Shown here: piece by piece, positions 1-29,984 of the stretch | How positions within the stretch are numbered: the stretch's first letter is position 1 | Layout of the letters: the number at the start of each line of letters is the position of its first letter | Source of the DNA: Acidobacteriota bacterium | GTDB taxonomy: Bacteria; Acidobacteriota; UBA4820; DSQY01 | Direction of reading: 5' to 3' | Assembly (NCBI GenBank): GCA_049967655.1 | Contig: JBMFSH010000032.1 | Coordinates: 1 to 29,984, forward strand | DNA: 29,984 bases | Notes under the pieces: generated by a model | The model's input: the letters and a program-made list of their open reading frames with translations, nothing else | Databases searched by the model: none | Told to the model about the DNA's origin: nothing | Position numbers and translations under genes: made by a program

Positions 1-108
1 ACGGGCAAAGCCCGATGGGGCCCCACCTCTCCCTTGGTGCCCTCTTCGCCTTCGGCTCGATGGCCCCCAATCCCTCATGGGTGCGACACCTTTTCCTACT
101 GGGCGTGT

Positions 109-158
109 CCTGTCACACCTTCCACGGCTATTCCCCTCCTCCATCGCGGGATTGGGGA
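109..158. repeat. 50-bp direct repeat, copy 1 (copy 2 at 8782-8831)
   Basis: 120-158 TTCCACGGCTATTCCCCTCCTCCATCGCGGGATTGGGGA is identical to 8793-8831. The match extends 11 bp upstream with 3 mismatches. Confidence 0.95.
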
Positions 159-802
159 TGTCCCCCCCCATTGACCGGCGTCTCAGCGTGGCCCCCATGA
201 TGGAATGCACGGACCGGCACGAGCGGTTCTTCCTCCGCCTCATCACCACACGAACACTGCTCTACACGGAGATGGTCACCGCGGGGGCGGTCCTCCACGG
301 CGACCGGGAGCGGCTCCTCGCCTACGATCCCGTGGAACACCCGCTGGCGCTCCAGGTCGGCGGGAGCTCACCAACCGAGCTGGCCAAGTGCGCCCGCATT
401 GCTCACGCCATGGGCTACGACGAGGTCAACCTGAACGTCGGGTGCCCCAGCGGGCGCGTCCAATCGGGACGTTTCGGCGCGTGCCTCATGGCCGAACCCG
501 ACCTCGTCGCCTCCTGCGTGGCCGCCATGGCCGACGCCTCCCCCCTGCCGGTGACGGTGAAGACCAGGATTGGCATCGACGAAAGGGATTCCTTCGAGGA
601 GCTGCTCGATCGGTTCGTCCCCTACGTTGAAGAGCAGGTCCTGCGCGGGGTGCCCTTGAACCTAATGGCCCGCCACCTGGCGGGGCTCTTCCACGGAGAG
701 CCGGGAGCCAAGCTTTGGCGACGTCGGCTCGGCGAACTGTGCCGGAAGGATTCGAGGAGAGAGGCGCTGCGGGAGTTGGTCGCTGCCTTTCCCGCTTCCT
801 GA
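158..802 (+). pseudogene. dusA: tRNA-dihydrouridine synthase DusA, internally deleted (214 aa)
   Basis: Has the DusA N-terminal motifs SVAPMM, LYTEMV, LALQVGG, NLNVGCPS and VTVKTRIG, and the C-terminal RHLAGLFHGEPGAKLWRR. The middle part, including the HAR, NGG and GR motifs, is absent. Start ATG 158 is in frame with ORF 77..802. Confidence 0.8.
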
Positions 803-824
803 AGAAGAGGCCCCCCTCTTCTTC
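801..824. terminator. Hairpin at dusA stop, between convergent genes
   Basis: GAAGAAGAGG-CCCC-CCTCTTCTTC forms a perfect 10-bp stem. No clear U tract. Confidence 0.45.
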
Positions 825-910
825 CTCTGAAGAGCGCCCTCCCTCAGATGGGCTGCCCTGGAAGAGCGCCCGCTGGGTAGGCCTGCAGCGCGGTCAGTGC
901 GGCTATGGAA

Positions 911-1831
911 TCAACGGGCAGCCGACGGGGCTCCGCCGGATCGCGCCAGGATGTCTTCGATGAGGGCATCCTTCTCCTGCCAGATCTCCCTGATCCAGTT
1001 CTGGAAGCGCTCCCGCAGTTCTGGGTTCTCAAGATACCCGCCCCTCATGAACTCCTCGGGGATGGAGAATTCTCGGATCCTCACCACCACGCGGCGGATG
1101 CGTCCCGTAAAGAGATCCCAGAACCCGGATCGCTTGTCGGGATAGACCACCGTCACATCCAGGAGGGATCGCAGCCTCCCGCCCATGGCCTCCAGGGCGA
1201 AGGCGACCCCCCCGGCCTTGGGGCGGAGCAGGTGGCGGTAGGGCGAACCCTGGTGGGAGTGTTTTTCGGGCGTGAATCGCGTGCCCTCCAGGAAGTTCAG
1301 GATTGTAACCGGCCTGCCCGCGAACTTGCGGCAGGCCTTCTGCGTTATTTCCAGGTCCTTGCCCTTCTTCTCGGGGTGGGCTTCGAGGTAGCTCTTGGTA
1401 TAGCGGCGCATGAAGGGGAAATCGAGGGCCCACCAGGCTCCCCCGAGCACGGGGACCCAGGCCAACTGCTTCTTGAGGAAGAACTTGGGGAAAGGGATTC
1501 GCCGGTTGAAGACCTTCTGGAGCACCACCACGTCCACCCAGGACTGGTGGTTGCAGCTCACCAGGTAGCTGGAGGCCCTCTTCAGCCCCTCAGCTCCCTC
1601 GACATCCCAATGGATACGCTGGGTCATCCTCAGCCCCCAGTTGTTTCCGCAGGTCCAGGCCTCCGCTATCCAGGTCATGAGGGAGGTGCACCAGCTCTTC
1701 CATCGGCGGTGGGGCACGAGCACCTTGGCCGGTATCACCAGGTAGAGAAACGTTCCCCAAAACAGCGTGTTGAGGGCGAACAGGGAAAAGGCAAGGGGTC
1801 CCAGGATGGCTGGTGGCAGGAACGAGAACAT
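911..1831 (-). CDS. YihG-like lysophospholipid acyltransferase (PlsC superfamily)
   Basis: Motifs NHQSWVD, KFFLKKQL, FLEGTRF and LLRPKAGG, plus a hydrophobic N-terminus. ATG 1831 follows a GAGGAG SD. Confidence 0.9.
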   Translation of the reverse strand: MFSFLPPAILGPLAFSLFALNTLFWGTFLYLVIPAKVLVPHRRWKSWCTSLMTWIAEAWTCGNNWGLRMTQRIHWDVEGAEGLKRASSYLVSCNHQSWVDVVVLQKVFNRRIPFPKFFLKKQLAWVPVLGGAWWALDFPFMRRYTKSYLEAHPEKKGKDLEITQKACRKFAGRPVTILNFLEGTRFTPEKHSHQGSPYRHLLRPKAGGVAFALEAMGGRLRSLLDVTVVYPDKRSGFWDLFTGRIRRVVVRIREFSIPEEFMRGGYLENPELRERFQNWIREIWQEKDALIEDILARSGGAPSAAR

Positions 1832-2159
1832 CTCGGTGCTCTCCTCGACCCTCCCGGTCACGCCGGAGCGTCTGCAATTACTGTATCAACAAGCGGACAG
1901 CGATTCAAGGGCGGCGGGAAACCGCGGCGGGAAACCGCAATCCGGCGATGCAATTCCCGCCGGTGTGGGAGTCGTCGCCTGACGGCGACTTCCCTGTGGC
2001 GAGGAAGCAATGAAGCGATTGAGCGGGATGGGCGGCTGCCGCTCGAGACGCGCCATTTTGGTAGGCCATGCCTGCCTTGACTTGTCAATTTGGCCTGCCG
2101 CCTCGGCAGGGCAACGGTCCCTTGCTTAGGAAAATCGAGATTCCGAGGTGGACACAAAA

Positions 2160-2175
2160 TGGCACTGATCTTGCT
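2160..2175 (+). promoter_or_regulatory. sigma54 (-24/-12) promoter
   Basis: TGGCACTGATCTTGCT matches TGGCAC-N5-TTGCW. Predicted +1 is ~2186. Confidence 0.75.
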
Positions 2176-2186
2176 AGGCTATGGGT

Positions 2187-2300
2187 GGAGATTATCTTGG
2201 GCACGGGGTCCGACTCAACCCCCAGCTCCGGGAGGTCCGGAGGCCCGAAGAAGATAACCCTCCTAACCTCCGAGGGCCCGCCTCCTCCAGGCGGGCCTTT
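2187..2300 (+). ncRNA. Candidate sigma54-dependent small RNA (~115 nt)
   Basis: Starts at the predicted +1. Closing stems GGAG/CTCC, TTATCTT/AAGATAA and GGGC/GCCC enclose two hairpins. Ends in a GC-rich hairpin followed by TTT. No credible ORF. Confidence 0.65.
2273..2300 (+). terminator. Intrinsic terminator of candidate sRNA
   Basis: GGCCCGCCT-CCTCC-AGGCGGGCC followed by TTT. Confidence 0.7.
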
Positions 2301-2492
2301 ACTTGTCATCCAGGCCGACCGGCCATCTACGGCGCACGCCTTCCCGGCACTATCTTCAGGGCCCAGTACTCCGGCTCCGTTCGGGATCCGCCGCCGTCCT
2401 CTCCGCCCCGGTTGCACTACTCCGCGTCCGGCAGTGCCTCCTTGCCATCCTGCCTGCCGTTCGGTTTCCTCGAAGCTTGGCGGGCACACCGA

Positions 2493-2654
2493 TCAGCGGG
2501 TGTACGGGAAGGGCGCCGAAGCGGTCCCGTCCGCGTTGGTCACCACGATCTGCACGGCCGTACCCTTCGGCACCAGGGCCTTCAGGCCCGGCCCTTTGGC
2601 CACCACCTCGAATCCGCTGCTGATCCAGCCTTCCTCCTCTTTGCCCTCGGGATC
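2493..2654 (-). pseudogene. Remnant of a C-terminal Ig-like (IPT/TIG-like) domain
   Basis: Reads DPEGKEEEGWISSGFEVVAKGPGLKALVPKGTAVQIVVTNADGTASAPFPYTR*. It is preceded in frame by ATG AAG AGG TCG TAA. The VVTNxDG-S-F-Y tail resembles IPT/TIG termini. Confidence 0.45.
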
Positions 2655-2708
2655 TTACGACCTCTTCATAGGCGATTCGTCAAAAGATCAGGGTGCGCGC
2701 TCGGGCTC

Positions 2709-5700
2709 CTACGCGGCGCCCTCGGCGGTGGCCTCCTCCCGCACGGGCTTGGGCACGACGATCCCACGGATGGCCCAGGCGCGGGAGATGCTGAGGGCGA
2801 GGCCGCCGCGGTCATCCTCCGCCTTGCCCTCCACCACCAGCGGCCTCCCGGACGTGATGAGCTCGCCGAAGGCCTGGTAGGCGCGCGGGAAAAAGACCAG
2901 CTCCGTGAGGCCCGTGGGGTCTTCGAGGGTGGCAAAGGCCATGCCCTCTTTCCCCTTGCGGGTGGAGATGCACTTGTAGGTGATGACTTGGCCCCAGACG
3001 CGCGCCGTTCTGCCCGCCCTCCCTGGCAGGTCTCCCGCGTGCGTGTAGCCCAGCCCCTCGGCCCACTCCAGCAGGGGCGTCAGCGGATGCGCGGTCACCG
3101 CGTAGCCGAGGGTACGCACTTCGCCGGCAAGGGTCTCGGCTAGGGAGAGGGATGTTGAATGGGCGTGAATCAGAGAGCCAGGGGGACAGGGAGACCAGGA
3201 GAAAATGTTTCTTCCGCTGTTTCTCTGGTTCTCTGTTTCCCTGTTTCTCGCCGTGCTGGTCCCTGCCTTCCCAGACCGCAACCAACTTATCAACACACCA
3301 CGATCTATCCCGAATCCATCGCACGCCCCCGCGCGAACGAGGATCTCTATCTCATCCGAACGGATGCGGCGGCGCAGGCGGGAGCAGAGGTCGGCGAAGG
3401 AGCGGTAGGGCCCCTCGCCGCGCTCCTCGAAGAGCGCATCCAACGCCGAGGGCCGAAGGCCGCGCAGGGTGAAGAAGCCGCAGCGGAGGAGGTTCCCCTT
3501 CCCCGCGAAGTCGCTGCCGGAGGCGTTCACGTCCGGCGGCAAGACCTGAAGCCCCCAGCGCCGCGCCTCCTCCACGTAGGCCGCCGTGCCGTAGAAGCCG
3601 CCCTGGTTGTTCACGAGCGCCGCGAAGAACTCGGCGGGGTGGTGCGCCTTCAGGTAGGCCACCTGGTAGGAGAGCTGGGCGAAGGAGGCGCTGTGGGCCT
3701 TGCAGAAGGCGTAGCCCGCGAAGGACTTGATCTGCGCCCAGAGCTCCGCCAGCACGAGAGCGGCGATGCCCCGCTCGCGGCCCTTCTCGAAGAAGGAGCC
3801 CGCGAGCGACTCCATCTCGGCTCGGCTTCGGTACTTGCCGCTCATGGCCCGGCGCAGGGAGTCCGCCTCGGCTAGCGAAAGCCCCACGAACTCGTGGGCC
3901 ACGCGGATCACGTCCTCCTGGTAGACCATGACGCCGAAGGTGTCCCTGAGGATGGGCTCCAGCTCCGGCGCCGCGTACTGGGGCGGCTCCTCGTCCAGCC
4001 GGCGCTTCACGTAGGCCTCCATCATGCCCGACTCGCTCACGCCGGGGCGGATGATGGAGGAGACCGCCGTCAGGTCTCGGAAGGTGCGCGTCTTGAGGCG
4101 CTGGAGCAGCAGGCGCATGCCGGGCGACTCGATGTAGAAGCAGCCCATGCTGCGGCCCTGCGAGAGGAGGGCGTTGGTCTGAGCATCGCTGTAGGTGCGC
4201 TCCGGGGGGAAAACGGGCGGAGAGGCGCCCGTGTGGTCCTTCACCGCCGCCACCGCGTCCACGAGCACGCCCAGGGAGCGGTTGCCTAAGAGGTCAATCT
4301 TCACCAGCCCGAGCTCCTCCACGTCAACCATGTCACACTGCGTGATGGCCACACCCTTGGCGGCCCGCTCCAGCGAGAGCCGCTGCGTGAGCGGGATGGG
4401 CGAGACCACCACGCCGCCGCAGTGGACCGAGAGATGGCGCGGGAAGCCGTCGATCCAGCGCGCCACCTCCAGCAGGTCCTGCCACGGCCGCTCCTTGAGG
4501 GGCGCCCGGCGCGACTCGGGCCGCGAGGCCAGGGCCTGTGTGAAGTGCTCGAAGGAGGTGTGCGGGATGGCCCGCGCGATGACGCCGATCTCCTCCTCGG
4601 GCACGCTCAGGGCCTTGCCCACCTCCCGGAAGCCCGAGCGCGCGGAGAAGGTGTTGTGCGTGGCGATCATGCAGACGTTCTCGTCGCCGTAGGTGTGGTA
4701 GACGTGCCGGATGACGTGGTCCCGCTCGCGCCAGGAGAAGTCCAGGTCGATGTCGGGCGGGTTCCGGCGGCCGGGGTTCAGGAAGCGCTCGAAGTAGAGG
4801 CCCTCCGCCACGGGGTCCACGTGCGTGAGGTAGAGGCAGTAGGAGACGAGGCTGGAGGCGCCCGAGCCGCGGCCGATGTTGGGGATGCCCTGGTCGCGCG
4901 CGAAGCGGGCGATGTCCTCCACCACCAGGAAATAGCCCGCGAAGCCCAGGCGCACGATGACCTCCAGCTCCCGCTCCAGCCTTTCGAGATAGACCATGGA
5001 GACGTTGCGCACGCGGCGCGCCAAACCCGCGTACGCGAGGGCCCGCAGCACGCCCTCCTCGGTTTCGCCGGGAGGCAGCGGCGGGTGGGGCAGGAGCCAG
5101 TCGCCCAGGGGCAGCGTCACGTCGCAGGAGGCCGCCAGCTCCCCGGCCGCCTCCAGCGCCGTGGCGCGGGCGCCCTCGCCCGCGAACCGCCGTTCCGCCT
5201 CCGCCGGCGAAAGCAGGTAGTCCCCCGGCCCCGCCTCGGGCGGCAGGTGCTTCACCGCCCGCAGGACCCGGTGGACGGCGTAGCCCGAGGGTTCGGGGAA
5301 GAAGGCCGCCGGCGCGGCGAGGCAGGGCAGGTGGAGCCAGTGGGCCGCGGCTCGGGCGTCCGCATCGGCCTTCGGGTTCCCCGACAGACGCGCGAAGAGG
5401 CTCCCCTCTTTCCCGCTCGCTCCCCCGGAGACCCCGCCACCCGCTTGTTTCAGGGCGTAGAGCAGCGTCACGTCCGAGGCCGCCAGCGCCACGTGCCCCC
5501 CCTCCGTAGCCGCCGCGCACTCTCCCACCCGGTCGAAGCGCTCCGGTTCCAGGTTGCGGCGCGTGATGAGGCGGCAGAGGCGGGAGTACCCCTCCAAATC
5601 TCGCGCAAAGGCGAACAGAGGGGACTTGGGGCTGGGGATCGGGAATTTATTGGGAACAAGGGGAGCTGAACCGTCAGCTTTGGCGGCGTTCTTTTGCCTC

Positions 5701-5939
5701 CGAATTCCCACATCCGAAATCCCAGATGTCGTCCCCGTGATCTCCGCTCCCAGGACCGGCCGGATGCCCACCGCCTTCGCCGCCTTGTAAAACCGCACCG
5801 CCGCGTAGAGCCCGTCGCGATCGCAGATTCCCGCCGCGGCGTGCCCCCTCTCCGCGCACGCCTTCGCCAGCGTCTCGGGCAGCATGGCCCCGGAGTAGAA
5901 AGTGAAGGCTGTCCGATCGACAAGCGGCACGAACGCCAT
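2709..5939 (-). CDS. dnaE2: DNA polymerase III alpha-family polymerase, second/error-prone type (DnaE2-like), ~1076 aa
   Basis: Degenerate PHP start (VDRTAFTFYSG), GRGSGASS, FERFLN, catalytic PDIDLDF, KIDLLG, VYQED, YAFCKAH and a C-terminal OB fold. Start ATG 5939 chosen by homology. The dnaE2 label rests on the degenerate PHP and the DUF72/S24-repressor context. Confidence 0.88.
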   Translation of the reverse strand: MAFVPLVDRTAFTFYSGAMLPETLAKACAERGHAAAGICDRDGLYAAVRFYKAAKAVGIRPVLGAEITGTTSGISDVGIRRQKNAAKADGSAPLVPNKFPIPSPKSPLFAFARDLEGYSRLCRLITRRNLEPERFDRVGECAAATEGGHVALAASDVTLLYALKQAGGGVSGGASGKEGSLFARLSGNPKADADARAAAHWLHLPCLAAPAAFFPEPSGYAVHRVLRAVKHLPPEAGPGDYLLSPAEAERRFAGEGARATALEAAGELAASCDVTLPLGDWLLPHPPLPPGETEEGVLRALAYAGLARRVRNVSMVYLERLERELEVIVRLGFAGYFLVVEDIARFARDQGIPNIGRGSGASSLVSYCLYLTHVDPVAEGLYFERFLNPGRRNPPDIDLDFSWRERDHVIRHVYHTYGDENVCMIATHNTFSARSGFREVGKALSVPEEEIGVIARAIPHTSFEHFTQALASRPESRRAPLKERPWQDLLEVARWIDGFPRHLSVHCGGVVVSPIPLTQRLSLERAAKGVAITQCDMVDVEELGLVKIDLLGNRSLGVLVDAVAAVKDHTGASPPVFPPERTYSDAQTNALLSQGRSMGCFYIESPGMRLLLQRLKTRTFRDLTAVSSIIRPGVSESGMMEAYVKRRLDEEPPQYAAPELEPILRDTFGVMVYQEDVIRVAHEFVGLSLAEADSLRRAMSGKYRSRAEMESLAGSFFEKGRERGIAALVLAELWAQIKSFAGYAFCKAHSASFAQLSYQVAYLKAHHPAEFFAALVNNQGGFYGTAAYVEEARRWGLQVLPPDVNASGSDFAGKGNLLRCGFFTLRGLRPSALDALFEERGEGPYRSFADLCSRLRRRIRSDEIEILVRAGACDGFGIDRGVLISWLRSGKAGTSTARNRETENQRNSGRNIFSWSPCPPGSLIHAHSTSLSLAETLAGEVRTLGYAVTAHPLTPLLEWAEGLGYTHAGDLPGRAGRTARVWGQVITYKCISTRKGKEGMAFATLEDPTGLTELVFFPRAYQAFGELITSGRPLVVEGKAEDDRGGLALSISRAWAIRGIVVPKPVREEATAEGAA

Positions 5940-6138
5940 GGCGCACCCGAGGAAGGCGGAGGTCCTAGGCTGGTGTCCATCCGAAAAAACCGTTTCCGCG
6001 TGGAGAGCGAAGGGTGGAGGGAGGAACGAAGCCCACGCAGGGTCAAACGCTGGGCTGGCGCTCCACTCTCCACTCTCAACCCTCCACCATTCCCATCTGG
6101 ACCTTCCGGATGGGGACAGGACTACTATCCGCATCCAC

Positions 6139-6167
6139 ATTATAGTCATACATGACCATTCTTTCAA
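6139..6167 (-). promoter_or_regulatory. sigma70 promoter for dnaE2 with operator palindrome in the spacer
   Basis: Minus strand TTGAAA-17 nt-TATAAT. TGGTCA-TGTA-TGACTA at 6143-6158 overlaps the -10. Confidence 0.85.
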
Positions 6168-6168
6168 G

Positions 6169-6204
6169 AAAAAAAAGAGGCGGGAGAAATCCAGTCTCCC
6201 GCCT
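6169..6204 (-). terminator. Intrinsic terminator
   Basis: Minus strand AGGCGGGAGA-CTGGATT-TCTCCCGCCT followed by CTTTTTTTT. Confidence 0.9.
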
Positions 6205-6639
6205 ATGAGGGGTTAGGGCTTCTACCAACGGACCCAGTCCGTGGTTTTTCAACAATGAGACTCAGCCGTTCACGATTCGTCACTCCCACTTCACAGCCGA
6301 GCCGAGAGACGGCCTTCGAAGAACGAGGCAGCCAGATGCTCCCCCGCTCCCCCTTGCTGGGGGGCAGATACGGGTGCCTTCGCATTGGTGGGGGGATTCT
6401 CTCTTCCGGGGCGTTCCTGGATGGTTGGCCAGGATGGCCAGAAGCACTCGTCCCTTCGCACGTATGATCCCCCCAACCGCAATGAAGTCTTGGCGGCCCG
6501 CAACGCGGCCTCCCTGAATGGGCTCCTACGAGCAAACGGCTTGCCAAGTCCAGGCCGCTTCGTCGTCTCAACCGAACCCTTTGAAAGGGAACAGGTTGCG
6601 GCTCCTATCCGCGGGCACCGTTCCGAGAAAGAGCGCCCC
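6169..6639 (-). ncRNA. Candidate large structured non-coding RNA (~470 nt), family not recognised
   Basis: Bounded by an ECF-like promoter and a strong terminator. Contains many nested helices, several needing G-U pairs that work only on the minus strand. ORFs across it do not look like proteins. Confidence 0.6.
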
Positions 6640-6644
6640 ATTCG

Positions 6645-6671
6645 TTACGTTCGGCGCCCACCATCGTTACC
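6645..6671 (-). promoter_or_regulatory. Putative ECF-sigma promoter
   Basis: Minus strand GGTAAC-16 nt-CGTAA fits the AAC/CGT ECF architecture. It lies 5 nt upstream of the first hairpin of the candidate RNA. Confidence 0.5.
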
Positions 6672-6849
6672 TTTACGTTACAGATCGCCAGCCCCGCGAC
6701 CTCGCCGAGGATTCTGGACCAGCGTGGGAACCGGAGTGGGGCCTGCTCCTCGGGCGCGCCTCGGGGCGGCGGTGCCGCGGCGCCGCCGAGGCGGGGACGA
6801 GAGACGTCATGGCGGAGGGATCTCGGCCGGCCGCGGCCGGCTTCCTTCC

Positions 6850-7746
6850 TCAGCCCACGCCCGCGAAGAGGGAGCGCTGAAAGACCGTATCGCTAACGGC
6901 CTCCAGCTCGGGGTAGGTTTCGATGAGATCGGGCGGGACAGGCTGCTTGAGGCCCGTGAGGGCAAACTGGACCTGGAAGGCGTTGGCCACGGCCTTGCCC
7001 CGGAAATGGTTGTTGAAGATGAGGATCACCTCCTTGGCCACGGTGGAGGCCTCCCGGACGGCGTTCACCCACGGAGCCAATTCGGCGGCGCTGTAAAGGT
7101 AGTTATACCGCTCGTCCCGGCCCGCCCCCTCGGTAAACCAGGCGGCGGCATTTCGGCCGTGGAAGCGGAAGTAGGCGAGATCCGAGGTAACGGCGCAGGT
7201 GGCTCCGAGGCAGTGGGCCAGGGCCGGCTGATCGATGTTGCAGAAGGCCACGCCGCACTCCCGCAGCATCCGCAGCACATCCTTGGAGCCCCACGAGGCG
7301 TGGCGCAGCTCCACCGCCAGCGGATAGGCGGAAAAGCGGCCGACGAGGGCCAGCAGGGTTTTCCGGTTCTCCTCCGTGTTTTTGAAGGACCAGGGCCACT
7401 GGATGAGCACGGCGGCCAGACGGTGGAAACGCACCAGGGGGTCCACCGCCCGGTGGAAGGCCCGCTCGTCCACCAGAGAGGCTTTGCGCGTATGGGTGAA
7501 CCCCTGGAAGAGCTTCACCGTGAAGCGGAAATCGGGGAGATCCGACACCTTGCGCACCCACTCGCCCACGACGAGGGGATCGGGGATCCGGTAGAAGGTG
7601 CTGTCCACCTCCACCGCGCCCAGGAGCCCCGCGAGGAAAGCGAGGGGGGCGAAACCTCGGCCGGCCCTCGGCGGGTACACCACCCCCTTCCAGTCGGGGT
7701 ACGTCCAGCCGGCTACACCGATGCGGAGGGCGGTTCGTTCCTTCAC
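6850..7746 (-). CDS. DUF72 (YecE-like) TIM-barrel protein
   Basis: Motifs IGVAGWTYPDWKG, VEVDSTFY, FRFTVK, AVELRHASW, YFRFHGRN, YNYLYS and FNNH. GTG start overlaps the upstream stop (GTGA). Confidence 0.92.
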   Translation of the reverse strand: MKERTALRIGVAGWTYPDWKGVVYPPRAGRGFAPLAFLAGLLGAVEVDSTFYRIPDPLVVGEWVRKVSDLPDFRFTVKLFQGFTHTRKASLVDERAFHRAVDPLVRFHRLAAVLIQWPWSFKNTEENRKTLLALVGRFSAYPLAVELRHASWGSKDVLRMLRECGVAFCNIDQPALAHCLGATCAVTSDLAYFRFHGRNAAAWFTEGAGRDERYNYLYSAAELAPWVNAVREASTVAKEVILIFNNHFRGKAVANAFQVQFALTGLKQPVPPDLIETYPELEAVSDTVFQRSLFAGVG

Positions 7747-7982
7747 GGCAGAACCTCAATCACCATCCTGCCCCTGATGGACAGAGACAGCGAAACAGGG
7801 GAACAGGGCAACAGGGAAAAAACGGAGCGGGAGGATCTTCGCACCTGATCGGTAAGAGTGAAACGCTCTTCGGGGGGAAACTTCTTGCTGATTGAGGAAA
7901 CCTCGATGCACGCATCCATCGCGCCCTGGAACACCCGCAGGTCCTGATAGCTCCGGACCGTCGGTTGGGTGTTGGCCTCCAT
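7743..7982 (-). pseudogene. Truncated four-helix-bundle (23S rRNA IVP-like) protein
   Basis: SYQDLRVFQ..FPPEERFTLTDQVRRSSRSV matches the family N-half. The frame then runs into repeat-derived sequence, and the expected ANIAEG half is missing. Confidence 0.8.
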
Positions 7983-8009
7983 CTTTTTCTCCTCCCTGTT
8001 TCCCTGTTT

Positions 8010-8600
8010 CTATCTTTCCCTCACCCACACGATCTTGTAGGCGAAACGGACATCATGGGGCTCCACAACCACGGGCGGATAGAGGGGGTTCACCGATTCG
8101 AGGATGATCCGCCCGCCCGCCTCCCGGTAGCGCTTCACGTACTTCTCGCCGGTCATGAGGCCTATGACGGCATAGTCGCCGCTGATGGGTCTCTTGCGCG
8201 TGTCCACCATGACCACCTGGCCGTCCTCGTACTTGGGCACCATGCTGTCCCCCGCCACCTCCACGCCGAAGCCGTTGGGGTCCGTGAACTGCGGCGGGCG
8301 GGGCAGGAAGTACATGCCGCCACCGGCGGGGTAGCCCTGGTCGGTGAACTCCACCGCCTCCCCGGCGGAGGCAAAGGCCACGACCGGCACCTCCTCGGCC
8401 AGGGGGTTCTCCTGGGTGATCATGGAGAGGGGCACCTCCATGGCTTCGGCGATGGCTTCCAGGGAGCGGAGCGAGGGGGTGATGCGCCCCTTTTCGATGC
8501 GCGCGTAGTTCGGGGGGCTCCATCCCAGGCGCCGCGCCACCTCCGCCTGGGTCAACCCGAGAGACTTTCGAACCGATACGAGCTTCTTCGCAAAATCCAT
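8010..8600 (-). CDS. XRE/Cro-CI HTH plus peptidase S24 autocleaving repressor (LexA/CI-like), 196 aa
   Basis: HTH LTQAEVARRLGWSPPNYARIEKG, Ala-Gly site (ASAG), catalytic GDSM and YVKR. ATG 8600 follows a GGAGGG SD. Confidence 0.92.
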   Translation of the reverse strand: MDFAKKLVSVRKSLGLTQAEVARRLGWSPPNYARIEKGRITPSLRSLEAIAEAMEVPLSMITQENPLAEEVPVVAFASAGEAVEFTDQGYPAGGGMYFLPRPPQFTDPNGFGVEVAGDSMVPKYEDGQVVMVDTRKRPISGDYAVIGLMTGEKYVKRYREAGGRIILESVNPLYPPVVVEPHDVRFAYKIVWVRER

Positions 8601-8619
8601 GACCACCCTCCGCACTATC

Positions 8620-8648
8620 AATATAGTCAGCAATGACCACAGAGTCAA
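8620..8648 (-). promoter_or_regulatory. sigma70 promoter of the repressor with the same operator palindrome
   Basis: Minus strand TTGACT-17 nt-TATATT. TGGTCA-TTGC-TGACTA at 8624-8639. Confidence 0.85.
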
Positions 8649-8694
8649 GCAAGGGCACCGTGCGCGGGTTCCGCGATGGCGCGAGGAGATGGCG

Positions 8695-8783
8695 AGGGGA
8701 CAGGGACAGGAGGAGAGAGGAGAGAGGACAGCAGGAGGCGGACCGTTCCACGGCGTTTTTCCAAATCCCAAATCCCAAATCCC
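8695..8783. repeat. Heptamer-repeat cassette (GGGACAG-type arm, conserved core, CCAAATC arm)
   Basis: Core AGCAGGAGGCGGACCGTTCCACGGCGTTTTTC matches 23637-23668 at 28/32 nt. A degenerate copy lies at ~21903-21985. Confidence 0.85.
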
Positions 8784-8831
8784 TGTCGCGCTTTCCACGG
8801 CTATTCCCCTCCTCCATCGCGGGATTGGGGA
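8782..8831. repeat. 50-bp direct repeat, copy 2
   Basis: Matches 109-158 at 47/50 nt. Confidence 0.95.
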
Positions 8832-8893
8832 CTCACTGTTCACTTTTCACCCAGTGCACTATGATCTTTCCTGGCTGAGTGCGGAGGCGATCC

Positions 8894-9571
8894 ATGGAGA
8901 CGCAACAAGGCGAGCTTCAATTGGGGGATTTCATTAAGGGGCGGCTCCTCTTTCTCGAAGACTACTGCAAGCGGAGAGGGCTGGATTATCCGAAGATTCT
9001 GGCCGAGGTCCAGGCCCAAGCCCTCCGCCTGGCCAGCGCACCGGAGAAGGCCGAGTTCCTTAAGACCCGCCTCTTTTCGGGGATCGTGCTCTCCAGCTCC
9101 TACTTCCCCGACTGGGTAGACAAGGTCCTGCTCGAAGCCATCACCATCGCGCTCAAGGGGCCTGGAGCGCCCCTGCACACCACCTCGTCGCGCATGCCGT
9201 GTATCACCTTCGAGGCGGGGCGGTTCAACGCCCAACGGCAGGCGGACACGGTCTTCAGGGCCTACTTCTCGGGCAAGCGCCCGGAGGAGTGGCTGAAGAG
9301 CGGCTTCGTCCAGATCAACCGCAAGTGTTACGGAGACGCTTTCGCGGACCACATCCAGGTGGAGGAGCTGGGGCCCCGTCGCTTCCGGGTCAGCATCGAC
9401 AACACGGGCGTGGAAAAGGCCGACCAGATGGACTGCTCAACGGGCGTGGGGTACCTGTACGGCGCGCTCGAGAAGCTGGGGGTCGCGGGGCCGCTGGTGA
9501 CCCACGACCGGTGCGGGCTGGCTCCCGGCAGCCCCGATCGGATCTGCGTCTACGAGATCAGCTGGCGGTGA
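8894..9571 (+). CDS. Hypothetical protein with V4R-like C-terminus
   Basis: Coding-like codon usage and a GGAGG SD. C-terminal C..GYLYGALE..VTHDRC..CVYEISW pattern is typical of V4R-like domains. Confidence 0.75.
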   Translation: METQQGELQLGDFIKGRLLFLEDYCKRRGLDYPKILAEVQAQALRLASAPEKAEFLKTRLFSGIVLSSSYFPDWVDKVLLEAITIALKGPGAPLHTTSSRMPCITFEAGRFNAQRQADTVFRAYFSGKRPEEWLKSGFVQINRKCYGDAFADHIQVEELGPRRFRVSIDNTGVEKADQMDCSTGVGYLYGALEKLGVAGPLVTHDRCGLAPGSPDRICVYEISWR

Positions 9572-9699
9572 CCGGCGCGCAGCACCGCTCACCCTGAGGG
9601 CCTCCTCAAGGCCCGCCCGCGAGGAATCTCCAGCGGTGATGCCCCGCCTCCGTGGCGCGGCGCACCGGTGCCGATGCTTTCCTGCGCCCTTCTCAATCC

Positions 9700-11541
9700 T
9701 CAGTGCAGGGCAGCCAGGACATCCACGAGGACGGGCATCTTGGGGCCGCCGGAGGTGAGGTAGGCGCCGGCGGCGAACTCCTTCAGGCCCCGCAGGAGTT
9801 CCTGCGCGAGCTCCACGCCGAGGGCCATCTGGTCCTCCCTCCTCTCGAGGCGCTCGAACCGCTCCATGACGCTCCTGGGGACGGTCATCCCGGGCACCTC
9901 GTTGGCTAGGTACAGGGCCTGCTTCAGGCTGGCGATGGGCAGCACACCGGGAAGGATTACCACGGGCAAGCCCTTCAACCGGTCGAGAAACCGCCTGACG
10001 GGCTCCAGGTCGAAGACGGGCTGGCTCATGGCGAAGACCGCTCCGGCATCCAGCCGCTCCCTCAGCTTGGCGATCTCCTTCTCGGGGTCCGTCGCCGTCA
10101 GGTTCACCCCCACACCCACGGCGAACTGGGTGGGGGTGCCCGTGGGGTGGTCCGAGAAATCCAACCCGCGGTTGAGCGAGGCGATGATCTTCACGAGGCC
10201 CACCACGTTCACGTCGTTCACCGAGGTGGCCGCCGGGAAATCCCCATGGGCGGTAGGATCGCCCGAGAGGGCCAGGATCCCCTCCACGCCCAGGAGCGAG
10301 GCGCCCAGGAGTTCGGATTGCAGGGCCAACAGGTTCCTGTCCCGGCAGGTCATGTGCAAGATGGTGGGCAGGCCGGTCTCCTGCTGCACGAAATGGGCCA
10401 GGGCCATGGAGGAGACGCGCACCCGGGCCATGGGGTTGTCCGCGATGTCCACCGCGGAGGAGCCGGCCTGCTTGAACAGGCGGGCCATCTCTACCGCCTC
10501 TCGGGCGTCGGGGCCCTTGGGTGGATTGATCTCACAGGTCACCGCGAATCCGCTCCGCAGCCGGGCGAAGAAGCCTCCTCCCTGCGGCGCGGGCGCGGCG
10601 GCAGGCGCCTCCTCCACCAGGACCCATCCCTCCGGGCTGTCCTGGCGCTTCACGGGCGGCCGCTTCCGGATGATCTGCGCCACCGCCCGGATGGTTTCGG
10701 GCGTCGTGCCGCAGCAGCCGCCCACGATGTTCACGCCGAGCTCCACGTACCGCTTGATGTAGTTCGCCACGTACTCGGGGCTGGAGAGGTAGTGGATCTG
10801 GCCGTCCACCTCGGCGGGATAGCCGGCGTTGGGCATGACGACCAGGGGGTGGCCCACGTTCTGGCAGACCTCTTCCACCAGGGGGAGGGTGTCGGCGGGG
10901 CCCACCGAACAGTTGATGCCCACCACGTCGGCGCCCTGCTTGGCTAGACGCCTGCACCCTTCGACGGGCGTGTCGCCGAAGAAGGTCCTCCCCTCCCGGT
11001 TGAAGGTGAGCGAGGCCAGGATGGGGATGTCGGGCGCCACCTCCCTGCACGCGTCGATGAAGAAACAGGTCTCCAGTACCGACTGCTGGGTCTCCAGGAT
11101 GAAGAGGTCGGGTTCGGCGGAGGCCAGGGCCGCCACCTGCTCCCGGCAGATCTCCCGCGCCGCCTCCTCTTCCATGTCTCCGTAAGGCTTCAGCATCACC
11201 TTGAGGGGACCGATGGAGGCGCCCACCCACACGGGAGCCCCGTGAGCCGCTCGCCTGGCGATCTCCACGCCGCGGGCATTGATCTCCTCCAGGCGCCCCT
11301 CCAGGTCGAAAGCCCGGAGCCCCAGGCGGTTGGCCTTGAAGGTGTTGGTGGTCAGGATCTGGGCCCCGGCGTGGACGTACTCCCGGTGGAGGGCGAAGAC
11401 GAGGTCCGCCTGGCTGAGGTTGGCCTCCTCCAGGCAGCGGTTCCTCGGGATGCCCCGGAGGTGCAAGACGGTGCCCATGGCGCCGTCGGCCAGGATCACC
11501 GATTCCTTCATCCAGCTCGCCAGCGCTTCGCGTTTCGTCAC
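9700..11541 (-). CDS. Bifunctional homocysteine S-methyltransferase / methylenetetrahydrofolate reductase (YitJ-like)
   Basis: DGAMGT, GINCS and GGCCGTTP in the Hcy domain. EINPPKG, LHMTCRDRNL, LSGDP and SQPVFD in the MTHFR domain. GTG 11541 follows GGAGGA. Confidence 0.93.
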   Translation of the reverse strand: MTKREALASWMKESVILADGAMGTVLHLRGIPRNRCLEEANLSQADLVFALHREYVHAGAQILTTNTFKANRLGLRAFDLEGRLEEINARGVEIARRAAHGAPVWVGASIGPLKVMLKPYGDMEEEAAREICREQVAALASAEPDLFILETQQSVLETCFFIDACREVAPDIPILASLTFNREGRTFFGDTPVEGCRRLAKQGADVVGINCSVGPADTLPLVEEVCQNVGHPLVVMPNAGYPAEVDGQIHYLSSPEYVANYIKRYVELGVNIVGGCCGTTPETIRAVAQIIRKRPPVKRQDSPEGWVLVEEAPAAAPAPQGGGFFARLRSGFAVTCEINPPKGPDAREAVEMARLFKQAGSSAVDIADNPMARVRVSSMALAHFVQQETGLPTILHMTCRDRNLLALQSELLGASLLGVEGILALSGDPTAHGDFPAATSVNDVNVVGLVKIIASLNRGLDFSDHPTGTPTQFAVGVGVNLTATDPEKEIAKLRERLDAGAVFAMSQPVFDLEPVRRFLDRLKGLPVVILPGVLPIASLKQALYLANEVPGMTVPRSVMERFERLERREDQMALGVELAQELLRGLKEFAAGAYLTSGGPKMPVLVDVLAALH

Positions 11542-11564
11542 CGTCGATCCTCCCAAGGGGCCCT

Positions 11565-11680
11565 TTGGGTCGTGGCTGGGAGACTCCGTGACTTCTGGAC
11601 TAGGAAGATAGTGCGTGGCACGGCCCTTGCGCCTTTCTTTTTCCTAGTCCCCTAGTCACCTAGTCCTCTAATCACGATCC
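11565..11680. repeat. Heptamer-repeat cassette between metH and the yitJ-like gene
   Basis: GGACTAGG faces CCTAGTC-C/A tandem units at 11644-11667. Confidence 0.6.
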
Positions 11681-11681
11681 C

Positions 11682-14600
11682 TCACACTCCAAAATACCTC
11701 GCCTGCGGGTGGTGCACCACCACCGCGGAGACCGAGGCTTCCGGCTCCATCATGAAGCCCTCCGTGAGCTCCACCCCGATCCTCTCGGGCTGGAGCAATT
11801 CGAACAGGCGCGCCTGGAGCGAGAGGTCAGGACAGGCGGGATACCCGAAGCTGTACCGCTTTCCCCGGTAACGCGCCTGAAAGCGGTCCATCATGGTCAT
11901 CCCAGGCGGATCGGGGAACCCCCACCGCTCGCGGATTTTGCCGTGGAGCCACTCGGCCGTCGCCTCCGCCAGCTCCAGAGCCAGGGCCTGCAGGGCGTGG
12001 CACCGGAGGAAGCTACCCTCCCGCTTGAGCCCCTCCACTCGTTCGCGGATGCCCTCCCCGGCCGTCGTGACGAAGAGGGCCACCGAGTCGCCTCCGCCCT
12101 CCGAGGCCGGCCGCACAAAGTCTGCGATGCACTCCCGTTCGCCGCCGCGCTGTCGGGGGAAAGCGAAGGACGCCGGGGGGCCGCCCCGCGGAAAGAGCCG
12201 CAGGTCATTCCCATCGGATTCGGCGGAGAAGAAGCGGTAGATCGCCCTCAGCCTGATCCAGCGGGAGTCCCGGAGCTCCTCCATCAGGGACGCCAGTTCG
12301 ACGGCCCGGGAATCACCCTCTTCCGCGAGCCTGGCGAAGCTTCCGCGGAGGCCGAGGTGCTTGCCGTAGAGCATCTGCGGATTGAGGAAGGGCCACACCT
12401 CCTCCACGGAGGGCTCCAGAAGGTGCTCCGACTCATCCGGAGGAGGCAGAGGCGGAAGAAGTTCGATTTTCGGGCTCCTCACGGCGGGCACCGCTCCCTC
12501 CTCGGGCGCGGCCCGAGGGGCCGCCTGGCCCGTCGTTCGCCGCCGCCGCTCTATCTCGGCCCGCGCCGCGGCGGCCCGCTCCGGATCGGTGAGCCGGTTC
12601 AGCAGATCGAGGCCGGCCATGGCGTCCTTGGCGTAGGCCACGAATCCTCCATAGGCGGGAGCGATTTTCAGGTCCGTGAACTTCTCCGTCAGGGCGGCCC
12701 CGCCCACGAGCAGCAGCGGAGTGGCCCCGGCCGCCGTGAGGTCCTCGGCCGTGGCCACCATCTGGAGCGCGCTCCTGACGAGGAGGCCCGAAAGGCCGAT
12801 GGCATCGGGCTCGTGCTCGCGAAAGGCCCGCACGAGCGTCTCCGGCAGGACCTTGATCCCCAGGTTCACCACTCGGTAGCCGTTGTTGCTGAAGATGATG
12901 TCCACGAGATTCTTTCCGATGTCGTGGACGTCGCCCTTCACGGTGGCCAGGAGGACGGTGCCCCTCAGGGCGTCGGCGCTCCGCTCCATCTTCGCCTCCA
13001 GCCTGGAGACGGCGGCCTTCATCACCTCCGCCGACTGGAGCACCTCGGCCACGATGAGCTGGTTGGCGGCGAAGAGCCGGCCCACCTCGGCCATGCCCGC
13101 CATGAGGGGGCCGTTGATGATGGCGAGGGGCTGCATCCCCTGGGAGAGCAGTTCGTCCAGGTCCTCCGCCAGCCCCTGCTTGGTGCCCTCGATGATGCAG
13201 CGCGGGAGCCGCTCCAGCGCCGTCCCCGCCCTCTTTCGGGACGGCCCCGCGACCCGGCTCTTCTCCTTGAAGTACGCCGAGAAGGCCCCCAGCGGATCCC
13301 CTCCGCGGCGGAAGAGGAGATTCTCCGCCAGGGCACGCTCCTCCTCCGGAATGGTGGGATAGCGGCGGATCTTCTCGCTGTTCACGATGGCCAGATCGAG
13401 CCCGGCCAGCGTGCAGTGGTAGAGGAAGACCGAGTTCAGGACCTCCCTCCCCAAAGGCGGCAGACCGAAGCTGACGTTCGAGATGCCGAGGATGGACTTG
13501 CTGTCGGGGAACTCCGCCTTGATGAGCCGGAGCCCCTCGATGGTCTCCACGGCGCTCGCCGCGTAGGCCTCGTCGCCGGTGCCGCAGGGAAAGACCAGGG
13601 GGTCGAAGAAGAGATCCTCCGGAGGCATGCCGTACTTTTCCGTGAGCAGGGAAAAGGCCCGGCGGGCGATGGAGAGCTTTCGCTCCCTCGTCAAGGCCAT
13701 GCCCGCCGAAGGGTGCTCGTCGATGGTCCCGACGACGAGCGCCGCCCCGAAGGAGCGGGCCAGGGGGACGACCTTGCGGAAACGCTCTTCTCCGTCCTCG
13801 AGATTCACCGAGTTGATCACCGCCTTGCCCTGGATGAGCGAGAGCGCCCTTTCGATAACCGAGGCGTCGGTGGAGTCGATCATGAGCGGGGCCCGCACCA
13901 TCCGGGAGGCCTTCTCCAGAAAAGCCGTCAGGTCCGAGAGCTCGTCCCGGTCGGGATCCTGGAGGCAGACGTCCAGGATCTGCGCGCCGGCTCGCACTTG
14001 TTCCCTCGCCAGCTCCGCTGCCCCCTCCGCATCGCCCGCCGCGATGAGGCCTTTGAAGCGCCGGCTACCCAGCACGTTGGTGCGCTCGCCCACGAGGACG
14101 GGCCGGTTCTCCTCCTCCACCTCCAGAAAGTCGATGCCCGATAGGAAGGTCCGGCGGTGCTCGGGGACGCGGCGTGGCCGAAGGCCCGCCACGGCATCGG
14201 CGAGGGCCCGGATGTGCTCGGCCGTGGTCCCGCAGCAACCTCCCGCCAGGTTAATCCAGCCAGACCTCGCGAAGCGGGCGAGGTGGGCGGCGAACTCGGC
14301 GGGCGTGGTACCGTAGCGGCCGTTCTCGTCGGGCAGGCCCGCGTTGGGATAGCAGGAGACTCTCGTTTTCGCTATGGCGGAGAGGCTCCGGAGGTGGCTC
14401 GTCATCTGCTCGGGCCCCGTGGCGCAGTTGAGGCCCACGGCCAGGAGGGGGACGTGCATGACGGAGGCGTAGAGCGCCTCGATGGTCTGTCCGGCCAGCA
14501 TGGTGCCGGAGGCCTCGATGGTGGCCGAGACCATCACGGGCACCTCCAGCCCGGCCTCGTCCATGGCGCGCCGGAGGCCGAGGAGACCCGCCTTCAGGTT

Positions 14601-15110
14601 GAGCGTGTCCTGGACGGTCTCCAGCACCAGCAGGTCCGCGCCCCCTTCGAGGAGGCCGATGGCCTGGATCCGGTAGTGCTCCCGCATCTCGTCGAAGCTC
14701 ACGCCGCCCGTGACCGAGATGGATCGCGTGGTGGGGCCCATGGAGCCCGCCACGAAGCGGGGTGTGGAGGGCGTGGAGAAGGCCGCGCAGGCGGCGCGGG
14801 CGATCTGGGCCGCGCGACGGTTGATCTCCAGCGCCTTCTCCGCCAGCCCGTACTCAGCCAGGACGAGGGGGGTGCCTCCGAAGGTGTCGGTCTCCACGAT
14901 CTGGGCACCGGCCTTCAGGTAGCCTTCGTGGACGGCCCGGACCACGTCGGGCCGAGAGAAGACGAGGTGCTCGTTGCACCCCTCCAGCTCGGAGCCGCCG
15001 AAGTCCTGGGCGGTGAGCCCGAAGGCCTGCAGGGCGGTGCCCGTGGCTCCGTCCATCACGACGATGGCCTCCTGCAGGAGCTCCACCAGCTGTGCGCCCC
15101 GGTCGTTCAT
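11682..15110 (-). CDS. metH: Cobalamin-dependent methionine synthase
   Basis: DGATGT, LNCATG, GGCCGT, pterin domain GERTNV, B12 motif GDVHDIGKNLV and activation-domain RYSFGYPACP. Confidence 0.97.
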   Translation of the reverse strand: MNDRGAQLVELLQEAIVVMDGATGTALQAFGLTAQDFGGSELEGCNEHLVFSRPDVVRAVHEGYLKAGAQIVETDTFGGTPLVLAEYGLAEKALEINRRAAQIARAACAAFSTPSTPRFVAGSMGPTTRSISVTGGVSFDEMREHYRIQAIGLLEGGADLLVLETVQDTLNLKAGLLGLRRAMDEAGLEVPVMVSATIEASGTMLAGQTIEALYASVMHVPLLAVGLNCATGPEQMTSHLRSLSAIAKTRVSCYPNAGLPDENGRYGTTPAEFAAHLARFARSGWINLAGGCCGTTAEHIRALADAVAGLRPRRVPEHRRTFLSGIDFLEVEEENRPVLVGERTNVLGSRRFKGLIAAGDAEGAAELAREQVRAGAQILDVCLQDPDRDELSDLTAFLEKASRMVRAPLMIDSTDASVIERALSLIQGKAVINSVNLEDGEERFRKVVPLARSFGAALVVGTIDEHPSAGMALTRERKLSIARRAFSLLTEKYGMPPEDLFFDPLVFPCGTGDEAYAASAVETIEGLRLIKAEFPDSKSILGISNVSFGLPPLGREVLNSVFLYHCTLAGLDLAIVNSEKIRRYPTIPEEERALAENLLFRRGGDPLGAFSAYFKEKSRVAGPSRKRAGTALERLPRCIIEGTKQGLAEDLDELLSQGMQPLAIINGPLMAGMAEVGRLFAANQLIVAEVLQSAEVMKAAVSRLEAKMERSADALRGTVLLATVKGDVHDIGKNLVDIIFSNNGYRVVNLGIKVLPETLVRAFREHEPDAIGLSGLLVRSALQMVATAEDLTAAGATPLLLVGGAALTEKFTDLKIAPAYGGFVAYAKDAMAGLDLLNRLTDPERAAAARAEIERRRRTTGQAAPRAAPEEGAVPAVRSPKIELLPPLPPPDESEHLLEPSVEEVWPFLNPQMLYGKHLGLRGSFARLAEEGDSRAVELASLMEELRDSRWIRLRAIYRFFSAESDGNDLRLFPRGGPPASFAFPRQRGGERECIADFVRPASEGGGDSVALFVTTAGEGIRERVEGLKREGSFLRCHALQALALELAEATAEWLHGKIRERWGFPDPPGMTMMDRFQARYRGKRYSFGYPACPDLSLQARLFELLQPERIGVELTEGFMMEPEASVSAVVVHHPQARYFGV

Positions 15111-15237
15111 GGGCTCAACCTCCGCGGGCGGACCCTAGACCATGGCTATAGTACCTCGGAGAGGGCCGGTTGACACGGGGGACGGATGTTGAGGGCCGAG
15201 AACCAAGAAAGGGCCGCGGGCCTTCCGGGGCCTCTTT

Positions 15238-15267
15238 TCTTGTCCCTTGTCCCTTGTCCCCTGCCCT
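15238..15267. repeat. CTTGTCC heptamer tandem repeat
   Basis: TTGTCCC x3 plus a degenerate unit. Reverse complement of the GGGACAA arms at 21903 and 23593. Confidence 0.85.
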
Positions 15268-15281
15268 CCAGGCCCCGGCAC

Positions 15282-15310
15282 TTGCAAGACTCTGCGGGAT
15301 TTGGTATAAA
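15282..15310 (+). promoter_or_regulatory. sigma70 promoter of rpmB
   Basis: TTGCAA-17 nt-TATAAA. Confidence 0.7.
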
Positions 15311-15335
15311 GGCTCCTTCGCGAAGGAGCACCACC

Positions 15336-15527
15336 ATGGCAAGAGTGTGCGAGATCTGCGGGAAGAAACCGAGCGTGGGGAACAACGTCAGCCACGCCCA
15401 CAACCTCACCAAGCGCCGGTGGCTTCCCAACCTACAAACCGTCCGCGCCAGCGTCAACGGACAGACGAAGACCGTCCGCGTCTGCACCAAGTGCCTCAAG
15501 GCCGGCAAGATTCAGAAGGCTGGCTGA
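15336..15527 (+). CDS. rpmB: 50S ribosomal protein L28 (zinc-ribbon form)
   Basis: [45 protein letters not shown]. Confidence 0.98.
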
Positions 15528-15557
15528 GCCTCCCTTGGCATTAACCCCGCCTCTCAA

Positions 15558-15590
15558 CGGGTCCGGCCGGGTAGCATTCCGCTGGACCCG
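15558..15590. terminator. Hairpin between convergent rpmB and lpxB
   Basis: CGGGTCCGGC ... GCTGGACCCG stem with one G-U pair. Confidence 0.5.
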
Positions 15591-15604
15591 CTTCTATATT
15601 CCGT

Positions 15605-16771
15605 TCACCCGGCGACCCGGCCGCCCCGGCGCTCCGGCGCCTCCAGGAAGGCCATGATCTCGCTCGCCGCCCTCTGGTAGCCGTCGCCCTCTCCAAGTCG
15701 CGCTCCGATTTCCCGAGACATCACCTCGGCCCGCGTGCGGCTCACCTCGGGCTCGTCCAGAAACCCCCCGAGCACCTCCGCCACGCGCTCACCCGTGAAG
15801 TCGTCCTGGATCAATTCGGGGATGGCGCGCTCTCCGAGGACGATGTTGGGAAGGCCCACGCTTTCCAGCTTCACCAGGCGCGAACCGATGGCATAGCTGG
15901 CCCGCTTCAGGCGGTAGACGATGACCTCGGGCACGCCCAGGAGCGCCCCCTCCAGCGTGGCCGTGCCCGAGGCCACGGCCGCCGCGTGAGCGTGTCCGAG
16001 CACATCCCTGTACTCTCCCTCCACCCAGCGGACGTCCAGGTCGTGATAGGGCCTCTGGAGCGCCTTGGGCAAGCCCTTCGCCCACGGGACGAAGACACAG
16101 AGGTCCGGCCGAGAGGCCAGGAGCCGGCGGGCGGCCTCCATCAGGGGCGGGAGGTTCCTCTGGACCTCCGAGGACCGGCTGCCAGGAAGGAGGGCGACGC
16201 GCCTCCGTTCGGGCCCGAGTCTATGGCGGTCGAGAAAGGCCTGCAGGGGCGTGTCGATGGCTACCGTGCCGACGAAGGGGTGGCCCACGAATCGGGCGCG
16301 GACCCCGCGGGCCGCCAGGAAGGGCTCCTCGAAGGGAAAGATGACCAGACAGAGGTCCACGTTCCGCTTCAGGAAATCGGTGCGTCCCTGCCGCCACGCC
16401 CAGACCTGGGGAGTGATGTAGTACAGCACCGGCAGCCCGAGCCGGTGGGCGAACCGCGCCAGCCGGAAGTTGAAATCGGGGAAATCCACGAGCACGAGGG
16501 CATCCGGCCGACGCTGCCTGAGCATGCGCTTGAGCGTTGCCATGGAGCGCCACAGGCTGGGAAGGTGGGTCGCCACCTCCGCGATGCCCACCACGGCGAG
16601 CCTCTCCATGGGCACCACGATCTCCACGCCGGCGGAGGCCATGGCGGGGCCGCCCGCGCCAAACCACCGGCTCCCCGGCGCCAGACGGTCGAAGGCCTCC
16701 ACCAGCCTCCCCGCATGTCCGTCCCCCGAGGGTTCGCCGGCCACCACCGCCACGCTGAAGGTCCTGCCCAT
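15605..16771 (-). CDS. lpxB: Lipid-A-disaccharide synthase
   Basis: VAGEPSGD, VDFPDFN, PQVWAWR, FPFE, VGHP, LLPGSR, SGTATLE and LPNI. ATG 16771 follows GGAGG. Confidence 0.97.
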   Translation of the reverse strand: MGRTFSVAVVAGEPSGDGHAGRLVEAFDRLAPGSRWFGAGGPAMASAGVEIVVPMERLAVVGIAEVATHLPSLWRSMATLKRMLRQRRPDALVLVDFPDFNFRLARFAHRLGLPVLYYITPQVWAWRQGRTDFLKRNVDLCLVIFPFEEPFLAARGVRARFVGHPFVGTVAIDTPLQAFLDRHRLGPERRRVALLPGSRSSEVQRNLPPLMEAARRLLASRPDLCVFVPWAKGLPKALQRPYHDLDVRWVEGEYRDVLGHAHAAAVASGTATLEGALLGVPEVIVYRLKRASYAIGSRLVKLESVGLPNIVLGERAIPELIQDDFTGERVAEVLGGFLDEPEVSRTRAEVMSREIGARLGEGDGYQRAASEIMAFLEAPERRGGRVAG

Positions 16772-16954
16772 GGTGCCTCCCAGCGCATTGTATCTGAAAC
16801 GTCCCAGAGCAGAAAGGATGAGGGGCCTGGAGACCGGGGACCGGGGTCTCGTCCGTCCGCCCTTTGCAGTCGGCCCTTTGTCGGCCCTTTGTACCTTGTC
16901 GAAGCGGCTAAAATCCTGTATCATGAAGCCCTTTGCGAGTGGAGGAAGCGCCTC

Positions 16955-18931
16955 ATGAACGTGTTGAAACGCATGCGCAACATGGGATTCCTGAAGTTTC
17001 TGCTCTGGATCATCGTCATCTCCTTCGTCATGGCGATCTTCACCCTCTGGGGCGGGGGCCTCGATTACGAGAAGCGGGGCAGCTCCCTCTTCGGGGGCGA
17101 CTACGCCGTGAAGGTGGATGGCGAGAGCCTTCCTCCCGCCGTGTTCCGCCTCAAGTACCGCTTTTACGTGGACCGCATCAAATCCATGCTGGGAGACAAC
17201 TTCCGGGACAGCTTCCTCCAAGGCGCGCCGCAGAACATCGCCAACCAGATGGTTGATGAGCTCATCCTCACCAAGATGGCCAAGTCCTACGGGCTTTCGG
17301 TGAGCAATGAGGATCTGGCCGCCACGATCCAGCGGCTCTACAACTTCAGCGACCCCAAGTCCCAGTACCCCCAACTCCTCGGCAGCCTGGGCGTCTCCGC
17401 CCAGGACTACCAGACCTTCCTGCGGACGGAGCTGCTGATGGAGAAGCTGCACGACCTTCTGGCGAGCTCCGTCTATCTCTCGGACGCCGATCTCAGGCGC
17501 CTCTACGCCGAACAGAACGACAAGTTCAAGGCGACCCTCGTCCAGATTCCATCCAGCCGGTTCTACCAGCAGGTGGGGGCCATCACGGACGCGGACCTCA
17601 AAGCCCGCTACGACCAGGAGAAGGACAGCCTCAAGATCCCCGAGAAGCGCGCCATTCAGTACGTCATGCTCTCCAAGAACTACTTCGAGAGCCGGGTCAA
17701 TCTCTCGGACGCCCAGCTCCAGGCCTACTACAACGCCCATCAGGCCGATTTCTCCATCCCGGCCACCGATCGCCGGGCCAGCCACATCCTCATCCGGGTG
17801 GCGCAGGACGCCAAGCCCGCTGAAGTCGAGGCCGCCAGGAAGAAGGCCCAGGAGATCTACGACAAGATCAAGGCCGGCGCGGATTTCGCCACCATGGCCA
17901 AGGAGTACTCCCAGGACAGCACGGCGCAGCGGGGCGGGGACCTGGGGTGGTTCTCGCGGACCGCCATGGTGAAGCCCTTCGCGGACGCGGTGTTCGATCA
18001 ATGCAAGGCGGTGGGCGACGTGGTGGGGCCCATCAGGACGCAGTTCGGCTTCCACATCATCAAGCTCACGGGCATCGGCCCCCAGACCAAGCCGTTCCGC
18101 GAGGTCCAGTACCAGGTCAAGCAGGCCATGCTGCTCAAGGACCCCGCCATTCAGAGCGAGATCCAGAAGCAGTACGACGAGGCGGAAAAGGAGCTCTCCT
18201 CCCTGAAGGATGACTCGGGCTTGCAGGCCCTGAGCAAGAAGTTCGGCATCAAGCCGGCGGACGTGGCTGTCCCCTTCGAGGAGAACCAGTCCATCGGGCC
18301 GTTGGGCTTCGATCCGGAGCTCTCCAAGGCGATCTTCTCCGCGGCCCAGGGGGTATGGTCGAAGGTTCTTCCCTACCGCGAGAACGGCGTGATCCGCTTC
18401 AAGGTGACCACCATCCAGCCCGCCCACACGGCCAGCTTTGACGAGGCCAAGAACCAGCTCCGGCAGGAGATCCAGAACGACCGGGCCTCCGCCTTCGCCA
18501 AAACGGCCGCCTCCGTTCTGCTGGCCGGGGCCAAGGATGCCGCCTCCCTCGAAGCCGACGCCAAGAAGGACAGCTACACCCCGCAGCAGGTGGGGCCGCT
18601 CACCGCCACGGACGCCATCCCGAGCGTGGGTAAGGATCCGGAGGTCAATAAGGCCTTCCTCGCCGCCAAGGCCGGCGACAAGGTGGGACCGGTCTCCACC
18701 AAGACCGGCTGGGTCGTGGGCATCGTGACCGACCGCACCAACGCCGACATGACTAAATTTGAAGAGGACAAGGACCAACTCGCCCAGACCCAGGCCGGCA
18801 AGGTTGCCGAACAGTGGATGAACGACTATGTGGAGCGCCAGCGGCAGGCTCTCGACGCAAAGAAGGCCATCCGGTTCAACGAGTCCCTCATCAAGGAGAT
18901 GGAGCCCGCTTCCTCCAAACAGGCCGGCTAG
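16955..18931 (+). CDS. ppiD: Membrane-anchored SurA-N / parvulin PPIase chaperone (PpiD-like)
   Basis: N-terminal TM helix and SurA-N region. Parvulin motifs RASHILI, FATMAKEYSQD, GGDLGWF and TQFGFHII. GGAGG SD. Confidence 0.88.
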   Translation: MNVLKRMRNMGFLKFLLWIIVISFVMAIFTLWGGGLDYEKRGSSLFGGDYAVKVDGESLPPAVFRLKYRFYVDRIKSMLGDNFRDSFLQGAPQNIANQMVDELILTKMAKSYGLSVSNEDLAATIQRLYNFSDPKSQYPQLLGSLGVSAQDYQTFLRTELLMEKLHDLLASSVYLSDADLRRLYAEQNDKFKATLVQIPSSRFYQQVGAITDADLKARYDQEKDSLKIPEKRAIQYVMLSKNYFESRVNLSDAQLQAYYNAHQADFSIPATDRRASHILIRVAQDAKPAEVEAARKKAQEIYDKIKAGADFATMAKEYSQDSTAQRGGDLGWFSRTAMVKPFADAVFDQCKAVGDVVGPIRTQFGFHIIKLTGIGPQTKPFREVQYQVKQAMLLKDPAIQSEIQKQYDEAEKELSSLKDDSGLQALSKKFGIKPADVAVPFEENQSIGPLGFDPELSKAIFSAAQGVWSKVLPYRENGVIRFKVTTIQPAHTASFDEAKNQLRQEIQNDRASAFAKTAASVLLAGAKDAASLEADAKKDSYTPQQVGPLTATDAIPSVGKDPEVNKAFLAAKAGDKVGPVSTKTGWVVGIVTDRTNADMTKFEEDKDQLAQTQAGKVAEQWMNDYVERQRQALDAKKAIRFNESLIKEMEPASSKQAG

Positions 18932-18951
18932 GTCCCCCTTTTGGAGTCTTC

Positions 18952-20049
18952 ATGATCAGGGTCGGCAGGACCGCACTCTTTTTGACCGCAGGACTCTTGC
19001 TGACAGGGCTCGCCTCGTTCGGAGGTGAGCCCGTTCAGGTTCAGGCCATCCCCTTGGACATAGCGGCGGACTTCGCCCCCCTTCTCTGCGGCAGCCGCCT
19101 CTACGTATTCAGCTCCGGAGGCCGCAACCAGATCATGAGTCCGGGCGAAACGGCTCCCGACTGCGATCCGGTCCAGATCAAGCCCCTCATGCAGCCCCGC
19201 TGCGGGCCGACGGGCCCGGTACTGGCGGACCGCGACGGAAACCTCTGGCAGATGGGCAAGGGCATGCCCTCGGAGGTGGGGCGCCTCGCCGGTCCGGCCT
19301 CCCAGCTCGTGGCGCTTCTGCCGAGCCAGAACGGAACCGCGGAGGTCTACGCGGACAAAATCGTCCTTCCCGAAACCCAGGCCGCGCCTCTTCCTCTCAA
19401 GGCCACGTCGGCCCAGCGCCTGGCCGACGGCGGATTCTGGGTCTGGAACGCCCGCTTCGCGGCCCGTTTGAATCCGCAGGGACGACTCCTCTGGACCTGG
19501 ACGCCCAAGGGGGAGGGACCAGGCCCGGCGGTGCTGGCCGACGGGCTTCTCCTGGCAGGCACCAGCAGCGGCTCCCTCGTGGCCCTTTCGGACGCCGAAG
19601 GAAGGCAGCGCTACCGCTACCGCGGCGGCGGGCAGGTGGTGAACCCGCCGTGGGTGGCCGGCGAACTGGTCGTCTACGCCTCCCTCGACCACCTCGTGAG
19701 GGCGCTGAAGATCCGCTCGGGCCAGCTCGCCTGGCAGTTCCGCACCGACGGCAGGCCCTCCTTCGGCCCTTACCCCGTCCAGGCTGGCCTCCTCTTCGCC
19801 GAGGACCCGGGCCAGCGGCTCTTCATCCTCAATCCGACGTCCGGCAGAGAGATCTGGAGTTGGCGCGTGCCGAAGGGCGCCATTCTGAAGGCGCCGGCCG
19901 TTGCCGGAGACCAGGCGGCGGTGCTGGCCTGGAGCGACACGCCCCAACCCACCCTCTACCGCGTCACCCTTCCCCCGAAGCCTTCGCCCCCCAAGGCCCC
20001 CAAACCAACGAAGCCTTCGTCTTCTAAGTCGAAGCCGCCGCGCCCATGA
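18952..20049 (+). CDS. Exported PQQ-like beta-propeller repeat protein
   Basis: Signal-peptide-like N-terminus and repeats such as LVALSDAEGRQRY, RALKIRSGQLAW and LNPTSGREIW. Pro/Lys-rich tail. Confidence 0.8.
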   Translation: MIRVGRTALFLTAGLLLTGLASFGGEPVQVQAIPLDIAADFAPLLCGSRLYVFSSGGRNQIMSPGETAPDCDPVQIKPLMQPRCGPTGPVLADRDGNLWQMGKGMPSEVGRLAGPASQLVALLPSQNGTAEVYADKIVLPETQAAPLPLKATSAQRLADGGFWVWNARFAARLNPQGRLLWTWTPKGEGPGPAVLADGLLLAGTSSGSLVALSDAEGRQRYRYRGGGQVVNPPWVAGELVVYASLDHLVRALKIRSGQLAWQFRTDGRPSFGPYPVQAGLLFAEDPGQRLFILNPTSGREIWSWRVPKGAILKAPAVAGDQAAVLAWSDTPQPTLYRVTLPPKPSPPKAPKPTKPSSSKSKPPRP

Positions 20050-20978
20050 CCCCGAACCCCGTCTGGATCACCCTAGACGATTGCGTGCCGGATGCCCGCC
20101 TGGCGAAGTTTCTGGCGCGCTCCGCACCGTACGGGGTAATCCTCTTCGCCCGCCACCTCAAGAGCGGGCAGCAGGTGGCCGAGCTCTGCCAGGCCATCCA
20201 CGGCTCCACCGAAGGGTTCTCTCCCCTGATCGCCCTGGACCAGGAGGGGGGAAGGGTCAGCCGGCTCGCCGCCCTCGGATACGACCTGCCGGGCGCCGAG
20301 TCCTGCGCGGCGGACCCCGCCAGGGCCAAAGCGGCCGGAGCGGAGGCCGGGGAGATCCTGCGCGGCCTGGGGTTCGACGTGGATTTCGCCCCCGTGGCCG
20401 ACCTCGGTCCTGCCCATCCGGGCACGGGGCTCGAGGGGAGGCTCTTCGGCGACGATCCCCGCACGGTCACCTCGTGTTGCGCGGCCTTCCTCGCAGGGCT
20501 GCATGACGCCGGCATCGAAGGCTGCCTGAAGCATTTCCCTGGGCTCGGGGGGTCCCGCCTGGACAGCCATCGCGCCCTGCCCATCGTGGAGGGTGGCCTC
20601 GCGGACCGCCAGGACCACCTGGCCCCCTACCGGGAGCTGGCGGGCCTCGTCCCGTACGTCATGGTGGGTCACGCCGCCTACGCCTTCCTGGACGGGAGGA
20701 CACCGGCCACCCTGCATGCCGGAACCTATGAACTCCTGTCCTCGCTGGGCTTCGGCGGGCTCAGCGTGACCGACGACCTCTCCATGGGCGCCGTGGCCGC
20801 CCTGGATGATCTGTCGGGCCTCGCCCTCAGAAGTCTTACGGCCGGTGCCTCCCTGGCCCTGTGGGTCTCCTCCCAGGAGGCGACCCTGCGCACTCTGGAT
20901 TCCGTCGCGTCGGAGGCCGTCTGGCTTGCAAGGAGGGCCGGCCTGGCGCACTGTAGGATGGGGAGCGGGACACCTTGA
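20046..20978 (+). CDS. nagZ: GH3 beta-N-acetylhexosaminidase (NagZ-like)
   Basis: GVILFAR, DQEGGRV, FAPVAD, KHFPGLG..DSH, MVGH and TDDLSMGA. ATGA overlap with the upstream gene. Confidence 0.88.
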   Translation: MTPNPVWITLDDCVPDARLAKFLARSAPYGVILFARHLKSGQQVAELCQAIHGSTEGFSPLIALDQEGGRVSRLAALGYDLPGAESCAADPARAKAAGAEAGEILRGLGFDVDFAPVADLGPAHPGTGLEGRLFGDDPRTVTSCCAAFLAGLHDAGIEGCLKHFPGLGGSRLDSHRALPIVEGGLADRQDHLAPYRELAGLVPYVMVGHAAYAFLDGRTPATLHAGTYELLSSLGFGGLSVTDDLSMGAVAALDDLSGLALRSLTAGASLALWVSSQEATLRTLDSVASEAVWLARRAGLAHCRMGSGTP

Positions 20979-21901
20979 GCCAGAATGGGAAGTCGAGAAT
21001 TCTCATCGTCGAAGACTCCCGGTCCGTCAGGGAGGAGATCCGCCAGGTCCTCCAGGAGGCGGGCGTCGAGGCGGCCTTCTACGAGGCGGAGAACGGACTG
21101 GACGGCTTCAAGATCATGATGGACCACTCCTTGGACCTCGTCTTTTGCGACCTCGTGATGCCCCAGATGGACGGGCTCAAATTCCTGCAAATGCGCTCGT
21201 CCCGGGAGGAGATGCAGGAGGTCCCCGTGGTCATGCTCACCGCGGTGGGCGACGTGGATCAGAAGATCAAGGTGCTCTCGGCCGGAGCCAACGACTACAT
21301 CACCAAGCCGTTCCACCCCGGCGAGCTGGTGGCGCGGGCCAAGGTCCATCTGAAGGTCAAGCAGCTCCAGGACGAACTCCGTCAGAAGAACGCGCTGCTC
21401 ATGGAGCTCTCCACCACCGACAGCCTGACCAAGATCTACAACCGGCGGCACTTCCTGGATCTCGCCCGAAGGGAGATGGAGCGCAGCGAACGCCTCGGCC
21501 TCCAGGCCGCGCTCATGATTTTCGACGTGGACCACTTCAAGGGGATCAACGACCGCTTCGGACACCAGCTCGGAGACCTCGTCCTGGTGGAGATCTGCAA
21601 CACCGTGGGCGGCTGCCTCAGGGACTACGACATCTTCGGCCGCTACGGGGGCGACGAGTTCACCCTTCTCTTTCCCCAGACCTCCATCACCAGGGCCTTG
21701 AAATCGGGCGAGCGCATCGAGGAGGCCGTGCAGGAACTGGTTCTCAAGGAGCTCCCCGGAGAGCGCTTCACGATCAGCGGGGGAATGGTGTCCAACTCGA
21801 CCCCCGGCGAAGATCTGGAAAGCCTCCTCCGCCGGGCCGACCAGGCGCTCTATCTGGCCAAGAGCGAGGGCCGGGCCCGGGTCGTATGCCTCGAACGCTG
21901 A
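20975..21901 (+). CDS. Response-regulator diguanylate cyclase (REC-GGDEF)
   Basis: REC domain (IVED, DLVMP, KPF), intact GGDEF, RxxD I-site (RDYD) and ADQALYLAK. TTG start overlaps the nagZ stop. Confidence 0.93.
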   Translation: MSQNGKSRILIVEDSRSVREEIRQVLQEAGVEAAFYEAENGLDGFKIMMDHSLDLVFCDLVMPQMDGLKFLQMRSSREEMQEVPVVMLTAVGDVDQKIKVLSAGANDYITKPFHPGELVARAKVHLKVKQLQDELRQKNALLMELSTTDSLTKIYNRRHFLDLARREMERSERLGLQAALMIFDVDHFKGINDRFGHQLGDLVLVEICNTVGGCLRDYDIFGRYGGDEFTLLFPQTSITRALKSGERIEEAVQELVLKELPGERFTISGGMVSNSTPGEDLESLLRRADQALYLAKSEGRARVVCLER

Positions 21902-21902
21902 A

Positions 21903-21990
21903 GGGGACAAGGGACAAGGGACAGGGGACAGGAGAAGAGCTGAGAGCGGGGGGAAGCCTGTTCTCCAGTCTTTTTCCAAATCCCGAATTT
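21903..21990. repeat. Heptamer-repeat cassette, degenerate copy
   Basis: GGGACAA x2 plus GGGACAG/GGGGACA arm, ending TTTTTCCAAATCCC as in the 8755 copy. Confidence 0.75.
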
Positions 21991-21999
21991 CGAGTTTTG

Positions 22000-22479
22000 T
22001 CACTCCGGGGCTGAGTGCCGCCGCACCCCGAAGCACTCCCTCCCCCTCGGGGAGAGGAAGGCCACGAAGGCGGTGATGTCCAGGGCGTAGACCACCGCCG
22101 AGAGAATGCCGAATGCCTGCAGCCCGACCAAATAATGAGGCGGAACCCGCCTCGCGAGTGAAAACCATAGCTCCACCGGCGCCTGGGTGAACCCGATGCT
22201 CGTCTTCACCACGATGAGCGCCGACAGGTAGGCCATGCCGAGCCACCACGCCACCGGCAGCCTCAGCCGGACCAGCGAGCCCAGGGTGACCAGGAGCACT
22301 CCAGGAGCGGCGAAGAGCAGGAGGTAGAAGGCGAACAGGCGGAGGGTGGAAACCTCCCCCAGTTCGTGAGTCTCCAGCGTCGTCAGGAACAGCAGCAACC
22401 CCTCCCCCGCCCAGAGGATGCCCTTGAACCGGAAGTAGTTTCCCAGACTTCTCGAGCGGGCCGTGGAGTGGGCGGACAC
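22000..22479 (-). CDS. Hypothetical integral membrane protein (~4 TM)
   Basis: Four hydrophobic stretches. Starts 3 nt after the prfB stop. Confidence 0.75.
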   Translation of the reverse strand: MSAHSTARSRSLGNYFRFKGILWAGEGLLLFLTTLETHELGEVSTLRLFAFYLLLFAAPGVLLVTLGSLVRLRLPVAWWLGMAYLSALIVVKTSIGFTQAPVELWFSLARRVPPHYLVGLQAFGILSAVVYALDITAFVAFLSPRGRECFGVRRHSAPE

Positions 22480-22482
22480 GAG

Positions 22483-23572
22483 TCACACGACCTTGGCCCG
22501 GAGCGCGGCCTTGATGAAGCCATCCAGATCGCCGTCCAGGACGGCATCGGCGTTGCCGACCTCGACGTCGGTCCGGTGGTCCTTCACGAGGCGGTAGGGA
22601 TGGAGGACGTAGGAGCGGATCTGGCTGCCCCAGGCGATCTCCTTCTTGCTGTCCTCCAGGACCTGCCGCTCCTTGTTCCGCCGCTCGATTTCGAGCTGAT
22701 AGAGGCGGGACTTGAGGATCTTCCAGGCGGTCTCGCGGTTCTGGAGCTGACTGCGCTCGTTCTGGCAGGTCACCACGAGGCCCGAGGGGAAGTGGGTGAT
22801 CCTCACCGCCGTGGAGACCTTGTTGACGTTCTGGCCGCCGTGGCCGCCCGCCCGGAAGATGTCCACGCGGATGTCCTTCTCGTTGATCTCGATCTCGATC
22901 TCGTCGTTGACCTCGGGGGAGACGAAGACCGAGGTGAAGGAGGTGTGCCGCCGGGCGGCCGCATCGAAGGGCGAGATGCGGACGAGGCGGTGCACGCCGC
23001 TCTCGCTCTTGAGGTAGCCGTAAGCGTAGGCCCCCTTGACCATGATCGTGGCCGATTTGATGCCCGCCGTATCGCCGTCCTGGTAATCCAGGAGCTCCAC
23101 CTCGTAGCCGTGGCGCTCGGCCCACCGCACGTACATACGATGGAGCATGAGGGCCCAGTCCTGACTCTCGGTGCCGCCGGCGCCCGGGTGGATGGTCAGG
23201 ATGGCGTTGTTGGGGTCGAGCTCCCCCGAGAGGAGAACCTGGACCTCCAGGTCCGACAGGAAGGGGCGGAAGGCCTCCATGGTCCGGCCGAACTCCTCCG
23301 AAACCTCGTCCTCCTCGAACTCCAGCAGGGTGTCCATGTCCCCCACGAAGCGATCCAGGCGGCGGATCGTTTCGGCTCGAGTCTTGAGGAGCTGCTGCTC
23401 TTTCAGGAGGGTCTTGGCGCGCTGCGGGTCGTTCCAGAATCCTTCGGAACCGGAGACCTGCTCCAGTTCTTGGAGCCGCCGCTGAGTGCCGGCTTCGTCA
23501 AAGACAGCCCCGAAGTTCGGCGGCCTTGTTCTTGAGGGAACGGTACTCCTGTTTGCTCTCTTCCGTAATCAT
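22483..23572 (-). CDS. prfB: Peptide chain release factor 2 with programmed +1 frameshift (join 23572-23501, 23499-22483; 362 aa)
   Basis: MITEESKQEYRSLKNKAAELRGCL ends at CTT TGA C. The +1 frame continues DEAG..FWNDP into ORF 22483..23346, which has the SPF and GGQ motifs. Confidence 0.96.
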
Positions 23573-23592
23573 GGCTTCATTGCCTCATGGTT

Positions 23593-23706
23593 GGGGACAA
23601 GGGACAAGGGACAGGGGACAAGAGTGAGGAAGCGGAGAGCAGGAGGTGGACAGTTCCCCGGCGTCTTTCACAAAATCCCAAATCCAAAATCCCAAATCCA
23701 AAATCT
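23593..23706. repeat. Heptamer-repeat cassette (GGGACAA arm, core, C[C/A]AAATC arm)
   Basis: Core shared with 8730-8761. Four to five AAATCC[C/A] units. Confidence 0.9.
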
Positions 23707-23707
23707 C

Positions 23708-25180
23708 CTAGAACTCTTCCTTCATGTAGTTGGGGGCTTCCTTGGTGATGACCACGTCGTGGGCGTGGCTCTCCTTGAGCCCCGCGTTGGTCAAGCGGAC
23801 GAAGCGCGCGTTCTTTCTCAATTCCGCGATGGTGGCGCAGCCCGTCAGCCCCATGCCGGAGCGGAGGCCGCCGACGAGCTGGGTGACCACGCTCTCGAGG
23901 CTCCCCTTGAAGGCGACCATCCCCTCGATCCCCTCGGGCACCAGCTTGGAGAGGGAGACCTCGCCCGTCTGGAAGTAGCGGTCGGCGGAGCCGGCCTTCA
24001 TGGCGCTGAGGGAGCCCATGCCCCGGTAAGCCTTGAAGGTCCGCCCCTGGTAAAGGATGGTTTCGCCGGGCGCCTCCTCCGTGCCGGCGAAGAGGCTTCC
24101 CACCATGACCGAACTCGCACCCGCCGCCAGGGCCTTCACGATCTCGCCCGAATAGCGGATCCCTCCGTCGGCGATGATGGGAATTCCCTTCTCCTCGGCC
24201 GCCAGGGCGCACTGCGAGATGGCCGTGAGCTGGGGCACGCCGGCGCCCGTGACCATGCGGGTGGTGCAGATGGATCCTGGGCCGATGCCCACCTTCACTG
24301 CATCGGCTCCTCGCTCGATGAGGGCCTGCGTGCCCTCGGTGGTGGCCACGTTGCCCACGATCAACTGGATCTCCGGGAAGCTCTCCTTGAGGCGGGCCGC
24401 CGCCTCCATGACCCCCTGCGAGTGGCCGTGCGAGGAGTCCAGCACCAGCACGTCCACGTGGACCTCGGCCAGCGCTCTGGCCCGGTCCAGCAGCTCCGCT
24501 CCCACGCCCACGGCCGCCCCAACGCGGAGGCGTCCCATCTCGTCCTTGCAGGCGTTGGGAAACTTGATCTTCTTCTGGATGTCCTTGACGGTGATGAGGC
24601 CCTTGAGGTGGAAGCGGTCGTCCACCACCGGGAGCTTCTCGATCTTGTACTTCTGGAGGAGGGCCTTGGCCTCCTCGAGGGTCGTCCCGACCGCCACGGT
24701 CTTTAGATTTTCGCGGGTCATGAGCTCGCTGACCGGCAAGTCGGTCCTGTCCTCGAAGCGAAGGTCCCGGTTGGTGAGAATCCCCAGGAGCCTGCCGTCG
24801 GGAGCCGTCACCGGCACCCCCGAAATTCTGTACTTCTCCATCATCACCAGCGCGTCGGCCACCTTCTGATCGGGGGAGATGGTGATGGGGTTGGTGATCA
24901 TCCCGGCCTCGGACCGTTTGACGCGGTCCACCTCCTCCGCCTGCCGATCGATGCCCATGTTTTTGTGGATGATGCCGATCCCGCCCTGCCTGGCCATGGC
25001 GATGGCCAGCCCGGCCTCCGTGACCGTATCCATGGCTGCGGAGATCAGGGGGATGTGAAGGCGGATCGTGGAAGTCAGGTTCGTGGCGGTCTCCACCTGC
25101 TGCGGGTGGACCGTGGACCTGGCGGGGACGAGAGACACGTCATCAAAGGTCAGGGCGAGGGGGGGGATCTCCTGCAACAT
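23708..25180 (-). CDS. guaB: IMP dehydrogenase
   Basis: LTFDDV, SAAMDTV, CBS pair, catalytic [16 protein letters not shown] and VPEGIEG. ATG 25180 follows GAGGAG. Confidence 0.98.
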
Positions 25181-25365
25181 CGGCCAACTCCTCACAAGTC
25201 TTGAATTATAGACGAGTTCGAGCGCGATCGCCAGTACCCACGCCCGACGGGCGGAAGGCTGGAAGGCGTCCGCCCGGACTGGCTAGGGGCATGATTGTGT
25301 GGCCTTCCCTCCCCTTGTCTCACCCTTACCCACCGGCTTTAACTCAAGCTGGATTGGGGCCCGGC

Positions 25366-25394
25366 TTGCAGACGGTCCTTCCGAGTGCTAATAA
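25366..25394 (+). promoter_or_regulatory. Possible sigma70 promoter for the ompA-like gene
   Basis: TTGCAG-17 nt-TAATAA with TG one base upstream of the -10. Confidence 0.35.
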
Positions 25395-25583
25395 TATCCC
25401 GTAGAGGGAGACAGGAAATATGGGCCGGGGGCGAGCGCGTCATGGAATCTGACGGGAGAGACTGCGGGCAGTGAATCGAAGCCGTCTTCTCCGGGGGGAG
25501 GCAGGAAAGGAGACCCTGGGGAGCATTGGCCCGCTAGGCCCAAACGGACGTTGGGTACAATTGTATTGGTAAAGGAGGTGTGA

Positions 25584-26669
25584 ATGAAGAAAGCATTGAT
25601 CGGGATGGCATGCCTGATCGTGGGGCTGGGCGTCTTCGCCCAGGCGCACACGGGCTATTTCGACATCCTGCCCGGCTACCAGTTCACGTCGGGCGACTAC
25701 AGCACCAGTCAAGGGTTGGCCCAAGTCAAGGGAACGGGAAAGGACAACTGGCTTGCCAGCTTGGACGGTGGCTATTTTTTCACCGACCACGTGGGTATCC
25801 ATGCCGGCTACATTTATGCACCCGATAAGTTCGACCTGAGCTCCTACTACAACGGACAGTACTTTGGAACCTACCGGTTCGATCGTACCGTGCACATCCT
25901 TGAAGTGGGGCCGGAATTCATCTGGGGCTCCAAGATCAACCAGGGGTATGCCCAGATCAACGTGGGGCACACCTTTGGCAGCAAGGACAGCCAGTACTTC
26001 ATCGCCGGCCGCCCCTTCGACGGAGGTGACATCGGCTCCAACGAATGGGTCTATGGCGCCGCCATCGGGTACCGACACTACTTTACCGACCAGGTGGGTA
26101 TTGCGCTGCAGGCGGCCTACCACCACGTTTCCAATTGGGGTGTAAAAAACTACTATGATGGCCGGGTAGGTGTCGTCTTCCGGTTCCCGAAGGAGGCACC
26201 GCCGCCACCGCCTCCGCCACCACCGCCGCCGCCGCCACCGCCTCCTCCTCCGCCACCGCCGCCACCGCCGCCGCCTCCGCCTCCGCCTCCTCCTAAGATG
26301 ATGAAGATCACACTGGACGAGTCGGTGCTCCACTTCAAGACCAACAAGTGGGCCATCCCGAAGGGGGGCGAATCCGCCCTGGATGCGGCGATCGCCAAGC
26401 TGAACGAGTACCACGCCCTGAAGATCGACATCACCGGCTTCACGGACAGCACCGACGGGGCCAAGTGGAACGCCATCCTGAGCCAGCGCAGGGCCGACTC
26501 GGTGAAGAAGTACCTCCTGGCCCACGGCATCGATGCCTCGCGCATCGAGAGCGTCACCGGGAAAGGACCGGCCGATCCCATCGCCGACAACAAAACGAAG
26601 GAAGGCCGCTCCAAGAACCGCCGCGTGGAGATCACGGCCGTCGCGCCCGTGGAGGTCCCCGCGGAGTAA
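25584..26669 (+). CDS. OmpA-family outer membrane protein (beta-barrel, poly-Pro linker, OmpA_C domain)
   Basis: Signal peptide and aromatic beta-strands. 32 consecutive Pro. GFTD..N..LSQRRA..V and NRRVEI motifs. AAGGAGG SD. Confidence 0.93.
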   Translation: MKKALIGMACLIVGLGVFAQAHTGYFDILPGYQFTSGDYSTSQGLAQVKGTGKDNWLASLDGGYFFTDHVGIHAGYIYAPDKFDLSSYYNGQYFGTYRFDRTVHILEVGPEFIWGSKINQGYAQINVGHTFGSKDSQYFIAGRPFDGGDIGSNEWVYGAAIGYRHYFTDQVGIALQAAYHHVSNWGVKNYYDGRVGVVFRFPKEAPPPPPPPPPPPPPPPPPPPPPPPPPPPPPPPPKMMKITLDESVLHFKTNKWAIPKGGESALDAAIAKLNEYHALKIDITGFTDSTDGAKWNAILSQRRADSVKKYLLAHGIDASRIESVTGKGPADPIADNKTKEGRSKNRRVEITAVAPVEVPAE

Positions 26670-26698
26670 CCGGTTCCATTCCAATCGGTACTCTCCAA

Positions 26699-26726
26699 GA
26701 GGGGGCCGCTCCGGCGGCCCCCTTCT
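26699..26726 (+). terminator. Intrinsic terminator after ompA-like gene
   Basis: GGGGGCCGC-TCCG-GCGGCCCCC followed by TTCT. Confidence 0.65.
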
Positions 26727-26817
26727 CCTTACGGCCGCTGCCCGCGGTCTTCTCCGGGGGGGGGCCGTTGCGGCCCGCTCCATTCCCCGCTACCATGGGT
26801 TTTGGGAGGAATGCGCC

Positions 26818-27945
26818 GTGGGCCTTCAGGGGAATCTTCGCACCATCCTCCTGCCGGACGTGCTCCAGTGGATATCCCAGAGCCGGAAGAGCGGCATCCT
26901 CCACGTCAGGGATCCCGGCGGAGTCTCCAAGCGCATCCTGTTCAAGAAGGGGGACGTTCTCTCCACGGCCTCCTCCGATCCGCGCGAGTACCTGGGCCAC
27001 TTCCTGATCAGCCACGGTTACCTCAGCGAGGAGCAGCTCAATCTGGCCATGGACACGCAGATCCAGACCGGCATCAAGCTCGGCAAGATCCTGGTCACCG
27101 TGGGAGTGCTGGAGGAGGAGGATCTGAAGGTCATGCTCAAGCTGAAGGCGGAGGAAAACGTCTATGACCTTTTCCTCTGGGAAGAGGGGGAGTTCAACTT
27201 CGAGGACCGCGACGCCATCGACGAGGACATCCCCTACGCACCCATGGACGTGACCTCGCTGGTCATGGAGGGAATCCGAAGGAAGGACGAGTGGGCCAGG
27301 ATCCGCGCCCTGCTACCGAACCGATGGGTCATCCTGAGCCGCGTACCCGGAAAGGAGGGAGAAGCGGAGAACCTGGCGGCCGGGGCCCTGGCGCGGCGGG
27401 CGCTGGAGCTGTTCGACGGCCAGAGGAGCCTGGAGGAGGTGGCCCTCGAACTTCACGCCACCGAGTTCCAGGTCGCCGAGGCGGCCTTTCGCCTGTGCGA
27501 GTGCGGCCTCCTGACCGTCACCGGCCAGAAGATTCCGCCCGAGGAGCAGTCCTACCGCCAGATCAGAGAGCAGTTGCTCCGGGAGGCCTCGAAGGCCCTG
27601 GAGGAGAGCGAGTTCACCAAGGCCACCAACCTCTACCGCTACCTCACCCGCACCGACCCCCAGGACGCCGAAGCCCGCCAGGGCCTGGCCATGGCCGAGA
27701 GGGGGGCCTCCCAGGTCTACTTCCGCGATGTGATGCCTTTGAACACCGTGCTGGAGCTGGCCGTGCCCCTGTCGGAGCTGGCGAAGTACGACCTGAGCCC
27801 CCAGGAGGGATTCCTCGCCACACGGGCAAACGGCGCGTGGGACATCGCCACCATCCTCAAGATCTCGCCCATGCCGGAGAAGGAGGCCCTCAGATCGCTC
27901 CAGAAGCTCCTCGAGCGGAAGGTCCTCCGTCCGAAGTCCCGCTGA
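26818..27945 (+). CDS. DUF4388 (PatA-N-like) domain protein
   Basis: LQGNL..LPDVLQWI..KSGILHV, LGHFL/LGKILV repeats, LFLWEEGEFNF and LVMEGIRRKDEW. GTG start follows GGAGG. Confidence 0.85.
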   Translation: MGLQGNLRTILLPDVLQWISQSRKSGILHVRDPGGVSKRILFKKGDVLSTASSDPREYLGHFLISHGYLSEEQLNLAMDTQIQTGIKLGKILVTVGVLEEEDLKVMLKLKAEENVYDLFLWEEGEFNFEDRDAIDEDIPYAPMDVTSLVMEGIRRKDEWARIRALLPNRWVILSRVPGKEGEAENLAAGALARRALELFDGQRSLEEVALELHATEFQVAEAAFRLCECGLLTVTGQKIPPEEQSYRQIREQLLREASKALEESEFTKATNLYRYLTRTDPQDAEARQGLAMAERGASQVYFRDVMPLNTVLELAVPLSELAKYDLSPQEGFLATRANGAWDIATILKISPMPEKEALRSLQKLLERKVLRPKSR

Positions 27946-29704
27946 CTCCGCTCTTCCCGCCGTCCTTGGCCTGATCCCCCTTTCCCTCGCAGGCGCGCCC
28001 GCCCCACGAGGGCCTGTCGCCGGGGAAACTCGCCGATACCCAGATCCCGTCTGCCCGGGTCTTGCAGGTCGCCTGCACCAGGACGTCGTTCGATTTGGAC
28101 CACATGGAAGGGTCCAGGACGACCACCGACGAGGCGGGCGTTTTCATCTCCGAAAACGCCTTCCAGGCCTTGCCGGCCTCTCCGCCCGTGGCCAGGGCCC
28201 AGTCGGGGTCGTTGGTCAGAACGGCCAAGCCTCCCGCGACCACCAGATTCACTGCCTCGCCCTTCAAGCCGGCGCCCTTCCAGCTCCAGATGCGCGCCCC
28301 CTGCCTCGTCGTGGCATCGAGAGGGAACTGCTTGGCGAGATTGTTCGCGATCAGGTCCTCAAAGCGCCTGGAGTCCTTGAGGGAGAAAAAGAGCCCCATT
28401 TTGGCCGCCGCCTTCCCCCCCTTGGAGTCCGATACGGCGCACCATTCGCTCCCGAGGGAGGGCAGGAGGTCGTTGGCGAAGGAGAAGTTCAGCTTTCCCT
28501 CGGCGCCGCCGATGGCCGCCCGAATCCAGCCCATCTGGTCGGGCGGGAGGGTCTTGCTCAGTTCGTCCATCACCTCCTGGTAGACCCTCGCGGGCTCCCT
28601 GCCGCCGCACCAGACGTAGACCTGCCCGTCCTTGGGCAGCCGATCCACGATCTGCGGCCTCTGCAGGGAACCCTCCGCGATGATCCTCCAAAGTCCCTTG
28701 GGAGGCTGGTTGAAGCCTATCCACGCGGCCGCCCGCCAGCCCTTTTCGTCGCCCAGCGGCGGGGAGGTCCAGAGGCCCACGCTTTGGATGCTCTCGGGGG
28801 AGAGCGCCTTGATCAGGTCTTCCCGGGCCACCCCCTTCAGCGCATGGATCACCGCCAGCCCCACGTCGCCGCCCTGGAGGCCCCCGCCCTTCTCAGGAGC
28901 CGCAGGCGGCGCTCCGGGTGGAGCGGGAGCCGCGGGGGCGGCCGGCCCCTCCGGCGCGGAGGGGGCCTCCGCAGCCCGCTTGGCGTCGTGCTTCAAAGCG
29001 GCGAGCCTCGCCATCTCGTCACCCCTGAAATAGAGGTACGCGCCGCGATCCTGAGGGAAGCGCAGGGCCACCGAACGGAACCGCGCATCCTGTGCCAGGC
29101 TCTTGGCTCCCGATGAGGGGGCCAGGACCTGCTGGGCCTCCCGCTCGCTGGAGACCATGACCGCCCACTGATCGGACACCCCCCACAGCACGGCCATGTG
29201 GGAGTCGGTGACCGGCTCGGTCACCTTCCTCAGCTCCACGCCGTCCACTGAGGCCACGGGCTGACCGTCACCCAGCTTTTGCTTCAGGATGGGCACCAAC
29301 TGGGCCCTCTGCCCGGGCAAGAGGGGCACGATGGCGGCGCCCCGCAGCTTCTCCCCGTCCAGCCAGAGCCCCATGGCCATGGGCCTGGTCCTGAGCAGGT
29401 CGGGAAGGCTGGAGGCCCGGACCGGAGGCGTCACGGCCCAGACCTGGCTGAGCACCTGCAGCATGGGATCGGCGCCGCGCTGGGCGCCGCTCTGCGCCGA
29501 CGGCCGCGCCCCGTTCTCCCCGGGGGGCATCCACTGCCCCAGCTCGCGCACCTCGACGAACATGGCCACCGAATCGGGAAAGTGTCCCGCCAGACCCGTG
29601 TAAGCCTGCTGGCGGTGCTGGACCCAGAGATATCCTCCCACCGCCGCCGCCACCACGGCCGCGCCCGCCGCCACCAGCCATCCCACGCGCCCTCTGCCAT
29701 TCAT
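27890..29704 (-). CDS. Membrane-anchored hypothetical protein (DUF3352-like)
   Basis: N-terminal TM anchor, then FPDSVAMFVEV, LAQDARFRSV and DLLPSLGSEW segments reminiscent of DUF3352. ATG 29704 follows AAGGAG. Overlaps the convergent gene by 56 nt. Confidence 0.7.
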   Translation of the reverse strand: MNGRGRVGWLVAAGAAVVAAAVGGYLWVQHRQQAYTGLAGHFPDSVAMFVEVRELGQWMPPGENGARPSAQSGAQRGADPMLQVLSQVWAVTPPVRASSLPDLLRTRPMAMGLWLDGEKLRGAAIVPLLPGQRAQLVPILKQKLGDGQPVASVDGVELRKVTEPVTDSHMAVLWGVSDQWAVMVSSEREAQQVLAPSSGAKSLAQDARFRSVALRFPQDRGAYLYFRGDEMARLAALKHDAKRAAEAPSAPEGPAAPAAPAPPGAPPAAPEKGGGLQGGDVGLAVIHALKGVAREDLIKALSPESIQSVGLWTSPPLGDEKGWRAAAWIGFNQPPKGLWRIIAEGSLQRPQIVDRLPKDGQVYVWCGGREPARVYQEVMDELSKTLPPDQMGWIRAAIGGAEGKLNFSFANDLLPSLGSEWCAVSDSKGGKAAAKMGLFFSLKDSRRFEDLIANNLAKQFPLDATTRQGARIWSWKGAGLKGEAVNLVVAGGLAVLTNDPDWALATGGEAGKAWKAFSEMKTPASSVVVLDPSMWSKSNDVLVQATCKTRADGIWVSASFPGDRPSWGGRACEGKGDQAKDGGKSGVSGTSDGGPSARGASGAI

Positions 29705-29984
29705 GGTCTTCTCCTTACGCCACTCCATGATACGCCCCTGCACGCTCAAAGGTTTCCCCCGCTCGGCCGATCCTCCACCCGCATCCGGCGCGTCGCGCGA
29801 GGGCGCGCTCCCCTGGCTTCCGCCAGGCTCGCCGCTCTTCCCCGCCCTTGCGAAAGCAGCTCTCTGGGCTGGGAAACCTCCCCGTTTCCCAGCACCCCTT
29901 CGGCCGGCGCCGCGCTTCGCTTTTCGCTGCAAGCGAAAAGCGGCGTCCCGGCGCCGATGGGCCTCATGCCAGGAAGCCTAGGCG

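Follow-up and report, generated by a model that had tools for sequence, protein, structure and literature searches.

Two matching palindromes, TGGTCA-N4-TGACTA, lie in the predicted promoters of a CI-type repressor gene and of a second DnaE-type polymerase gene in an Acidobacteriota bacterium, and probably act as operators of that repressor, forming a RecA-cleavable damage switch over the repressor itself, a DUF72 protein and the DnaE paralogue. The window, that is, the whole stretch of DNA analysed, comprises 29,984 nt of contig JBMFSH010000032.1 (assembly GCA_049967655.1; lineage UBA4820; DSQY01) and includes the following genes:

8010–8600, minus strand: repressor gene, 196 aa, with an XRE-type HTH, a linker and an S24 peptidase domain (Pfam HTH_3 1.4e-14, Peptidase_S24 2.1e-17)
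7743–7982, minus strand: 79-aa ORF with a partial four-helix-bundle ('23S rRNA IVP') match (PF05635 3.4e-10, profile positions 1–44 of 106)
6850–7746, minus strand: DUF72 gene, 298 aa (PF01904 3e-52; PDB 1vpq 3.9e-42)
2709–5939, minus strand: second DnaE-type polymerase gene, 1076 aa (Pfam PHP, DNA_pol3_alpha, finger, HHH_6 and OB domains)

On the plus strand the two sites read TATAGTCA-TACA-TGACCA (6141–6158, O-pol) and TATAGTCA-GCAA-TGACCA (8622–8639, O-rep), corresponding to TGGTCA-TGTA-TGACTATA and TGGTCA-TTGC-TGACTATA, respectively, on the minus strand. The matching pair described in the initial annotation is thus present, at 6143–6158 and 8624–8639, and is accompanied by these elements:

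8620–8648, minus strand: predicted repressor-operon promoter, -35 TTGACT (8648–8643), 17-nt spacer, -10 TATATT (8625–8620); consensus scan 10/12
8624–8639, minus strand: predicted operator O-rep, TGGTCA-TTGC-TGACTA, lying in the spacer and reaching 2 nt into the -10; 21.1 bits on the 40-site matrix
8600–8605, minus strand: auxiliary half-site TGGTCA, located 34 nt downstream when counted from the first O-rep base and ending in the A of the ATG
6178–6204, minus strand: intrinsic terminator with a 10-bp stem, 7 G-C pairs and a T-run, predicted to end transcription of the repressor-DUF72 operon a short distance before the polymerase promoter
6139–6167, minus strand: predicted DnaE-paralogue promoter, -35 TTGAAA, 17-nt spacer, -10 TATAAT; consensus scan 11/12
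6143–6158, minus strand: predicted operator O-pol, TGGTCA-TGTA-TGACTA, sharing the promoter register of O-rep; 27.5 bits on the 40-site matrix
6119–6124, minus strand: TAGTCC, an auxiliary element resembling a half-site, located 34 nt downstream when counted from the first O-pol base
5960–6118, minus strand: hairpin-forming repeat element of ~150 nt in the polymerase leader, judged an insertion by leader comparison

O-rep and O-pol are the only two exact matches to TGGTCA-N4-TGACTA in the genome (147 contigs, 3,139,375 bases, GC 0.667), where arithmetic from base composition gives a chance expectation of about 0.09. Within the window, allowing up to two mismatches yielded five strand-matches against 0.50 expected, a number reached in none of 100 shuffles. 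The whole genome was scanned with a matrix of 16 positions and 25.1 bits, derived from 40 sites, which is partly circular because the search pattern fixed 12 of its 16 positions; after the two operators its next-best match scores 16.3 bits (C22:9929), and no third site exceeds this value in the genome. Being located within an ORF of GC3 0.91, the C22 match was rejected as a further target. Also rejected was TTGTCA-TGAT-TGACTT at C1:99462 (11.9 bits), which is intergenic, with a BioY gene on one side and a 209-aa ORF without a Pfam family on the other.

A sigma70 consensus scan of positions 5800–9100 detected four promoter-like sites, against a shuffle mean of 0.2. The common register of the boxes in 17-nt-spaced sigma70 promoters, another element of the initial annotation, is borne out, the final two bases of the box coinciding in both cases with the first two of the -10 hexamer; an anchored comparison of 40 promoters predicts the same repressor-promoter layout in orthologous loci. 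The extra TGACCA half-site reported over the repressor start codon is likewise found (plus strand, 8600–8605; start CAT 8598–8600), and the TAGTCC of the polymerase promoter has exactly the same 34-nt offset. At this distance (±1), RGTC[ACG] occurs in 14 of 18 repressor promoters; the polymerase promoters, which have no start codon at that spot, show it at the 34-nt offset in 8 of 18 cases.

The terminator hairpin preceding the polymerase promoter is kept at 84–92% in four loci (L090, L012, L007 and L006). The repeat element of the polymerase leader, whose region has a minimum free energy of -78.7 kcal/mol (166 nt folded), is missing from same-genus relatives, which have a polymerase leader of ~53 nt, and has other genomic copies on C31 (88% over 143 nt), C61 (81% over 154 nt) and C3 (77% over 142 nt), plus others. 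An Rfam search of 5800–9000 returned only sub-threshold miRNA-family matches (at most 31.4 bits, against gathering scores of at least 90), taken as chance. Between the DUF72 gene and the terminator, a 650-nt stretch (6205–6850) contains ORFs without a Pfam match and is 87–88% identical to same-genus relatives, with no reading frame favoured in tblastx comparisons; it is treated as non-coding or decayed.

The repressor joins an XRE/CI-type HTH to a C-terminal S24 peptidase domain and matches the phrog_4 'transcriptional repressor' profile over residues 1–194 (6.6e-35). Instead of LexA_DNA_bind (PF01726), which is not matched, Pfam assigns HTH_3, HTH_31 and HTH_19 to this protein, and the canonical LexA model TIGR00498 reaches 30.9 bits versus a cut-off of 110.95, over residues 64–191 only. 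The chain aligns with lambda CI and LexA over the GDSM and VKR(Y) motifs, the residue numbering of these references for GDSM and VK being assumed. In 20 aligned sequences extending down to 45% identity, S119 is invariant and A79, G80 and K156 are each conserved in at least 90%, so that the repressor appears to share with canonical LexA an S24 domain with a Ser/Lys dyad and an Ala-Gly site in the linker. The genome contains two more Peptidase_S24 matches, both weak (27.7 and 26.1 bits). Around distant S24 homologues at 64 loci (L020–L083; Streptococcus, Phycisphaerae, Prosthecobacter and others), tblastn with E up to 1e-6 found no DUF72 or polymerase gene nearby.

The polymerase had been called dnaE2; it is a second dnaE beside DnaE1, DnaE2-like but by sequence a divergent DnaE paralogue, falling under both relevant NCBIfam cut-offs (NF004226, DnaE1: 664 bits, cut-off 1002; NF004225, 'error-prone DNA polymerase': 574 bits, cut-off 939). 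Its orthologues in L009 and L018 behave alike, and the other of the two PF07733 matches in the genome is the housekeeping DnaE1, encoded on C4 and scoring 1427 bits against the DnaE1 model. The motifs PDIDLDF and KIDLLGN are kept, and the N-terminal HxH-type motif is lost. A genome search found no ImuB-type second Y-family gene, the sole IMS match being on another contig (C19), and the ImuA model matched recA alone, below cut-off. Neither ImuA nor ImuB was seen adjacent to the polymerase in 16 loci searched for the window's own genes, with intervening ORFs covered in L009.

The DUF72 gene is single-copy in the genome and is the second conserved gene of the repressor operon, following the repressor at 15 of 16 loci. 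The 79-aa ORF that lies between them in the window has an equivalent at just two orthologous loci out of 16 (L004 and L011), and by this comparison is an insert outside the conserved cassette. DUF72 proteins are UvdE-like TIM barrels of undefined function, spread from E. coli to archaea. One paper reports that the family is enriched in the neighbourhood of PolB2 translesion operons and that its structure is close to that of UV-damage endonuclease (PMC11791011); combined with the shared switch predicted here, this gives rise to the testable hypothesis that DUF72 takes part in DNA-damage processing.

The initial annotation suggested looking for the box ahead of recA, uvr and dinB genes, and the outcome was negative: the genome-wide matrix search returned no match above 8 bits in the vicinity of recA (C4) or dinB (C19). 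Since these genes lack the box, the system is better described as a two-promoter module than as an SOS network, and its connection with DNA damage is drawn from the S24 domain, the polymerase target and analogy, because recA, dinB and all other genes are without the box. A RecA gene is present in the genome, and LexA_DNA_bind (PF01726) was detected in none of 25 genomes of the family, including that of the bacterium itself (99.3% complete); in the sister family, one of four genomes has a match over the cut-off and one more a match below it. By these profile searches, the host lineage appears to be devoid of canonical LexA.

The nearest paralogues of the polymerase outside the order are 41–44% identical to it, and in three of the four Acidobacteriota loci examined there the nearest paralogue follows a canonical lexA and a Y-family polymerase gene. 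The existence of such lexA-PolIV-dnaE cassettes in related Acidobacteriota suggests that the CI-type repressor and DUF72 hold here the places of LexA and the Y-family polymerase. The 200-nt regions preceding the lexA genes of three comparison cassettes contain none of GTTC-N7-GTTC, GAAC-N4-GTTC, CTGT-N8-ACAG or GTCA-N4-TGAC.

These data bear on the possibility that the box is a real operator of a switch driven by neither RecA nor damage, in which the S24 domain serves for dimerisation only or is cleaved in response to another signal, and the unit is constitutively autoregulated or otherwise induced. Such a switch would fit the absence of the box from recA, uvr and other classical SOS genes; we nonetheless regard it as unlikely, considering that the Ala-Gly site and Ser/Lys dyad are conserved family-wide, that the target is a spare DnaE polymerase of a kind found behind canonical lexA in related members of the phylum, and that RecA is present.

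Lack of the motif upstream of repressor orthologues had been named in the initial annotation as grounds for abandoning its proposal, and the motif is conserved there. At 16 orthologue loci picked by protein similarity alone, GTCA-N4-TGAC occupies the -10 register in 13, and the other three, a 66%-identity group, have GTCA-N4-TGAC-like variants shifted over the -35; where the polymerase has its own promoter, the box lies 57–145 nt before its start (seven of seven loci), and in the f2 loci one site precedes a tight repressor-DUF72-polymerase operon. Across the order, 41 exact sites are found in 22 of 29 genomes, counts that overstate independence because the genomes compared are relatives, and 39 of them are directly upstream of a repressor (20) or polymerase (19) orthologue; the reversed pattern, used as a control, matches three times in all 29 genomes together. 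The two exact sites elsewhere, one within a DNA-methylase ORF (L118) and the other in the final part of a metallophosphoesterase ORF that is followed by a CHAD-domain gene (L107), are intragenic and were rejected as targets and taken as chance.

The half-sites are constant in seven of eight genera, and the 4-nt centre and flanks vary freely. In one genome (G002), the polymerase retains its box even though it is 17 kb from the repressor on the same contig; seven further genomes have the two sites on separate contigs, which does not prove separation. Conversely, another genome (G004, 97% complete) lacks the repressor, DUF72, the polymerase paralogue and the box all together. A palindrome in the promoters of the repressor and of a putative damage-tolerance gene thus appears to be conserved across species.

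It is very improbable, in light of this distribution, that another regulator binds the palindrome while the XRE-S24 protein has a recognition sequence of its own. In favour of that idea, the locus of a paralogue with 48% identity in one relative (L020) is entirely devoid of such a box; against it, the box accompanies the repressor gene in 20 genomes and vanishes with it in G004, and the genes upstream of the repressor differ between genera, leaving no other conserved neighbour as a candidate regulator. The architecture of the site, a 16-bp 6+4+6 dyad with half-site centres 10 bp apart, also suits an HTH dimer, and proteins of this class as a rule autoregulate through a dyad in the promoter of their own gene, with EMSA evidence reported for Bacteroidetes regulators (PMC8565304) and FddR (PMC13148647).

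Scarcely credible is the proposition that the near-identical 18-nt pair represents mobile-element ends or attachment-site repeats around the repressor and DUF72 genes, or promoter-duplication remnants, without operator function: the direct repeats do flank a 2.5-kb segment, the repressor is similar to phage repressors and the polymerase leader of some genera resembles a copy of the repressor leader, but the G002 polymerase box persists far from the repressor, the f2 loci have a single site before the operon, the half-sites stay constant while adjoining bases diverge, and the ORFs examined include no integrase or phage genes. A point against the operator reading itself is that the polymerase promoter may descend from a duplicated repressor promoter: the leader motif that the two share in G019 includes an SD-ATG-like remnant, so part of their similarity could reflect ancestry rather than selection.

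According to the operator reading that we favour, a repressor dimer would bind TRGTCA-N4-TGACTA, and the bound site would cover the spacer and -10 of both promoters so that RNA polymerase is blocked, silencing the repressor's own operon (repressor and DUF72) and the separately transcribed second DnaE polymerase. Upon DNA damage, RecA-ssDNA filaments would induce self-cleavage at Ala79-Gly80 by the Ser119/Lys156 dyad, parting the HTH from the dimerisation domain and derepressing both promoters; autoregulation would then reset the system. That the protein binds the box and represses, that it is cleaved in a RecA-dependent way and that damage induces the system, as well as what DUF72 and the polymerase do in it, we infer from genomic comparison, which supports the earlier suggestion that the XRE-S24 protein represses its own operon and the polymerase through the box. 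The regulon is proposed to be a self-contained three-gene damage-tolerance module, standing in place of a lexA / Y-family polymerase / dnaE cassette.

A broader and rather doubtful, if conceivable, reading is that the whole transcriptional damage response of the family has shrunk to this one module, a phage-derived CI-type repressor having displaced LexA in situ and DUF72 having taken over from the Y-family polymerase as working partner of a DnaE paralogue that does without ImuB. If this were true, DUF72 would be a lesion-processing enzyme that passes substrates to a translesion or gap-filling DnaE, and the central dyad with half-sites 34 bp off on either side would mark a higher-order complex of more than one repressor dimer. 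More generally, the locus offers a new and very clean candidate binding motif, places DUF72, a widespread family, under the same predicted switch as a spare replicative-type polymerase, and provides a minimal two-promoter putative damage regulon in a background with RecA and without LexA, which is relevant to the loss and rebuilding of SOS networks.

Among known systems, the lexA / Y-family polymerase / dnaE cassettes of other Acidobacteriota likewise begin with the repressor gene and end with the second DnaE gene, but have a LexA winged helix instead of the XRE HTH and a Y-family polymerase instead of DUF72. Another such set, imuA-imuB-dnaE2, is a mutagenesis cassette. It is named in PMC8565304 and differs from the present arrangement, in which no ImuA was found and the single IMS gene, on C19, is without the box. 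DdiA of Myxococcus, an XRE regulator of dnaE2, was rejected as a mechanistic relative, being described as an activator in a paper from which the term 'S24' is absent. Outside subscription journals, we found no published account of the motif, of an Acidobacteria/Thermoanaerobaculia LexA-S24-DnaE2 system or of a DUF72-dnaE2-SOS system.

The non-canonical LexA proteins of Bacteroidetes (PMC8565304, a text in which the word Acidobacteria does not appear) are also CI/XRE-type S24 repressors from a lineage without canonical LexA and, as proposed here, are described as autoregulating through a dyad-spacer palindrome and targeting error-prone polymerases. Their motifs, CTAA-N5-TTAG and GGA-N5-TCC, are distinct from TRGTCA-N4-TGACTA, and their regulon is reported as a canonical SOS set (recA, recN, umuDC, dinB, ruvB and others), in contrast to the two promoters found here. 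UmuDAb of Acinetobacter is similarly an S24 protein that replaces LexA, in a group without it, and represses error-prone polymerase genes; it is, however, described as derived from UmuD, as dependent on the co-repressor DdrR and as binding an unusually large atypical box (PMC11332147, PMC7273328), as opposed to a CI-like protein with a compact 16-bp dyad.

FddR of Francisella is presented as a co-opted phage-type S24 repressor that controls a small self-contained damage unit by palindrome autoregulation, and units of this kind are proposed by its authors as building blocks from which SOS networks can be reassembled (PMC13148647). It is described as acting through GTG-N11-CAC on itself and divergently transcribed genes, unlike the co-directional operon and downstream or unlinked polymerase gene observed here, in a lineage that, in contrast to Francisella, is free-living and environmental. 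With XRE/CI-type S24 substitutes for LexA already published in Bacteroidetes and Francisella, the system is a fresh instance of the known non-canonical LexA theme, and would extend S24-repressor swapping, after Bacteroidetes, Acinetobacter and Francisella, to a fourth group that is poorly studied and uncultured.

Both palindromes described in the initial annotation are present in the sequence at the positions reported there, and the register claimed for them is common to the two: the box fills the spacer of a predicted promoter and reaches two bases into its -10 element, once before the repressor gene and once before the gene for the DnaE-type polymerase. All genes of the module (repressor, DUF72 and DnaE paralogue) are encoded on the minus strand.

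Features of the locus (positions in the window)
8648-8620, minus: predicted promoter TTGACT-17-TATATT (promoter scan)
8639-8624, minus: box before the repressor, TGGTCA-TTGC-TGACTA (sequence)
8605-8600, minus: downstream half-site TGGTCA, at exactly +34
8600-8010, minus: repressor, 196 aa, HTH_3 (1.4e-14) and Peptidase_S24 (2.1e-17)
7982-7743, minus: 79-aa ORF, partial four-helix-bundle protein of '23S rRNA intervening sequence' type (domain search)
7746-6850, minus: DUF72 gene (3e-52)
6205-6850: untranslatable stretch of ~650 nt from the DUF72 stop to the terminator
6204-6178, minus: strong intrinsic terminator (terminator prediction)
6167-6139, minus: predicted promoter TTGAAA-17-TATAAT (promoter scan)
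6158-6143, minus: box before the polymerase, TGGTCA-TGTA-TGACTA (sequence)
6124-6119, minus: downstream half-site TAGTCC, at exactly +34
5939-2709, minus: DnaE-type polymerase, 1076 aa, preceded by the second promoter and box

Scanning the window with up to two mismatches recovered both boxes, each on both strands, and one two-mismatch match at 23027, which makes 5 strand-matches where 0.50 were expected; at least five were seen in 0 of 100 shuffles. The exact box occurs twice in the whole assembly (147 contigs, 3,139,375 bases, 66.7% G+C, 99.3% complete), both times within the window, and its looser core GTCA-N4-TGAC at 11 places; promoter-like sites within 3.3 kb numbered 4 against 0.2 expected.

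In 16 full-length orthologous loci (66-99% identity, picked on protein similarity only, all from Acidobacteriota/Thermoanaerobaculia metagenome-assembled genomes), the motif is conserved upstream of the repressor, with GTCA-N4-TGAC followed by TATA in 13 and TTGAC(A/T), a few bases, T(G/A)GTCA-N4-TGAC-TATA(T/A)T as the usual layout. The other three, at 66% identity, show the motif with one mismatch in an unchanged register, a GTCA-N4-TGAC-like site ~18 nt further upstream on the -35 element, or both. DUF72 follows the repressor in 15 of the 16 loci, the contig ending first in the last one, and the polymerase lies within reach in 10. The three 66%-identity loci pack repressor, DUF72 and polymerase into a tight operon that has only one operator region; in the other seven, unrelated DNA separates DUF72 from the polymerase, whose start is preceded at 57-145 nt by a box of its own in 7/7 cases. 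The separating DNA includes, in three loci of one genus (L009, 6395-9457, minus; also L008 and L019), an opposite-strand gene for a 1020-aa multihaem cytochrome/PKD-domain protein, which argues that the polymerase promoter with its box works as an independent unit.

A census covering each of the order's 29 genomes, with exact matching of TRGTCA-N4-TGACTA and the window proteins placed by tblastn, found the pattern in 22 genomes and 7 of 8 genera, mostly as exactly two distinct sites per genome; the reversed pattern gave 3 matches over all 29. Among 41 distinct sites, 20 directly precede a repressor orthologue and 19 directly precede a polymerase orthologue; the remaining two are intragenic, one within a DNA-methylase ORF (genome G015), the other where a phosphoesterase ORF ends (G028). 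In G002 a single contig carries both sites, with 17 kb between them; in 7 further genomes they fall on separate contigs, which alone is no proof that they lie apart. G004 (97% complete) yielded no repressor, DUF72 or box, and only a DnaE1-like match (34% identity); the entire module is absent from it. G008 (91% complete) retains repressor and DUF72 with the box variant CGGTCA, and no polymerase paralogue was found in it. In G018, the match to the polymerase orthologue is broken into two segments, the second with one in-frame TAA (G018:C24:312503-315767, locus L121), and DUF72 on the same contig (L010) is likewise divided between two overlapping frames; frameshifts or errors in the assembly may account for this.

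The box had been proposed as a candidate SOS-like element. When the window's genome was scanned with a 16-position matrix of 25.1 bits, built from 40 distinct sites symmetrised and with 12 of its 16 columns already fixed by the pattern used to gather them, the two window sites scored 27.5 and 21.1 bits (training range 20.5-31.8). The next-best match reached 16.3 bits within a coding frame, and none of the only 16 positions above 8 bits genome-wide lies near recA (C4:127295) or the sole Y-family polymerase gene (C19:2990). The box is therefore, judging from these scores, not a genome-wide SOS box; it appears to be the operator of a two-promoter, three-gene module.

A LexA DNA-binding domain was found neither in the window's genome nor in any of its family's 25 genomes; in the sister family it exceeds the cut-off in one of four genomes and falls below it in one more. 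Full-length repressor orthologues are confined to this order (20 of 24 genomes of the family plus the window's own, and 4/4 of the sister family); in a phylum sample, 28 of 401 genomes match the repressor, the three outside the order through the S24 part only (32-37% identity). A protein search returned 88 relatives, most of 196 aa and 63-95% identical, the few named ones being Acidobacteriota. The resemblance to phage repressors spans the whole protein (phrog_4, 6.6e-35), and chains of lambda CI and LexA can be aligned to its C-terminal domain over the GDSM and VK motifs; in an alignment of 20 family members reaching down to 45% identity, S119 never varies, while A79, G80 and K156 are each at least 90% conserved. 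Since its S24 domain is only 28-32% identical to the LexA proteins of the lexA-polymerase cassettes examined, the CI-type repressor appears to be a replacement of LexA rather than a LexA with an exchanged head.

Forty promoters anchored on the box (18 classed as repressor, 18 as polymerase, 4 unclassified) revealed auxiliary half-sites. Counted downstream from the first half-site, RGTC[ACG] recurs at 34 nt (+/-1) in 14/18 repressor, 8/18 polymerase and 3/4 unclassified promoters, overlapping the SD-ATG region in the repressor promoters and not in the polymerase ones. In 8/18 polymerase and 1/18 repressor promoters, the right half of the box is preceded at 34 nt by another half-site of the right type, GTGACY, and the two auxiliary positions are mirror images about the dyad. 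They may reflect binding of further repressor subunits or be a vestige of promoter duplication; the polymerase leader of G019 resembles a decayed copy of the repressor leader.

The truncated four-helix-bundle ORF (7743-7982), an insertion between repressor and DUF72, occupies this place in only 2/16 orthologous loci; close by, with flanks at 7780-7830 and 8690-8790, are purine-rich low-complexity runs (GGGACAG- and GGAGAGA-type) and CCAAATC three times in tandem. No convincing ORF or Pfam family was found in 6205-6850, where relatives from the same genus show 87-88% identity and no reading frame is preferred; in other genera, too, several hundred bases separate DUF72 from this terminator hairpin, which is conserved there, and the stretch may represent an extended 3' UTR, the remains of a gene or an RNA of unrecognised type. 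Immediately after the +34 half-site, the polymerase leader contains a ~150-nt hairpin-forming repeat (5960-6118, minus; MFE -78.7 kcal/mol for 166 nt folded) that includes a weak terminator-like hairpin at 6011-5995, has copies at 74-88% identity on at least contigs C31, C61, C3, C60, C12 and C14, and lengthens the leader to ~204 nt, versus ~53 nt in same-genus relatives.

Of the two DnaE genes in the genome, the copy on C4 is the housekeeping one (1427 bits against a DnaE1 model cut-off of 1002). The window's DnaE, like its orthologues, stays under both model cut-offs, with 664 bits on DnaE1 and, for 'error-prone DNA polymerase', 574 against a cut-off of 939. It retains PDIDLDF and KIDLLGN, which hold the catalytic aspartates, has lost the N-terminal histidine motif of the PHP domain, and is shorter than DnaE1 at its C-terminus. 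Because of these scores, because recA is the genome's sole match to the ImuA model, and because the single IMS gene is located elsewhere, the label 'dnaE2' given initially holds as a resemblance, not as demonstrated membership.

Polymerase orthologues (51-91% identity) are confined to the order among 401 phylum genomes, 44 others of which carry paralogues at 37-45% identity; the overall tally, 69/401, takes in one unpublished genome (G169), on which no other result depends. In three of four paralogue loci examined, the dnaE paralogue lies downstream of a canonical lexA and a Y-family polymerase that share its orientation, ordered lexA-PolIV-dnaE (G057, G045) or lexA-DUF6610-ORF-IMS-dnaE (G072); the fourth has neither upstream. 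In the G072 locus (L149, G072:C6), the DUF6610 gene and a 212-aa family-less ORF occupy 6020-7344 (locus coordinates) between lexA and the Y-family polymerase. The promoter of the G057 cassette (L146, G057:C75) contained none of the classical LexA boxes searched for; two tandem GGTGTA-N6-TACAC lie around its -10, 60-10 nt before the canonical lexA at 959, and may be yet another LexA motif of the phylum.

In summary, the comparative evidence strongly supports the proposal that the repressor controls its own operon and the polymerase through the box. In the most economical reading, a repressor dimer on the dyad would occlude the -10 element of both promoters until DNA damage activated RecA, whereupon self-cleavage at Ala79-Gly80 would let both fire. 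The DUF72 protein of the window matches solved DUF72 structures (1vpq, 1vpy/1ztv); PMC11791011 notes an enrichment of DUF72 around PolB2 translesion operons and a structure close to that of UV-damage endonuclease. The module bears on the SOS response and, more widely, on the function of DUF72. No description of motif or cassette was found in the literature searched, whose coverage excluded subscription journals. The closest published systems are the non-canonical LexA proteins of Bacteroidetes, which recognize CTAA-N5-TTAG and GGA-N5-TCC and govern a full SOS regulon (PMC8565304), Francisella FddR, a small self-contained unit with the motif GTG-N11-CAC (PMC13148647), and Acinetobacter UmuDAb. 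The present system differs from all three in its motif, its phylum, its two-promoter regulon and its pairing of DUF72 with an ImuB-less DnaE paralogue.

Follow-up and report, generated by a model that had tools for sequence, protein, structure and literature searches.

A candidate sigma-54-driven small RNA gene with a conserved C-rich 3′ module in the DUF72-dnaE2 gap of an Acidobacteriota genome

The window analysed here is a stretch of 29,984 nucleotides from the genome of an Acidobacteriota bacterium (G000; 3.1 Mb, about 67% G+C), and the locus of interest lies on contig C32, between a DUF72 gene and dnaE2. The gap between these genes comprises about 900 nt of the minus strand in which neither the list of open reading frames nor Pfam gives a credible gene, and within it the G+C content drops to 0.50-0.64. 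The absence of a protein-like ORF from the gap, as reported in a first-pass annotation, is upheld: at E ≤ 1, Pfam provides no family for the gap ORFs of 116 aa (6291-6641), 122 aa (6203-6571) and 56 aa (6291-6461) or for two ORFs on the plus strand, and no relatives of the 116-aa ORF were found at E ≤ 0.001. The features of the locus, in the order in which minus-strand transcription would meet them, are:

6850-7746, minus strand: DUF72 gene (Pfam DUF72, E 3e-52)
6644-6682, minus strand: enhancer-like region with three GTAAC repeats (TGTAAC 6682-6677, GGTAAC 6671-6666, CGTAAC 6649-6644)
6532-6547, minus strand: putative sigma-54 promoter TTGGCA-AGCCGT-TTGC (-24 GG, -12 GC), from genome-wide spacing counts and conservation
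6170-6520, minus strand: predicted non-coding transcript of about 350 nt, from promoter geometry and the terminator
6468-6478, minus strand: Shine-Dalgarno-like G-rich box GGUUGGGGGGA, followed by GUG at 6461-6459, from position and comparison
6277-6461, minus strand: unconstrained middle part (divergence 0.10-0.24), holding the 56-aa ORF 6291-6461
6170-6277, minus strand: constrained 3′ domain (7 of 100 columns vary; divergence 0.00-0.06)
6228-6242, minus strand: hairpin ACGGAC-UGG-GUCCGU, unchanged in 4 of 4 sequences
6207-6219, minus strand: conserved C-rich tract GCCCUAACCCCUC, a candidate seed of the anti-Shine-Dalgarno type, from conservation
6169-6204, minus strand: intrinsic terminator (stem-loop 6204-6178; 10-bp stem with 7 G-C pairs, 7-nt loop, U8; core GGCGGGAGA/UCUCCCGCC)
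2709-5939, minus strand: dnaE2 (ATG at 5939), with five DNA polymerase III alpha domains

The gap most likely holds a sigma-54-driven non-coding RNA gene of about 350 bases. On the minus strand, positions 6547-6531 read TTGGCAAGCCGTTTGCT, which places -24 GG and -12 GC elements at the fixed spacing of the TGGCAC-N5-TTGCW type. The form TGGCA-N6-TTGC (here 6546-6532) occurs at 31 sites in the genome, compared with 2, 4, 7 and 8 sites for spacers of N5, N7, N8 and N9, so that most sites with the N6 spacing are likely to be real promoters. An ORF of at least 80 aa starts within 21-123 nt of 29 of the 30 other sites, and within 259 nt of the remaining one; after the site at 6546, the next ORF of this size starts 379 nt downstream, past the terminator. 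The promoter core TTGGCAAGCCGTTTGC is unchanged in all four aligned sequences of the long form of the locus, and TGGC-N7-TTGC is found upstream of the 3′ module in each of the 13 stand-alone loci examined in three genera and metagenomes, while the RNA bodies between promoter and module cannot be aligned across genera. The genome encodes one rpoN (Sigma54_DBD, 213.7 bits) and has 27 PF00158 matches, 23 of them at E ≤ 1e-39, giving about 23 strong sigma-54 activator genes. None of the 27 lies on contig C32, and none appears among the 19 window ORFs scanned. The sigma-54 element is the best promoter candidate at the locus and transcription from it is predicted to depend on sigma-54, with a start at about 6520, 12 nt downstream of the -12 GC, give or take a few nucleotides. 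A transcript of about 470 nt with its 5′ end near 6639, as first proposed, is unsupported, the likely start near 6520 predicting an RNA of about 350 nt.

The three GTAAC repeats sit 98-135 nt upstream of the sigma-54 promoter. Of 17 related sigma-54 promoters, which include those of the small RNA and of the peptidase gene discussed below, 15 have the related motif TGTNAC/GTNACA 90-189 nt ahead of their -24 element (a raw count), and in 7 of the 17, including those of G000, G001, M113, M116, G008 and G004, it lies at -135 to -137. GTAAC itself is present in 14 of the 17 upstream regions (again a raw count) and is the sole A+T-containing sequence among the 5-mers most shared by them. The region may thus be read as a binding site for the activator. 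The ECF-type promoter GGTAAC-N16-CGTAA that had been placed here does exist as a string at 6671-6645, but it lies inside the GTAAC-repeat region, and relatives do not keep it as a promoter: its -35 hexamer GGTAAC is GGTGAC in all three relatives, and its -10 element CGTAA is GGTAA in the metagenome locus L113.

At the other end of the predicted transcript, the terminator with a 10-bp stem and U8 that had been noted as ending at 6169 is real and unchanged in relatives. A terminator is kept in all 16 sequences of the module compared, with 7 of the 9 stem pairs never varying and a loop that differs. The layout of the module is GCCCUAACCCCUC, 3-4 nt, a stem formed by GGCGGGAG and CUCCCGCC, and a run of U. 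Apart from a single C/U difference, GCCCUAACCCCUC is identical in 13 aligned sequences from three genera and metagenomes. The fold of the 3′ domain (6169-6277) has a z of -2.0, and GCCCUAACCCCUC is mostly unpaired within it, 4 of its 13 bases falling inside a weak five-pair hairpin; by contrast, the folds predicted for the short forms in other genera hide the tract by pairing it with a G-rich segment upstream. The hairpin at 6228-6242 is invariant in the four sequences and so provides no evidence for or against pairing.

The distribution of sequence change along the transcript points to the same end. Synonymous differences in DUF72, which are 0.05-0.17 in pairwise comparisons of the long forms, were taken as a neutral proxy. 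Divergence is 0.05-0.20 in the 5′ 61 nt, at or over the synonymous rate in the middle 185 nt, and several-fold under it in the 3′ 100 nt. Selection therefore appears to act on the promoter and the 3′ end and not on the body, about half of the predicted transcript drifting at the neutral rate. With selection in the RNA confined to the last 100 or so bases, it has the appearance of a regulatory small RNA, as opposed to a new large structured RNA. The 3′ domain is probably the functional part, and is possibly released by processing.

The folding of the whole transcript is unremarkable. The minimum free energy has a z of -1.02 for 6169-6520 and -1.13 for 6169-6671, and in both cases 18 of 100 dinucleotide shuffles are at least as stable. 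The nested and local helices described in the first-pass annotation can all be drawn in the window sequence but fare no better than chance in relatives. The alignment available for covariation consists of four sequences only (G000, G001, G002 and L113), 81-93% identical; on it, the 73 proposed pairs are 78.8% paired, compared with a shuffle mean of 78.8%, a single pair is changed on both sides, and the RNAalifold covariation term is +0.69 kcal/mol. Among relatives with 81-88% identity, 7 of 12 helices are paired at 80% or less. The ‘perfect 9-bp’ helix (6467-6475 with 6389-6397) falls to 63.9% in relatives and its extension to 60%, and on the four-sequence alignment CCUGG/CCAGG is 60% paired, CCCCC/GGGGG 40% and the 5′ hairpin 70.8%. 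In the long-range helix 6599-6604/6299-6304, pairing reaches 95.8% across the four sequences, and 5 of the 6 pairs never vary. ACGGAC/GUCCGU, the terminator and most of this long-range helix thus hold in relatives but, being invariant, are uninformative on pairing. The one ‘hairpin’ that holds without being invariant, AAGCGGC/GCCGTTT, coincides in part with the sigma-54 promoter, and its 5′ arm precedes the likely start. The locus does remain unrecognised by Rfam: covariance models gave no matches at the gathering score for the whole window or for 11 related loci, and a search of 5800-7000 at E ≤ 10 returned only miRNA and IRES noise far under the cut-offs.

Outside the genus, only the end of the locus is found. 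A BLASTN search with 6150-6700 against 61 related genomes matched 12, the source genome among them; two genomes of the same genus match over the full length at 87%, and nine match only the last 50-75 nt or so. Among the genomes and metagenomes searched, long forms were found in four cases only (G000, G001, G002 and L113). Covariance models of the module extend this picture. The first used 6 of the 17 distinct sequences and the second 16 matches, and two MAFFT alignments (A4 and A5) that misaligned the terminator or the tract did not enter the models. When only sequences of genus g3 go into the model, the window still scores 45.2 bits (E 8e-10). With the 16-sequence model, 12 of the 29 genomes of the order, all belonging to genera g1, g3 and g6 of one Thermoanaerobaculia family, each carry a single strong match (58.9-86 bits), and scores elsewhere do not exceed 30.4 bits. 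Weak matches in genus g4 (G014 and G022; 26-30 bits) were rejected as ordinary terminators after ORFs. What is common to the three genera is only GCCCUAACCCCUC and the terminator. Of 96 exact-pattern matches in 185,579 species genomes, 10 have a full terminator and the other 86 are chance matches in unrelated phyla; a scan of metagenomes gave nine copies. The candidate RNA gene seems to be real and unannotated, and would represent a new family, restricted to three genera, of a known kind of RNA.

The description of the locus as an independent, non-coding minus-strand unit with its own terminator and outside the curated RNA families is supported, with a transcript that is predicted. A functional tie to dnaE2 is unlikely, because in other genera and in the long-form locus L113 the terminator is not followed by a dnaE2 promoter. 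In the window, dnaE2 is separated from the RNA locus by the terminator and by a separate sigma-70 promoter of its own. The functional link to the mutagenesis genes that had been considered finds no support here: the constant neighbours are DUF72 and, in a subset of genomes, a gene for an S8 peptidase. A search of the window for a second LexA-type operator gave one weak match only (two mismatches), inside a gene, and at least two matches occur in 7 of 100 shuffles. In annotation, the DUF72-dnaE2 gap should not be counted as part of a mutagenesis operon.

We consider it somewhat likelier than even, at roughly 55%, that the locus encodes a sigma-54-dependent, C-rich base-pairing small RNA whose active part is its 3′ 100 nt or so. 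An enhancer-binding activator encoded outside the window would bind the GTAAC repeats (6682-6644) and open the sigma-54 promoter (6547-6532), and transcription from about 6520 to the terminator (6204-6169) would yield an RNA of about 350 nt. The working part would be the last 100 nt or so, comprising the small hairpin, GCCCUAACCCCUC and the terminator with its U tail, and may first be cut from the longer transcript. Translation would be blocked where the C-rich tract pairs with GGGGUUAGGG-like, G-rich ribosome-binding sites, probably with the assistance of Hfq, which is encoded in the genome (65.2 bits). The tract is complementary to ribosome-binding sites of the GGUUAGGG type, including the box in the 5′ part of the RNA itself.

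Across the genome, 8-mers complementary to the tract show no enrichment near start codons: the counts are 67 of 229 on the target strand, 54 of 229 with the tract itself and, for reversed controls, 124-159 of 582. The few candidate sites that this comparison turned up are not put forward as targets. Pairing in cis between the tract and the upstream G-rich box was tried and rejected, as it is no better than in dinucleotide shuffles (the fraction as good ranges from 0.01 to 0.99 across 13 sequences and is 0.67 for the window). Elsewhere in the genome, contig C4 carries two tandem sigma-54 promoters (122341 and 122559), each followed by a C-rich stretch of about 60 nt and a terminator (122341-122640), and thus the design of sigma-54 promoter, C-rich stretch and terminator recurs in this organism. 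A search of this tandem locus against Rfam at E ≤ 1 gave nothing meaningful.

In G003, of the same genus, and in G008, of genus g6, a gene for an S8 subtilase of 855-878 aa lies between DUF72 and the module. Upstream of this gene stand a sigma-54 promoter of its own and a GGTTRGGG box, which is its ribosome-binding site; the gene ends about 100-130 nt before the tract. A box of the form GGTT(A/G)GGG, counted by eye, lies 53-59 nt past the -12 element in G000, G003, G008 and G020. Orthologues of the peptidase are present in 6 of 25 genomes of the family (G003, G008, G012, G013, G005 and G004), and those of G003, G008, G012, G004 and G013 have a sigma-54 promoter; none was found in G000, G001 or G002. 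The order in G013 is DUF72, a sigma-54 promoter, a 128-nt RNA with module and terminator, a second sigma-54 promoter and the peptidase gene, an order that probably also applies to G005, where a contig break interrupts it. From these arrangements, the module is therefore the 3′ end of a peptidase mRNA, or stands alone beside the peptidase gene, or occurs without it. It thus takes two forms, either a stand-alone sigma-54 RNA after DUF72, with short forms of 125-250 nt, or the 3′ end of a sigma-54-driven peptidase mRNA, and what the window holds is a stand-alone form that is expanded and lacks the peptidase gene. The hallmark of a 3′-UTR-derived RNA, a terminator held in common with an upstream mRNA, is present in G003 and G008 and absent in the window.

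The main rival to the small RNA reading is that the locus is a relic of a sigma-54-driven S8 peptidase unit that has lost its coding region, leaving the promoter, a leader with a ribosome-binding site, and the 3′ end with its terminator. Such a relic might still be transcribed but would have no role beyond ending transcription before dnaE2, and its C-rich tract would be a cis element of the former mRNA, pairing for example with its own ribosome-binding site. The peptidase gene of G003 and G008 does fill the space between the equivalent promoter and GGTTRGGG box and the module, and the genomes of the three long forms G000, G001 and G002 are those noted above as having yielded no peptidase. The neutral middle 185 nt, with an ORF that stands behind a box resembling a ribosome-binding site and has a dN/dS near 1, would also be expected of a lost coding region, and RNAalifold pairs the G-rich box GGUUGGGGGGA with CCCUAACC of the 3′ module. 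An RNA of which about half is unconstrained fits a relic as well as it fits an RNA whose function lies solely in its 3′ end. However, no trace of the peptidase gene or of its leader is detected in the body: the best TBLASTN match of the G003 and G008 peptidases to the window has an E of 4.1, and BLASTN at word size 7 with the peptidase gene and leader matched the 3′ module alone. The promoter and the 3′ 100 nt stay several-fold under the synonymous rate in the four long forms, and 10 of the 12 genomes keep promoter and module with no coding region between them. G017, G021 and G009 are without the peptidase altogether, and in G013 separate sigma-54 promoters serve the small RNA and the peptidase. 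A dead relic is not expected where promoter and module persist in peptidase-free genomes, and we regard this explanation as rather unlikely.

A tentative proposal, less likely than not, is that a single module, consisting of the sigma-54 promoter, the G-rich box, the C-rich tract and the terminator, may exist in two states, forming the ends of the mRNA for a secreted-type S8 peptidase in some genomes and a free small RNA gene in others. The 350-nt RNA of the window could then be such an mRNA minus its coding region, in the course of being pared to its functional 3′ end and retaining control of ribosome-binding sites of the GGGGUUAGGG type. If this were true, the two-state module would offer a natural series for a small RNA gene born from, or swapped with, the untranslated ends of a messenger.

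A further alternative is that the sigma-54 transcript is an mRNA for a protein of 56-63 aa, translated from the GUG at 6461 behind GGUUGGGGGGA. In each of the four long forms the frame stays open and free of indels, and it follows a strong Shine-Dalgarno-like box, and the genus g6 forms have an ORF of 38-39 aa with matching start and stop positions (judged by eye). However, variable sites are spread 25/18/17 over codon positions 1, 2 and 3, with no third-position bias, and dN/dS is 0.62-1.49, compared with 0.06-0.13 in the adjoining DUF72 gene. The window copy stops seven codons early, and searches gave neither a Pfam family nor relatives for the product. The g6 peptides, again by eye, are almost wholly unlike each other and unlike the g1 peptides, and the genus g3 forms lack the ORF. 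From the codon-position spread, the dN/dS, the early stop and the lack of family and relatives, we conclude that the GUG 6461 frame is not a protein gene, and the alternative appears very improbable.

The weakest explanation, an OLE/ROOL-like, multi-domain RNA of about 470 nt transcribed from an ECF-type promoter at 6671-6645, draws on helices that can all be drawn in the single sequence, on a well-paired if mostly invariant helix 6599-6604/6299-6304 and on the lack of a match to any known family, but is largely refuted and scarcely credible given folding z values of -1.0 and -1.1, a paired share equal to the shuffle mean, a single covarying pair, unconserved ECF hexamers, a middle that drifts neutrally and a body that cannot be aligned beyond the genus. 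The proposal of a new large RNA class of this type should be dropped, as it is supported neither by a covariance-model match nor by covariation or stability.

The reading of the locus as a sigma-54-dependent base-pairing small RNA would, if the transcript were confirmed, add an undescribed small RNA family to the Acidobacteriota; a brief search of the literature on sigma-54 small RNAs in Acidobacteria gave no description of this RNA. The short stand-alone forms, the long stand-alone forms with a drifting body and the mRNA 3′-end forms would also provide a comparative series on the origin of small RNA genes.

Among known systems, OLE and ROOL are large, structured, non-coding RNAs of hundreds of nucleotides. 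The window RNA resembles them in size range and lack of coding capacity only; unlike them, it has no covariance-model match, no multi-helix architecture and no stability signal, and its conservation is confined to the 3′ end. The Cuckoo/alpha-r14 group, which includes CcsR and NfeR1, comprises C-rich anti-Shine-Dalgarno small RNAs, and the likeness here lies in a conserved C-rich tract that would be able to pair with G-rich ribosome-binding sites. In contrast to this group, the window RNA has one linear tract before the terminator and not CCUCCUCCC loops, a promoter of another type and no Rfam match.

The nearest functional analogues are likely to be Qrr and CJnc230/FlmE. The Vibrio small RNAs Qrr1-5 are controlled by sigma-54 and LuxO and act by Hfq-assisted pairing. 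The window RNA would share with them a sigma-54 promoter with an upstream activator site (here predicted from the GTAAC repeats), a short non-coding RNA, an intrinsic terminator and, presumably, Hfq-assisted pairing at translation-initiation regions. However, it matches Qrr neither in sequence nor through Rfam, has no adjoining activator gene, carries its tract directly before the terminator, and at about 350 nt has a drifting body. Small RNAs derived from the 3′ ends of mRNAs are reportedly the subject of a review (PMC9438474). One example is CJnc230/FlmE of Campylobacter jejuni, which is processed from the 3′ end of an RpoN-dependent mRNA (PMC11187230). The window RNA differs from CJnc230/FlmE in standing alone with no coding region from promoter to terminator, in its unrelated sequence and in a processing step that is only proposed, whereas the module in G003 and G008, at the 3′ end of a sigma-54-driven peptidase mRNA, has an arrangement like that of CJnc230/FlmE (PMC11187230).

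Between the intrinsic terminator of the predicted sigma-54-driven sRNA and dnaE2, immediately past the terminator, lies a near-consensus sigma-70 promoter that is partly overlaid by a palindrome. The features in and upstream of dnaE2 (region 2709-9352) are:

8840-9352: 170-aa ORF without a Pfam match, upstream of dnaE2
8010-8843: HTH_3/Peptidase_S24 (LexA-like) gene, upstream of dnaE2
6850-7746 (-): DUF72 gene, upstream of dnaE2
6139-6167 (-): near-consensus sigma-70 promoter, TTGAAA-17-TATAAT (11/12)
6144-6157: palindrome GGTCATGTATGACT, covering the promoter spacer and the beginning of the -10 box
5985-6130: hairpin-forming insert of ~130 nt within the dnaE2 leader

The palindrome is kept in three other genomes of the genus (G001, G002 and G003), with TAGTCATATATGACTA in G001 and G002 in place of the window's GGTCATGTATGACT. 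It looks like a repressor operator, and the regulator acting there is perhaps the LexA-like protein encoded at 8010-8843. No convincing second copy of the palindrome was found in the window, and no imuA/imuB partner of dnaE2 was recognisable among the 19 window ORFs scanned.

The leader insert is missing in G001 and G002. It belongs to a dispersed repeat and is therefore MITE-like: elsewhere in the source genome, other contigs carry at least six copies that are longer and share 75-87% identity with it. This repeat also accounts for the sub-threshold miRNA matches obtained with Rfam over 5800-7000 (E<=10).

Two more TGGCA-N6-TTGC sites are present in the window, at 2160 (+) and 11616 (+); one lies 21 nt upstream of an ORF that overlaps the opposite-strand dnaE2 3' end, and the other between two methionine-synthase-type genes. 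Elsewhere in the source genome, on contig C4 (122341-122640; locus L163), two sigma-54 promoters are arranged in tandem ~220 nt apart. Downstream of each promoter come a C-rich stretch, CAUACCUCCCUCCAUACCUCC in one unit and CCCCUCCUCCCUUCCAUUCCUCC in the other, and then a terminator. These units are candidate ~60-nt anti-Shine-Dalgarno sRNAs; the locus has zero Rfam matches at E<=0.1.

In genus g2 (G004, locus L149), the S8 peptidase mRNA, whose leader contains GGAGGG, ends in another C-rich tract, CUUCCCUCCUUUC, and then a GGGCGGGG/CUCCGCCC terminator (about 4646-4760, reverse-complemented coordinates). The covariance model of the sRNA's 3' module (C-rich tract plus terminator) gives no match to this tract and terminator, and the peptidase mRNA end may be a diverged counterpart of that module.
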